This document shows, piece after piece, positions 1-64,000 of a stretch of DNA of 64,000 bases. The stretch is from Ignavibacteriota bacterium. GTDB taxonomy: Bacteria; Bacteroidota; Ignavibacteria; UBA10030. The DNA lies in assembly GCA_963727825.1 (NCBI GenBank), contig CAVSHO010000009.1, positions 256,001 through 320,000 on the forward strand, given 5' to 3'. Position 1 is the first letter of the stretch. Each line of letters begins with the position of its first letter. A program made the position numbers and the translations under genes. The notes beneath the pieces were generated by a model that saw only the letters and a program-made list of their open reading frames with translations, was not told the DNA's origin and made no database searches.

Positions 1-306
1 AACGATGTGAAATGCAGGATCCGAAATTCCAGGTGTTCCCGCATCGGAAACAAGCGCGATAGATTGACCGGAAAGTAATTTCTCGATTAATTGCGGCGCA
101 CGCGCCTGCTCATTATAGCTATAGTAGCTCATCATCGGCTTGCTTATATTATAGTGGTCAAGCAGTATTTTTGTCTTGCGCGTATCTTCAGCGGCAATAA
201 GATCAACCAACGCCAGTACTTTTACCGCTCGGTATGTGATATCTTCTAAATTGCCGATTGGAGTGGCAACGAGATAAAGAGTGCCATTGTTAATGGACTC
301 CGACAT
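1..306 (-). CDS. rsmI: 16S rRNA (cytidine1402-2'-O)-methyltransferase, 5' part (runs off window)
   Basis: Manual translation from ATG at 306: MSESINNGTLYLVATPIGNLEDITYRAVKVL...IAAEDTRKT...VSDAGTPGISDP, the RsmI signature motifs; not in ORF track. Confidence 0.93.
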   Translation of the reverse strand, partial: MSESINNGTLYLVATPIGNLEDITYRAVKVLALVDLIAAEDTRKTKILLDHYNISKPMMSYYSYNEQARAPQLIEKLLSGQSIALVSDAGTPGISDPAFHIV

Positions 307-307
307 T

Positions 308-1153
308 TTATATTCCCCAATCTCTCACATAGCGGAAATCGACATTGACAGTGCGGTATGAAACTTTTGCTATCACCGGCGGACGGCGCTTGAATTGATT
401 TTTCTGAATCATCAAGCGAATCCTTTTGATAAATGACGGATCAAATTCCATTTTCACTAATTCTTCATCGGAATGCCGCTCGTCAATCATTTGGTACAAC
501 AACGCATCGAGTTTGGCATAAGTGACACCCATTTCTTTTTCATCGGTTTGACCTTCCCATAAATCTGCCGAAGGAGCCTTCTCGATTACCAGTTTCGGGA
601 CTCCGATTGCTTCCGCAAGCTGCCAGATCTGTGATTTGTATAGGTCGCCCAGCGGATTGATAGCGCTTGCAAGATCGCCATGTTGCGTTCCATATCCGAC
701 CAAAATTTCTGTTTTATTGCTTGTGCCAATTACGAGTGCTTTTTCACGCGCAGAAAGATCATAGAGCACAATCATCCGCATACGTGCCATTACATTACCG
801 CAGCGAAGTGGGTCAGTGATCTTGTTATCCTCACAATACCCATCCACCATCTTGCTGATATCAACTAATTCCGATTTAATACCGGTCACCTGAATCACTA
901 ACCTTGCATCTTCTACACTTTTCGGATTACTGGTGCGGTACGGTATCATCACACCGAGAACATTTTCTTTGCCAAGCGCTTCCGCTGCAAGTGCCGCCGA
1001 TACAGCCGAATCAACTCCACCGGAAATCCCAATAACGGCTTTTGTGAATCCGGCATTTGATGTCTGGTCTTTAATGAATCTGACGAGCAGTTCCCGCACA
1101 ATCTTTGTGTTGAGTTTGAGATCCGCCCGATTAGCCTGTTGCGATGTTTCCAT
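308..1153 (-). CDS. nadE: NH3-dependent NAD+ synthetase
   Basis: GISGGVDS, GNVMARMRM, GTSNKTE, KAPSADLWEGQTDE motifs; no glutaminase domain. Confidence 0.95.
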   Translation of the reverse strand: METSQQANRADLKLNTKIVRELLVRFIKDQTSNAGFTKAVIGISGGVDSAVSAALAAEALGKENVLGVMIPYRTSNPKSVEDARLVIQVTGIKSELVDISKMVDGYCEDNKITDPLRCGNVMARMRMIVLYDLSAREKALVIGTSNKTEILVGYGTQHGDLASAINPLGDLYKSQIWQLAEAIGVPKLVIEKAPSADLWEGQTDEKEMGVTYAKLDALLYQMIDERHSDEELVKMEFDPSFIKRIRLMIQKNQFKRRPPVIAKVSYRTVNVDFRYVRDWGI

Positions 1154-1162
1154 ATTTAGCCT

Positions 1163-2527
1163 CTAAGCTGGTTTCATTTCTTGCAAGCAGTGACGGATAA
1201 TATCTATTCCTTCGTCCACTTCTCTTTTCGATAGATTCAATGGCGGGCGGAATCGGATTGTTCGCTCACTGCACCCAATAAGTATCAGCCCATTTTCTAT
1301 CGCTTTTTCTTTTATTAAATCGCGGTTCTGTTTTGAGTCGAGATCCATTGCGCAAAGTAATCCAAGCCCGCGTGTATTACTGATAAGTTCTGGAAATTCG
1401 TTCTCCAGTGCATTGAGGTTTTTGTGCAGATACTCTCCAACTACGAATGCATTTTCTACCAACTGCTCCTCTTCAATTATTTCTAATATCCTCGTAGCAC
1501 GTACCATGTCAATCAGATTGCCGCCAAAAGTAGAATTGAGCCGGTTTGGTACATGAAAAACATTTTCTGTCACTTCATCTATGCGTGCGCTCGAGACGAA
1601 TCCACAAACTTGCAATTTTTTCCCGAACGTCATCATATCCGGTTTTACAGAATATTCATGCGCCCACATTTTGCCGGTGATACCCATTCCGACCTGCACC
1701 TCATCGAAAATAAGCATGATTTCATTTTCATCACAGATGGTACGCAATTCCACAAAAAATTCTTTCCGGAAATGTTTATCGCCGCCTTCCGCTTGAATCG
1801 GCTCAATGATAAGCGCGGCTATGTCATCCCTGTTCTCCGTGATTGCTTTTTTAATTTGTTCAATAACTATCGCCTCTTCCTTTTTTACTCCTTCCAATCG
1901 CGCTTCTGTGAGCGGAAATGCTAAAACTGGATTATGAATGCGCGGCCATTGGAATTTCGGAAAGAACATAATCTTGATCGGTTCTGAGTTTGTTAACGAA
2001 AGTGTATAGCCGGAACGCCCATGGAACGCATTCTTGAAGTGAATAACTTGCGTACCTACCTCGCGTGTGTACCCTTTGGCAAAGTTTTTTCGCACTTTCC
2101 AATCGAACGCCGCTTTAAGTGCATTTTCATTTCCCAGTGCGCCGCCTTCAATGAAAAACGCATGCGGCAAATATGCCGGTTGTGCTATTCGCGCAAAGGT
2201 TTCAACAAATTCCGCCATCTCGACAGTGTAAACATCGGAGTTAGATGGCTTGTGCACCGCTGCTCGCCCAAGTTTTGCAAGAAACTCCGGCGTCGTCATT
2301 TTAGGATGATTCATTCCAATCGCGCCTGAAGCAAAGAACGAAAAAAAATCGAGCAAGGTTTTATTTGTCCGCGAATCGTAGATATACGAACCGTGGCTTT
2401 TCTGAAGATCAACGACAAAATCGAATCCATCCGCCAGCATGTGCCGATTAAGAACAGCATGCACTTCAGATGGCTGAATGATCACAGGATTTTTTATCGT
2501 TGGTTTTATGTTTGGTTGCTCAGGCAT
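1163..2527 (-). CDS. lat: L-lysine 6-transaminase (class III PLP aminotransferase)
   Basis: HKPSNSDVYT, FIEGGALGNENALKAAFDWK, EPIQAEGGD, FDEVQ, FGKKLQVCG are characteristic of Lat. Confidence 0.85.
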   Translation of the reverse strand: MPEQPNIKPTIKNPVIIQPSEVHAVLNRHMLADGFDFVVDLQKSHGSYIYDSRTNKTLLDFFSFFASGAIGMNHPKMTTPEFLAKLGRAAVHKPSNSDVYTVEMAEFVETFARIAQPAYLPHAFFIEGGALGNENALKAAFDWKVRKNFAKGYTREVGTQVIHFKNAFHGRSGYTLSLTNSEPIKIMFFPKFQWPRIHNPVLAFPLTEARLEGVKKEEAIVIEQIKKAITENRDDIAALIIEPIQAEGGDKHFRKEFFVELRTICDENEIMLIFDEVQVGMGITGKMWAHEYSVKPDMMTFGKKLQVCGFVSSARIDEVTENVFHVPNRLNSTFGGNLIDMVRATRILEIIEEEQLVENAFVVGEYLHKNLNALENEFPELISNTRGLGLLCAMDLDSKQNRDLIKEKAIENGLILIGCSERTIRFRPPLNLSKREVDEGIDIIRHCLQEMKPA

Positions 2528-2535
2528 GAGTTATC

Positions 2536-3852
2536 TTATTGAATTCCTACGTGTTCAAAAATATATTCAACATGTTTCAAACTTCTTTTCGGATCAAAAA
2601 GTTCAGCGAGTTCTTTCTTTGATAAATACTTCATCACATCTTCGCTTCCAAGAAGCAGTGCTTTGAAATCTTTTTCTTCCCCCGAAGGGGCAGATTCCTG
2701 TTTCCATACTTTCATTGCTTGTTCCTGTACTATGCGATAAGCATCTTCGCGTTTCATTCCTTTCTTGGTCAACGCAAGCAAAACTTCTTGTGAAAAGATC
2801 AAGCCGCGTGTAGAATTGAGATTGCGTATCATATGTTCCGGATAGACAAGGAGTTTGTCGATAATCTTCATCATATCAGCAAGGATGAAATCCAAAATGA
2901 TACAGCTATCAGGAATGATAACGCGCTCAACCGAAGAATGCGAAATATCGCGCTCATGCCATAACGCGACATTTTCCATTGCTGCTAAAGCGTTTGAACG
3001 AAGAACACGCGCCAATCCGGCAATTCGTTCGCACACTATCGGATTTCTTTTATGCGGCATTGCCGAAGAGCCTTTTTGCCCCTTGGAAAAATATTCCTCC
3101 GCTTCAAGGACTTCGGTTTTTTGGAGATGCCGGATTTCTGTGGCAAACTTTTCTAACGAACAACCGCAAATGGCGAGCACATTCATAAACTCTGCGTGAC
3201 GATCACGCTGAATTATTTGCGTCGAAATCGGTGCAGGTTGCAATCCGAGCTTTTTACATACATAACGCTCAACAGAAGGGTCAAAATGCTGGTAAGTACC
3301 GACAGCGCCGGATATTTTTCCGACAGAGATTGTTTTCAGTGATATATTCAATCGTTCAATATTACGCACTGTCTCTGCATACCAAAGCGCTAGTTTTAGT
3401 CCGAAGGTAATCGGTTCGGCATGGACGCCATGCGTTCTGCCAATCATTATAGTATGTTTGAATTCCTTTGCCCTCCGCGCAAGAACGTTTTTCAAACCCT
3501 CTAATCCTTTCAGCAATAATTCTCCAGATTGTTTCATCTGCACTGCAAGCGCAGTATCCAACACGTCCGATGACGTCATACCAAGATGAATGAAGCGCGA
3601 CTCCGGGCCTACGTATTCTCCGACATTTGTCAGGAATGCGATAACATCGTGTTTCACTTCATGCTCGATCTCGAGAATTCGAGCAACATTGAAGCCTCCC
3701 TTTTCCCGGATTACTTTCATAGCTTTCTTTGGAACAATACCGAGTTCGGTTTGTGCTTCGCAAGCCAGTGTTTCTATTTCCAACCAAATGCGAAATTTGT
3801 TTTCATCTTCCCAAATCTTTCCCATCGCAGGGCGTGTATAGCGTTCTATCAT
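2536..3852 (-). CDS. purB: Adenylosuccinate lyase
   Basis: MIERY start, HDVIAF, GRTHGVHAEP, GSSAMPHKRNP signature. Confidence 0.97.
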   Translation of the reverse strand: MIERYTRPAMGKIWEDENKFRIWLEIETLACEAQTELGIVPKKAMKVIREKGGFNVARILEIEHEVKHDVIAFLTNVGEYVGPESRFIHLGMTSSDVLDTALAVQMKQSGELLLKGLEGLKNVLARRAKEFKHTIMIGRTHGVHAEPITFGLKLALWYAETVRNIERLNISLKTISVGKISGAVGTYQHFDPSVERYVCKKLGLQPAPISTQIIQRDRHAEFMNVLAICGCSLEKFATEIRHLQKTEVLEAEEYFSKGQKGSSAMPHKRNPIVCERIAGLARVLRSNALAAMENVALWHERDISHSSVERVIIPDSCIILDFILADMMKIIDKLLVYPEHMIRNLNSTRGLIFSQEVLLALTKKGMKREDAYRIVQEQAMKVWKQESAPSGEEKDFKALLLGSEDVMKYLSKKELAELFDPKRSLKHVEYIFEHVGIQ

Positions 3853-5067
3853 TTTCGTTCCTTCTGAGTAGATTCTAATTTCAGAGATACATCGATCGTT
3901 TTATGGTCACGAAATACCTTAAATTTTAGATAATCGCCTGGACTTGATTCGATCATGACAGCAAGAATATCATTATCGGAATTTACTTTCTCGCCATTGA
4001 CTTCAAGAACAACATCGCCGATTTTTAATCCAGCTTTTACTGCTGGTCCGCCTGCCTGAATGTCAGTCACAATTACACCCTGTGGTTGCTTCATTCCTAG
4101 AATTTGAGCAAGGTTGGCATTTACAGATTGCACGTCAAATCCTGCAGTGATATCGCGTGAAATTTTTCCTTTATTTTTTATCTCCGTGACGATCTTTTTT
4201 ATTTTATTTATTGGAATTGCAAAACCATACCCGATATATGTACTGCTTTGTCCTCCCGTAAAGATTAGAGTATTCATCCCGATCACTTCTCCGTTGCTAT
4301 TAACAAGTGGCCCACCGCTGTTTCCGCCATTAATCGCTGCATCTGTTTCAATCATGTCGTGATAGTACCGGTTTTCCATTTGTCCTAATTTCATTCCTGT
4401 CGCGCTGATAACGCCCACTGTCACGGTCGGTTTATCGTTAATTTCGAATAAGCCAAAAGGATTGCCGAGCGCGATCGCCCATTCACCAATAATTACTTCA
4501 TCAGAATTACCTAAAGCAACGTACGGAAGTTCTTTACCATCAACTTTCAGCAGGCAAATATCTGTTGCTGGATCAGAACCCACAACTTTTGCTTTCATTT
4601 GCTTACCGCCGGAGATGGTGATAGTGATATCTGTGGCGTTGCCTGCAACGTGATCGTTTGTAACTATATAACCATCCGGTGAAATTATAAATCCGGAGCC
4701 AAGTTCTTTTACTGGTTGCTTATACGTCTGATCTCCAAAGAATTGTCTCCAGATTGGATCATTTAGAAATCCTGAAAAGGGATATGACAGTCACTTGTCG
4801 CACAGCAATTACATTGATACCAACGACTGCCGGGCTGACTTTCGCCACCGCGCGTGTGATAGCATTTTGCCGTGACGTGTGAAGTGGATCATCGTCCTGT
4901 CCTGCTTTATCCTCTTTATGTTCTGCCTGAGAAAACGCCTGATTAAAAGTCGTATCGGCGGCGTGTACAGGTTTCATGCCGGAAGGTTTTACGATATATC
5001 CAAGTCCAAAACCGAGAAGAAGCGGCACGGTTAAGATGATAAAGAAACGTGTGTATGGGTTATTCAT
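3849..5067 (-). CDS. HtrA/DegP-family serine protease with one PDZ domain (frameshifted near 4770-4790)
   Basis: N-part 4759-5067 has TM segment and VSPAVVGI; the frame upstream of 4598 gives GSGFIIS...VTNDHV; then IETDAAINGGNSGGPL and PDZ; break is probably an assembly indel. Confidence 0.88.
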
Positions 5068-5097
5068 AGATGAACCTCAAAATTTGGAAAATAAAAA

Positions 5098-5718
5098 TCA
5101 AGTGACAGAATATTTGTGTCGAATTATTTCTTTTAACGGCTGCCAATGACTTAACAAATGGATGCCACTCATAATAAACGAAAAAATCCTGTAATCAGTT
5201 GCAGAAATATTGCGTACCATTACCGCCTCAATCCAGGTTGATGGAATTATCAGCAGAATAATTGGTGCAAGAAAAATAGAAGCGATATTTGCCCTTAAAA
5301 TATTCTTTACGCTTACAAATGCAATGAACCACGTTAAGCACCAAACAATTGTGTAGCTGATACCGATTGCAAACATTCCGCCTGCTGCCGGCGCTAAACC
5401 TCTTCCGCCTTGGAATCGAAGCCATATCGGATAATTATGACCGATTAATGCACTGCATAATGCCGCAGATTGATTCCAAAATGAACCGCCGAGGAGCTGC
5501 CAGGCTGCCAACGCCACGATGAATCCTTTTATTCCATCCAGTACACCGACGATGATACCGATTTTTTTCGATTGTGTTACATCATATGCATTGAAGGCAC
5601 CAACATTTCCACTGCCATTTTTGCGGATATCAATATTAGCCCTTCGACGGACTATAAGGTACGCCATTGGAATGGAACCCAAAAGATATCCTCCAAAAAT
5701 GCTAATGAATAACATCAA
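5098..5718 (-). CDS. plsY: Glycerol-3-phosphate acyltransferase PlsY family
   Basis: [40 protein letters not shown]; multi-TM. Confidence 0.82.
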
Positions 5719-5909
5719 GGAATAAGGATATTGTAATTGTGGTTGATAAAAACGTTTCTTGAAGAAAAATACGGAAAAGTGAAGGGGAAAGCAAGGTAAG
5801 CGAAGAAGACGAATTATTGAGTCGATGAACAGTGTAGATTTCGAATTATAGATTTGATAAAAACGCCTTTTATCGGTTCAACTATTCGACTAATGATCGG
5901 CCTACCTGC

Positions 5910-8000
5910 TTAATCCAAAAATACCCAATTTACTCCTAGCCGAACATTTCTTCCCGGCATCGGATAGATAGGTGAAAGAATATATCCAGCATTCAGAATA
6001 TTATTCCACGAAAGAGAAACATGCGCATCACCTATTTTCAAAATTAGAAACAGATCGAACGTCGTTGAACGACCTATCAAATCGCTATTATATTGAACAT
6101 AGGAAAGCGTTTGCGGATCAAACTGCATGCCTAGTTGTCTGTTAAGGAACTGAGAACGTAATCCAATTTTCCCATCCCAATGCTCAAATATAAGATTGCC
6201 CCGATAACTAACTTCTCCGGAAAGAATAATATTCGGCATCAAAGTTTTAATCGTATCTGCTTGCTCGTACCGCGTCAATGTCATCACACCGAGCACTTCA
6301 AAATGATGCCAGTAAAACAATATCCTGCCGTTGAGTCCCGATGATTTGACTTCACTAATATTCGAAATATTAATAGCAGACGAACCGTACTTCGTAACTG
6401 CTGGTTGAAAAACAATCGCGTTCTTCACGGTTCGCTGAAAAGCGGCAAGATTCAATTGAAGATTTGAACCAGTATTTATGTCGATGCCGCCTTGAAGAAA
6501 AGAATGTTGTTCTTTAACGATTTCATTCGTGCGAATAACTGTTGAATCTCTCCAGTATCGTTCCTGTAACGTCGGAAATCTGTCATATTTCGATGCATCG
6601 ATAAACAGCGTTATCCAATCAGTAAGAACAGATTTCGCTCCGATACCCAAGCTGAGATTTCTTTCGCCATCTAATGAAGTCGAGCGTGAAGAAATTGACG
6701 GTATAAAAATATTTGTCAAACATACTTCCGCTTGCGCGAAAAGAGATTTCTCAGATTCGATGTGCGATGGAAGTGTTCGTGTGGAATCGCTCTGCCGTCT
6801 TTCAAAATCTCCACCAACTGTTAGATGCACAGGACTAAATGAAAAGTGCTGCTCAAGACGGACTCCCCAAAACGACGCTTTCGTCGAATCATCAATATTT
6901 TGATAAAGTCCATTTTGATAATCCGGCGGATTCCAATATTCTCGTTCAAGAGTGCTGTAATAGAAACTCGCTTGCGTGGTGGAAGAAGAATCCGAGAATA
7001 TACGTGCGATTGTCGAAAGTGTAACGTCGCGGCGTGAGCGCTCATCGTGTGCATATTGATTGAATACTATTGCAGTTGCCTCATCGAAGAGTGACGCCGA
7101 TTGTGATGGATCCACTCCACCATTAAGCCCGTTACCGGCTTTAGTGTAAAAATCAGTAAGCGCAATATTCAAACGATCCGAGAAATTATAGCGCAGCCGC
7201 GTGCGTACATTCCAAGCATCTAAATACGCGTTTGTATATCGCCCCACAGTAACAGTGCGTTGAAAACCAATCATCAAGTTCAAGCCGCGGGCAATATTCT
7301 GTGTGAAGAGACCATCGGTCAAAATGGTTCCATTTGGATCCTGAACAAATCGGAGTTTCGTTAGTGGGCGATAACTGTTGTACGAACGCGAAACGAAATT
7401 CAACGCCGTTCCGTCTTCGCCGGATGCCAAAATCGAAGTCGAGCCGGAAAGAATCTCGGTGTGATCGATAAATTCTAGCGGTAAGTCCGAAAGATTATAT
7501 GTGCCGGTCACGGGATCGTTCATCGGGCGTCCATCTAACAAAATTTCGATGCCGCGTCCATCAACGCCAAATGCGTTTAGTTGTCCCCACTTGCCCGCTT
7601 CACCTAAATCGCGATAGAAAAATCCGGGGAGTTTCCACAGCAAATCTCCAACATACTTTGCATCGCTCCATAAGAATTGTTTTTGATGAAGCACGTCTGT
7701 CGTATCAACTTCGTTAATGATTTGCCCCATTCCAGGAAGGAAGCGAATCCGAACAGAATCAATAACAGTAGAATCAGCATGTGCGGTTGATATTGCGCCA
7801 ACTCCGTTTTTTAGCGTGTCGACAAAGGATTGAGACTTCCGCGGCTCTATGACGATATTATGACTCATTGAATCTACGTTTATCGTGGATGTCCGGGTAA
7901 TTACAGGCGATGTTTTTGTTTCGGTATGTTGAGCAGCTGCGAGTGCCGCAATAAGGAGTGAAAGAATAACAAGTGCAGAAATACGGATAATGAATTTCAA
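5910..8000 (-). CDS. TonB-dependent-receptor-like outer membrane protein (plug plus beta-barrel)
   Basis: Signal peptide, plug motif DLLWKLPGF...ILLDGRPMND, C-terminal YPMPGRNVRLGVNWVFLD beta-signal. Confidence 0.75.
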   Translation of the reverse strand: MKFIIRISALVILSLLIAALAAAQHTETKTSPVITRTSTINVDSMSHNIVIEPRKSQSFVDTLKNGVGAISTAHADSTVIDSVRIRFLPGMGQIINEVDTTDVLHQKQFLWSDAKYVGDLLWKLPGFFYRDLGEAGKWGQLNAFGVDGRGIEILLDGRPMNDPVTGTYNLSDLPLEFIDHTEILSGSTSILASGEDGTALNFVSRSYNSYRPLTKLRFVQDPNGTILTDGLFTQNIARGLNLMIGFQRTVTVGRYTNAYLDAWNVRTRLRYNFSDRLNIALTDFYTKAGNGLNGGVDPSQSASLFDEATAIVFNQYAHDERSRRDVTLSTIARIFSDSSSTTQASFYYSTLEREYWNPPDYQNGLYQNIDDSTKASFWGVRLEQHFSFSPVHLTVGGDFERRQSDSTRTLPSHIESEKSLFAQAEVCLTNIFIPSISSRSTSLDGERNLSLGIGAKSVLTDWITLFIDASKYDRFPTLQERYWRDSTVIRTNEIVKEQHSFLQGGIDINTGSNLQLNLAAFQRTVKNAIVFQPAVTKYGSSAINISNISEVKSSGLNGRILFYWHHFEVLGVMTLTRYEQADTIKTLMPNIILSGEVSYRGNLIFEHWDGKIGLRSQFLNRQLGMQFDPQTLSYVQYNSDLIGRSTTFDLFLILKIGDAHVSLSWNNILNAGYILSPIYPMPGRNVRLGVNWVFLD

Positions 8001-8003
8001 GAT

Positions 8004-8867
8004 TTAGTCGATTTTAGGTTGGTGAATCGATTTGAACGAAGGCGCTGTAATCGAAGTTTGATAATTTTTTGGGAATGATGAAAGTGCAGCGAGCGCTTTC
8101 TTATTGTTTTCAAAAAAACCATATATCGATGAACCGCTGCCGCTCATCAATGAAAATACAGCCCCCATCTCGATTAACTTCTGTTTGATGCGGCTGAGTT
8201 CGGGATAAATTTTAAATACCGACAACTCGAAATCATTTTGAACAACTGATGCCAATTTTTGAGGATTGGACATTTGTTTCACAAGTTTGGTACGCAATCC
8301 GCTTGCTTTTTCATTTCGTTTTAATACAAGGTGATTGTAAGCCCATGCCGTAGGAATACGAATCAAAGGTGTAACAACTGCAATCCAAAACGGCATTGTA
8401 AAAGAAAAAGATTCCAAAATTTCGCCCCGCCCCGTAGCATACGCAGTTCCGCCATCGATGAAAAATGGAACATCCGAACCGATCTGTGCTGCAAGTGTAT
8501 GCAATTGATTATTCGATAATTTTAATTCCCAAAAATGATTTAAGCCGCAAAGCACTGCCGCCGCATCACTGCTGCCGCCGCCGAGTCCACCACCGACAGG
8601 AATATTTTTTTTCAAATGAATCATCACTCCCTGTCGAACATGTTTTTCTTTTTGCAGGAGGTTTGCAGCACCAAGGCAAAGATTGGATCCATCTACTGGA
8701 ACGAGAATGGAATCAGCAGTCATTGCTACTTTGTCATGCCGTTGCAATTCAATTTCATCAAAACAATCGATCTCGTGGAAAACTGTTTCTAGATCGTGAT
8801 AACCATCCGATCTTTTCCCAAGGATATTAAGCCCGATATTAATTTTTGCGTATGCGCGGAGTTTCAT
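8004..8867 (-). CDS. ispE: 4-diphosphocytidyl-2-C-methyl-D-erythritol kinase
   Basis: AYAKINIGL, KNIPVGGGLGGGSSDAA, IGSDVPFF, MSGSGS. Confidence 0.96.
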   Translation of the reverse strand: MKLRAYAKINIGLNILGKRSDGYHDLETVFHEIDCFDEIELQRHDKVAMTADSILVPVDGSNLCLGAANLLQKEKHVRQGVMIHLKKNIPVGGGLGGGSSDAAAVLCGLNHFWELKLSNNQLHTLAAQIGSDVPFFIDGGTAYATGRGEILESFSFTMPFWIAVVTPLIRIPTAWAYNHLVLKRNEKASGLRTKLVKQMSNPQKLASVVQNDFELSVFKIYPELSRIKQKLIEMGAVFSLMSGSGSSIYGFFENNKKALAALSSFPKNYQTSITAPSFKSIHQPKID

Positions 8868-9149
8868 TTTATTTTACCAACTGTCAGCGCTGCAAAGAAA
8901 TAGTCTGCAAAATCTTCGCCTACAACTGCATCCCGGCAGAACTATAGCAGACAAGGAAGTAGAAGCTATCTTAACAATGATTTTAATTCACTCTGACAGC
9001 TAGTGTATTATTGACATAGCTTCTAATCAAAGTAAGCACAAGGGAAAATAACGGAATTACGTGGCAGATGCAAGGCATTGAATGGTATTAGCTTCTTTGA
9101 TTGTTCCGGCATTTTTTCGTATGTTTTTTAACGAACGAGACCGAGCTAT

Positions 9150-10019
9150 ATGAATATCCCTAAGACGAAATCAACAATCATCGGTACAATTCACATCGGC
9201 GGTAATCATCCATTAGTGCTGATTGCGGGACCTTGCGTAGTCGAAAACCGCGAGATGATTTTTCAAACGGTAAAGATTATTCAATCCATTACACAACGAC
9301 ATCAGATGCCGTTCATTTTCAAGTCGTCTTATAGAAAAGCAAACCGCATGAGCGGCAATTCCTTTGCATCAATTGGCGACGAGAAAGCTTTAAAAATTCT
9401 TGCAGAAGTAAAACGCGAATTCGATGTGCCAATTCTTACCGACATTCATACCCCCGCCGAAGCAGCTATAGCGGCAGAGATTGCAGATGTATTGCAGATT
9501 CCAGCATTTCTGTGCCGACAAACTGAATTACTTGAAGCCGCTGGAAGAACCGATAAAGTCGTGAATATCAAGAAGGGACAATTCGTTGCACCGGAGGATA
9601 TGCATCTTGCCGCGGAAAAAGTTGCTGCCACAGGCAATGATAAAATTCTGCTTACTGAACGCGGAACAACTTTTGGCTACCATAATCTTGTTGTGGATAT
9701 GCGATCCTTGCCGATAATGCGAAAGTCAGGATATCCAGTGGTGTTGGATGCCACGCACTCTTTGCAGTTACCTGGAGGTGTAAAGAATCAGAGCGGTGGT
9801 CAACCCGAATTTATTTTCCCTATCGCGCGTGCCGGTGCTGCTGCTGGCTGTGATGCACTTTTTATAGAGACACATCCGAATCCTGCGGAAGCGCTTAGCG
9901 ACGCTGCCAGCCAGTTAAAATTAGATTTGCTTGAAGAATTGGTGAAGCAAGTGAAAGCGATTGATGATTTGGTGAAGAGGATTTTAAATGAGATATTCAA
10001 TAAAACAGTCTTCTTTTGA
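9150..10019 (+). CDS. kdsA: KDO8P synthase
   Basis: IAGPCVVE, FKSSYRKANR, QIPAFLCRQT, NIKKGQF, DATHSLQLPG. Confidence 0.96.
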   Translation: MNIPKTKSTIIGTIHIGGNHPLVLIAGPCVVENREMIFQTVKIIQSITQRHQMPFIFKSSYRKANRMSGNSFASIGDEKALKILAEVKREFDVPILTDIHTPAEAAIAAEIADVLQIPAFLCRQTELLEAAGRTDKVVNIKKGQFVAPEDMHLAAEKVAATGNDKILLTERGTTFGYHNLVVDMRSLPIMRKSGYPVVLDATHSLQLPGGVKNQSGGQPEFIFPIARAGAAAGCDALFIETHPNPAEALSDAASQLKLDLLEELVKQVKAIDDLVKRILNEIFNKTVFF

Positions 10020-10048
10020 ATTGATTTGCTGCTGTGATAAATAGAAAC

Positions 10049-10546
10049 ATGGCAAAGAAAACGAAACTAACAAATCTAAAGCATATCAGACTCCTTCTTC
10101 TTGACGTTGACGGTGTGATGACAGATGGAGGATTATATTTTTCCAATTCCGGAGATGAGTTTAAGAGATTCAACTCCACGGATGGATACGGCATAACTAA
10201 ACTTCAGCAAGCAGGTATAAAAGTCGGTATAATCACCGGGCGATCATCAAAGATCGTTAAAAGACGAGCAAAAGAATTAAAAATCACAGAAGTATATCAG
10301 AATTTTCAAAATAAAACAGACGCATACGAATCCATTAAAAAGAAATTAGAGCTTACTGACACAAACATAGCGTATATCGGTGATGATGAGTTTGATCTTG
10401 CGGTGCTGGAGTGTGTCGGATTTTCTGCTGCACCTGCGGATGCAATGCCGGTCGTGAAAAAACAAGTGCATTATGTTTGCACACACGGCGGCGGTAATGG
10501 CGCTGTGCGTGAAGTCATCGATTTGATTTTAAAGAATCAGAGGTAA
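10049..10546 (+). CDS. kdsC: KDO8P phosphatase (HAD)
   Basis: LLLDVDGVMTDG, IITGR, YIGDD, GGNGAVRE. Confidence 0.93.
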   Translation: MAKKTKLTNLKHIRLLLLDVDGVMTDGGLYFSNSGDEFKRFNSTDGYGITKLQQAGIKVGIITGRSSKIVKRRAKELKITEVYQNFQNKTDAYESIKKKLELTDTNIAYIGDDEFDLAVLECVGFSAAPADAMPVVKKQVHYVCTHGGGNGAVREVIDLILKNQR

Positions 10547-10558
10547 CGAGAGAAACCT

Positions 10559-11545
10559 ATGAATGCAAATGCCGCCATTGAAAAGGGAAAAGAAATTATT
10601 CGGATAGAAGCGGAAGCAGTCGCAGCGCTTGAATCGCGCATTAACGAGAATTTCGCGGTTGCAGTTGACATTATCTTCAACGCTAAAGGACGCGTAGTGA
10701 TTACCGGTATCGGAAAATCCGGCATCATCGCTAGAAAAATTGCTGCAACATTAAGCTCAACCGGTACACCCTCTGCCTTTATGCATCCATCCGATGCAAT
10801 GCATGGAGATTTAGGAATGGTCACACCGGACGATGTAGTAATTTTCATCTCTAAAAGTGGCGATATAGTAGACCTGTGGCAGCTTCTGCTGAGCTTTCAT
10901 CAACTTGGCGTGAAAATTATTGCGATCACTGGCAACATTAATTCGGCACTCAGTAAGCAATGCGACATTGTTCTCGATGCGAGTGTTAAAGAGGAAGCGT
11001 GTCCGTACGATCTTGCACCGACATCCTCTACCACCGCAGCATTAGTTATAGGCGATGCACTTGCGATCACGCTTCTGCAAAAGCGCAATTTCACGCAAGA
11101 AGATTTTGCGATGTTTCATCCAGGTGGCAATCTTGGCAAACGGCTGCTTTTAAAAGTCGAAATGATGATGATCACCGGTGCAAATGTGCCGGTTGTGAAA
11201 GAAAGCGTTTCACTTTCCGATGCTATTATTGAAATCAGTTCAAAAAGACTTGGCGCCACGTGTGTCGTCGACAATTCAGGCGTTCTATGCGGCATCCTTA
11301 CTGATGGCGACCTTCGCCGTCTGCTTCAAAGAACCACGAACATCACAGATCTCATCGTTCGCCAAGTAATGACTAAGAATCCTAAAACAATCCGCCAGAA
11401 TATCCTTGCTGTTCAGGCGCTTAAAGTGATGGAAACATTCAAGATCACGCAGTTAATCGTTGTGGACGACAACCAACATCCTATCGGCGTATTGCATCTT
11501 CACGATTTAGTTGAAGCAGGATTAGGCGGAGAGTCCGGCACATGA
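10559..11545 (+). CDS. kdsD: Arabinose-5-phosphate isomerase (KpsF/GutQ, SIS plus CBS)
   Basis: GIGKSGIIARKIAAT, HGDLG, APTSSTTA, HPGGNLG, two CBS domains. Confidence 0.93.
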   Translation: MNANAAIEKGKEIIRIEAEAVAALESRINENFAVAVDIIFNAKGRVVITGIGKSGIIARKIAATLSSTGTPSAFMHPSDAMHGDLGMVTPDDVVIFISKSGDIVDLWQLLLSFHQLGVKIIAITGNINSALSKQCDIVLDASVKEEACPYDLAPTSSTTAALVIGDALAITLLQKRNFTQEDFAMFHPGGNLGKRLLLKVEMMMITGANVPVVKESVSLSDAIIEISSKRLGATCVVDNSGVLCGILTDGDLRRLLQRTTNITDLIVRQVMTKNPKTIRQNILAVQALKVMETFKITQLIVVDDNQHPIGVLHLHDLVEAGLGGESGT

Positions 11546-12070
11546 AATCGTTCTGCATCTGGATGTTCTGTGCAGTTGCACTTTCGTTTATGGGTTGTGA
11601 AGAAAAAATTTCGCCTTCCGTTATCTCGACAGTTGAATTACCGCAACAAGAAAGCTGGAACAGCACTATTGTTGTGTCAGATTCGGGCCGCATCAGCGCA
11701 ATCATCGTTGCGGGATACATTCGCGTATCTGAGTTGAGCCGACAAACAGAAATGAGCCAAGGTGTTAAAGTGCACTTCTTCGACCGCGAAGGTAAACAAA
11801 CCTCTATACTCACGAGTGAAGAAGGAAGCGTGAACGAAGCGAACAACAATTTAGAGGCGCGAAAAAATGTCATTGTCGTTTCCAGCGATTCATCACGAAT
11901 GATGACCGAACAATTATTTTGGGATAATCAACGCCAGCTCATCTATACACCGGAATATGTGCGAATCACAACCGTAAAAGAAAAAATGCAGGGACACGGA
12001 TTTGAATCGGATCAAAGTTTGAAACATTACCGCGATTTTCCGTGTCACCGGACAGACAACGGTCGAATAA
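11542..12070 (+). CDS. lptC: LPS export periplasmic protein LptC (one extra base near 12034 fuses it to the next gene)
   Basis: Lipobox FMGC, QESWNS, GVKVHFFD, TEQLFWD; removing one G in cgcGattttc gives ...YRIFRVTGQTTVE-TAA at 12068-12070 overlapping the next ATG. Confidence 0.8.
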
Positions 12071-13350
12071 TGCGTATGCGTATTCATGGTTTATATTCTG
12101 CCATTATGATTATTTGCTTGACAATTCCAGTTTTGTGTCAGCAAAGTAAAATCATCGAGATCCGTAGAGCTGATAGCCTTAACGTCAAACCAATTAACAA
12201 TGAAGAAGTAAGAGAACTAACCGGAAACGTATATTTTGTCCAGATTGCAGCAGAGGGTGGTTTGGTGAAAGTATGGTGCGATAGAGCGCTTCAATTTATG
12301 AAACAGAATAAAATTGAAGTGTACGGAAATGTGAAAGTAGTCCAAGACAGCGTCACTATCCGTTCTAAAGAAGGCGTGTATTATGCCGAACGCAGGATGA
12401 TGGAAGGAAAAAACGGAGTGCAGCTGGAACGCGGAAAAACTCATCTTACGGCACTCCAGGGAGAATACTTTGTGGATGAAAAACGATCGCACTTTATCGA
12501 CGATGTTGTCCTTGTGGATACTTCCACAACGATCACTTGCAATGAAATGCATTACTTTGAGGCAGAGACTCGATCTATCGCTATCGGTAATGTACATGTA
12601 TTCGAGAATGCTAATAGCGTAAATATCTATGGCGATTCGCTTATTCACATTGAGCAGAAAAAATTTACTCTCGTGTTAAAGCAGCCACGCCTAGTGAAGA
12701 TAGACACATCCGCCAGTGGTATCATCGATACAATGGTGGTAATAAGCCGCGAGATGCAATCCATTCAAGACACTGCAGAACACTTTGTGGCAATCGACAG
12801 TGTGCGTATGGTGAAAGGCGATATGTCTGCAAGATGCGGCAAAGCAATATACTTCGTGAAAAACGACCTTATCGCACTGCAAACACATCCCATAATTTGG
12901 AGCGGCGAGAATCAAATCACTGGCGATTCCATTCGTATCCGAATGGAAGACAAGCGAATCAGAAGTATGTGGGTCAAAAACCGGGCGATGGCAATTTCAC
13001 GTGTGGACACAGCTCTACCCAACCGTTTCAACCAATTAACGGGCAGGGAGTTGACAATGTACTTCCATGCAAATAAATTGGAACAGGTGGATGTACAAAA
13101 GAACGCAACGAGTCTCTATTATTTATTTGACAATAAAGAACCTAATGGCGCCAATAAATCCAGCGGTGATCGCATCTTCATCGATTTCGTCGCAGACGAA
13201 GTGGATCGTATAAAAATTGTAGGCGGCGTGCAAGGACAATATCTTCCCGAGAAACTGATTAATAAACACGAACAGGATTACAATCTTGACGGTTATCGGT
13301 GGTACGAGAATCGGCCAATTCGACAAGGCGTACACATTATTAACGAGTAG
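12070..13350 (+). CDS. OstA/LptA-like LPS transport protein
   Basis: Own signal peptide after the TAATG overlap; repeated beta-jellyroll motifs (GNVKVVQDSVTI, GDSIRI); lies between lptC and lptB. Confidence 0.8.
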   Translation: MRMRIHGLYSAIMIICLTIPVLCQQSKIIEIRRADSLNVKPINNEEVRELTGNVYFVQIAAEGGLVKVWCDRALQFMKQNKIEVYGNVKVVQDSVTIRSKEGVYYAERRMMEGKNGVQLERGKTHLTALQGEYFVDEKRSHFIDDVVLVDTSTTITCNEMHYFEAETRSIAIGNVHVFENANSVNIYGDSLIHIEQKKFTLVLKQPRLVKIDTSASGIIDTMVVISREMQSIQDTAEHFVAIDSVRMVKGDMSARCGKAIYFVKNDLIALQTHPIIWSGENQITGDSIRIRMEDKRIRSMWVKNRAMAISRVDTALPNRFNQLTGRELTMYFHANKLEQVDVQKNATSLYYLFDNKEPNGANKSSGDRIFIDFVADEVDRIKIVGGVQGQYLPEKLINKHEQDYNLDGYRWYENRPIRQGVHIINE

Positions 13351-13351
13351 C

Positions 13352-14282
13352 ATGGCAAAACAAATCAATAAAAATATTCCACGAACAAAGCGGCCTATCG
13401 CATCAACAAATAAAATCATCATGCGGCATAAATCACAGATAACAAAGCCCCATAAAACAAAACCAGGTGTAAAACAAACGCGTCAAGTTTCGATCATTAC
13501 AGTTCCACGGCCAGCAATGCCCATCGTGACTGAACCAACAATTCCTCAAATCATTCTTCGCTCAGATGGATTAGTGAAGCGTTACAAAAAACGCGCGGTG
13601 GTGGATGAAGTCAGCATACAAGTGAAGCAGGGAGAAATTGTTGGCTTGCTTGGAGCCAAATGGCGCTGGCAAGACGACAACATTCTATATGATTGTTGGA
13701 ATGATTCGGCCAAACGCCGGTAGAGTATTTATGGATGAAGTCGAGATTACAAAGTTGCCGATGTATAAGCGAGCCAGGAACGGCATCAGTTATTTACCGC
13801 AGGAGCCATCTGTGTTTCGACGATTATCGGTGCGGGATAATCTTATGGCAATTCTGCAAACCACATCGCTCACTCGCGAAGCGCAGGAAGAGAAGTGCAC
13901 CCGGTTAATGGAAGAATTCGGACTTACGCATCTCGCGAAAAGCAAAGGTTATATACTTTCTGGCGGTGAGCGCCGCAGGACGGAGATTGCTCGCTCACTG
14001 GCACTTGATCCAAAATTTATTTTATTAGATGAACCATTTGCCGGCATCGATCCTATTGCTGTGGAAGATATTATGCAGATTGTCATCAAACTGAAAAGCA
14101 GAAATATCGGTGTACTCATTACAGATCACAATGTGCATGAAACACTTTCTATAACGGATCGTTCATATTTACTGTTTGAAGGAAAGATTTTAAAATCCGG
14201 CACCGCGGAATTTCTTGCTAACGATCCTGAAGCAAGGAAACTGTATCTTGGAGAGAAATTTAAATTAGATAGATACGAATAG
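13352..14282 (+). CDS. lptB: LPS export ABC ATPase LptB (frameshift near 13655; start uncertain)
   Basis: GEIVGLLG|[15 protein letters not shown] split over two frames, [34 protein letters not shown]. Confidence 0.92.
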
Positions 14283-14345
14283 CAACGACAAATAGCTAAT
14301 TACAAATTGACTATTCAATATATCCCAACTCTAATCAATAAAGCC

Positions 14346-15362
14346 ATGATTGTTGTTTTAGAAACAGGCACCGCCGAAAAGCAAATTGAAGAAATCATCC
14401 GCGTTTTGCATGATCACGGATTTGATGTACATCGCTCAACCGGTGTGCAACATACGGTCTTGGGTGCTATCGGTGTTCATCCGGAATTCGACCACCGGCA
14501 AATTGAACTGCTGGATGGTGTTGCAGAGGTTGTGCGTGTTACCGATCCGTTCAAACTAGCCAGTCGTGCATTCAAACGTGAAGGATCCGTGTTTGATGTT
14601 AGTGGAGTGAAAATCGGCGGACCTGAAGTTATTGTTATAGCAGGACCATGCTCGGTTGAAACCGAGGAACAAGTTTTTAAGATCGCAAAACATGTTAAGG
14701 ATTCCGGCGCGAAAATATTACGCGGTGGTGCATTTAAACCGCGCACATCGCCTTATTCCTTCCAGGGGCTTGGTGAAGAGGGTTTAAAATTCCTACGTTC
14801 AGCAGCAGACGAGTATAAACTGAAAGTCATCACGGAAGTGATGGACAAAAGCCAGATTGACCTCGTGGAAAAGTATGCGGACATTTTACAGATCGGCGCG
14901 CGAAACATGCAAAATTACATGTTTCTGAAAGATCTCGGCAAAGCGTCGAAGCCAGTAATGCTCAAGCGCGGTATTGCCGCAACTATTGAAGAATGGCTGA
15001 TGTCTGCAGAATATATTCTTGCAGGCGGCAATGAGAAAGTTATTTTATGCGAACGCGGCATCCGAACATTTGAGACTGCTACACGCAACACTATGGATAT
15101 AAGCGCTATTCCGGTCATAAAGAAAAAGAGCCACTTGCCAATCTTTGCCGATCCGTCGCATGGTGTCGGCATTCGCGATAAGGTGATTCCGATGGCACGC
15201 GCCTCTGTTGCTGCCGGTGCAGATGGCATAATGGTAGAAGTGCATCACGATCCTGACCGTGCATTATCGGATGGCGCGCAGTCACTCTATCCGAATCAGT
15301 TCGAACAGTTAATGAAAGAAGTCCGTATGATTGCTCAGGCCATAAACCGCAATATTGCATGA
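14346..15362 (+). CDS. aroF: DAHP synthase type I-beta with N-terminal regulatory domain
   Basis: [37 protein letters not shown]. Confidence 0.94.
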
Positions 15363-16480
15363 GAGCTCCTATGGCAGAACAAAAGTTGCTTCCATTTAAG
15401 CGCATCACCATTATCGGCGTTGGACTCATCGGCGGATCATTAGCGCTTGCAATAAAGCATCGTTTTCCTTCCGCGAAAATTGTCGGTGTAGATAGACCAC
15501 AAATTCTCAAACGTGCATTGGAACGGAATATAATCGACATCGCTGAACGTTCAGTGGAACGAGCGGTACGTTCTGCCGATCTTATTATTATAGCCGTTCC
15601 AGTTTTTGCAATTGTGAAACTTCTTCCTATCGTTGCCAAAAATATATCACCTCACGCCATCGTTACCGATACAGGAAGTGTAAAACGAGCAATAGTTAAA
15701 CAAGCCCAAAAACTTTTTCCCGATGGCAACTTTATTGGCGGACACCCAATGGCGGGTTCAGAATTCTCCGGTATCGATGCGGCACACTCTTTATTGTTTC
15801 AGAACGCAATTTATATCCTAACCCCAATACATACAACGAATAAAAAATCGCTTCGAGTTGTTGCAAATTTTTTCACTTCGCTCGACGCGCGTATCTTCAA
15901 GATTGATCCTGCGACACACGACAGTGTTGTCGCCGCCGTTAGTCATCTTCCGCAACTTGCCGCAGTTGCATTAATGAACGCTGTCGGCAAACGACACCCG
16001 AACTCGCCTAATCATCTCTCACTTGCTGCCGGCGGTTTCCGCGATATGACGCGTATCGCATCAAGTCGATTTCTGATGTGGAAAGATATTCTCTCCGCCA
16101 ACCAGAAAGAAATCGGTAAAGCACTTCGGCTTTTCATCAATCAATTAGAAAAGATGGCATCAGTTGTGGATTCCAATACTTCACTCCTTTCTACGGAGTT
16201 TAAGACATCACGCAATCTGCGGCTACACATTCCTCAATCGATGAAAGGATTTATGTCACCGCTTGTTGACTTGTCTATCTTCGTAGAAGACAAACCCGGC
16301 GAGCTCGCGCGTTTAACTTCTTCTCTGGCGAAAGAGAGAATAAATATTAAAGATATGGAGCTGCTCAAAGTGCGGGAAGGACGCGGCGGTACATTCCGTC
16401 TCTCGTTCGAGAATCACAGTGTCTCTAAAGAAGCTGCGTGCATACTTCGGCGTGCTGGTTTTGATGTAAGCGGAAAGTGA
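15359..16480 (+). CDS. tyrA: Prephenate/arogenate dehydrogenase with C-terminal ACT domain
   Basis: [49 protein letters not shown]. Confidence 0.92.
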
Positions 16481-16582
16481 CAAAACACAGAAAATAATTT
16501 CCTGAAAAATGTACTTGTGCTCTACTATGTCCTGCCATTTATCTGACTAAAGAGTTGTCAAAATATTTTCGAACAATAAGAC

Positions 16583-16837
16583 TTATCTACGTTTGATTTT
16601 CATTATGAGAATATAGAATGCAAGGACAAATGTTACGCTATTGGCCAGTAATACCGGAAAAGATTTTATCATGGCACCATAAATAATCCAGAAAATGGTA
16701 CCACCGCAGAAAAGCAGAAACATTCCCAAAGACAGATCTTCAGTCTTTTTTGTTTTGAAAACTTTGTATGCTTGAGGAATAAAAGAACTCGTAGTGCCGA
16801 TTGCTGCGAGAATACCCACCACCTCCACAAAAAACAT
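16583..16837 (-). CDS. SemiSWEET/PQ-loop transporter
   Basis: TTSSFIPQAYK...TEDLSLGM, three TM helices, LANSVT. Confidence 0.88.
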   Translation of the reverse strand: MFFVEVVGILAAIGTTSSFIPQAYKVFKTKKTEDLSLGMFLLFCGGTIFWIIYGAMIKSFPVLLANSVTFVLAFYILIMKIKRR

Positions 16838-16942
16838 TTCGCTTTCTCCGATCAAAAAATCGTTACCTCAGTTAAAATGCAAATGAGAATTATCTATATT
16901 CAATATCTATTGAGATATTCAGGTTCTTATTCGAAGCCTATA

Positions 16943-17290
16943 TTATTTTTTATCTGCCCCTGAAGGTGAATCTGGAGAGGGCTTTGAATCGGGTTTAGAT
17001 TTAGACTCCGGTTTTGATTTTGAGTCAAGTCCAGACTCGGGCTTGGATTCAGATTTAGAGATAGGTTTCGACTTCGATTTCCTGCTGGAACTTGTGGATG
17101 TATTAGATTTCTGATAGTCGGTTGCATAAAACCCGCTTCCCTTAAATATCAGTCCAACGCCGCTCGACATTAATCGTTTGAGTGTAGGTTTGGCGCATTT
17201 CGGACACATTATCAGCGGATCAGATGACATCGTTTGAAATTCTTCAAATTCGTGACCACAGGATTTACAGCGATATTCGTATGTTGGCAT
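16943..17290 (-). CDS. FmdB-family zinc-ribbon protein with low-complexity K/S/P/E tail
   Basis: MPTYEYRCKSCGHEFE...CPKC...FKGSGFYATDY. Confidence 0.9.
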   Translation of the reverse strand: MPTYEYRCKSCGHEFEEFQTMSSDPLIMCPKCAKPTLKRLMSSGVGLIFKGSGFYATDYQKSNTSTSSSRKSKSKPISKSESKPESGLDSKSKPESKSKPDSKPSPDSPSGADKK

Positions 17291-17443
17291 TCTTACCTTT
17301 TACTCTATACTTTTAACATGATTAAATATACCTCCGATTTACCAAGATTTCAATTAGTTTTTCCAAAAGAGATAAAGGTGAAATGGAACTAAACGCAATC
17401 CGTCATCGTTTATAATATCACAACCCATTAAAAAGGAGACTAT

Positions 17444-17938
17444 ATGATCAGCAAAACTTTACAAGACACAATTAATGAACAAATCAACTTTGAACTTTTT
17501 TCTGCATATCTGTATCTTTCAATGTCGGCACATTTCGAAACGCAGAATCTCACCGGTTTCGCGAACTGGACACGCGTGCAATATCAAGAAGAAACGGGAC
17601 ATGCAATGAAGCTTTATAAATATGTGTTCGATCGCAGCGGTGCAGTAACATTGAAAGCTATTGCACAGCCGGCAACCAAATTTAAAACTCCGGTTGATAT
17701 CTTTAAAGAAATTCTTAAGCACGAACAAAAAGTCACTTCACTCATCAACAAGCTGTACGAATTAGCAGTGAAGGAAAAAGATTATGCCGCGCAGATTTTT
17801 CTGCAATGGTTCATCAACGAGCAGGTGGAAGAGGAAAAGAACGCAACCGACATCATTAACATGTTGGAGATGATTGGCGACTCGCCCGTAAGTTTGATTA
17901 TGGCTGATCGCCAACTTGGTGCACGCAAGGCAGGATAA
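17444..17938 (+). CDS. ftnA: Non-heme ferritin
   Basis: NEQINFELFSAYLY, EETGHAMK, FLQWFINEQVEEE; AGGAG RBS. Confidence 0.94.
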   Translation: MISKTLQDTINEQINFELFSAYLYLSMSAHFETQNLTGFANWTRVQYQEETGHAMKLYKYVFDRSGAVTLKAIAQPATKFKTPVDIFKEILKHEQKVTSLINKLYELAVKEKDYAAQIFLQWFINEQVEEEKNATDIINMLEMIGDSPVSLIMADRQLGARKAG

Positions 17939-17970
17939 TTCTCGTCTAATACTTAATATGCGTAAAATAT

Positions 17971-18003
17971 AAAGCCGCTTCACCGACTTGATGAAGCGGC
18001 TTT
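17971..18003. terminator. Bidirectional intrinsic terminator between convergent ferritin and FG-GAP genes
   Basis: aaagccgcttca-N9-tgaagcggcttt 12-bp stem. Confidence 0.8.
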
Positions 18004-18031
18004 ATTGTTTGCTTTTGGCTGCAGAAAAATC

Positions 18032-19624
18032 CTATTCCATCAGCAGCATCTTCTTAACTTGCACAATTGGCCTGCCACCATCTTGCGGCTGCGCGGTAAA
18101 TCTGGCAAAGTAAATACCACTTGAGAGCTTTGAGCCATCAAAGGTTGTTGTGTGAACGCCAGCGTTTTGTAGTCCGACAACCAGAGTTCTTATATCTCTT
18201 CCTAAAATATCATATACCTTCAATGTCACGACGCTGGCCACTGATATTTGATAACTGATAACTGTTGTCGGATTAAATGGATTGGGATAATTTTGCATTA
18301 ACTTTGGCGTCATCGGAAGATCATTATGTTGTAGATCCACAACACCGGTAGTTGGAGAAAACGAGTAAATATATACTTTCCCTAATGGATTATTATAATC
18401 AGGATAATAAGGCGCTCCAACTGCGATTTCTGAATATCCATCACCATTAATATCTCCAAGTACTGAAACACAATATCCAAATTGATCCCATTTATGTTCT
18501 CCTACTAAAAGGACTTTCGCAACTGTATCTATCACAGATCCACCAAAATAAATACGAGCTCCGCCGACCATCACTCCTTGAGAATTAACATAATTTCCTT
18601 CTCCTATAATAAAATCACTATATCCATCATTATTGACATCACCCCCTGGCCCAATTTGAGCTCCACTAAATGGATTAAATGTTATCATACTATCTGGATG
18701 CAGGTAGAGTCCAACAGACGCAGCAGAAAGCATGAAATCATTATATCCATCGCCATTGACGTCTCCAACATTTGCAATTTGAAATCCTATTTTTGGATTT
18801 CCTTTAAAAATATATTTAGGAACTGTGTCAAATTGAACACCTCCACAATAAATTCGCAATTCGCTGGTATCTGCAGTATTTAGACGTGGCGCCGATATCG
18901 CAAAGTCTGCATATCCGTCTTTGTTAATATCTCCAATACCACACACGGTATAACCGAAAAAACTGTTTACAGTTCCATCTGTTAGCGTCGCAACAGGATT
19001 TGTACTTATGGTTTTCCCTCCCAAATAAATATAGCATCGCCCGATGCCATCAGATTCATAAGAACTACTAATTGCAAAGTCGGCATAGCCGTCTCCATTT
19101 ATATCTCCCAAAGCAGCTAAATTAACTCCGCATGGTTGAGGATAGATTTTATGGAACACTAACAACGAATCAAATGGCAAAGTTTTTCCACCAAAACACA
19201 CATATACTTTTATATCTTCATAAATACCATAATCGATCCAGGTTCCAACAACAACTAACAAATCATCATATCCGTCACCATTGACATCGCCTATGCCTAC
19301 AACTTGTGGCGTAGTAAATCTATAAGCCGCTGATGTATCGAATGGCTTCCCACCAAGATAAAGCTTAGTATATCCTCCACCAATAGAGCTAACGATAAAA
19401 TCTTTATATCCATCGCCATTAACATCACCAACACCTCCAACCATTGCAAATTGATCACCGACTTTTTCCCCGATCAGTGTATCAACAAGATGGATGCTGG
19501 TTTGTCCAAAACCAGTTGACGTTAATATTAAGATAGATGTGATACTGCAAATTATTCTTCCTGTTTTAGCCACAGATAGTCCTCTTGAATTACCTTTTTT
19601 ATAGAAATTCAACCCTACACTCAC
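18032..19624 (-). CDS. FG-GAP (integrin-alpha-like) repeat protein with T9SS type A sorting domain
   Basis: Multiple GDVNGDGYxD repeats, GAP...GKVYIY motifs, C-terminal QNYPNPFNPTT...KKMLLME. Confidence 0.88.
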   Translation of the reverse strand: MSVGLNFYKKGNSRGLSVAKTGRIICSITSILILTSTGFGQTSIHLVDTLIGEKVGDQFAMVGGVGDVNGDGYKDFIVSSIGGGYTKLYLGGKPFDTSAAYRFTTPQVVGIGDVNGDGYDDLLVVVGTWIDYGIYEDIKVYVCFGGKTLPFDSLLVFHKIYPQPCGVNLAALGDINGDGYADFAISSSYESDGIGRCYIYLGGKTISTNPVATLTDGTVNSFFGYTVCGIGDINKDGYADFAISAPRLNTADTSELRIYCGGVQFDTVPKYIFKGNPKIGFQIANVGDVNGDGYNDFMLSAASVGLYLHPDSMITFNPFSGAQIGPGGDVNNDGYSDFIIGEGNYVNSQGVMVGGARIYFGGSVIDTVAKVLLVGEHKWDQFGYCVSVLGDINGDGYSEIAVGAPYYPDYNNPLGKVYIYSFSPTTGVVDLQHNDLPMTPKLMQNYPNPFNPTTVISYQISVASVVTLKVYDILGRDIRTLVVGLQNAGVHTTTFDGSKLSSGIYFARFTAQPQDGGRPIVQVKKMLLME

Positions 19625-19687
19625 TCACAGAATTGTTTTCTTTATATCGGAATGGGTTATATTTTATTATTTCATTTTCACTTCTTT

Positions 19688-21275
19688 CTATTTTAACACC
19701 AGCATTGATTTTCGCATTATAAAGTGTCCTGCTGTCAAGCAATAGAAATAAACTCCGCTTGATAATCTTGAGCCATCAAAGGTTGTTGTGTGAGCGCCAG
19801 CGTTTTGTAGTCCGTAAACCAGAGTTCTTATCTCTCTTCCTAAAATATCATATACCTTCAATGTCACGACACTGGCCACTGATAACTGGTAACTGATGAC
19901 TGTGCTTGAGTTAAACGGATTGGGATAGTTCTGGTATAAATCAAATTTATACGGAATTGTTTGTTTATTTTCTTTAACATCAGTTGGTTTTTTATATGAA
20001 TAGATATAAACTTTGCCTAATGGATTATTGTAATCAGGATAATTAGGTGCCAAGATAAATAGTTTATCGTATCCATCGCCATTTATATCTGCATGAGATA
20101 TAACATAACCATATTGATCCCATTTATTTTCGCCCTCAAGCTTATATTTATAGACACTATCAATTTTGCTCCCTCCTAGGTAAACAAAAGCACCCCCAAC
20201 CATTATGCTATCAGAATTTAGGTAATTACTATTTCCAATAACAAAATCATTATATCCGTCATTATTGATATCAAAGTTAGATTCCATATTCATCACACCC
20301 TTTAAATCCCCAAGATAATCCATTTATTACAATAGATTTACATTGCCCCAAATAGATAAAAAATCTTATTAAGCCCCTCCTGCAACACAAAAATCCTTTT
20401 ACTCTATTTTTATTTAAATCGCTTAAGCGTTTTTAATGATCGTGCCAGAATTATTACCAATGCTTTGATGTAAGAATCGTATCGGGTGTCGTGTGCATTG
20501 TCTTTCCACCATAATAAATATAAACTTTTCCCGAATCACTCCCATTTCCCGGTGCTCCAATAGCTAAATCATCATAACCATCACCATTGATATCACCAAT
20601 ATTAGCAACACTCTTACCAAAGTAATCTTCTATCGTGTCACTTGTAAATGTGATGCTTCTTTCCCATGATATTGTGTCCCCGCCCCAAAATAAATAAACT
20701 CTTCCCTTTCCATCTGTCCAATTATATGGTGAGCCGATAACAAAATCATCATAGCCATCTTTATTGATGTCGCCTACTCCCTGTAGAGTAGAACCAAAAT
20801 CATCTTCTATCCACGGTTCAGAAAATTCCTTTATAGGTATCGTATCTATCTTTGTCCCTCCGAGATACAAAAATACCTTTCCTTTACCACCTGCTCCATT
20901 ATCATAACTACCGCCTAAGAGGAAATCGTTATATCCATCTCCGTTTACATCACCTATACCTGCCATGTTTCCCAAGCCGTTTGGAGTCTCTTTTCCTGGA
21001 TAATGAAAAGTAATAGATGTCGTGAGATTTATATTTGGCGAGCCAAGATAAAGTTTTATAGAATTGTACCCGACGGAGACCATAAAATCATCGTACCCAT
21101 CTCCATTAACATCTCCAACACCTTTGACATTGATAATGTTTTCTGTTGTGGAGTGACCTGTGATAGTACCAATTAAATAGAGGCTGTCCTGGCTAATAGC
21201 CACATTGGTTAATAAGAATTGAATTGAGCAGAAATATAAAAACTTAAAATACCCTCCCTGCGCTTGCATATGCAT
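19688..21275 (-). CDS. Second FG-GAP repeat protein with T9SS type A sorting domain (frameshifts at about 20330-20460)
   Basis: ORFs 20454-21275 (signal peptide, GDxNGDGYDD repeats) and 19688-20323 (repeats plus QNYPNPFNSST CTD) are collinear with the neighbouring paralogue. Confidence 0.8.
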
Positions 21276-21345
21276 ATCTCCACGGAATAGATTAGATCAA
21301 AACCTACCGCCGAAACCCTTGAGTATGCCTCCTTTGCCACAGAAA

Positions 21346-21374
21346 ATGCTACAAATTTTAAAAAAGAATGTCAA
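21346..21374 (-). promoter_or_regulatory. sigma70-type promoter for the FG-GAP genes
   Basis: TTGACA (21374-21369), 17 bp, TAGCAT (21351-21346). Confidence 0.5.
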
Positions 21375-21606
21375 GTTTGAACATGTCGTATCTTACTAAA
21401 AAGTCTATCATATTTTAACAAAAGCTTGTCGTATTATCGATTATATTTTGCCACCATTTTGGTGCAAGAGTTGTCGTGTTTTATCGTTCTTTGTTATGAT
21501 TTTTGTGCATGGAATACCATCTTTTTTTGAGAATATTTTTCTATTTGCCGGTACACACCGTTTTTGTTATCGGAAACCAGCTTTTTCCCTTTTTGCAATA
21601 AACACA

Positions 21607-21651
21607 AAAGCCGCCTCGTCGAACTAATGAAGCGGCTTTATTGTTTGCTTT
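21607..21651. repeat. Second copy of the 17971-18015 terminator sequence; probable pckG terminator
   Basis: atgaagcggctttattgtttgcttt identical at 17991-18015 and 21627-21651; aaagccgc arm also shared. Confidence 0.8.
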
Positions 21652-23499
21652 ACAAAGTGAAAGATATTCTAATTCTCTTGACATATATCTTATCCGAACG
21701 TGAAAGATTGAAAGAAGTTGATTCACGAATAGAGCTGAGTTCTTTCGGTAGTTTATCCTGAAGACTAACAAATAGTTTTTCATGAAGCTGAACTTCTTTC
21801 TTCCATAACTCCATATCTATATTCGTTGCATTTTCAAATTGTTTTCTCGAAAATTCCAATCCGCTCCAATCCATATCTTCATACTGCGGCATACAGCCAA
21901 GCGGACTTTGAACTACCTTGTGCTTTGCCGTTCACTCGCTCAACGATCCATTTCAGCGCGCGCATATTATCGCCGAAACCAGGCCATAAGAAATTTCCAT
22001 CGACATCCACTCTGAACCAATTGACTCCAAAAATTTTCGGCGGATATGCAACTTTTTTCCCTATCTCAAGCCAATGCTTAAAATAATCGGCCATGTGATA
22101 ACCACAAAACGGCAGCATCGCAAACGGATCGCGGCGCACCTGCCCTACTTTTCCTGCTGCGGCGGCTGTTGTCTCTGAACCGAGCGTAGCAGCAAGATAC
22201 ACTCCGTTCGCCCAATCGATAGATTGACAGACAAGCGGCGTTGTATTACTGCGCCGTCCACCAAAGATAAATGCCGCAATCGGCACGCCATCTGGATTTT
22301 CCCATTCTGGATCAATGCAAGGACATTGTTTTGCCGGAGTAGTGAAACGCGCATTCGGATGCGCCGCCTTACGCCCGCAGTCCGGCGTCCAAGGCTGTCC
22401 AGTCCAATCGGTTAGTTGAGGCGGAGGTGTTTTGCTCATTCCCTCCCACCAAACATCGCCATCCGGTGTGAGTGCAACGTTAGTAAAAATAGAATTCTTA
22501 CTCGCAGTTGCCATTGCATTCGGATTTGTTTTTTCGGAAGTGCCAGGAGCAACACCGAAGTATCCGTATTCAGGATTGATCGCATACAGACGACCGTCTT
22601 TACCCGGTTTGATCCACGCAATATCATCGCCTACAGTTGTAACCTTCCACCCCTGCAAAGCAGGAGGCGGAATAAGCATGGCAAGGTTTGTCTTACCGCA
22701 TGCGCTCGGGAACGCACCCGCGATATATGTTTTCTCACCTTGTGGAGATTCGAGTCCCATAATGAGCATATGCTCAGCCATCCATCCTTGTTCGCGAGCC
22801 ATAGTGGAAGCAATGCGAAGTGCAAAACATTTTTTCCCCGAGCAGACGCATTTCCGCCATACCCGCTGCCAAAAGACCAGATTGCATGTTCTTCCGGATA
22901 ATGGACAATATATTTTTCTTTGTTGCATGGCCATGGCACATCTTTTTGTCCTGATGTCTAATGGTGCACCAACCGAGTGGACACATGGAACAAACTCACC
23001 ATCAATGCCAAGCACATCCCACACAGCTTTCCCCATCCGTGTCATAATGCGCATATTGACAACGACATACAGCGAATCTGTTAACTCAATACCGATATGT
23101 GCAATGTGCGAACCAAGAGGCCCCATGCTGAATGGAATAACATATAATGTCCGCCCACTCATGCAGCCGTCAAATAGTCTTTTCAGTGTCGCTTTCATTT
23201 CCACAGGATCGGTCCAATTATTTGTTGGGCCAGCATCGCTTTTATTTACACTGCAAATAAATGTACGATCTTCCACACGCGCAACATCACTGGGATCTGA
23301 TCGGACAAAGGAAACTGTTGGGCCGTTTTTCTTCATTCAATCTTATAAACGATCCGGATCTTTATAAGTTGCTGACACAGAGTATCATTTTCATTTGAGA
23401 ACCGTCGCACCAGTATACATTGTCTGGCTTCGTTAATTCAGCAATTTCTTTTATCCAAGCAATTGCTTTTTCATTTTTGACATATGCAGGCACATTCAT
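21650..23499 (-). CDS. pckG: GTP-dependent phosphoenolpyruvate carboxykinase (several frameshifts)
   Basis: Start MNVPAYVKN...YWCDGS at 23499; [62 protein letters not shown]; pieces in 3 frames. Confidence 0.92.
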
Positions 23500-23559
23500 A
23501 ATTCACCCATGTATTAGTTCTTGTTATTAATAAAACAAAGATTCTTCGGTAAAGGTTTC

Positions 23560-24775
23560 TTACCAATCGCGTACAACTTTGCGAGTTCCGATTTGAATTT
23601 CGCGCGGCGAATTCGGATCCAATGCCCATTTGATTCGAGCTATTCCGTCTGCAACCTCGCTGGCTGCTCCGGCATAACTAAGCCGCAGGTGGCATTCCAT
23701 ACCGAAGTCTTTACCGGGAACGGTAACAACAAGTGCTTTCTTCAATAAAAATTCTGCCAATGCCATAGAATCTTTATTTAATGCACTAAAATTCGGAAAA
23801 CAATAGAATGCGCCTTCCGGTTTTTCGACTTTCACTCCAGGAATGGATCGCAATTCTTGGATTACTGTATCGCGGTTTTTTTGTATTGTCGCAACAAGCT
23901 CATCAACACAATTCTGATCTCCTGTCAGTGCTGCTTCTGCAGCCACTTGACAGATGGGCGAATTACATGTCGTTGTTTGACTCTGAATATTTGTTATTGT
24001 TTTAACAAGCTTGCGATTAGCAACAACCCAGCCGATTCTAAACCCCGTCATTCCATATGTTTTGGAAACACCGTTGATAACAACGATATTGGTAGATTCA
24101 ATATCTTTATTTGTGAAGTTGTAAACGGGCGCAAATCTTCTTGCCGTCGAATACAAGTTTGTGGTAAATATCATCCGACAGCAGATAAATATTCTTCTTT
24201 TCACACAGATCAACAATCTGATTGATTAACTCATCTGGAAAAATTGCTCCAGATGGATTGTTCGGACTGTTCACAATAATTACCCGAGTTGATGGCGTTA
24301 TTACTTTTTCAATCTCCGAAAGTTTCGGATAAAAACCACCGTCTGCCGGTGTGACAATTACCGGAACCCCGTTGACCATTTTTACCATTTCCGGATAGCT
24401 AACCCAATACGGAGCCAAAATAATAACTTGATCTCCCGGATTAATGAGAGCATAGAGCAGATTAGATAAGGAGTGTTTGGCACCGTCTGAAACAACCACA
24501 TTTGCGGTATCTATCGTTTTTCCATAATTTCTTTCAGTGTATTGAACAATGGCTTTTTTCAAAGAAGGAATACCATCAGAAGGAGCATACTTAATTTCAC
24601 CTGAATTTAATTTTTCGACGGCACTCGCTATCACGTTCTGAGGGGTTTTATTCTTTGGTTCACCAATTCCTAAGTGAACAATCGCCTCTCCTTGTGCACG
24701 TAATCTTGTAGCTTCTGCATTAAGTTTCACAGTCGGTGACTCAGCAATTGATGCTGCCAGCTTGCTGATATCCAT
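23560..24775 (-). CDS. Class I/II PLP aminotransferase, aspartate aminotransferase-like (frameshift near 24130)
   Basis: GIGEP, PYWVSY, NSPNNPSG, SDDIY, NGVSKTYGMTGFRIGW, KPEGAFY across ORFs 24107-24814 and 23560-24216. Confidence 0.88.
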
Positions 24776-24937
24776 AAAAGTTGCTCCTGATAACAAAATT
24801 ACTAAGGAATGCAATCACTATTGACGATTAACTTAAATTCCTAAAACCATACGAACATAATTTATTAATAAGTTACATTTTTTTTTGAAATATCCAATAG
24901 ATGGTGAGTGCGGCAGATTCCATGTCAAGAAAAATGC

Positions 24938-25071
24938 GTAGTGTCTCAATTTAATATTACTGGCGAGTGATGTCAGGAGTTTCCTCCTGACATCCAACAG
25001 GATCGGTCAGGACGTCCGCCCAATAAGACGGCGGACAAGTAACTCCTGACCGCACGAAACTGAGACACTAC
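24938..25071. mobile_element. 134-bp MITE/REP-like element
   Basis: Terminal IRs GTAGTGTCTCAATTT / AAACTGAGACACTAC (14/15); internal hairpins gatgtcaggag-tttc-ctcctgacatc and cggtcagga...tcctgaccg. Confidence 0.7.
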
Positions 25072-25161
25072 CAAAAAATGATTGAAAAATGATTGAGTTT
25101 GTTTGTAAGGGAATTCTTCTGTATTTTTATATAAGTGAATTTATTAAACCGAAATTAAATT

Positions 25162-26136
25162 ATGAGAGCTATCATCCCAGTTGCAGGTATTGGCAGCCGA
25201 CTTCGTCCGCACACTTACTCCGTACCTAAAGTGCTGCTTAATGTCGCCGGGAAACCAATAATTGGGCACATTCTAGATAAAATTATTAAAGCTGGTTTTG
25301 ATGAAGCCACTATCGTTGTCGGATATCTTGGCGAGATGATCAAAGAATATGCTCTGAATAATTATAAAATTAAATTTGATTTTGTAGAACAAGAGGAACG
25401 CCTCGGCTTAGGACATGCTATCTATCTTTCACGGCACACGTTTTCGAGCAAGCCAATTCTGATTATCCTTGGCGATACGATTTTCGATGTCGATCTTAAA
25501 TCGATGATCGCGAACCAACAAACACAAATCGGTGTTAAATATGTTGATGATCCGAGAAGGTTTGGAGTAGCGGAAACGACAAATGGGCACATTGCACGTT
25601 TGGTAGAAAAACCAGAGAAACCAAAAAGCAATCTTGCCATCGTTGGTCTTTATTATATTATACAACCGCAACTCTTAGTAAAATGTTTAGAAGAGATGAT
25701 TAATAGTAATAAGCGCACAAAGGACGAGTTTCAATTAACTGATGCACTTCAGATGATGATAGACCGCGGCGAACAGATGAAAACCTTTCCAGTGGAAGGA
25801 TGGTTTGATTGCGGTAAACCGGAGACTCTGCTTTCTACTAATCAGCATCTTCTCGGATTTCAGCCGGTGCCTGCGCCTATAAAAGGTGTTGTGATTCAAC
25901 CGCCCGTATTTATTTCAAAGAAAGCAAAAGTTAGCAACGCAATTATTGGGCCAAATGCAACGATCGCCGATAATGCGGTCATAGAAAATTCCATCATCCG
26001 CAATTCAATAATCGGTGAAGGAGCAACAGTTGTGAATGCTCTTATTGAAGAATCTTTAATCGGCATCAATGCTGTTGTGCGCGGTAATTACAAACGAATT
26101 AACATCGGCGATTCATCTGAGTTAGAGTTTTATTGA
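25162..26136 (+). CDS. Sugar-phosphate nucleotidyltransferase (long-form glucose-1-phosphate thymidylyltransferase-like)
   Basis: IIPVAGIGSRLRPHT, PKVLL, LVEKP, WFDCGK, C-terminal beta-helix. Confidence 0.88.
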   Translation: MRAIIPVAGIGSRLRPHTYSVPKVLLNVAGKPIIGHILDKIIKAGFDEATIVVGYLGEMIKEYALNNYKIKFDFVEQEERLGLGHAIYLSRHTFSSKPILIILGDTIFDVDLKSMIANQQTQIGVKYVDDPRRFGVAETTNGHIARLVEKPEKPKSNLAIVGLYYIIQPQLLVKCLEEMINSNKRTKDEFQLTDALQMMIDRGEQMKTFPVEGWFDCGKPETLLSTNQHLLGFQPVPAPIKGVVIQPPVFISKKAKVSNAIIGPNATIADNAVIENSIIRNSIIGEGATVVNALIEESLIGINAVVRGNYKRINIGDSSELEFY

Positions 26137-26220
26137 TTACCCTGCTGTCCGCGGCAATCCTGAATTGACTCATCGATTCGTCTAAAAATTATTAAACAAT
26201 CAAATATGTACGGAGAAAAA

Positions 26221-27366
26221 ATGAGAAATTTATTTACATCCGAGTCTGTATCTGAAGGGCATCCTGATAAAGTTTGCGATCAGATTTCAGATGCAGTGCT
26301 CGATGCGTTGCTCGAACAAGACAAGGCATCGCGAGTCGCATGCGAGACATTTGTTACAACCGGCATGGTTCTCGTCGGCGGGGAAATTACCACAAAAGGT
26401 TATATTGAAATCCAAGAAATTGTACGCAACGTTATTCGTGACATTGGTTACACGAAAGCCGGTGTCGGATTCGATGCAGATTCGTGTTCAGTCCTTTCTG
26501 CCATTCATTCACAATCACCGGATATCGCACAAGGTGTTGATACCGGCGGAGCAGGCGATCAAGGAATGATGTTTGGATACGCCTCTTCGGAAACCCCAGA
26601 GTTAATGCCAGCACCGGTTATGTTTGCGCATAAACTAGTCCTTCGTTTAGCAAATGTTCGTAAGAAACAACCAACGCTAATGCCGTACCTTCGTCCTGAT
26701 GCAAAATCTCAAGTGACAGTTGAATATGACAATAACGGAAAACCTATTCGTGTAGATACTGTTGTCGTCTCTACGCAACATGACCCAGAAGTAACACAGA
26801 AAAAAATCAAAGAAGATGTTATTGAACTAATTGTGCGCGACGTTATTCCATCCGAAATGCTTGACAACGAGACACACTATTTCGTTAACCCGACCGGCAG
26901 GTTTGAAATCGGCGGACCGCACGGTGACAGCGGTTTAACCGGACGTAAAATTATAGTTGATACTTATGGTGGACGCGCACCACATGGCGGCGGCGCATTC
27001 TCGGGTAAAGATCCGACAAAAGTTGACCGCAGTGCTGCATATGCAGCACGGCATATTGCAAAAAATATTGTCGCGGCAAAACTTGCTACGGAATGTCAAA
27101 TCCAGGTTGCCTATGCTATCGGAGTCTCTGAACCGATATCTATCCAGATCAAGACCTTCGGTACCGGTGTCATTCCTGATGCGCAACTTTCAGATTTAGT
27201 GATGAAGGAAGTCGATCTGACACCTCGCGGTATCATCAAACGCCTCAATCTGTGCCGACCGATTTATCGCAAAACGGCTTCATACGGGCATTTCGGCCGT
27301 AACGAAAAAGAGTTTACTTGGGAAAAATTGGATTTAGTGAAAACCTTACAGAAAGCAATAAGGTAA
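26221..27366 (+). CDS. metK: S-adenosylmethionine synthetase
   Basis: [41 protein letters not shown]. Confidence 0.98.
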
Positions 27367-27433
27367 AATTTGTGCGCGATAATTAGCTGAACAATTGATT
27401 ATTTAACGATTTAACAACTTAACTTCAAAAAAA

Positions 27434-28711
27434 ATGAACGAGAAAAAAAATAAGTTTAAAGTAAAAGATCTTTCATTGGCGAAAGCAGGTAAACTCCGCA
27501 TCGAGTGGGCGGAATCCCGTATGCCAGTTCTGATGGCATTAATGAAAAAATACAGCAGAACGAAACCATTCAAAGGCTATAAAATTGCCGGGTGCCTGCA
27601 CGTTACAAAAGAAACAGCTGTGCTTGTGAAAACATTTGCCGCAGCTGGTGCGCAAGTCAGTTGGAGCGGATGCAATCCACTTTCCACACAGGATGATGTA
27701 GCCGCAGCACTTGCCGCCGAAGGCATCAGTATTTTTGCCTGGCACGGAATGAACGTTAAAGAATTTTACTGGTGTATTGAAGAGACATTGAAGTTTAAAC
27801 CGCAACTCACTCTTGACGACGGTGCAGATCTTATTTTCACTGTACACAATAAACACAAAGAATTAATCCCGACTATCATCGGTGGAACAGAAGAAACAAC
27901 CACAGGCGTACATCGTCTCCGTGCAATGGCAAATGATGGCGCACTTCAATATCCAGTTATCGCTGTGAACGACGCCGAGACAAAATGGGACTTCGACAAT
28001 GTATACGGCACAGGCCAATCAACGCTCGATGGCATTATCCGTGCAACCAGTGTATTGCTGGCGGGAAAAAACTTCGTTGTCGCTGGTTTCGGTCACTGCG
28101 GCAAAGGTGTCGCAATGCGCGCTAAGGGACTCGGAGCAAATGTTATTGTTACAGAAGTGAAACCAACCGCCGCCTTAAAAGCAACTTTGGAAGGTTTTCG
28201 CGTGATGAAGATGGATGATGCAGCAAAAGTTGGCGATATATTTGTAACTGCCACAGGTGTGAAAGATATTATTATCGAGCGGCATTTCAAAACAATGAAG
28301 GATGGAGCGATCATTTGCAACACTGGTCACTATGATTGTGAAATTAACATTCCGGATCTCGAAAAAGTCTCTAAAAGCAAGCGTGAAGTCCGAAAGGACA
28401 ACGAAGAATACACATTGAAAAATGGCAAACGTATCTTCTTGCTTGCGAAAGGACGTCTTGTCAACCTTGCTGCCGCAGAGGGACATCCTTCTGAAGTAAT
28501 GGATATGTCATTCGCGAATCAGTTTATGTCACAGCTGAGACTTGTAGAAATCCATAAAAAGGGAAAGCGATTAGAAAACAAGGTATATGATATTCCATCA
28601 GCACAAGACCAGGAAATCGCTGGCGTGAAACTTGCAACAATGGGCTATAAAATTGATAAGCTTACAAAAGAACAGGTGAAATACAACGACGATTATTCAG
28701 CCGGAACGTAA
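27434..28711 (+). CDS. ahcY: Adenosylhomocysteinase
   Basis: GCLHVTKETA, CNPLSTQD, DDGAD, EETTTG, FDNVYGTGQS, GRLVNLAAAEGHP. Confidence 0.97.
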   Translation: MNEKKNKFKVKDLSLAKAGKLRIEWAESRMPVLMALMKKYSRTKPFKGYKIAGCLHVTKETAVLVKTFAAAGAQVSWSGCNPLSTQDDVAAALAAEGISIFAWHGMNVKEFYWCIEETLKFKPQLTLDDGADLIFTVHNKHKELIPTIIGGTEETTTGVHRLRAMANDGALQYPVIAVNDAETKWDFDNVYGTGQSTLDGIIRATSVLLAGKNFVVAGFGHCGKGVAMRAKGLGANVIVTEVKPTAALKATLEGFRVMKMDDAAKVGDIFVTATGVKDIIIERHFKTMKDGAIICNTGHYDCEINIPDLEKVSKSKREVRKDNEEYTLKNGKRIFLLAKGRLVNLAAAEGHPSEVMDMSFANQFMSQLRLVEIHKKGKRLENKVYDIPSAQDQEIAGVKLATMGYKIDKLTKEQVKYNDDYSAGT

Positions 28712-28870
28712 CTCTCTATATTAACCTTTCGAAAATATATTCAGCGTGGGCGCAAATGAACTTCGGAAGGTTTTTTATTTTGACTTCAAGAAAAAGATAG
28801 TTACGTTATTGAAAATATTTGCACAGAATCTGCACCGATAATAGACTTTGAACATTATAGGAGTTCAATT

Positions 28871-29086
28871 GTGGAAAAAAATTCCGCATCATATAAATTT
28901 GAGAAACGAAAGAAAGAAATCGCGCGCCAAAAGAAACAGGAAGAGAAACGGAAGCGTCAATTAGAAAAGAAACAAGGAAAACTGGAAGAGATGCCTTTGA
29001 TTTCTCCCGATGGAACACCAATTACTCCTTTAGAAGAAATTGACGCAGAAATACATTTAGATGACAGTATAGATCCAATTGAGTGA
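28871..29086 (+). CDS. Small hypothetical protein (basic N-half, acidic C-half)
   Basis: GTG start with AGGAG RBS; YKFEKRKKEIARQKKQEEKRKR. Confidence 0.65.
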   Translation: MEKNSASYKFEKRKKEIARQKKQEEKRKRQLEKKQGKLEEMPLISPDGTPITPLEEIDAEIHLDDSIDPIE

Positions 29087-29326
29087 ATAATCTCCATTTT
29101 CTGACCAGTAACTTTGTAAACTAATTTTGTCGAGCAACTTTTTAGATAATTTTATTTTGGATTATAGACAGCAGTAAATACAGCGATTCGACCAACAGAT
29201 ACGAATTTTCAATCCTTACATTCATCTCAATCTTTTTTTATTTTATTCATATTCTATAGAGTATAGAATCACAGGCACATTTTTTCTAACACGCGCTCAA
29301 TCAATAATTATTTAAGAAGTTAACTT

Positions 29327-29764
29327 ATGACCAAAGAAATCTTTCTCAAGCAACTCAAAGGGAACACATTTGCTGCAAAAGCCGGATCCAATCATTGGGT
29401 AATGATGGATGCGAAAAAAGATGTTGGCGGCAACGACGGAGCCTCAACTCCGAAAGAACTTGTACTGATGGCGCTTGCTGGATGTACTTCAATGGATGTC
29501 ATTCCCATACTCGAAAAGAAAAAGTCACCGGTGGTTGGTTACGAATGCATCGTAAAGGGAATTGAACGGGACGAGCATCCAAAAATATTTACAGAAATTC
29601 ATATTGAATACGTTTTCTACGGCGACGGCATCAAACCGGAGGACGTGGAACGTGCAATAGAACTCTCAGTATCAAAATACTGCTCGGTCTCGGCAATTCT
29701 TTCAGCAAGTGCAAAGCTGACACATTCGTACCGGATTGAATCGGCAATAAAACTTCTTAAATAG
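29327..29764 (+). CDS. OsmC/YhfA-family protein
   Basis: PKELVLMALAGCTSMDV...SVSKYCSVS. Confidence 0.9.
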   Translation: MTKEIFLKQLKGNTFAAKAGSNHWVMMDAKKDVGGNDGASTPKELVLMALAGCTSMDVIPILEKKKSPVVGYECIVKGIERDEHPKIFTEIHIEYVFYGDGIKPEDVERAIELSVSKYCSVSAILSASAKLTHSYRIESAIKLLK

Positions 29765-29795
29765 CTAAATATTATCAATAGAAGTGTTGGCAAAT

Positions 29796-29833
29796 AAATG
29801 AAAAGGCCCTGAATATTTCAGAGCCTTTCATTT
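29796..29833. terminator. Bidirectional terminator
   Basis: aaatgaaaaggccctgaa-tat-ttcagagcctttcattt between convergent genes. Confidence 0.65.
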
Positions 29834-29853
29834 TAATTTTATGTCGCTCATTA

Positions 29854-30213
29854 TTAGAGATTTTCGATAACCCTTAGCAATTCATCCTGAACTATCGGCT
29901 TCTGCATAAAGGCTTCGACATTTGCAGCAAGAATACTTTGCGGAGAAAAATTTGCTGCATGCGCAGTTACAATGATTACGGGAAAGTTTGGATTTATTTC
30001 CTTTACCCACTTTGTGAACTCCATTCCATCCATTACCGGCATTTCCAGATCAACAATTGCTAAATCCACTTTTGATGTCCGCATAATTTCTAATCCCGCA
30101 GAGCCGTTGGAGGCGTTTAATACCACATACCCTTTCTTTTCCAACACCCGTTTAAGAATTATGCAATTGAAATCTTCATCATCTATTACAAGTATTGTTG
30201 ATCCATTTTTCAT
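29854..30213 (-). CDS. Single-domain response regulator
   Basis: ILVIDDE, IVDLEMPVMDG, VTAH, FMQKP. Confidence 0.92.
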   Translation of the reverse strand: MKNGSTILVIDDEDFNCIILKRVLEKKGYVVLNASNGSAGLEIMRTSKVDLAIVDLEMPVMDGMEFTKWVKEINPNFPVIIVTAHAANFSPQSILAANVEAFMQKPIVQDELLRVIENL

Positions 30214-30362
30214 GTTATCAGTTGAATATTTATTATTGAAGATACATTTCCATCAATTCTTTTGCAAGTAAATAGCTCTTGGCTTTGAATTTCTGGAAAG
30301 CTTCATTATCTTATTATTACTTATTTAAATTCCATAAAAAGAAAACCCTTGGAGAAAATAAC

Positions 30363-32351
30363 ATGTCATCAACTTTAGACCAGCTCTGTATCAATACAAT
30401 TCGCACACTTGCAATGGATGGCGTTCAAAAGGCAAAATCCGGGCACCCCGGTATGCCGATGGGTATGGCGCCTGTGGCGTATGTACTTTGGACTAAACAC
30501 CTCAACTATAATCCAGCTAATATGCATTGGCAGAATCGTGACCGCTTCGTTCTTTCCGGCGGACATGGTTCAATGCTGCTGTATAGCCTTCTCTATCTTA
30601 CAGGATATAAAGTCTCTTTGGATGATTTGAAGAGCTTTCGTCAACTTGGAAGTCTGACCCCAGGTCACCCTGAATATGGCCATACTGATGGCGTGGAAGT
30701 CACCACTGGTCCGTTGGGACAAGGATTTACTAACGGTATTGGTATGGCAATTGCTCAGAAGTACCTCGCTGCCCGCTATAATAGACCTGGATTTAAGATT
30801 GTCGATTATAATATTTATGCAACACTTGGCGATGGCGATTTAATGGAGGGTATTACCTCTGAAGCAGCGTCACTTGCCGGGCATTTGCAGCTGGACAATC
30901 TTATTTATATTTACGATGACAATCATATCAGTATTGATGGGCCTACCGAAATAGCATTTACGGAAGACCGCGCGAAACGTTTTGAAGCTTACAACTGGCA
31001 CGTGCAAAAAGTTGATGATGGAAACGATATTGAGGCAATCGACAAGGCAATTCAACTTGCAAAGAAAGAAACTGGACGCCCTTCTATTATAATGGTACGG
31101 ACACACATTGGGTTTGGAAGTCCGAATAAGCAAGACACGGCCGAGGCACACGGAACAGCGCTTGGAGACGAGGAAATTAAATTAACTAAAAAGAACTATG
31201 GATGGGATCCGGAAAAACAGTTCTTTATTCCAGATGAAGCACTGGCACAGTTCCGCAAAGCTCTAGATGAAGGAAAAAAGAAAGAAGACGCTTGGCAAAA
31301 GCTATTTGCGGAATACAAGAAACAAAATCCTGAATTAGCAACAGAGATAGAGAATATCCGCAATGGTAATTTTGGCGAAGCATGGAAGAAAGCATTGCCG
31401 GCATTTACAGATGCGATGGCAACGCGCGAAGCATCAGGCAAGATACTGAATGCCATCGTCCCATTTCTTCCGTCAATAATCGGCGGCTCTGCTGATCTCG
31501 CGCCATCGAATAACACTTTCGTGAAAAGTATGGGTGAGTTTCAACCGGGCAATTACGGCGGACGTTATCTGCGGTACGGCGTACATGAACATGCGATGGG
31601 CGGCATCATGAATGGTATGGCTGTAACGGATGGCCTTATTCCTTACGGCGGAACATTTTTTGTTTTTTCGGATTATATGCGCGGATCAATACGGCTTGCT
31701 TGCATCATGGGCATTCGGCCGATTTATGTTTTCACGCATGATAGTATCGGTGTAGGCGAAGACGGGCCGACGCACGAACCGGTTGAACAGCTTGCAGCAT
31801 TGCGCTGTATTCCAAATATGATTTCTCTGCGTCCATCAGATGCAAACGAAACAGTTGCCGCATGGAAATTTGCAATTGAACATAAAACCGGACCAATCGC
31901 GTTACTGCTAACACGGCAGAAACTGCCGACCATTGATAGAACAAAATATCCTTCAGCGGATAATCTTACAAAGGGGGCATACATTCTCGTCGAGAATTCC
32001 TCCTCGCCGAATCTCATTCTCATTGGCACCGGTTCTGAGGTTCAACTCGCGCTTAGCGCATATGAGCAATTAGTGAAGGAAGGCGTTAAAGTCCGTGTGG
32101 TGAGTATGCCATCATGGGAATTGTTCGAGCAGCAAACAAAAGAGTATCGCGATTCCGTTCTTCCACCAAACGTTAAAAAACGCATCGCAATTGAAGCTCT
32201 TATTACAATGGGTTGGGAAAAATATGTCGGCGATAGTGGAAAAATTATAGGTATGAATTCATTCGGCACCTCTGCACCGGTGGATGTCATCTTCAAGCAT
32301 TTCGGATTTACCGTGGATAATGTAGTGAAAACGGCGAAGGAAATTTTGTAG
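30363..32351 (+). CDS. tkt: Transketolase
   Basis: [46 protein letters not shown]. Confidence 0.97.
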
Positions 32352-32408
32352 TTTTATTTCAACAAACTATAAGTCCTCTTGCAAAAAATGGAGACAAAAG
32401 GACATGGT

Positions 32409-32781
32409 ATGACACGTGTCTTTAATAGAGTTTCTGAGACGCCGAAAAGAAAGTCTTTACGTCATTAGATGCCGGAAGCAGAAGTTATCCTATGGTCAAA
32501 ACTTCAAAGTCGCCAAGTGGATGGTCTGAAATTTCGACGACAGTATAGCGTAGGCAGGTTTGTTGTTGATTTCTATTGCTCTGAATTGAAATTGGCAATT
32601 GAAGTTGATGGTGACAGTCATTTCCAAGGTGGGCGCTGAACAGCGTGATGCAGAACGTGAGACTTTTATCAAACAATACGGCATCAAATTTCTTCGATTT
32701 ACTAACTCTGATGTGAGAGAAAATCTTTACGGTGTATTATCACAGATTTGGGATGCAGTCAATTTGATGAAACCAAAGTGA
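32409..32781 (+). pseudogene. DUF559/Vsr-like endonuclease, disrupted
   Basis: MTRVFN...RKSLRH*MPEAEVILWSKL...FRRQYSVGRFVVDFYC...LAIEVDGDSHF, then shift to DAERETFI...LRFTN; in-frame TAG 32466-32468 and frameshift near 32630. Confidence 0.8.
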
Positions 32782-32787
32782 CACCTT

Positions 32788-32897
32788 TCCCATCCTTGCC
32801 AAGGAGGGGTGTCCCGATTGCATCGGAAAATGAAATCGGGACGGGGTGGTCGAAAAAAAATACGACCCCCTGTAAGTCCCCCTTGATAAAGGGGACA
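32788..32897. repeat. GC-rich palindrome cluster next to the DUF559 gene
   Basis: tccttgccaagga, gtcccgat...atcgggac, ggtcg...cgacc, gtcccccttgataaaggggac hairpins. Confidence 0.65.
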
Positions 32898-32938
32898 AAA
32901 TTAATGTTACATAAATTCGCAATCATTAAATAAAAACT

Positions 32939-33673
32939 ATGCATCGATTCCTTTTTTATTTGATTCTTATTATCATTTTCGGAATATCATATTCTCATGG
33001 AGGTGAACCGAAAGAGATATCATTTGATCAGACACCTGATAGTAAGATCAGTACACGCATCTATCAAGACCAATCGCAGACTGAACAAACCGAAAGCTCA
33101 AAGAGCAGCATATATTTTCAGTTTAGTACTAGTGGATTATATTCATTACTAACGGATTGGAAAAACCAAAACCTCCAGACTGATGGAACAACTCCTTCAA
33201 CCAAATCCTTTGTTTTCGGAGCCGAGTGCGGTTGTGTTATTAATAAGTATATTCAGGTTGGCTTCGGATATGAGTATTTCTTTACTACAAAAGTCTCAAC
33301 TCAGGAAGCCACTGGAGATCAAATCAATAGCACATTCTTCTATGGATCCATCAAAGCTGAGATGCCGCTTGAATCCGTCCCAGATCTATCTTTATTTATC
33401 GACCTTGATATTGGTTCGATTTCGGCGACAGAGGTCTTAGAAAACTATGGTGAAGAATTAGATTTTAATAGAACAGGATCAACTACAGGATATCGATTTA
33501 TGCTTGGCGCACAATATTTTATGACAGATAATTGGTCTATTATGGCCGGAGGAGGATATCTTTTTGGAAAAGTAAATAAGGTAACCGTGGGTGGACAAAC
33601 CTGGCCCAATTACTCACTGGACTTATCCGGTTTCACAATGAGATTTGCTGTTAATTATCATATTCCATTGTAA
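32939..33673 (+). CDS. Outer-membrane beta-barrel protein (8-stranded type)
   Basis: Signal peptide, alternating strands (LGAQYFMTDNWSI), C-terminal FAVNYHIPL. Confidence 0.7.
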   Translation: MHRFLFYLILIIIFGISYSHGGEPKEISFDQTPDSKISTRIYQDQSQTEQTESSKSSIYFQFSTSGLYSLLTDWKNQNLQTDGTTPSTKSFVFGAECGCVINKYIQVGFGYEYFFTTKVSTQEATGDQINSTFFYGSIKAEMPLESVPDLSLFIDLDIGSISATEVLENYGEELDFNRTGSTTGYRFMLGAQYFMTDNWSIMAGGGYLFGKVNKVTVGGQTWPNYSLDLSGFTMRFAVNYHIPL

Positions 33674-33774
33674 TTGCAACAGACGAAATTTAAATCGAAT
33701 ATTGATAAAATTAAATAATTTGTATTTTATCTTCAAACAGCAAATCTATAACGAATCTCTAATCTAATTATTCT

Positions 33775-35178
33775 ATGAACTCTTCTTCCGATCTTCCCGT
33801 TCTTAGCCCTGAATTCCGTAAGCAACGCATCATCAATTGGATGTCGCTTGGAGTTCTGTACGCATTCTTCTATATGACGCGTTACAATTACACCGCAGTC
33901 GCCCCCGCTCTGGCGGATTTACTCGGTTGGAAGAATACGGATCTTGGCGTATTCGAAACGATCATGCCGCTTGTGTATGGACTTTCCGTTGTTTTGAATG
34001 GCCCTTTCGCTGATCGAATCGGCGGGAAAAAAGCATTTCTCTTCGGAGCCATTGGTGTTGCAATTATGAACTTTCTGTTCGGCCTTGCGAGTCTCGCTGT
34101 TATTTCTCCGGCGGTCTGGGAAGGAATCGGAATGGCACGCCATGTCATCATTCCTGCTTCTCTTAAATTCGGATTATCAGGCGGAATGATTCTTACGCTT
34201 ATGGCAATTGTCTGGGGATTGAATGGATTCTTCCAATCGTTCGGCGCGCTTTCGATTGTGAAAGTTAACGCTCAATGGTTCAACGTCCGAGAGCGGGGCA
34301 CATTTGCTGGAATTTTCGGTGTGCTGATTCGCTTGGGATTACTATTAGCATTTCAGGGTGTGCCGCTTATTTTACTTTTTTTCCCGTGGCAGTATGCGTT
34401 TTGGATTCCAGGTGCGTGCGTATTGGTACTCTTTGTCATCAACTATTATTTTATGTTCAATTCGCCTAAAGATGCGGGATTGGGTGACTTTGAAACTGGT
34501 GACGATCCAGAAGACAGCGATGGCAAACCGTCGTCTCTTAAATATGTTCTTAGCAGGGTTTTTGCATCACGCATTATGTGGATGATTGCACTTGGTTCAA
34601 TGATGATTGGTTTCGTGCGCCGGAGTGTAGTGGATGCCTGGTGGCCAAAATATTTTGTGGATTTCTATGGCGCAGACAAAGCGCACTTCGCGACTTATCT
34701 TCCATACATAATTGCGACGTGGGGAATTGCGATCGCCGGTATCGCAGGCGGGTTTGTGTTCGGTATCGCTTCAGACCGCACCTTCGGCGGACGGCGCGGA
34801 CCGGTAATTACATTCGGATTCATCGGGATGGCAATAATTCTCGCTCTCTTTGGTATATCAGATATTCTCAACTTTGGCCCTGTGATGGCAGCGTGCTGCA
34901 TTGTGCTTCTCTCATTCTGTGTAAACGGTGCGCATGGAATGATTGGCGGTGCAGCATCGATGGACTTCGGTGGGAAAAAAGCTGTGGCAACAGCTGCCGG
35001 ATTATTCGATGGAATGCAATACCTTGCCGGCGCATTTGTTGGAATAGGTGTCGGTTATATCACTACAAACTGGGGCTGGGAAGCGTGGCATTGGGCGCCA
35101 ATTCCATTTGCACTTATCGGCGCTTATGTAATGTCGCGTCTGTGGAACGTGATGCCGAAAGGGAGAAGCGGACATTAA
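33775..35178 (+). CDS. MFS transporter, organophosphate:Pi antiporter (GlpT/UhpT-like)
   Basis: YAFFYMTRYNY, NGPFADRIGG, WFNVRERG, ASDRTFGGRRGP, TAAGLFDG. Confidence 0.82.
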   Translation: MNSSSDLPVLSPEFRKQRIINWMSLGVLYAFFYMTRYNYTAVAPALADLLGWKNTDLGVFETIMPLVYGLSVVLNGPFADRIGGKKAFLFGAIGVAIMNFLFGLASLAVISPAVWEGIGMARHVIIPASLKFGLSGGMILTLMAIVWGLNGFFQSFGALSIVKVNAQWFNVRERGTFAGIFGVLIRLGLLLAFQGVPLILLFFPWQYAFWIPGACVLVLFVINYYFMFNSPKDAGLGDFETGDDPEDSDGKPSSLKYVLSRVFASRIMWMIALGSMMIGFVRRSVVDAWWPKYFVDFYGADKAHFATYLPYIIATWGIAIAGIAGGFVFGIASDRTFGGRRGPVITFGFIGMAIILALFGISDILNFGPVMAACCIVLLSFCVNGAHGMIGGAASMDFGGKKAVATAAGLFDGMQYLAGAFVGIGVGYITTNWGWEAWHWAPIPFALIGAYVMSRLWNVMPKGRSGH

Positions 35179-35184
35179 TCAAGG

Positions 35185-35339
35185 AATCCGGTCACCGACC
35201 GGATTAAATTATAATCAATCCTTTTTTAAAATCTATATCAATCCGATTTGATAATCGGATGCTACAATATTGAATGAATATGTAGAATCCAGTCACCGAC
35301 TGGATTCCATAATCATCCGATCTAATGATCGGATTCTAC
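35185..35339. repeat. Two tandem REP doublets (GTAG-anchored)
   Basis: aatccggtc-acc-gaccggatt with atccgatt-tgat-aatcggatgctaca; tgtagaatccagtc-acc-gactggattc with atccgatc-taat-gatcggattctac. Confidence 0.8.
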
Positions 35340-35349
35340 TCAACGGATT

Positions 35350-36060
35350 TTATTTCTGCAAACTCCATAGTTTCTTCGTTACACGCTCAAGCTCGGGAGC
35401 GATGAGTGCCGGATCCATTGTCTTCTCCGGCATGTTCTCAAATGCACAATATGGAATCTTGTGTCCCTTCACTTCGATGAAATTTGGATCATTCGCTATC
35501 AATTGTTCCCAATCGTTTGTCTTGTAATAGAATTCCATCTTCTCATCCGGTAAAGAATGATAGAGAATAGAATCTTCCTGACCGGGCCGTGCACGTCTGC
35601 GATTCTTGCGGACAGATTCTTCATACGGTACTTTGATATACATCAGCGATGCTTTGCTGAGCATCTCGTCCGAAAGAAATGTCAATGCATGATGAATAGC
35701 ATTTTCACCTCCTCGTGCGAATTCCACAAGTGTTGTCATCTTATCATGATATGCTGGGTCTTTCAATACTTTCTTTTTGTAATCCAGCGCTATACGATCC
35801 ATATACAAATCCCAGATATATTGATCCTTGAACCAATACTTTTCGTCGCTCCAGATACGCGGCTTGCTGAATCGCGTCATCAAATCATCTAATTCAAATG
35901 TCTCCCACACATAAACGAAATCATCAAGTTCCTCAAAGTTGGCAATGTGAAATTTTTCCAACCGTACAATTGGATCGCATTTTTTTAGAAAGTCTATGAC
36001 TTCAGATTTACCGGCAGCCGGTCGCCCGGTAATAATCAGGATAGGAAAATGTTGATTCAT
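35350..36060 (-). CDS. Uncharacterised P-loop protein, nucleoside/nucleotide kinase-like fold
   Basis: IITGRPAAGKS Walker A at N-terminus, VEFARG, lid-like ESVRKNRRR. Confidence 0.7.
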   Translation of the reverse strand: MNQHFPILIITGRPAAGKSEVIDFLKKCDPIVRLEKFHIANFEELDDFVYVWETFELDDLMTRFSKPRIWSDEKYWFKDQYIWDLYMDRIALDYKKKVLKDPAYHDKMTTLVEFARGGENAIHHALTFLSDEMLSKASLMYIKVPYEESVRKNRRRARPGQEDSILYHSLPDEKMEFYYKTNDWEQLIANDPNFIEVKGHKIPYCAFENMPEKTMDPALIAPELERVTKKLWSLQK

Positions 36061-36080
36061 GATTGTTCCTTTTAATATCT

Positions 36081-37595
36081 TTATTTCACTTCTTTGATGC
36101 GGTATTCGATCTCGGAGGAGATTTCTTTCATCGCCCGGACTTTTGTTTCGATAGCCGAGAAAACAGTTTGATCAAGTACTGTAAGCTTTGATGGCTTTAA
36201 TCCAAAATATTTTTGGGACTCTCCCATCATATAATCGCTCGCAACACCGGTATAGATTTTCGATTCCTGCAGTGGTTTTCCGTTCACTAAGAATTTCTGG
36301 AAATCGATTTCTCCGTTCTCCTTTTTCTTCCATTCGCACTGAATGCCTGAGGTCTGGACACCACCTTGTTCCTTAATGATGAATTCAACCATCAACCGAA
36401 TCTGTTTTGCTGTTAAAGGGAATGTTGTGAGTAAATTTCTGAACGGCAGGATCTCAAAAATATCCCTCTTTGTGATCTGCCCTGCTGAAAGGTCTTTTCG
36501 AATGCCGGAGGAATTCATAAATGATACATCCGCATTGACTGCTTCACGTTGTGCATCGGCAATAAAGTTGCCAATACCGCTTTCACCATGCCCTCTCTTC
36601 CAATCGGTCTTTAGTGTAGCAATGACTTTTGAATAGTCCTGATCTATTACTGATTTCATAGAGTCAATAAAAGCAGAAAGCTCCGTCTTTGGTCTGGTAG
36701 CATTGTACCATAGTTGGACAAGGTTCCCATCGTACAAAATCACATGATGTTTTTCTACCTTTAAATCGAGAACGCCAAGATTTTCACAATTTGATCCAGT
36801 TTGTACGATGAGTACACCATTGATATTTTTTGGATGACTAAGCCGCGTATGCGAATGTCCGCCGACAATTAAATCTAAACCTTGCACATTCATCGCCAAA
36901 ATTGAATCTGCATCTACACCTTCGTGAGTGAGCGCAATCAGCAAATCTGTTTGAGGATTAAGCAATGCAATAAGCCGCTTCACAGTCTCAATCGATGGAA
37001 GGATTTTGATACCTGCAGCTGCTGTTTTGGTTGACGAGATTGTAGAAGTCATCAGACATTATGCCGATAATGCCGATCTTCAATCCATTTTTCTCGATGA
37101 TGATATATTCCTTATTGTTGACGGGAAATTGGTTTAACGTATCGAGAATATTGGCAGAGATTGTAGGAAACTTTGCAACGCTTTGTCAGCTTACGAAGAT
37201 TATGCCACTGAAATATCAAAATCATGATTGCCCGGCGTCCACAGCTCATAGCCAATGCGATTCATCATTTCAAACAACGCCCCACCTTCAGCGCCATCGT
37301 ATGTATATTCTGTGATCGGATTTCCAGTCATCACATCGCCGGCATCAAGCAATAGGGTTGTGGACTTAACGCGGCGCAAGCTGTCAACGACAAACGAGAG
37401 TTCATTAAATCCACCTACAAGAGGTTTGGGATTATCCTTCACCCAAAATGCTTCATGCGGAATAAAACTCGCGTGGATATCGTTGGTATGTAAAATAGTA
37501 ATCGTTTTCGGCTGGCAAAACGAAACCGTCAGTGACGTCAATAAAATGATCATCTGTAGCATGATCCTTGTGAACCGCTGTACTGATGTTTTCAT
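36081..37595 (-). CDS. Secreted bifunctional metallophosphatase/5'-nucleotidase (frameshifts near 37050 and 37190)
   Basis: ILHTNDIH, LDAGD, GNHDFD, LTHEG, VGGHSH, MNSSGIR, EILPFRN across three ORF pieces. Confidence 0.88.
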
Positions 37596-37704
37596 AAATA
37601 ATCCTGTTATGTGATAAGAATTGTTGCGGGCAAGATACAGATAAAAAACATCTTTCGGAATAGCTCATGCTGCTATTTATAGTAATTATTCCATTTTTAT
37701 CAAC

Positions 37705-37734
37705 AAAAAAAAGGGCGAATCGTGCGATTCGCCC
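37705..37734 (-). terminator. Intrinsic terminator of trpB2
   Basis: gggcgaatcg-tg-cgattcgccc followed by U8 on the minus strand. Confidence 0.8.
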
Positions 37735-37762
37735 CCTTCTGAAAAATTATCTATTTAGTGTT

Positions 37763-39076
37763 TTATTTCCCATTGCCATTTCCGTTGCCAAGTTTACCGG
37801 CAAAGTACGCATCGTAAGCGCTCATATCGAAATGTCCATGACCGCTTAGATTAAAGAGAATATTTTTTTTCGTTCCTTCAACTTTAGCTTTCTTTGCTTC
37901 CTCAATTGCCGACTTGATAGCATGTGATGATTCCGGTGCGGGAATGATTCCCTCGGTTTGGGCGAATAGCACACCCGCTTCGAAGACTTCCATTTGATTA
38001 TATGCCTGAGCTTCGATCAACTTTTCATGATATAATTTGCTGATAATCGGCGACATCCCGTGGTACCGGAGTCCACCCGCATGAATGGAAGGAGGTATAA
38101 AATCATGACCAAGGGTATACATCTTGACCATAGGCGCCATACCGGCGACATCGCCTAAATCGTACCGATATTCCCCCTTTGTCATTGAGGGACAAGAAGT
38201 CGGTTCGACGGCAATCCCTCGTACCTTTTTTCCTTCGAGTTTATCTTTGATGAAAGGCAGTACAATTCCGCCAAAATTGGATCCGCCGCCGACACATCCT
38301 ATAACGATATCGGGATATACACCTGCTTTTTCTAATTGCTTCTTCGCTTCCAATCCAATTATCGTTTGATGTAATAACACATGATTGAGCACACTCCCAA
38401 GTGAGTATTTCGTATCATCACGTCCAACAGCATCTTCAACCGCTTCGCTGATTGCTAAACCAAGACTGCCGGTACATTTCGGATCTTTTGCCAATGCATC
38501 GCGCCCTGCTTTAGTATCTGTACTTGGACTTGCAACTACTTCTGCTCCCCAAGTATGAATCATTGAGCGGCGATACGGTTTTTGTTCGTAACTCACTTTC
38601 ACCATATAAACCTTACACTGCAAACCAAACATCTTGCACGCAAGTGCAAGTGCACTTCCCCATTGTCCAGCTCCTGTTTCTGTGGCAATACGTTTTACCC
38701 CCTCCTTTTTATTGAAGTACGCCTGAGCAAGCGCTGTGTTTAGCTTATGACTTCCTGCAGGGCTAACACCTTCGTACTTGTAATATATCTGAGCAGGTGT
38801 ATCGAGTGCCTTTTCAAGATCCAGGGCGCGAATAAGAGGAGTTGGACGAAATGTTGCATACGCACTCCGCACTTCATCCGGGATTTCTATGAAGCGTTCC
38901 GCGCTTACTTCCTGCTTGATTAATTCCATAGGGAATATTGGGGCAAGATCTTGTGGACCAATCGGCTGTTTAGTACCTGGATGTAAAGGCGGATCTAATG
39001 GAGTAGGTAAATCGGCTGCAATATTATAATAGTGTGTCGGGATTTCGCTCTCTTCGAGCATAAATTTACGTGGCAT
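37763..39076 (-). CDS. trpB2: Tryptophan synthase beta chain type 2 (stand-alone TrpB2)
   Basis: [64 protein letters not shown]. Confidence 0.94.
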
Positions 39077-39168
39077 AATGACCTCCGTGTTATTGATTAT
39101 TGATTTTATTTATGTGATTTAAAATTGTGAACAGAGGTTCCCACGATAAATCGATTCGGCAAAAAACG

Positions 39169-39206
39169 AAAAAAGTGGGAACGCACTAGTCCGCGTTTCC
39201 ACCTTT
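39169..39206 (-). terminator. Attenuator terminator upstream of trpB2
   Basis: Minus strand GTGGAAACGC-ggactagt-GCGTTCCCAC-TTTTTT; 5' arm can alternatively pair with AGTCCGCGCTTCC in the leader ORF. Confidence 0.8.
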
Positions 39207-39229
39207 GCTGGGTAATCGATGTAAATGAG

Positions 39230-39310
39230 CTACCTCAGAGGAAGCGCGGACTTTATCCAGCGCCACCACCAAGCCTGTTGCTGACTGCGATATTGCACTT
39301 CATTGCTCAT
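39230..39310 (-). CDS. trpL: Trp leader peptide MSNEVQYRSQQQAWWWRWIKSALPLR
   Basis: 26-codon ORF with four TGG within five codons, upstream of trpB2 and overlapping the antiterminator. Confidence 0.88.
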   Translation of the reverse strand: MSNEVQYRSQQQAWWWRWIKSALPLR

Positions 39311-39319
39311 TCTGGAATT

Positions 39320-39348
39320 AGAATAAGAAATCTTTGAAAAAAAGTCAA
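39320..39348 (-). promoter_or_regulatory. sigma70 promoter of trpL-trpB2
   Basis: TTGACT, 17 bp, TATTCT, 9 nt before the leader ATG. Confidence 0.65.
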
Positions 39349-39431
39349 GACACATTAAAAAATATCTTTGTTAAGGTGTTCCTGCAAACATAAGAGCTCA
39401 GAAAATAAAAAAATATTAATTCGGCAATATA

Positions 39432-39481
39432 TTGACAAGGAAGAAATTGTTTATTATTGTTGAACGGTGATTCATTATTCA
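39432..39481 (+). promoter_or_regulatory. sigma70 promoter plus candidate TetR operator
   Basis: TTGACA-17-TATTGT followed directly by imperfect palindrome TGAAcggTGAtTCAttaTTCA. Confidence 0.55.
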
Positions 39482-39495
39482 TAAGGAAAGAAAAA

Positions 39496-40080
39496 ATGCG
39501 GAAACGCAAAGGAAACAAAGAACAAGCTATCTTAGACGCAGCGGTGAAGGTGTTTGCCCAGCATGGATATCACCGTGCTAAAATATCATCTATAGCGGAT
39601 TATGCCGGTGTTGCTACCGGTAGTGTTTATCTCTACTACAAAAATAAAGAAGGTATCTTGCTCACAATTTTTGACCGGTTATGGACTGAGTTGACTAATG
39701 GATTACGAATAATTGTAAAACGTTCAGACGTCGACCCATCGCAAAAACTCGATCTCGTGATCGACAAATTATTTGATCTCTTCATTGCCAATCCCGCACT
39801 CGCCTCTGTATTCGTTAATGAACAACATCATCTTATTAAAGATAAACGCGGGAATGTTGCCAAGCAGTACGACGATTTTCTCGATCTTGCTGAAGAAATT
39901 ATCCGCGAAGGCGTACGCAAAAACAAGTTTAATGCTGATGTCGATATTAAATTGTTCCGTCATTTTATTACCGGCGGTTTACGAAGTGTGCTTCGACAGT
40001 GGTCGGAACAATCACAGACCCTCACGCTGCACCGGCTGCGGCAGAACGTAAAGTACTTCATCAAACACGGTCTCCTTTAA
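39496..40080 (+). CDS. TetR/AcrR-family transcriptional regulator
   Basis: ILDAAVKVFAQHGYH...IADYAGVATGSVYLYYKNKE HTH. Confidence 0.93.
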   Translation: MRKRKGNKEQAILDAAVKVFAQHGYHRAKISSIADYAGVATGSVYLYYKNKEGILLTIFDRLWTELTNGLRIIVKRSDVDPSQKLDLVIDKLFDLFIANPALASVFVNEQHHLIKDKRGNVAKQYDDFLDLAEEIIREGVRKNKFNADVDIKLFRHFITGGLRSVLRQWSEQSQTLTLHRLRQNVKYFIKHGLL

Positions 40081-40243
40081 TTTTTTCCTCTAAATAGCAG
40101 ATCAATCAAAATTAGAAAAATCTTATTGATTTTTTAGCAATTATAATGCAACTTAGTAAAGTATAAACGATGGAGATGTTTTTCCGTCGTTTATTTATTT
40201 CAGCATCATTGACAATCAATCTATTCACATTATAGGATTTAAA

Positions 40244-42799
40244 ATGAATACCCTGCGCAATTTATTTGTCAATTCTTCGAAGACGACACGCCGCAATTAT
40301 CTTATTGCGATGATGATCTTCTTCGTTGCCGCGTATGTCTTTATGCCATACACCGGCTATACTCAGAGCACCGAACAAGCGGTTGCTCAAGAATCATTTC
40401 ACCCATTTGCTCTTTTCAGTAGTGAGAGCAATTTCCAGCCAATTGAAATCTATGGACTTCTGACAGTACTAGGCATCGCCATTGCCGGTTTGCTTTATGC
40501 ACTTATGCTCGTAAAGCAAGTGCGTAAAGCTGACCAAGGCACAAAGAAAATGCAGGAAATTGCTGCCGCTGTCCGTGAAGGCGCTAATGCGTATCTTAAA
40601 GCTCAATTCAAAAAAATCGGGCCATTGATTATTATCATCACACTGTTCCTATATTTCACGTACACAGGAACAATCGACGCATTCCGCTGGGGACGTTCAG
40701 GCGCGTTCCTTGTCGGTTCCATTTTTAGCTTCTTAGTCGGTTTTGTCGGAATGCGCCTTGCTACGCAGGGCAACCTTCGTGTTGCAACAGCTGCAAAACG
40801 CAGCTATGGCGAAGCGCTTCAACTCGGCTACCGCACAGGAACCATCACCGGTATGCTTACAGACGGCCTGGGTTTACTTGGCGGAACATTGATCTTTATG
40901 CTGTTCGGTGAACACGCATACGAAGCTCTATTAGGATTTGGTTTCGGTGGGACACTCATCGCATTGTTTATGCGCGTTGGCGGTGGTATCTACACGAAAG
41001 CCGCAGACGTCGGTGCCGATCTCGTCGGTAAGATTGAAAAAGATATTCCCGAAGATGATCCGCGCAACGCGGCCACAATTGCCGATAACGTTGGCGATAA
41101 CGTCGGCGATTGCGCCGGTATGGCAGCAGATATTTTTGAAAGCTATGAAGTCACTATCGTTGCCGCGATGATTCTCGGTATGGCAAGCTTTGGACACAAG
41201 GGTGTTATTTTCCCGCTGCTCGTTCGCGGTATTGGCGTTCTTGGTTCCATCATTAGCACTTACACGGTGAAAGCCGGTGCCGATGACACTTCAGATACAG
41301 CTCTGAAAAGCGTTCATCGCGGATTCTGGATCGGTTCAATCATCAGTATTGCTGGTTTTGTCGGACTCGGATTCGGCTATCTCTATTTTGATGCCGCATA
41401 CCTTGCGAGCAACCCAACAGCCGTCGCAGGATTTTTTCATGCCGATGGCACAGCAATTTCTCTTCCCTGGATTGCAAATTTTGGCATCCCGAATCTTGAT
41501 CTGCGCCCTGCCCTAACTTGCATGATCGGTATTTTCCTTGCCGTTGCATTGAATAAGGTCACAAGTTATTATACGCATACAAGCCATGCCCCCGTGAAAG
41601 GTCTTGCAAAAGCTTGCACCACAGGACATGCAACAAACATTATTCAAGGAATTGCACTCGGTTATGAAAGCACTGTTGCTGCAATTGTTGTTATTGCCGT
41701 TGCAATTTTCCTCTCCGTGCTCGTATATGCCGGAACTCCTCCTCTCTTCATCGCCTATGGCGTTGCCATGACCGGTATCGGAATGTTGACTCTCACAGGC
41801 AACACTATTTCGATGGACGTATTCGGACCAGTAGCAGACAATGCAAATGGTATCGGCGAAATGGGTTATGACAAAAACGAGATGGAAAAAGAAAAACCGG
41901 GCAGTTACAAACGCGCCCGCCAGATCCTTGCCGATCTCGATGCAGTCGGTAATACGACGAAAGCTGAAACCAAAGGCATCGCAATCGGTTCTGCCGTTAT
42001 CGCGGCGGTCTCGTTGTTTGCAAGTTTCATCGCCGTAATTGCAGTCGGTAGTGAAGATAAAATTAACCTGATGAAGATTTCACAGTATTTCGAACAAGCA
42101 GGAAAGATCACTGTTGCAGATCCAACCGTGTTTATTGGATTCATGATTGGCGGCGCAGTGCCGTTCCTCTTCAGCGGAATGCTAATTCGCGCAGTCGGTC
42201 GTGCTGCATTCTGGATTGTAAAAGAATGCCGCATCCAATTCCACGATCCTGAAATCTGGAAAGGCACCAAGAAACCGGATTACGGCCGTGTAGTCGATAT
42301 TTGTACAAATACTGCTCAGAAAGAACTCATTGGACCGGGCCTTCTTGCTATTATGACTCCAATTCTTGTCGGATTTATACTTGGACCGTACGCACTCGGC
42401 GGATTCCTTGCCGGTACGATCCTTGTCGGCCAGCTGCTTGCTGTATTTATGGCAAACGCCGGCGGTGCATGGGATAATGCTAAGAAAATGATTGAAGATG
42501 GATTGTATGGCGGTAAAGGTTCAGAGGCACACAAAGCCGCTGTTACCGGAGATACCGTTGGCGATCCATTGAAAGACACTGCGGGACCTGCGCTTAACCC
42601 GTTAATCAAGGTTATGAACATGGTCAGTTTGCTCACACTGGGGTTAGTGCTTAAATTCAACATTACGAAGCCAAATATTTCTGGGACTGATTTGCTAACC
42701 GGTATCGTTGTTGCTGTCGTTGCCGCGGCTGCTATTGGCTGGGCAATTTATCAAAGCAAAAAAGAATCGGGCGATCTTGTTGCAGAAGAAACAAAGTAA
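40244..42799 (+). CDS. hppA: Membrane-bound ion-translocating pyrophosphatase
   Basis: GGGIYTKAADVGADLVGKIE, EDDPRN, DNVGDNVGD, GNTTKA, GGAWDNAKK, GDTVGDPLKDTAGP. Confidence 0.96.
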   Translation: MNTLRNLFVNSSKTTRRNYLIAMMIFFVAAYVFMPYTGYTQSTEQAVAQESFHPFALFSSESNFQPIEIYGLLTVLGIAIAGLLYALMLVKQVRKADQGTKKMQEIAAAVREGANAYLKAQFKKIGPLIIIITLFLYFTYTGTIDAFRWGRSGAFLVGSIFSFLVGFVGMRLATQGNLRVATAAKRSYGEALQLGYRTGTITGMLTDGLGLLGGTLIFMLFGEHAYEALLGFGFGGTLIALFMRVGGGIYTKAADVGADLVGKIEKDIPEDDPRNAATIADNVGDNVGDCAGMAADIFESYEVTIVAAMILGMASFGHKGVIFPLLVRGIGVLGSIISTYTVKAGADDTSDTALKSVHRGFWIGSIISIAGFVGLGFGYLYFDAAYLASNPTAVAGFFHADGTAISLPWIANFGIPNLDLRPALTCMIGIFLAVALNKVTSYYTHTSHAPVKGLAKACTTGHATNIIQGIALGYESTVAAIVVIAVAIFLSVLVYAGTPPLFIAYGVAMTGIGMLTLTGNTISMDVFGPVADNANGIGEMGYDKNEMEKEKPGSYKRARQILADLDAVGNTTKAETKGIAIGSAVIAAVSLFASFIAVIAVGSEDKINLMKISQYFEQAGKITVADPTVFIGFMIGGAVPFLFSGMLIRAVGRAAFWIVKECRIQFHDPEIWKGTKKPDYGRVVDICTNTAQKELIGPGLLAIMTPILVGFILGPYALGGFLAGTILVGQLLAVFMANAGGAWDNAKKMIEDGLYGGKGSEAHKAAVTGDTVGDPLKDTAGPALNPLIKVMNMVSLLTLGLVLKFNITKPNISGTDLLTGIVVAVVAAAAIGWAIYQSKKESGDLVAEETK

Positions 42800-42825
42800 C
42801 ATCTGATTCTTGAAGTCTTTTTCAC

Positions 42826-42857
42826 AAGCCCAATTGAGCAATCAGTTGGGCTTTTTT
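42826..42857 (+). terminator. Intrinsic terminator of hppA
   Basis: aagcccaattga-gcaa-tcagttgggctt-tttt. Confidence 0.8.
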
Positions 42858-43096
42858 GTTGCACTGATTCTGTATAAATTGCTGAAAGACTTTTTATTTG
42901 TAAACCCCTTCTATTCATCTAATTCGTCAGGACTACTTGAAAGTCTCATCTATTAATGGGATATTCAATCAAAGTTTTTAGATGCTCGCGAGTTCATAAA
43001 GGGGAATTTCATTCTACTTGCGGGGCAATCCAAAGCACAGGCGTATCATTGTTCCAATCCAATTCATCAATATTCAACATCGTAAGGAGTACACTT

Positions 43097-45781
43097 ATGA
43101 TTCGTTCCATCACGTGTTTTTCTATTCTCATTCTCCTTTCTACCGGTGCGCTCCTGGCGCAAATACCACCAATTATCGATAGAGAGATTTTTTTCGGTGA
43201 CCCTGAGATTTCCGGCGCGCAGCTATCGCCAGACGGGAAGTATATCACCTTCATCAAACCATTTAAGAACGTCCGGAATATCTGGATCAAAGAGCGAAAA
43301 GAGGCATTTGAAAAGGCACACCCACTCACCGCCGATACTACGCGCCCAATTCCTGGATATTTCTGGTCGCAGGATTCAAAGTACGTTCTCTATGTTCAGG
43401 ATAAAGGAGGGGATGAGAACTATCGTGTGTATGCAATCGATCCGACAGTCGCAGGCGATCCTGTTCCACCTGCACGCAATTTAACGCCGCAAGAAAAAAT
43501 TCGTGCGATGATCATCGATGTACCTAGGGTAAAACCTAATGAAATTATTGTCGGATTGAATGATCGCGATCCACAGCTTCATGATGTCTATCGAATCGAT
43601 CTTACTACCGGCGAACGAACGCTCATCCGGAAGAACTTGGAAAATATTGCCGGCTGGCAGACAGACCTAAACGGCGATCTCCGGCTCGGTGTGCGTCAGA
43701 CAAACGACGGCGGCATGGAAATTCTGAAAATAGTCGACACCGCATTGACCTCCATCTATACTGTGACGGCAGATGAATCGGTTGATCCGATCCGCTTCAC
43801 TCCTGACGGAAACAGCTTTTATATTGAAACCAATAAGGGGGACGCGCTCGACAAGACACAGCTGGAACTCTTTGATCTCAAGACCGGCACTACGAAGCTG
43901 GTCGAAAAAGATCCTAAGAACGAAGTTGATTTCGGCATGGCGCTCTTTTCGGATGTCACGAACGAATTGCTGGCAACAGTGTACCAGGGCGATGTGATTC
44001 GTGTTTATCCAAAAGAGAAATATTTTGCGAAGAGTTATAACCAATTAAAGAAACATTTTCCTAACGGTAACATCGGTATAGGCAGTACCACGAAAGACGA
44101 GAATCTTTGGCTCGTCAGTGTCAGCAGTGATGTGGATCCTGGTTCGACATATTTATTTGATCGAAAAACAGGCAAGGTGGAATTGCTCTACAAGTCGCGA
44201 CCGAATTTACCTTCAAAATATTTGGCATCGATGACAGCGATTCGTTATACGGGGCGCGATGGAATGGAAATTCCTGCCTATCTGGTATTACCTAAAGGAA
44301 TTCCTTCTAAGAAGCTGCCAACGATTGTCTTTCCGCATGGCGGGCCATGGTCACGCGACTACTGGGGATACAATGGCACCGCTCAATTTCTTGCAAATCG
44401 CGGATACGCCGTTCTCTTACCCAATTTCCGCGGCTCGACCGGTTATGGAAAGAAACTTTTAAACGCTGGAAATAAACAATGGGGCACCGGCTCGATGCAG
44501 CACGACATTACCGATGGTGTGCAATATTTGATTAAAAAGGGAATTGCCGATCCGAAACGGATAGGTATTTCAGGCGGATCATACGGCGGGTATGCAACAC
44601 TTGCAGGTCTAACCTTTACACCCGATTTGTACGCGGCGGGATTTGACATCGTCGGGCCGTCGAATATTATCACACTGTTGAATTCTATTCCCCCTTACTG
44701 GGCGCCTATGAAAAAGACATTTGCCGTGCGTGTCGGCGATAAAGATGATCCTAAAGATAAGGAAATGTTGGAAAAACAGTCTCCACTAAATTCAGCGCAG
44801 AACATCAAAGCACCGTTGTTCGTTGTGCAAGGAGCTAACGATCCACGTGTGAAAAAAGCTGAAGCAGACCAGATTGTCGTTGCGTTGCGCGATCTTGGCA
44901 GGCAGGTTGAGTACATTGTAGCGCCAGATGAGGGACATGGATTTGCAGGAAAAGAAAACCGTATTGCTATGTACACCGCAATGGAACAATTCTTCGCGAA
45001 GCATCTGAACGGTAGAGTGCAAAAAGATGTCCGGGATGTGATCCAGAAAAAATTAGAAGCAATCACAGTAGATGTGAAGACAGTGACCAAACCAAAACCG
45101 GTTGCCGAAGTGAGCAACGAATTGAAGCCAGTGTTCAACAGCACACTCTTGAGACCGGACACGCTCCAGTATGTTACGAATATGGAAATTAACAACCAAA
45201 AAATGAAAATAAGTTCTACACGGATGATCATGAAAGCAACAATTGCCGGAAAAGATATATGGCGAGTAGTGGAGAATTCTTCCGGCGCAATGGGTTCAGG
45301 AATAGACACTCTCGATATGGATGCTACATCATTGTTACCTATACGACGATCTGCAACACAAGGACAGGCAAAGCTCATGATTACCTATTCCGCTAATACA
45401 GTGGAGGGTAAAATACTTATGGGTCCGCAAGAAATGCCGATTAATGCGAAGACCAACAATACCGTTTTTCCAGACGGTGCCGGTATTGAACTTCCTTTGA
45501 GCACACTTCCTCTTGCCGAAGGATATAAAACAACCCTGTACCAATTTGAGATCATGTCGCAGAAGGAAAACGCAATGGGACTGGCAGTTGTTGCCTCGGA
45601 AAAGGTAACAGCTGCTGCAAGGGATTTCGATACGTGGAAGGTTGAACTGACTCCCAAAGAAGGAGAATCCGGTGGAATAAAGCTATGGATAGCAAAAGAT
45701 ACTCGGAGAATTGTGAAAACCGAAACGAAGCTCCCTGCACAAGCAGGTGGTGGTATAGCGACGACGGAATTGGCAAAGTAG
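43097..45781 (+). CDS. Secreted S9 (prolyl oligopeptidase family) peptidase with extra C-terminal domain
   Basis: AAGGAG RBS, signal peptide, PHGGPW, GGSYGG, QGANDPRV, DEGHGF; about 220 extra aa after a P/K-rich linker. Confidence 0.92.
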   Translation: MIRSITCFSILILLSTGALLAQIPPIIDREIFFGDPEISGAQLSPDGKYITFIKPFKNVRNIWIKERKEAFEKAHPLTADTTRPIPGYFWSQDSKYVLYVQDKGGDENYRVYAIDPTVAGDPVPPARNLTPQEKIRAMIIDVPRVKPNEIIVGLNDRDPQLHDVYRIDLTTGERTLIRKNLENIAGWQTDLNGDLRLGVRQTNDGGMEILKIVDTALTSIYTVTADESVDPIRFTPDGNSFYIETNKGDALDKTQLELFDLKTGTTKLVEKDPKNEVDFGMALFSDVTNELLATVYQGDVIRVYPKEKYFAKSYNQLKKHFPNGNIGIGSTTKDENLWLVSVSSDVDPGSTYLFDRKTGKVELLYKSRPNLPSKYLASMTAIRYTGRDGMEIPAYLVLPKGIPSKKLPTIVFPHGGPWSRDYWGYNGTAQFLANRGYAVLLPNFRGSTGYGKKLLNAGNKQWGTGSMQHDITDGVQYLIKKGIADPKRIGISGGSYGGYATLAGLTFTPDLYAAGFDIVGPSNIITLLNSIPPYWAPMKKTFAVRVGDKDDPKDKEMLEKQSPLNSAQNIKAPLFVVQGANDPRVKKAEADQIVVALRDLGRQVEYIVAPDEGHGFAGKENRIAMYTAMEQFFAKHLNGRVQKDVRDVIQKKLEAITVDVKTVTKPKPVAEVSNELKPVFNSTLLRPDTLQYVTNMEINNQKMKISSTRMIMKATIAGKDIWRVVENSSGAMGSGIDTLDMDATSLLPIRRSATQGQAKLMITYSANTVEGKILMGPQEMPINAKTNNTVFPDGAGIELPLSTLPLAEGYKTTLYQFEIMSQKENAMGLAVVASEKVTAAARDFDTWKVELTPKEGESGGIKLWIAKDTRRIVKTETKLPAQAGGGIATTELAK

Positions 45782-45821
45782 TAACTAAATAGCTAGGTCT
45801 TTGAGTATTGTAGATGCAAGG

Positions 45822-45849
45822 GCGGCTCTGGAAACAGAGCCGCTTTTTT
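45822..45849 (+). terminator. Intrinsic terminator of the S9 peptidase
   Basis: gcggctctg-gaaa-cagagccgc-tttttt. Confidence 0.88.
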
Positions 45850-45870
45850 AAATGGAGACAAAAGTTCAGG

Positions 45871-45948
45871 GCATAACTATTTGCTTTGCGCCATACTTAA
45901 CGCAGTGCACTCATTCGGCTAGCTTGAGCCGTTGGTTAGCTGGCGGTG
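45871..45948 (-). mobile_element. attC-like site (degenerate) immediately 3' of the ATPase stop codon
   Basis: Minus strand: TAA-caccgcc-AGCTAAC-caacg-GCTCAAGC-tagccg...GTTAAGT...GTTATGC. Confidence 0.6.
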
Positions 45949-47538
45949 TTATTTTTTATTTCTTGTTTCAAACTTTGATAAATCTAAGATAGCCCTTCTT
46001 ATTGCCCGATAATCATCTGGTGGGACTTCAATAAATTGAGGAGCAACATCTGATTTAGTGCCATCAATCTGTAGCAATCCTTCAGGTGCATGACTTGTAT
46101 TTAAAAGATCAACGTAGCAGCCATAATCAAGTTTATAGACGTCAAAGCGAACTCCAGGTTGGTCTTGTCCAGCAATATTCCTTTTCAATATGTGTAGAAG
46201 ACGGGAATCGAAAAGATAATCAATCAACTTGTTCTGAACATTTGCCTGCAATAGGAATGCTCTTGCGCGTCGATGTGCGATTACCTGCTCAATAATCCAA
46301 TGCAAAAGTTCCTTAGCTTCAATCTTAGAATTAATGGCGGCCTGTTTGTCTCGTTGGAACCATAGAAGTGCAGAGCTTCTAACAATGGGAACAGAAAATG
46401 GATTTGAGGCTGCTCTTTGAGCAGCTATCATTAAAATATTTATAAAATCTCTTGGAACGCCCTCTGACGCGCGTATGAATTCTTCAAATGCATTTCTTTG
46501 AGTAAATGCAACTTGAACAAGTTCAGAAGAAGATTTTGGCACTAGTGGAATTTCATCTTTATCAAGAACAGAAATAAAATGTTTGAAGAGGAGGTCTTGA
46601 AAAAATGTTGTTGCTCGCGTGGCATCATTGTCGAAAACCATAAAATCATCCAAGTTTACATCGGCAGATATATCGGCACCAAGTTCAACACCAAGATAAT
46701 CATTATCTAAACCTGCTTGCTTAAAATTAGATCTCTGCTCAATTGCCGCTATTTTCAAAGTAATATTACGTTGAGGCAAAATTGAACGCCGAAGTAAATC
46801 TGCAAGAATTGGTTGAAGATCGATAGGAATTGCACTCCATTCGTCAAGTAAGAACCAAATTCTTTTCCCAGATAATATGCCGACAAGTTTGGATAGAACA
46901 TTTCCTAATCTGCCAAAATGTACACGATGAATTATTGTGCCAGAATTTTTTATCCTAGCAGAACTACTTTCAGATGCTGCATGAGAATATTTTTGGGAAA
47001 TTGAAAGTTGAGGCACCTTAGGAGAAATTGAAAGCGACACAGAATTGTCTGAACTCGAAGTAGTACCATCGGATTGAATTGTTTCTTGTTCCACTTGCCC
47101 TACAACGGCCACCTCTGTTATTGCCTCAGCAAGCTCATCTAAGACGCCGCCAATTTGGCCTAAATTAAGTGACGAATTCGGTTTTGTAGCTGAATCAAGG
47201 ATTGATTCATGTATTGCAGCAAGTGTATCAAGTAAAAGGCGACTTCCTCTCTCAGCTAAAGGAATCGAAGTGTCAGAATATAAACCTCCTGTCGAACCGA
47301 TATTTCGAAGATCAAGATATACTGGTAAATCGGATGATTTTAATTTTTGTTCTGCTAAAAAAAGAAAAGCATGTGTTTTTCCAGTCCCTCTTCTCCCGTA
47401 AACTATCTGATGATCTGTCGAAGATAGCAGCGAAAGAAGTGCGCCAGCCTCAACGAAGGTCTGGACAAGGGTCGTTCGATCTGCTGTTTCCGATCTTCGA
47501 GTTAGACGAAGGAATATTTTGTTTATTAATTCATTCAT
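45949..47538 (-). CDS. P-loop ATPase, ORC/CDC6-like (STAND-related) family; cassette-borne
   Basis: IVYGRRGTGKTH Walker A, WFLLDEWS Walker B, SEGVPRDFINI, C-terminal YKLDYGCYVDL; AT-rich codon usage. Confidence 0.75.
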   Translation of the reverse strand: MNELINKIFLRLTRRSETADRTTLVQTFVEAGALLSLLSSTDHQIVYGRRGTGKTHAFLFLAEQKLKSSDLPVYLDLRNIGSTGGLYSDTSIPLAERGSRLLLDTLAAIHESILDSATKPNSSLNLGQIGGVLDELAEAITEVAVVGQVEQETIQSDGTTSSSDNSVSLSISPKVPQLSISQKYSHAASESSSARIKNSGTIIHRVHFGRLGNVLSKLVGILSGKRIWFLLDEWSAIPIDLQPILADLLRRSILPQRNITLKIAAIEQRSNFKQAGLDNDYLGVELGADISADVNLDDFMVFDNDATRATTFFQDLLFKHFISVLDKDEIPLVPKSSSELVQVAFTQRNAFEEFIRASEGVPRDFINILMIAAQRAASNPFSVPIVRSSALLWFQRDKQAAINSKIEAKELLHWIIEQVIAHRRARAFLLQANVQNKLIDYLFDSRLLHILKRNIAGQDQPGVRFDVYKLDYGCYVDLLNTSHAPEGLLQIDGTKSDVAPQFIEVPPDDYRAIRRAILDLSKFETRNKK

Positions 47539-47568
47539 AATATTTCTATATATAGTTATTATTTTTTG

Positions 47569-47671
47569 CACCGCCAGCTAACATGTAATTAGATAAACTT
47601 ATTCTATGTATCATTTTATCACGGATACAATATAGACTAAATTTATATTTTATTTATTAGATGCGTTATAG
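47569..47671 (-). mobile_element. AT-rich attC-like site upstream of the ATPase
   Basis: Minus strand CTATAAC...ATAAATTTA/TAAGTTTAT, TCTAT/ATAGA, TGTATC/GATACA stems...GTTAGCT-ggcggtg. Confidence 0.5.
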
Positions 47672-47899
47672 GCAGACATCTCTTCTATCATTGTAGGTTC
47701 TTCTTTGAAGTTGGAGAAAAGTAGTAGTTGTTTCGTACTCCCGCGTAGCTGCAACTACTTTGTGATAATGTAGCTCTGTTTAGAATCATTGTCAATAAGC
47801 CGGAGGCCTATTACTATCACGCGCGATGCGCGTGTCTGATCAAGAAAACTGCCTGCTCATGTTCATCCCACATTTCCGCACTTTTTTTTCTGCAACTAC

Positions 47900-47928
47900 T
47901 TGACAAGTCGTCTGCCAGATTGTATATT
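47900..47928 (+). promoter_or_regulatory. sigma70 promoter of the SAM riboswitch-metY-metA operon
   Basis: TTGACA-17-TATATT. Confidence 0.6.
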
Positions 47929-47989
47929 ATTAAAGCGATGGTAAAAGTTATTATCGCCCGGATTAGCAAACGATATAATCCGAAAATGC

Positions 47990-48111
47990 CTCTTATAAAG
48001 AAAGGCTGAGGGAACAGGCCCGTTGAAGCCTTAGCAACCGGTTCCGATTTAATCGGAATGCTGGTGCTAAAACCTGCCCGCGACATGATGTCGTCGAGGG
48101 AACGATAAGAG
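47990..48111 (+). ncRNA. SAM-I (S-box) riboswitch
   Basis: CTCTTAT..AAGAAAGGCTGAGGGA..GGCCCG.TGAAGCCTTAGCAACC...GGTGCTAA..CC...GATAAGAG upstream of metY. Confidence 0.92.
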
Positions 48112-48122
48112 AAGATGCTCAC

Positions 48123-48165
48123 AAGCCTCTTCAGGAAATCTTCCCGTTGGGGCTTTTTCGTTTTA
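48123..48165 (+). terminator. Riboswitch expression-platform terminator
   Basis: aagcctc...ggaa-atc-ttcc...ggggctt-tttcgtttt. Confidence 0.65.
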
Positions 48166-48180
48166 TAGGCGTTCAAATAA

Positions 48181-49512
<1,332 letters not shown>

Positions 49513-49542
49513 TTTATATAACAAATAAAAAAAAGAATAAAT

Positions 49543-49571
49543 AATTCCCTCTCCTATGAGGAGAGGGAATT
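49543..49571. repeat. CCCTCTCC/GGAGAGGG palindrome between metY and metA
   Basis: aattccctctcct-atg-aggagagggaatt 13-bp stem. Confidence 0.65.
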
Positions 49572-49638
49572 TTATCAGGATAATTGGTTTTTCTAAGAAG
49601 AAGAGAATAAACGACAAATATTCTACCAAGGAGATCTT

Positions 49639-50541
49639 ATGAGTGTTGTACTTCCAAACGAATATGAACATCGCAGCAAATTAGAGCAACGAGGCGTACT
49701 ATGCATTACTGAAGAAGAAGCCAATCGCGCCGACATTCGCCCGCTGCGAGTTGGAATTCTTAATATTATGCCAAAAGGTGAAACATACGAACCGTTTGTA
49801 CTTTATCCGCTTAGCCGCTCTATCATACAAATCGAACCGATCTGGATCCGGCTGCATTCGCACAATTATAAAAGCAGCGATTTGAATCATCTTGATTTAT
49901 TTTACGATTATTTCGAGAACGCTATTGCAAAAGCTCCACTGGATGGACTTCTCCTGACCGGCGCGCCAGTTGAGGAATTTGCTTATGAGGATGTTCATTA
50001 CTGGAATGAAATTACTACTATCCTAAAATTTGCGCAGCAAAAAATCACTTCCACACTCGGAATTTGCTGGGGCGGCATGGCACTTGCAAAAATGTTAGGG
50101 ATTGAAAAAGAAATATTCAAGGACAAACTTTTTGGTGCATTCGAGACCTGCAACCTTGACCGCTCGCATCCTGTTACCGGCGAGTTAGATGATATATTCT
50201 GGTGTGTGCAAAGCAGACACTCCGGAATTTCTGATCATATACTGGAAGATGAACAGAAAAATGGAAAAATCAATCTGCTTGCTCATTCCGAGAACGGCGG
50301 TTATACTATCTTCGAGAGCGTGGATCATCGCTATCTGATGCACTTAGGCCATCCTGAGTATGAAGCACAACGGCTTGTTGATGAGTACCGAAGAGATGTA
50401 TCCCTCGGAAGAAAAGATGTGAAATTGCCCGCCAATATAGATATCAACAATCCGATTAATCGTTGGCGAAGTCATGGATTAGAATTCTTCACACAGTGGG
50501 TTCGATTCATTTATGAACCGACAAGCAAAGAGGTGCGATAA
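49639..50541 (+). CDS. metA: Homoserine O-acyltransferase, MetA family (predicted acetyltransferase)
   Basis: DIRPLRVGILNIMP, TGAPVE, ICWG, GHPEY, NRWRSH. Confidence 0.92.
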   Translation: MSVVLPNEYEHRSKLEQRGVLCITEEEANRADIRPLRVGILNIMPKGETYEPFVLYPLSRSIIQIEPIWIRLHSHNYKSSDLNHLDLFYDYFENAIAKAPLDGLLLTGAPVEEFAYEDVHYWNEITTILKFAQQKITSTLGICWGGMALAKMLGIEKEIFKDKLFGAFETCNLDRSHPVTGELDDIFWCVQSRHSGISDHILEDEQKNGKINLLAHSENGGYTIFESVDHRYLMHLGHPEYEAQRLVDEYRRDVSLGRKDVKLPANIDINNPINRWRSHGLEFFTQWVRFIYEPTSKEVR

Positions 50542-50568
50542 TTAATTCAAAAAACGAAAAGCCTGCAC

Positions 50569-51444
50569 TTACTTTGAAAGGTTGGCGGTTACTTCTTTAA
50601 GATACTGATCCTGAGTGTTGGGGTTGATACAGTTTGCAATGCCGCAAAGATATCGATCGAATACCTGCAATCCAATAATTCCGTTGTGTGGATCACGAAT
50701 TTGATATTTATCGGTAGTTAGCCTCGTCACGATTTCCTTTGGAACGGCATTGAGATATTCTGCAAGCATCGCGTTTGCCTTTTCCGGCGTCGCCGACTCA
50801 ATTACAAATATTTTGAATGAGGAACTGTCTTTGTACATAGCCACGTATGCTGAATTCAAAAAGCTATATCCTAAAAAATTACGGGCAACATATTGTTCCG
50901 TGTTGGCCAGTTTCTTTTCTGCAGGAAATACTTGAAACAGTTTTGCCATCGTGTTGTTTTGTTTCAAGTGATCTGCAAGCATTCTGCCAATGGTCAGCAT
51001 TGCTTCTTGAGCTTTGCCTCCCGTTTGATATGTTGACAGCTTGATGTAATACGAACCGGTGAGGAAATTCAGGACGCCCTGCTGAAGATATCCCTGCACA
51101 CCCAATTGAATGAAGTTATATTCCGTATCCCGTTCCTGAGAATACATTCCAAACGCATTCACATCAGAACCGTGTCTATACAATTCCACCTTCACTTCTA
51201 TGCTATCTACACTAATATAGCGTGCTATGTGAAGATCAACAAAATCATACTCGAGGAACAGATCTGCGGCTCCGTCAATAATATCCCATAAATTATTCGC
51301 ATTATATACAGGATCGTCCTGCGTAATCTTCCAGTTGGGAATTTGCGGGAAAAGTGATTCCTGACCCCAGGACAAGGACACTGAGATAGATAGAAAGAAA
51401 AGTGCAGTACTTCCACAAAATAATATTGATCGCATAACTTTCAT
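50569..51444 (-). CDS. Exported protein, DUF6599-like
   Basis: Signal peptide, NLWDIIDGAADLFLEYDF, AFGMYSQER. Confidence 0.65.
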   Translation of the reverse strand: MKVMRSILFCGSTALFFLSISVSLSWGQESLFPQIPNWKITQDDPVYNANNLWDIIDGAADLFLEYDFVDLHIARYISVDSIEVKVELYRHGSDVNAFGMYSQERDTEYNFIQLGVQGYLQQGVLNFLTGSYYIKLSTYQTGGKAQEAMLTIGRMLADHLKQNNTMAKLFQVFPAEKKLANTEQYVARNFLGYSFLNSAYVAMYKDSSSFKIFVIESATPEKANAMLAEYLNAVPKEIVTRLTTDKYQIRDPHNGIIGLQVFDRYLCGIANCINPNTQDQYLKEVTANLSK

Positions 51445-51445
51445 T

Positions 51446-52660
51446 TTAAGAAATAAATTCTTCCGGAACAGCAGTCAATCTCATTACATCCTTTATTCGT
51501 TTTGAGATCGCAAAATTCTTTGAGCATTTCGCCGTGCATTGCACACAACCTTCACAAGGATTATTTGGAATGTTGAGGCTCATCAACAACTTTTGCGCTT
51601 GATGGCTGTCACGATATCCATACGTGTACATATACGCGCGCATAATTTCCGGAATCGGCAATCTCTTGGGACAATTTGGAACACAATGTTCGCATCCCTG
51701 GCAGTACAAACTGCCTTGCGATTTCCCAACAAGGATATCTGCTTCTTCTTGTGCGGTCATCTTTAAATCACGATTTACACTTGCATTCATTGCAAGTTGA
51801 TCGAAGTTTGTATTTCCAGGAATTGAACTCGTAATATTTTCATCCTGTAAAACAAACTTCAACGCCGCTTTGCAATTGATCGGTTGTTTCCGTTCTTTAT
51901 CATAAAAACCTCCTGCCATTGTTTTCATAGCAATGATTCCTATGCCTGCTTTTGCCGCTTTCGCTATCGTCTCCTTTAATTCTGCATAATGATCTTGCAT
52001 AAAATTGATAGATGTCAACACTACTTCATATACGCCACTATCGATTGCCGCTTGAATAACTTCCGATTCATTCTTATGCGTGGAAATGCCGATATGTTTT
52101 GCTTTTCCTAACTTCTTTGCGATCATCGCTGCTTCTAATATCTCTGGAGACAGAACAGCCTCGCGCGATGAAAGTCCATGTACATAAAGAATGTCTACAT
52201 ACTCCATTTTGAGACGTTTAAGACTAATATCTACCTTATCAATATATGCTTTGGTCATTGAACTTTTATCAAGTGATACGACAAATTTGCTTTTATCTTC
52301 CGGCGGAACTTTTGTGGCAAGAACAAAAGAATCACGCGGATAGTCTTTCAATACTTCACCAAGCATCTCTTCATTTTTACCGCCTTGATATCCATGCGCG
52401 GTATCAAATAGCATTATTCCTTCCTTTAGGGCGGCATGGACGAGAGCGGGACTGTCAGCGCGCATCACGCCAAAGCTCACAATAGGCAGATCAATTCCTG
52501 TTTTTCCAAGTTTGCGCTTAATAATCGGTTTATCCTTTTCCTCAGAATGGTCAGTAACAAAGCTGGAACTCGCAAAAGAAGTGGATGCAAGAAGTGCACT
52601 TGCACTGCCAAGCACAGAAGTCCGTAAAAAATTTCGCCTGTTGAGTTCGTCCAATTCCAT
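51446..52660 (-). CDS. Tat-exported aldo/keto reductase with C-terminal Fe-S domain
   Basis: NRRNFL Tat motif, RKLGKTG, FDTAHGY, AMKTMAGG, CQGCEHC...CP and CEGCVQC. Confidence 0.88.
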   Translation of the reverse strand: MELDELNRRNFLRTSVLGSASALLASTSFASSSFVTDHSEEKDKPIIKRKLGKTGIDLPIVSFGVMRADSPALVHAALKEGIMLFDTAHGYQGGKNEEMLGEVLKDYPRDSFVLATKVPPEDKSKFVVSLDKSSMTKAYIDKVDISLKRLKMEYVDILYVHGLSSREAVLSPEILEAAMIAKKLGKAKHIGISTHKNESEVIQAAIDSGVYEVVLTSINFMQDHYAELKETIAKAAKAGIGIIAMKTMAGGFYDKERKQPINCKAALKFVLQDENITSSIPGNTNFDQLAMNASVNRDLKMTAQEEADILVGKSQGSLYCQGCEHCVPNCPKRLPIPEIMRAYMYTYGYRDSHQAQKLLMSLNIPNNPCEGCVQCTAKCSKNFAISKRIKDVMRLTAVPEEFIS

Positions 52661-52879
52661 AGAAATTCTCCTCTGCTTTAAATGTGTATCTCTTCGGTTA
52701 AAGAATATTGTGAACTTTCCGATCAATTTACTGTAAAGAGTTTGCTAAAAATATTCTATTTAATCAATTTGAATTTGACCTAATTATGCAGAAAGTGGAT
52801 CAAAAAAGGATAGCTTCTCTTCAAAAGTTTATCGGAAAAAATCAATAAGCGAGATGAAATTGCCGGCATAATAGACAAT

Positions 52880-52915
52880 AAAAAAAGCTCGCCCCTGCAA
52901 ATTAAGGCGAGTTTT
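52880..52915 (-). terminator. Terminator downstream of the M13 peptidase
   Basis: ctcgcc...ggcgag stem with an A7 tract (U tract on minus strand). Confidence 0.55.
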
Positions 52916-53016
52916 GGAATAATAACTTCGTGCCAATAGAACTAAATTATTCTTTTGTAGCGATGACCATGGGTTCGGGTTGTGCAAAAGTATCAGAAAT
53001 AGTAATTACAATTAAG

Positions 53017-55056
53017 TTACCAAATTTTCACACGGACGCTGTCTGCACGCCACATCGCATCGCCTTGTTTTATTCCGAAAGTCGTATAAAATTCCGGCAT
53101 ATTAGACAATGGACCAATAACGCGGAATTTAGCTGGCGAATGTTCATTACTTCGCACTTGATTGGCAATCGCTTCGGGACGATCGTCCACCATCCAGGCA
53201 AATGCATAACCAAGGAAAAAGCGCTGGTCAGGATTCAATCCGGAAATGATTTCATGGTTCCTGTATTGATTGGTTTTCTTAAATGCCTCATACCCCATCA
53301 TAATGCCGCCAAGGTCAGCAATGTTTTCACCTTGTGTCAGATCGCCATTAATGTGCAGGCTATCCACTGCAACATATTCATTAAACTGCTGAACAATCAT
53401 TTTTGTTTTCGTAAAAAATTTTATACTGTCGTCGGATGTCCACCAATTTTCTAAATCGCCTTGTTCATTGTATTTGCTTCCTTGGTCATCAAATCCGTGA
53501 GTGATCTCGTGCCCAAATGTGGAACCGCCTATCACAGAATAGAGCAATGCATCGTCAGCAAGTGTGCGTTCGTATCCCGGAAGAATAATATTACAGCCGG
53601 GTACAACGATTTCATTGTTGGATGGATTGTAATAGGCATTGTAGGTTTGCGGTTCCATGTCCCATTCAGATCTATCAACCGGTTTGCCGTACTTTGCAAC
53701 CATATAATTAAATTCCCATCGATTTGCATTCATTCCATTCCTTACATACGAAGATCGATCAATTTGCATACTGCTGAGATCTTTCCACTTATCAGGATAA
53801 CCGACTTTCATAACAATAGTATTGAGTTTGCTCAGCGCCTTTACTTTTGTTGTTTCGCTCATCCAATCTAATTTTTTTATCCGTTCAGCATACACTTCTT
53901 TGATGGCATTTCCAATCTCCTGCAATTTTGCTTTTGTTCCACTCGGTAAATATTCAGACACATACACTTGTCCAAGCAATTCGCCTAAGGAGCGATCGGT
54001 TTGCCCTACTACACGTTTCCACCGCGGTTTGGGTTCCTGCACGCCCCGCAGAATTGTGGAATAAAAATTGAAGGATTCTAGATACGTTTTATCATCTAAG
54101 TAACTCGCAAGACCGCGCACGAAATGATACTTGAGATAATTCTTCCAATCGTCTAAGGGAAATGATTTGAGATATCCATTCATTGCGGTAAGAAATTCCG
54201 GCTGACCAACCACAACCGTATCCACAGCGTGCAAACCCACACCTTCTGTAAATATTATCCAGTCGATATTCGGCGTAGATTCGGTTAATTGTTTGAAAGA
54301 TATTTTATTGTAATTCTTCAAAGGATCGCGAGTGTCTTCACGCTTGCGAGATGTTTTCGCGATCGCGGTTTCTAACTTCATTAGATTGTCAGCGGTTTGC
54401 ATCGCTTTGGCATCATCATACCCAATGATCTTGAACATGATATTAAGATGTTCAACAAATTTCCGGCGTACCATCACCGCTTGTGCATCAGTATCGAAAT
54501 AATAATTACGATCCGGCAAGCTTAATCCACCTTGCGCAATAAAGACTGCATACTTGCTGCTGATTTTATCATCCTGCCCTACGCCAAATTCAAACAAAGG
54601 AGATCCGGCAACAGTATGTATATATGCCGCCGCTTTCACAACGCCATCCATATCTTTGATAGCGTCAATCATTCCAATATCCTTTTTCAAATCAGCAATT
54701 CCTTTCTTATTAAGCGAAACACTGTCCATGCCAGTATAAAAGAAATCACCGATCTTTTGCTTGTTGCTTCCTTTTTCAGCGTTGATGAGAGAAGCAGAAG
54801 ATTCGCATATAGTGCGTATCTGGGCGTTGATGGTATCCTGTACCAATTGCCATATTCCGTTGTTCTGTTCGCTGGCGGGAATCGGGTTTTCTTTAAACCA
54901 TTTCCCATTGGCAAACAGAAAGAAATCATCTCCAGGCTTTACAGTGGAATCGATGTGCGCGACTAACGGATCTGTTGGAACTTTGAACTGACCGAAAGAG
55001 AATGGAAAACAGAATGCCAAAATAACAAATAATGTAATGACGCTGCTTTTTTTCAT
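53017..55056 (-). CDS. M13-family zinc endopeptidase (PepO/neprilysin-like)
   Basis: VKPGDDFF, NAYYNP, GHEITHGFDDQG, GENIADLGG, HSPAKFRV; signal peptide. Confidence 0.95.
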   Translation of the reverse strand: MKKSSVITLFVILAFCFPFSFGQFKVPTDPLVAHIDSTVKPGDDFFLFANGKWFKENPIPASEQNNGIWQLVQDTINAQIRTICESSASLINAEKGSNKQKIGDFFYTGMDSVSLNKKGIADLKKDIGMIDAIKDMDGVVKAAAYIHTVAGSPLFEFGVGQDDKISSKYAVFIAQGGLSLPDRNYYFDTDAQAVMVRRKFVEHLNIMFKIIGYDDAKAMQTADNLMKLETAIAKTSRKREDTRDPLKNYNKISFKQLTESTPNIDWIIFTEGVGLHAVDTVVVGQPEFLTAMNGYLKSFPLDDWKNYLKYHFVRGLASYLDDKTYLESFNFYSTILRGVQEPKPRWKRVVGQTDRSLGELLGQVYVSEYLPSGTKAKLQEIGNAIKEVYAERIKKLDWMSETTKVKALSKLNTIVMKVGYPDKWKDLSSMQIDRSSYVRNGMNANRWEFNYMVAKYGKPVDRSEWDMEPQTYNAYYNPSNNEIVVPGCNIILPGYERTLADDALLYSVIGGSTFGHEITHGFDDQGSKYNEQGDLENWWTSDDSIKFFTKTKMIVQQFNEYVAVDSLHINGDLTQGENIADLGGIMMGYEAFKKTNQYRNHEIISGLNPDQRFFLGYAFAWMVDDRPEAIANQVRSNEHSPAKFRVIGPLSNMPEFYTTFGIKQGDAMWRADSVRVKIW

Positions 55057-55209
55057 CGCACACTCCTTCAAAGAGTTATTTATTGATGAACAGTATTTAA
55101 TCTAATCAAACTAAATTTTGCAGAAATAGAAATAAAAAAAAGAGATCGAATTTATTCTATAAATTAAGGAGATATACTTGGCAACATTATCCCAAATTAT
55201 GCATTAGCT

Positions 55210-55299
55210 TGTAGAGTCCCCGCCTGCGTCGGGCAGGCGATCACCAGATCGGACAATGATGTTAACATTGTTTCATCCAGTCGGTGACTGGATTCTACA
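55210..55299. repeat. Third REP doublet, inverted relative to 35281-35339, with a nested 19-bp palindrome
   Basis: tgtagagtcc[ccgcctgcgtcgggcaggc]gatc-acca-gatcggac ... atccagtc-ggt-gactggattctaca. Confidence 0.75.
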
Positions 55300-55530
55300 C
55301 CAAATCGGTTATCATTCACCTTTCCCATATTCTATCATTTCAATAACATATGCCCCTCTTTTATTTCTAATGAATGGTTTGGGATTATTTGTTATCACCA
55401 CAATCCTTAATGCGTTACTCATTCATTAACAATTGCGGAAAAAATTGATATAAACAGATTGAATTGTTGCGACGAATGCGAGCGTATAGTAAGATAAGTG
55501 CTAATCTCTTTACGATAGGATTTTTTAAAT

Positions 55531-55568
55531 TAACGAAGGCAGTTCTAATTTCAAAACCGCCTTCGTTA
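55531..55568 (-). terminator. Terminator after the T9SS protein
   Basis: taacgaaggc...gccttcgtta 10-bp stem. Confidence 0.6.
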
Positions 55569-55594
55569 GCAATATTCTTTTATTCAACAAGCGA

Positions 55595-57483
55595 TTATTT
55601 CATCAGTATCATTTTCCTAGTTTCACTGAACGATCCTGATTGCATCTTACAGAAGTAAACACCACTGCCAAAGTTGGCAGCATTCCATGTCGCAGAATAT
55701 GAACCTGCCTGCTTGAATTCATTGACCAGTGTTGTTACTTCTCTGCCTAAGAGATCATATATCTTCACCGATACAACTCCAGCTTTTGAAATCTCATAAG
55801 TGAAGCTTGTGCTCGGATTGAAAGGATTCGGATAGTTCTGATTAAGAGCAAACTTGTCGGGAATACCAGATCCGTTGTTCGAGACTGATGTAAGCACTGA
55901 TCCAAAATTCCACATATTACTGCCTACAATTTTTCCATCAGAAGCAGCGGTCTTCAAATTAAGACCAGCATTATAGCTGCAATCGAGCCAATCCAGAACA
56001 GAGTCCATTCGCATGCGATTGAAATCATACGGCCATCTACTGATAAGCATTATATTTCGTTACGAATTGAGTTAATGGTCCACCCGCCACAGTTAGAGAG
56101 CCACCGCCAAAGAATGCTACCGGCTTACTGGCATTTTTAATTTTTCCTCCACCAGCTCCAACAGCACTATCTATCGCTAGAGTTGTGGGCCTATAACCAG
56201 CCGCCATAGGAGAAAAATACCATCTGACAAATTTTGATGGGAACAGCGGCACATTATTAAACGCAATCTTAATTTTTGTAAATGCCGTTGTTGCATTTCC
56301 GCCATTTGCATTAAGCTGTCTTTGGATATCCGAGGTCATAATAGGCTCAGGTGCAGACGACCCGTAAAGTACGTGATGGAGACCAACACCAGTTTCGAAA
56401 TCACGAACAGCTTTTCCTGAATCTGAAACATAATAATAATTATTGGATATAACCCAGGGAGTAATATGGGTTGTTTTATTCGGTTTGGTAATAATCCAGC
56501 AACACTTACCGATGCCATTAATATCTAAATCAGGGTTATCTATCATTTCGCCTTGACGAGTCCAATCAGTATCTGGTCCCAGAGCATAATTATCAACGAA
56601 TAAATTATCTTTTATTTCAAACGGGCCTGCTCCAAGAGAGTCAATCTGTGTTAATGTTATAAATCCATGATAGCTTATGCAATCTACAACTGTGTTATGG
56701 TTAAATTTGAAACTATAGACAGGCTGTGTAGCAGTCAGATATCTGACTACGCGGTCGACAACATTATATATAGTGTTATCTTGCATATCTACTGTATCTG
56801 TCCCAACGGAGTTCAGATTAACCACTCTGCCTGCTCCAAGGTTCGTAAGCCACAAATTTCCACAATCACCAAAAATGGAATGCCGAATACGAACTACTTG
56901 TATTGTTGTCATTGATCTTCCTGCAATATTTACGCCTGTAGTCGCGCCTAGAGAAGACACAGCTATCAAGATAGACACTACCCGTGGATCCAGCAACAAA
57001 TGAAATGTAATTGACATTTTGTTTATCAAGATTAGTCGGAGAATTTAATGCGTCGTACCCGGCTATTGCCACATTTTTTATGCAGATGGTATCGTTCGTC
57101 GAAGTTACAATGAAGAAACTTGTGCTTGCCGTTGAAGATTGAAGAATCGGCTTATAATCAGAAGTTGCAGTACTGGGTATAGTATAATTTTTACCGTACT
57201 CTCCACGGATGAGAAGTTTCCTATTTGCAACATTCAATGAACAGGCTGACGTCCAGTCGTAATGTCCACCTGCCTTTAAAACATAAACACGGGTATGATT
57301 TGCCCAAGATGCCTGATGAGCAACTGTATCTGCAAAAATATATTGAGGTAAATTTGATCCGTCGGGCACCATTGCCGTATCTTCAACTGTCGGCCATGCC
57401 AAGTAATACGAAGTCTGGCCCAGAGCTACTAGCGGGCAGAGTAATAATAGCGCCAGTCCAAGACTGTAGAGAGAGAATTTCAT
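55595..57483 (-). CDS. Secreted beta-rich protein with T9SS type A sorting domain (frameshifts near 56040 and 56950)
   Basis: AAGGAG RBS, signal peptide, RVYVLKAGGHY, beta-helix-like DNTIYN/HNTVVD repeats, NQNYPNPFNPST...KMILMK; three ORF pieces. Confidence 0.8.
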
Positions 57484-57539
57484 AATGTACTCCTTAATTA
57501 ATTATGAAAAGATTGGTTAATTGAATGAATTATTGTTTT

Positions 57540-60500
57540 TTATAGCAATACACGTACTCCAAAATCAAGAGTTCTTCCGTATAAATATGATTGAGTAGGA
57601 AGATATCCCCAATTAAACATATTATTATATCGATATCTGGTTTCTGGTTTGTTGAAAAGATTATCAATGTTAAGAACTAATGAAATTTTCTGTGTCACTT
57701 GCTCCTTTAAAGCAAGATCCCATTTAATGAATTCACCAACGATGGCATCGCTTGTTCCATCTACAGAATATAATCTTGTATATCTACCCTGATAGAACAC
57801 CGAAATTCTCGCTGAAAAGCCTCCTATATCATAACCCAAGGCGGCATTACCATAGAGTTGTGGCTGATCTTCCATTGGCTTCTTCACTAATATCACAGTA
57901 TGATCCAAGTAAGATGTGTACGATGAGTCTTGAGTTAATTTACCTTTTGCGTTGTACTGTGCAGCATTAAACTGAGTATCTACAACAGCTTTTTCCATAA
58001 AGAAATATGTCTCGGAACGTGCGATTTGAATATTGTATGTTAATGTAAAGTTTTGCAGCCACTTTACCGGTAGAAAACGGAAGTTTAATTGGTGTTCAAG
58101 TTCAAAACCCCAAGCATATGAAGGATTGGGGGAAGAATATGGCGCAGTAATAGAAAAGTTAATGTCATTATGTAAAAGATTAGCAAATGCAGGCGTATTA
58201 AGCCATTCCGATAATTGAAATTGGGGAATCAAATCATCTAAACGATGATATCCGGCATCCGAAAGCGGCACCTGCACACCATTTACAATCATTGTTTGAT
58301 TTGGATTATTTGCCGGCCATTCAACCTTGGCTGCATTTATTTGTTGAAACAAGTTATCTATGCGCTTGTAATACGCAGAAACAGTTAATAAACCGAGGTT
58401 ATTACCAAATATTTGCACACCTGTTTCAAAATTATTAGCCGTTGCATCTGCTAACTGAGGATTCCCAACAGTAATATTCGTATAAGTACCGCCATGCCCC
58501 CCTCCGCCAGGAGCTCCGGTCTTTGTAACATCAAGTTGAGGCAAACGCCAGCTAAAATCAGGCCTTGCCACAGCTTGATATGCAGCAAACCGTAAAGTTA
58601 GGAAATCGGTAGGTCTTAAAGTTAACTGTAAATTGGGGAACCATAACGTCTTTTCATAAGTGGTCGATGTATCTACTACGGAAGCTGGATTGATAGTTAT
58701 TACATTTCCTGTTCCGGCTGCACCATTGGTGCCATAATGAGCCAAGTAATCATTCCGTTCTCTTTCCATTCGCACACCAAATTCCATAGCTATAGACCCG
58801 CCAATACTTATATTATCCATAAGATAGGCAGAAGAAATCCGTTCAGTAATAAAATAATTACTCAACGCCATTGCACCAATATCACCATAATTGATTTGAG
58901 CTGTGAATATAGAATTTTGAACCATATTTTGGAACATCTGGTATTTGCCGACATCAATAAGCGGTGACAATGTATAAGTACCTAAGAGGGTTCTAGTTGG
59001 AATATTTGCCATATCGACGAAATCAGATAGCTTGACATGCGAGTTTGTACCGGCAAAAGGTGTTCCGCTAAAATCAATAGGATGACCTTGCGCATCAAGG
59101 AATGGTGCATCCTGATATGTGTTCCAAGCCATACCATCATTATCTAACCATCTCGATTTTTCTTTATATTTGACACCAACTTTTATTTCGTTTGAGAATA
59201 CATCCCAAAACGTCACACTCTTCGTAAGACCGAATTGACCAGTGAGCTCTTTATCAAAATTTTCCGTTTTGTATGTGTCCATGCTATCAAGAGCGACTTT
59301 TGTAAAATCATTATTAGCTCCCGCATCGAATTGTTCTGGGTTTTCTTTTATCGGGTTAGGTGGATTACTATTACCAGCGCCGTAAAATATTGTACGAAAA
59401 TTGGTTGGATTTGTGACTTTGGATTCCGCATAAGATCCATTCCAATCTATTGTCAAGCCCAATAAATAGTTTTTCCCTTGCAAGGATCCATTGCGTGTGA
59501 CCATATTCTGATCTACATTCTGATAATCGTAGATCCATGTCCCTGAATATTGCCTCTCATAAGTCATATAATTTCTATTTGTAAAAGCATAGATGCCGGT
59601 TAATTTAACTGATCCACTATCGGGTGTATTGACATCAAGAGCGGCTTGCATACCGTTTCTTTTACGCATCTCATTTGTAAATTGTCGTGTAGATGCTTTA
59701 ATAGAATAATCGTTGTCATACTCTTCAATGTTATATGTTCCATAAGTTGGTAGATCTGGATTATCCGTTGTGTTATACGATGTTGCAACATTCTCTTGGC
59801 TTCGTATTTTTTTCTCAACATTCCCCTCTAACCGTACTCCAAGAATATCATTGAAGAATCGTTCTCCATAGCGAGCGCTGGCATCATATTGATTAGCTGA
59901 TTTCATAAGATAATTATAACTGCCTTTTACATCGGTTTGCAACAACATTTCACTGGGTGCTTTTCTTGTTACTAAGTTAATACCACCGGCAATAGCGTCT
60001 GCATCTTGATCAGGTGTTAAGGTTTTATATAACTCAATACCCGCAAGAGTTCCTTGAGATATCATACTAAGATCAACGTCTCTCGAATTTGGATCCGTCG
60101 GCGGAATTTTAACTCCATCAATTGTAATATTACTAAACTTCGAACTCAGTCCACGCAATACAACACCAGTAGCCTCACCACCACTACGCGTTAAGGCAAC
60201 ACCCGGCAAACGCCCAATTGCTTCTGCTGCATTGGCATCCGGGAGTTCCTGAATTTTTTCTTCTGAAACAACGTTTACAATGGAGTTAGACGTAATTTGC
60301 TGGTTGATTGCAGCAAGTTGACCTTTCATCTGAGCGGTGACGACAACCTCTTCACCTTGGATAACTGTTGGCTTTAATTGGAATTTTCTTGATACATTCT
60401 GCGATTTGGAAAAATCTATATTGGTGATTAATGGCTCATAACCAACACATGATATCTTTACATCAAAGGCACGTTCAGGGATTCCGAATATTAGAAACTT

Positions 60501-60686
60501 ACCATCGATGTCCGTCGCTGCACCAATGGATGTGCCTTGTATAGTCACGTTTACCCCAATTAACGGCTCATTACTTGAAGTATCCACTACGATACCTTTT
60601 AAGGTTGCCTGTCCATAAACAATTATTGGTACAAATAGAGAGAGAAAAAGAATCATTTTCATGGAAGATAATATTCGCATAAGCAT
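57540..60686 (-). CDS. TonB-dependent receptor with N-terminal carboxypeptidase-regulatory-like domain
   Basis: EPLIGVNV...GAATDIDG, ELPDANAAEAIGRLPGV, PDQDADAIAG, YGRTLDFGVRVLL. Confidence 0.92.
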   Translation of the reverse strand: MLMRILSSMKMILFLSLFVPIIVYGQATLKGIVVDTSSNEPLIGVNVTIQGTSIGAATDIDGKFLIFGIPERAFDVKISCVGYEPLITNIDFSKSQNVSRKFQLKPTVIQGEEVVVTAQMKGQLAAINQQITSNSIVNVVSEEKIQELPDANAAEAIGRLPGVALTRSGGEATGVVLRGLSSKFSNITIDGVKIPPTDPNSRDVDLSMISQGTLAGIELYKTLTPDQDADAIAGGINLVTRKAPSEMLLQTDVKGSYNYLMKSANQYDASARYGERFFNDILGVRLEGNVEKKIRSQENVATSYNTTDNPDLPTYGTYNIEEYDNDYSIKASTRQFTNEMRKRNGMQAALDVNTPDSGSVKLTGIYAFTNRNYMTYERQYSGTWIYDYQNVDQNMVTRNGSLQGKNYLLGLTIDWNGSYAESKVTNPTNFRTIFYGAGNSNPPNPIKENPEQFDAGANNDFTKVALDSMDTYKTENFDKELTGQFGLTKSVTFWDVFSNEIKVGVKYKEKSRWLDNDGMAWNTYQDAPFLDAQGHPIDFSGTPFAGTNSHVKLSDFVDMANIPTRTLLGTYTLSPLIDVGKYQMFQNMVQNSIFTAQINYGDIGAMALSNYFITERISSAYLMDNISIGGSIAMEFGVRMERERNDYLAHYGTNGAAGTGNVITINPASVVDTSTTYEKTLWFPNLQLTLRPTDFLTLRFAAYQAVARPDFSWRLPQLDVTKTGAPGGGGHGGTYTNITVGNPQLADATANNFETGVQIFGNNLGLLTVSAYYKRIDNLFQQINAAKVEWPANNPNQTMIVNGVQVPLSDAGYHRLDDLIPQFQLSEWLNTPAFANLLHNDINFSITAPYSSPNPSYAWGFELEHQLNFRFLPVKWLQNFTLTYNIQIARSETYFFMEKAVVDTQFNAAQYNAKGKLTQDSSYTSYLDHTVILVKKPMEDQPQLYGNAALGYDIGGFSARISVFYQGRYTRLYSVDGTSDAIVGEFIKWDLALKEQVTQKISLVLNIDNLFNKPETRYRYNNMFNWGYLPTQSYLYGRTLDFGVRVLL

Positions 60687-60831
60687 ATTACTCCTTGTTT
60701 GGATTGAATTTAATTTGTTGTATGCGGTCTAAAATACTTTGAAGAAAAATAAATCGTTTCCAATATTGTGGTCGATACTACCATAAATGGAACTTAAGAG
60801 TTTCCAATAACATAGATTATTAAAATACTAT

Positions 60832-61584
60832 CTATTGTCCTTGTTTCTTTTTTGTACTTAATTGATTTTGTAGCATTTGTTCTGTGTGCTCTTCAGCAAT
60901 CTCAAGATGTCGTATCATTGCATTCCGTGCGCCCTTTGCATCTCGTTGCAGAATTGCGGCAAGAATTTTTTGATGCCACTCAACAGCTGATTGTTTCGCA
61001 TCTCCAACAGTAGCATATACAGATGATTTAATTTGAGGAATAAGTCTGTGTATTGGTTCGAGTATTAAAGGAATTATTGAATTTTCGGATGCTTTAGCAA
61101 CATCCAAATGAAAAAGCATATCGAGTCTTGAAAGCTCTTCATAATCGCCTTTACTTTGTACTAAATCGTTCTGATCCTTTTTCAACCTTTCAGCATCCTC
61201 ATCTGTGTAATGAAGCGCCGCCGCTGCTGCAATAGGAGGTTCAATAATCTGTCGGGCATGAACAACATCGAGAACATAACTACGTTCATGCTGCATCTCA
61301 AGGTAAAGGTGTATAGGATCAGTCACCGTTTGGGAAGATATGTTTTGAACAAATATCCCTTTGCCCTTCATTATTGTAATAAGACCACGTGCACTTAATG
61401 TTCGGAGAGCTTCACGAATTGCCGTCCGGCTTACACCAAATTGCTGGCAAAGTTCTAATTCTGATGGGAGTTTGGCGCCTGGCAATACTGCCTTTGTGCG
61501 TATAGCTTTTTCGATTTGAGATACCACAATGTTGCTAAGAAGGCTTCTTTTTCCAACAGATATGAATAATTTTTTAGTTTTCAT
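60832..61584 (-). CDS. GntR/FadR-family transcriptional regulator
   Basis: KLPSELELCQQFGVSRTAIREAL HTH, FCD domain (DMLFH, EWHQKI, MIRHL). Confidence 0.95.
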   Translation of the reverse strand: MKTKKLFISVGKRSLLSNIVVSQIEKAIRTKAVLPGAKLPSELELCQQFGVSRTAIREALRTLSARGLITIMKGKGIFVQNISSQTVTDPIHLYLEMQHERSYVLDVVHARQIIEPPIAAAAALHYTDEDAERLKKDQNDLVQSKGDYEELSRLDMLFHLDVAKASENSIIPLILEPIHRLIPQIKSSVYATVGDAKQSAVEWHQKILAAILQRDAKGARNAMIRHLEIAEEHTEQMLQNQLSTKKKQGQ

Positions 61585-61636
61585 CTTGTATGATATCTTA
61601 CAAGATGAATTTATATATTATTCATTAACCTGTCAA
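61580..61636 (-). promoter_or_regulatory. Promoter and palindromic operator of the GntR gene
   Basis: TTGACA-17-TAAATT; perfect 11-bp IR ttcatcttgta-tgatatct-tacaagatgaa at 61580-61609. Confidence 0.75.
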
Positions 61637-62031
61637 GCGAAATCCTTTCTTTTAGAGATCTGAACAAGGATCGTCCTTTAGAAAGGATGCTGTCGGATAA
61701 AAGTGTTGGAAAGAAACTGAAACAAATTAGGTCTGCTGAATCTTTCATAAGCTTTTGACAATGTTGCTGCAGCATGCTGTCGAGTTGGATGTGCATTTGG
61801 GAATTCCTCGATACTTGTAAAGAATGTACTTAAATGTTCGGGCTCTTTCCCAACTATGGAATTTTCTTGAGGAGACTGTTAACATTCGACATTGAATAAT
61901 CCTTCAATTCACCAGCATCGCTTCTGTCCAATTCGTTGTCGCTGAAAAACATTTCCGAATGTTTTCTGTACTTAAACGCAGGCAAGATTAAGAAGATAGT
62001 AAAAGGAATTTTTTGGATAGCTTCCTCGTAA

Positions 62032-63204
62032 TTACGATACAAACACTTTTGCTATATCAATAAGTATTGAGGGCTTATTCCATAATGCTATGCGAAATAT
62101 ACCGCCAACTGTCCGCTTATTTTCCGGTAGTGATAGCGCACTCTTGGCGATGTTGTTCAGCGTTTCGTCCGAGAAACTTGAAATTGCCTCTTTAATATTA
62201 TAGAATATTTCGTGCCGCCAGCCAAGACGTTTTTGCCAACGTTTTTCATACTCGGGCACCTGCGAAAGGTCGTTTTGTTTTATTGCTTCTGCTGCAACTT
62301 GTCCGGCAATCATCCCGCCTATCATCCCGCTTATTATGCCGCCGCCTGATGTCGGGTTCACTTGATGACCTGCATCGCCAACAAGCATAACATTATTTCT
62401 TACTAACGTGCCGCACGACTTGGCACATGGTACACCGCCGGCAATATGCGTTAGCACTGCTGCATGAGGATATTTACGCTCGACAAATTCATGCAAATAT
62501 CGTATAGCAGATTTTTTCTTTGCTTCTTCGACCGTAATTCCTAAGCCTACGTTAGCGGTTTTTTCCCCTTTCGGGAAAACCCAAACGTACCCGCCCGGTG
62601 AAATATTTTCGCCAAAGTAAAATTCCAAAAGATCCTGTTCGAAATTTATTCCAGAAATCGTCATCTGCGCACAACTTTCCATGTCATGAATGGAACACGC
62701 TGTATTTATTCCTGCCCACTTGCCGACACGTGTCTCTACACCATCCGCACCGACAACGATGCGCGAACGAATTTCGAAAGGTTTATCTTTAATAAGCGCC
62801 TTCACTCCAACAGCTTTGCCGGCATCATCTTTGAGAAGATCGTACACGTACGCTTTCGTAATGACTTCTGCGCCTTCATTTGCTGCTAACTTTGCCAATG
62901 CATAATCGAACAAGCGCCGCTCAAGAATATATGCCGTTCCATCGAGCCGCGGGATTACTGATTTTCCATTCGGCGCAACAAGACGAAAGTGAGTCACAGT
63001 TGCCGCAATCCATTTGGGATCAGGCTGAATAAATTGCACAACTCCTTCATGACTCACCGCTTCACCACATCGCACAGGATAACCGACATCGCGATCTTTC
63101 TCCAGCATAAGTACCGAAGCGCCGCCTGCTGCTGCAAACCGCGCCGCTGTTGAACCGGCAGGTCCGGCTCCTACAACTATTACATCATAATTTTTATTGA
63201 GCAT
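62032..63204 (-). CDS. Geranylgeranyl reductase family flavoprotein (archaeal DGGGPL reductase-like)
   Basis: YDVIVVGAGPAGS, VGYPVRCGEA, PGGYVWVFPKG, GDAGHQVNPTSGGGI. Confidence 0.85.
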   Translation of the reverse strand: MLNKNYDVIVVGAGPAGSTAARFAAAGGASVLMLEKDRDVGYPVRCGEAVSHEGVVQFIQPDPKWIAATVTHFRLVAPNGKSVIPRLDGTAYILERRLFDYALAKLAANEGAEVITKAYVYDLLKDDAGKAVGVKALIKDKPFEIRSRIVVGADGVETRVGKWAGINTACSIHDMESCAQMTISGINFEQDLLEFYFGENISPGGYVWVFPKGEKTANVGLGITVEEAKKKSAIRYLHEFVERKYPHAAVLTHIAGGVPCAKSCGTLVRNNVMLVGDAGHQVNPTSGGGIISGMIGGMIAGQVAAEAIKQNDLSQVPEYEKRWQKRLGWRHEIFYNIKEAISSFSDETLNNIAKSALSLPENKRTVGGIFRIALWNKPSILIDIAKVFVS

Positions 63205-63263
63205 TATTTTATTTCCAATCTCAATTTCTCAATTTCGGATTTTGTGAATTTTAATTTTCTCTT

Positions 63264-63515
63264 TCAACTTTTAATTTCATTCAAATACATTGGTTGAGTT
63301 TTGGATAACTCCCCGACTCCTTCACGATGAAATTCAATCACTTCCCACGGACAAGCCCACACACATTTGCAGCAATTTGTGCATCGTTCATCTATAATAG
63401 AGATACGCGATTCCATCAACTCGATCGCATCTTCAGGGCATACGCCCACACAACAACCGCAGTAATCGCATTTACCGGGTATTATATGAATCATCAATGG
63501 TGTATTTCGCGGCAT
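63264..63515 (-). CDS. 2x[4Fe-4S] ferredoxin
   Basis: CDYCGCCVGVCP and CTNCCKCVWACP. Confidence 0.88.
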   Translation of the reverse strand: MPRNTPLMIHIIPGKCDYCGCCVGVCPEDAIELMESRISIIDERCTNCCKCVWACPWEVIEFHREGVGELSKTQPMYLNEIKS

Positions 63516-63530
63516 ATGTATCTTTCTATT

Positions 63531-64000
63531 TCAATTTAAGTCTCTATTTGCATCAAGTTGTTTTAGCATTTCGTATCAATTCCATCTCGCGAAGTTGATA
63601 TGGCTTCACATCCTGGCCTTGATTTTTTGCTTCATCCTGTAATCGTTTATTTTTTTCCCTTTCCATTTGCGATTTGCTTACGCACGTCACAGCGACAATT
63701 GCATCTTTGGCAATCATCATTGGAGTCAGGCACATCAATTTCTTTTTCCATTTCCTGCCATTTATGACTCAATTCATATCGACTCAAAACAAGATCGCTA
63801 ATAAGGTTCTTCAGTCCGGGTCTTGCACTTCACTAACAATCGAAGATGCATCAATTGTTCCGCGTTCGTCATACAAATCCAGAACAAACTGGGCAAGATT
63901 TCCTCATCACGTTCATCGCTCAATTGATTCAATAGAGAAATATTTGAAAGCACAAACGAATCACATCTGATTTCCTTCGAGAATCAGTTTCAAAATGTCG
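63531..64000 (-). CDS. 3' end of a helical protein, probably the DNA primase C-terminus (many indels)
   Basis: Pieces in different frames: DILKLILEG, FVLDLYDERG, LISDLVLSRYELSHKW, MLKQLDANRDLN*; resembles FCB DnaG C-termini, but no catalytic motif in the window. Confidence 0.4.

Follow-up and report, generated by a model that had tools for sequence, protein, structure and literature searches.

The window, i.e., the whole 64-kb stretch of DNA that was analyzed, contains an ATPase gene that lies between a peptidase S9 gene and an O-acetylhomoserine sulfhydrylase-like gene (metY). The features of the locus are as follows:

42956-45781, plus strand: gene of a peptidase S9/DUF3108 protein (Pfam Peptidase_S9, 151.1 bits; DUF3108, 45.2 bits)
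45822-45871, plus strand: host flank after the S9 gene, with a G+C hairpin and a T-run; the last host-like bases, AAAGTTCAGGG, end at 45871
45872-45948, minus strand: truncated attC of the ATPase cassette (5'-half profile match and alignment to the lineage attC family)
45930-45917, minus strand: L'' box of the truncated attC, GGCTCAAGCTAGCC
45941-45935, minus strand: R'' box of the truncated attC, AGCTAAC
45942-45948, minus strand: extended R'' arm of the truncated attC
45949-47538, minus strand: cassette cargo, a 529-aa ORC/Cdc6-like AAA+ ATPase (Pfam PF24389)
47539-47581, minus strand: cassette 5' leader of 43 nt, which opens with TTAGCTGGCGGTG, the portion of R' carried by the cassette together with its extension
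47582-47638, plus strand: attI-type site of the genus "type B" (HMM from intI-linked attI regions), whose recombination junction separates 47582, a G on the cassette strand, from 47581
47636-47800, minus strand: conserved promoter-like module of 165 nt (DNA matches across the genus and promoter scan)
47795-47767, minus strand: TTGACA-17-TACATT in the module, which points into the cassette
47900-49512, plus strand: promoter-like site (promoter scan 11/12), SAM riboswitch and metY
47990-48111, plus strand: SAM riboswitch (RF00162, 72.6 bits)
48202-49512, plus strand: O-acetylhomoserine sulfhydrylase-like gene (Cys_Met_Meta_PP, 458.7 bits)

The S9 gene is conserved in the relatives G013, G011, and G015 at 71-76% DNA identity. 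BLAST homology to G013 extends to 45847, and an identical 11-mer at 45861-45871 was spotted by eye. An earlier note on this DNA had placed the ATPase unit just after a terminator and between core genes. This description agrees with the Pfam assignments of both flanks and with the hairpin and T-run at about 45822-45850, which were read from the sequence though they are absent from the list of the terminator scan. Both junctions of the unit occur unchanged in public metagenome contigs (X4 covering 45777-45975 and X1 covering 47441-47673), either of which may come from the source sample; the public contigs covering the window are short and leave parts of the stretch uncovered. An empty S9-metY junction, as proposed in the earlier note, was found in none of the relatives examined, and in one single-contig relative the two genes are about 460 kb apart. 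The genes that neighbor S9 in G011 sit at C1:61.5-65.3 kb in the genome studied here, and no attC remnant was found beside them.

The product of the ATPase gene matches PF24389 with 39.1 bits (cut-off 27), whereby the match covers only the N-terminal residues 20-68. Its Walker A motif, GRRGTGKTH, is invariant in 28 aligned homologs. Among 8000 scored proteins 2772 homologs were obtained at E≤1e-3; PF24389 is present in all of the best 120 of these 2772, and the best non-self match among those listed is 64% identical. An AlphaFold model (pLDDT 65.3, pTM 0.54) matched generic AAA+ chains of the ORC/Cdc6/RFC/RuvBL kind with TM values of 0.25-0.5, ORC/Cdc6/RFC chains among them reaching 0.3-0.5, and a PDB sequence search yielded nothing below E 0.55. 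With regard to defense functions, no family of the PADLOC models matched at E≤0.1, and the NCBIfam model DS41_1_antiphage gave just 15.6 bits versus a cut-off of 370; the PHROGs search returned one weak match to a family of unknown function. Searches of 40 relatives at both the protein and the DNA level did not recover the gene in any of them, which counts toward an accessory status.

The ATPase gene is framed by a perfect 14-bp inverted repeat, since GTTAGCTGGCGGTG at 45935-45948 recurs as its exact reverse complement at 47569-47582; both arms are located as the earlier note had described them. Only these two exact copies exist in the whole 3,124,747-base assembly. When up to two mismatches were allowed, the arm had 3 matches in the window versus 0.15 expected, a number reached in 0 of 100 shuffles. 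On the minus strand the stop codon (45951-45949) abuts the left arm and is directly followed by the text that had been reported before, while the ATG at 47538 lies 44 nt past the G (47582) of G↓TTAGCT (about 40 nt in the earlier estimate). Integron cassettes have the consensus TTRRRY after the crossover G, and their first bases can pair with the R'' box of their own attC. At the locus, G↓TTAGCT is present at 47582/47581, and the start shows 14 bp of perfect complementarity to 45935-45948. The unit comprises one ORF with a 43-nt leader and a stop abutting R'', co-oriented with the attC, and a consensus scan of the minus strand detected no promoter-like match within the leader.

A perfect 14-bp terminal inverted repeat is typical of IS elements and MITEs, too, and on the plus strand the left arm pairs with adjoining sequence into a hairpin resembling a terminator (45928-45947). 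The repeat could therefore be read as the termini of a mobile element (transposon or MITE), or as two hairpins, fortuitous or belonging to terminators, that flank a gene gained by horizontal transfer. We regard such a non-integron origin as scarcely credible. The bases outside the arms do not form a direct repeat (CGTTG vs. ATGTA), a Pfam search of the framed unit revealed no transposase but the AAA+ ATPase as sole ORF, and neither arm has a further copy in the genome. Moreover, they open with GTTAG/CTAAC boxes and run on into sequence of the attC family, and at 62 homologous ATPase loci from other phyla there is no framing inverted repeat above shuffles (longest 11 bp; shuffles 8-11 bp).

What kind of cassette is normal in this lineage can be seen from a complete integron on another contig (C11) of the same genome. 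Its integrase, IntI, scored 447.9 bits with TIGR02249 (cut-off 265), and is encoded at C11:29893-30834 divergently from the array; its nearest named homolog, at 62% identity, suggests a Bacteroidota-like host. The attI junction lies at C11:29612. The search for integron integrases gave no match on the contig of the window (996 kb), in line with the earlier statement that no integrase is nearby. The proviso of the earlier note that the lineage might have no integrase at all does not apply: C11 carries a cognate integrase, though not on the contig of the window, and intI is present in 12 of the 15 other genomes of the genus. An HMM of the attC family gave 22 matches on C11:1-27,256 and more on C12, C6, and C1. 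The 22 complete sites are long (153-230 nt) but have the classical R''-L''...L'-R' architecture, with the consensus CTAAC/GTTAG for R''/R' and AAGCTG/CAGCTT for L''/L', and two single-base bulges on the R''-L'' arm. Within the stem 97.4% of the cells are paired versus 88.8% in shuffles (0 of 500 shuffles), whereas slid controls reach only 11-48% pairing. Double-sided changes amount to 38 versus 13.7 (0 of 500 shuffles), i.e., there is covariation, and one complete site from this genome forms an end-to-end fold that was equaled by 2 of 200 shuffles (z -2.41). Thus, this repeat family is true attC, and the atypical attC-type system suspected in the earlier note turned out to be a classical one. 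In the C11 array, 14 of 21 listed cassette pairs show perfect start/R'' complementarity of 13-17 bp, into which the first cassette also fits; among the exceptions, 3 carry an element inserted in R''. The 14-bp inverted repeat around the ATPase gene is this start/R'' pairing, the normal cassette signature of the lineage, and the ATPase unit is an integron cassette, as had been proposed.

The attC of this cassette is cut in half. Of the site, R'', L'', and the beginning of the variable region remain, while L' and R' are missing. A 5'-half HMM matched 45886-45939 (positions 3-57 of 65; 23.7 bits, E 7.8e-7), whereas a 3'-half HMM gave no match in the window at E≤10. With the full attC covariance model the site scored 10.8 bits (E 0.16), compared to 93-173 bits for attC sites of relatives outside the training set and to 11.7 and 6.9 bits for other matches in the 64-kb window. 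Because the site fails the full model, its family membership rests on the half site and the inverted repeat. In its folding the remnant (45871-45948) does not stand out from shuffled sequences (z -0.54 and -0.14). Since a complete attC is lacking, we file the ATPase unit as a truncated and not as an intact cassette. The earlier description of a collapsed attC was nearly right: the site is defective, as stated there, but it is truncated, with the 5' half kept and the 3' half gone. Due to this loss the cassette is probably fixed in place, and it is reasonable to regard it as locked in at its present site, as the earlier note suggested. The join between remnant and S9 flank is placed at about 45871/45872, but TGAACTT of the host flank recurs among the attC sites of the family, and the remnant might thus reach about 45862. 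A 13-nt motif complementary to the L'' of the window, i.e., the missing L' partner, was not found anywhere in the genome with up to one mismatch, whereby this L'' may itself be mutated. An orphan 3' half-site at C11:151135-151240 was ruled out as the missing partner because its L' differs. In the Rfam search no attC family matched, and the SAM riboswitch was the only match above threshold near the site; a Chlorobi-RRM match at 45899-45959 (24.8 bits vs. a gathering score of 45) was taken as chance, and this family had no match on the C11 array.

At its other end the cassette adjoins a sequence that the earlier note had interpreted as a second attC of different style, containing a hairpin of about 96 bp that runs from TAAC to GTT. 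This region (47576-47674) does not fold end to end and contains just an internal imperfect hairpin (minus strand z -1.92, 6 of 200 shuffles as good; plus strand z -0.93). An HMM trained only on the intI-adjacent attI regions of five relatives (G002, G005, G008, G010, and G013) matched 47573-47638 with 26.9 bits (E 1.5e-7 for the window, 7.5e-6 for the genome); the match is confined to positions 1-67 of the 131-position profile and lies in A+T-rich DNA with a bias of 15.6 bits. Judged by this homology to intI-linked sites of five other genomes, the sequence upstream of the cassette is an attI and no second attC. It does not lie between an intI and a first cassette, as there is no intI, and the promoter-like module and then the metY leader follow instead. 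A type-B intI was not found in this assembly, which is 96.8% complete.

The module has 18 DNA matches in 7 of 16 genomes of the genus, and 13 of 17 copies lie next to an attI and cassette junction. Its promoter-like site scored 10/12, and the hexamers and their spacer are the most conserved columns, although promoter-like matches in the region as a whole are not enriched over shuffles (9 vs. 7.0±2.6). The ATPase gene is probably transcribed from TTGACA-17-TACATT of the module. A conserved RNA structure was considered for the module and rejected, since RNAalifold gave -3.47 kcal/mol with 0 compensatory pairs and a two-hairpin model had 69.6% of its cells paired versus 69.3% in shuffles, with no double-sided changes. 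The module is also located upstream of metY in G006, G011, and G013 (3 of 4 loci tested), where the first genes encode a phospholipase-B-like protein, a 153-aa protein without Pfam family, and a DUF4062 protein, respectively. Several of the first genes at such platforms are defense-like (TIR, HEPN, DUF4062, AAA+ ATPase).

These data bear on the suggestion of the earlier note that the cassette occupies a secondary chromosomal site, i.e., that IntI put a free cassette into a non-att (attG-type) site between two core genes. The contig is indeed without intI, IntI has been reported to insert cassettes outside att sites (bioRxiv 10.1101/2022.09.11.507474), and secondary insertion is one of the origins listed for clusters of attC sites lacking an integrase (CALIN) by Cury et al. 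(PMC4889954). We nevertheless consider this route very improbable: the sequence adjoining the junction matches the attI of five relatives, the arrangement of attI and module precedes cassettes at most module copies, and a secondary insertion should have brought a whole attC, of which the 3' half is absent here. In addition, S9 and metY are not adjacent in the relatives examined and thus offer no simple target site.

A more serious competitor, which we still hold to be rather unlikely, is decay in situ, according to which metY formerly had a complete type-B integron (intI-attI-array) as its neighbor and intI was deleted here, so that the locus would not be an inherited integrase-less module-attI unit. 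Such decay does occur in this genome, as a type-B attI at C6:36052-36137 (73.9 bits) reaches to the start of a deleted intI. Loss of intI is a recognized origin of CALIN and is common in the Xanthomonas integrons beside ilvD (PMC4889954; bioRxiv 10.1101/2025.06.18.660453). Against it stands the 165-nt module, which replaces intI with identical boundaries at many loci in 7 genomes and whose matches do not include the above-cut-off intI loci of the genus. Independent deletions would not yield the same neighbor every time.

Taken together, 45872-47581 very probably represents an integron cassette with a promoterless ORC/Cdc6-like ATPase gene in the first position at an integrase-less attI-type site. 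As to its history, in the excised circle the cassette start G↓TTAGCTGGCGGTG would pair with the run into the R'' box and thereby form the base of the attC stem. Recombination of attI × attC at G↓TT, catalyzed by an IntI supplied in trans, would then have brought the cassette in; candidate sources of this IntI are the C11 integron or an integrase of the second type, the gene for which has been deleted here. Afterwards, a deletion or rearrangement would have taken away the distal attC (the latter half of the variable region, L', as well as the crossover G) together with anything beyond, and would have joined the remnant to the S9 flank. Because an attC without the L'-R' arm cannot fold, excision of the cassette by IntI would no longer be possible, and transcription probably proceeds from the conserved promoter-like site of the module, which stands where intI would be expected.

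A wider reading, which we put forward tentatively and with more doubt than belief, is that of a distributed integron: integrase-less units of outward-facing promoter module and attI of about 165-220 nt would be present at several places per genome, their cassettes would be loaded and exchanged in trans by an IntI encoded elsewhere, and the window would show a satellite with a single fixed cassette. In at least four species, one of these satellite platforms would have its fixed place in front of metY. Loading in trans would explain why the first gene differs per species at the same platform.

Sedentary chromosomal integrons, such as the Vibrio superintegron, have homogeneous attC repeats. The system described here resembles them in the imperfect R''-L''...L'-R' palindrome, the G↓TT crossover, the single-base bulges on one arm, the homogeneity within the array, the promoterless single-ORF cassettes co-oriented with attC, and the IntI divergent from the array. 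It differs in that the attC sites of the lineage are long, with a start/R'' pairing of 13-17 bp, and that the copy in the window consists of the 5' half only, at an attI without intI. With CALIN it shares attC DNA far from intI and a complete integron in the same genome; intI loss, rearrangement, and secondary insertion have been proposed as their origins, the same routes as considered above. Unlike a CALIN, which requires at least 2 attC sites with single sites set aside, the window holds one partial attC (Cury et al., 2016, PMC4889954). The Xanthomonas report describes decayed intI at ilvD-anchored integrons and CALINs at conserved loci (bioRxiv 10.1101/2025.06.18.660453). Common to both cases are a platform beside a housekeeping gene across species, an inactivated or lost integrase, and cassettes that vary by lineage, whereas here intI is wholly absent, a conserved promoter-like module is present instead, and several such platforms per genome exist alongside an intact integron. 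Insertions by IntI at non-att sites likewise give solitary cassettes away from the integron (bioRxiv 10.1101/2022.09.11.507474), but in our case the target is attI-like and the attC of the cassette is incomplete.

The ATPase unit thus belongs, in a decayed form, to a gene-capture system that is well known. It shows a route from a cassette to a fixed chromosomal gene, in which the attI junction and the R'/R'' signature are kept, whereas half of the attC and the integrase are lost. A search with standard attC models would overlook this cassette, given the E value of 0.16 with the full model and the usual discarding of single sites, whereas half-site and attI profiles made for the lineage do detect it. 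If the unit of promoter and attI does work in trans, integron activity in this group would extend beyond the single intI-linked array, and such a trans-served module would bear on the origin of attC clusters without integrase.

The ATPase gene, a minus-strand AAA+ ORF, is framed by a perfect 14-bp inverted repeat, which was confirmed at the place where the earlier note had put it:

45935-45948 and 47569-47582, the two arms of the inverted repeat, framing the ATPase ORF
45949-47538, minus strand, ATPase ORF of 529 aa, with its stop codon abutting one arm
left flank, peptidase S9 gene (S9), then a hairpin and a T-run
right flank, SAM riboswitch, then the gene of a Cys/Met-metabolism PLP enzyme (metY)
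about 45872-45948, attC remnant, lacking the L' box, spacer and crossover G

The other arm contains G|TTAGCT, and the ORF starts 44 nt past the leading G of this motif. These two are the only exact copies of the arm in the 3.12-Mb, 14-contig assembly, and with up to two mismatches the window contains 3 matches against 0.15 expected, at least 3 being reached in 0 of 100 shuffles; chance is not the explanation of the repeat. The G+C content is 0.36-0.42 in the ORF and 0.45-0.50 in the flanking genes, and because the genome mean is about 0.41, the composition of the ORF says little. Short public metagenome contigs contain both cassette junctions unaltered, which argues against an assembly artefact, the source sample possibly being among the runs.

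A BLAST search of the genome holding the window (G000) with the intergenic DNA identified 45902-45940 as one copy of a multi-copy repeat on contig C11. By pattern search and alignment the family spans C11:157-27,237; C12 and C6 have further copies at their ends, C1 and C11 have solitary ones, and a whole-site profile yielded 22 matches on C11:1-27,256. In gene direction, the stop codon is followed immediately by an R'' box (mostly GCCTAAC), a short variable stem, an L'' box, a variable region of 100-170 nt, an L' box, a spacer and the R' box G|TTAGG, past which lie the ribosome-binding site and ATG of the next gene. The 22 complete sites measure 153-230 nt each. RNAalifold paired R'' with R' and L'' with L' on these sites, with compensatory changes in 5 of 18 pairs. 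In a hand-refined structure of 19 pairs, to which the covariation statistics refer, 97.4% of the cells pair, compared to 88.8% after shuffling, and 38 cells are changed on both sides, compared to 13.7, both values being reached in 0 of 500 shuffles; sliding the partner by 1-3 columns lowers the pairing to 11-48%. The R''-L'' arm contains two single unpaired bases, C and A on the top strand and hence G and T on the bottom strand; extrahelical bases like these are described for attC bottom strands. A single-stranded DNA fold of one complete site is paired over its full length (z -2.41). An integron integrase adjoins the array in divergent orientation and exceeds the TIGR02249 cut-off of 265 bits, which was exceeded in none of 14 control genomes. 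The complete integron lies outside the window:

C11:1-30,834 of G000 (loci L001, L042 and L043), complete integron with 22 attC matches down to the contig start
C11:29893-30834, integrase gene intI, 447.9 bits
C11:29612, junction of a type-A attI with the first cassette

The repeats are genuine attC sites, and the integron next to them is genuine as well. Since these sites covary and intI scores above the cut-off, the integrons of the lineage are ordinary, if long-sited, and not the atypical attC-type system that the earlier note had suspected; an integrase is present in the lineage, as shown by the C11 gene and by intI above cut-off in 12 of the 15 other genomes of the genus, some of which contain two. 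Many attC sites of G000 are located far from intI (C11:75-100 kb and 149-152 kb, C1:310-337 kb, C9:200 kb and 403 kb), and these are complete, partial or orphan half sites. The bases flanking the R'' box are mutually complementary at 45928-45947 (plus strand) and likewise at many array sites, and give a small hairpin with a T-run on the strand opposite the cassette, which may block antisense read-through.

As a cassette signature, we measured over how many bases the start of a cassette (G|TTAG...) is perfectly complementary to the stretch closing with the R'' box of the cassette's own attC. This amounts to 13-17 bp in 14 of the 21 C11 cassette pairs listed, a range that includes the 14 bp of the window, and the first C11 cassette (about 2.4 kb, with several ORFs) fits too. 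Three exceptions have a foreign element within R'', and the rest either are mispaired because a site escaped the pattern search or reach only 5-8 bp. At the 62 usable loci (of 68 fetched) with ATPase homologs from other phyla, framing repeats did not exceed 11 bp, the same as in shuffled controls, which gave 8-11 bp. As the C11 cassettes show the same frame and the homolog loci do not, the frame comes from the integron system and not from the ATPase gene. Membership in the attC family together with this signature bears out the reading of the ATPase unit as a gene cassette. Four identical ends of an element were observed on C11 (L042:5997-6084, 8459-8546 and 19804-19891; L043:3835-3922), and at three of them the same sequence replaces the attC R'' box, which suggests insertion of the element into attC sites. 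In Rfam these ends gave only sub-threshold matches to Ms_IGR-7 (34.5 bits, gathering score 45).

The ATPase itself matches the ORC-CDC6-like family PF24389 in its N-terminal part only (39.1 bits, cut-off 27). Its full-length homologs number thousands, at 41-64% identity, and are dispersed over many phyla; Walker A (GRRGTGKTH) is invariant across 28 aligned sequences. The AlphaFold model is of moderate confidence (pLDDT 65.3) and resembles ORC/Cdc6, RFC and RuvB-like AAA+ chains with low TM-scores. Defence-system models gave no match to the ATPase, and a role in conflict or defence, suggested by the patchy spread and the neighbours in the arrays, is only a guess. In two metagenome contigs (L150, L151; 1333-1488) a 51%-identical homolog lies directly 3' of an attC-like site (covariance model 23.7 bits, E about 1e-4), and no matching R'' was seen past its stop codon. 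This hints that the family may be cassette-borne elsewhere, too.

The attC of the ATPase cassette is only half present. A profile of the 5' part matches 45886-45939 on the minus strand (positions 3-57 of 65, 23.7 bits; E 7.8e-7 in the window, 3.8e-5 in the genome), and a profile of the 3' part (L'-R') found nothing across the 64-kb window, even at E 10. Under the covariance model of the 22 sites, the 3' pairs of this site are broken and its score reaches only 10.8 bits (E 0.16), compared to 93-173 bits for attC sites of relatives outside the training set; in folding, the remnant does not surpass shuffled sequence. Homology to the S9 flank of the relative G013 ends at 45847 by BLAST, and by eye an identical 11-mer extends to 45871, which sets the remnant at about 45872-45948. 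The earlier description of this site as collapsed came close; truncated fits better, since the 3' half is absent. A further weak match of the covariance model at 24745-24828 (minus strand; variable region only, 11.7 bits, E 0.089) is probably due to chance.

In order to type attI, we aligned 330 nt of upstream sequence from each intI in the genus, which gave two types with labels unrelated to the clinical integron classes: a long type A, present in the C11 integron and others, and a short type B (G002, G005, G008, G010, G013) that begins directly past the cassette junction ...CTAAC|. The window resembles type B at 47583-47638. A type-B profile, built from only the five intI-linked sites, all of other genomes, matches 47573-47638 (positions 1-67 of 131, 26.9 bits; E 1.5e-7 in the window, 7.5e-6 in the genome). 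The earlier note had seen a second attC-like hairpin here; the single strand forms a weak internal hairpin only (z -1.92 and -0.93), so the stretch is not an attC, and the profile makes it an attI. The same profile found two more places in G000. At C6:36052-36137 (73.9 bits) homology ends at the expected intI start codon, which marks an in-place deletion of intI at that codon; in alignment, the attC at the end of C6 looks no different from the last one on C12, where the array of this platform probably continues. The other, C1:187116-187180 (21.7 bits), adjoins a cassette whose attC is complete. A type-B intI is absent from the G000 assembly.

From 47636 onward, the place of intI is occupied by a 165-nt module with 18 matches in 7 of the 16 genus genomes. 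An attI directly precedes 13 of 17 copies (10 with a clear TAAC| junction and type B, one with a variant junction, and two of type A, where the cassette junction was observed only in G011); two copies are ambiguous, and two lack attI, including the metY-linked one of G013. On the cassette side, attC matches of at least 60 bits occur within 1.5-kb flanks at 6 of 17 loci, and longer flanks add more. Read toward the cassettes, the module opens with TTGACA-17-TACATT (47795-47767, 10 of 12), which ranks among the top two promoter-like sites of 45700-48250, a region where total matches do not exceed those of shuffles; conservation across the alignment is highest in the hexamers and their spacer. The aligned copies gave no support for a conserved RNA structure, and Rfam has no family for the module. 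From these motifs we infer that it would be a promoter driving the cassettes of integrase-less platforms. A second G000 copy outside the window (C9:619477-619640, L131) follows ...CCTAAC| and a shortened attI, and its first cassette encodes a GNAT acetyltransferase. After the module, a short G+C-rich repeat (AGCCGGAGGCC...) is present at 47799-47830, G013:C85, G006:C4 and G006:C5; in other copies a CCCCGGC...GCCGGGG hairpin takes its place.

The module upstream of metY is shared with G006, G011 and G013 (tblastn, three of four loci tested). Neither DNA nor protein searches found the ATPase in any of 40 relatives. Behind the metY-linked module, the first gene is the ATPase in G000, a phospholipase-B-like protein in G006, a DUF4062 protein in G013, and in G011 a 153-aa protein without Pfam family, followed by a complete attC (93 bits); other copies are followed by, among others, a TIR protein, a DUF5343-HEPN pair, a DUF4760 protein and a GNAT acetyltransferase. 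The empty S9-metY junction proposed for comparison has no counterpart in the relatives examined (G011, G013, G015), where the two genes lie apart; in G015, a single-contig genome, about 460 kb separate them. Different genes come after S9 in G011 and G013, and the G000 orthologs of these genes are on contig C1 (C1:61545-65336 for those of G011, 83-89% identity). As S9 adjoins metY in none of the relatives examined, the insert ends on its S9 side at a breakpoint of rearrangement or deletion, not at a target site. With the other junction abutting a type-B attI-like sequence, the suggestion of a secondary chromosomal site is not supported.

Overall, the window very probably holds a real integron cassette, stranded at an attI that has no integrase. 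Such a cassette belongs to an already known kind of system. The closest likenesses are cassettes of sedentary chromosomal integrons, CALINs and the single attC sites that the CALIN study set aside (PMC4889954), Xanthomonas integrons fixed beside ilvD with decayed intI, where CALINs also occur at conserved loci (bioRxiv 10.1101/2025.06.18.660453), and IntI-driven insertion at non-att sites (bioRxiv 10.1101/2022.09.11.507474). The window differs from these by a recognisable attI without intI, by only half an attC, and by the recurring promoter-like module where the integrase belongs. A limited search of parts of the integron and CALIN literature found no mention of such a module, and we do not claim that it is unpublished. 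There is about an even chance that the platform was inherited as a module-attI unit that would be served in trans. More tentatively, the lineage may possess a distributed integron with satellite promoter-attI platforms.
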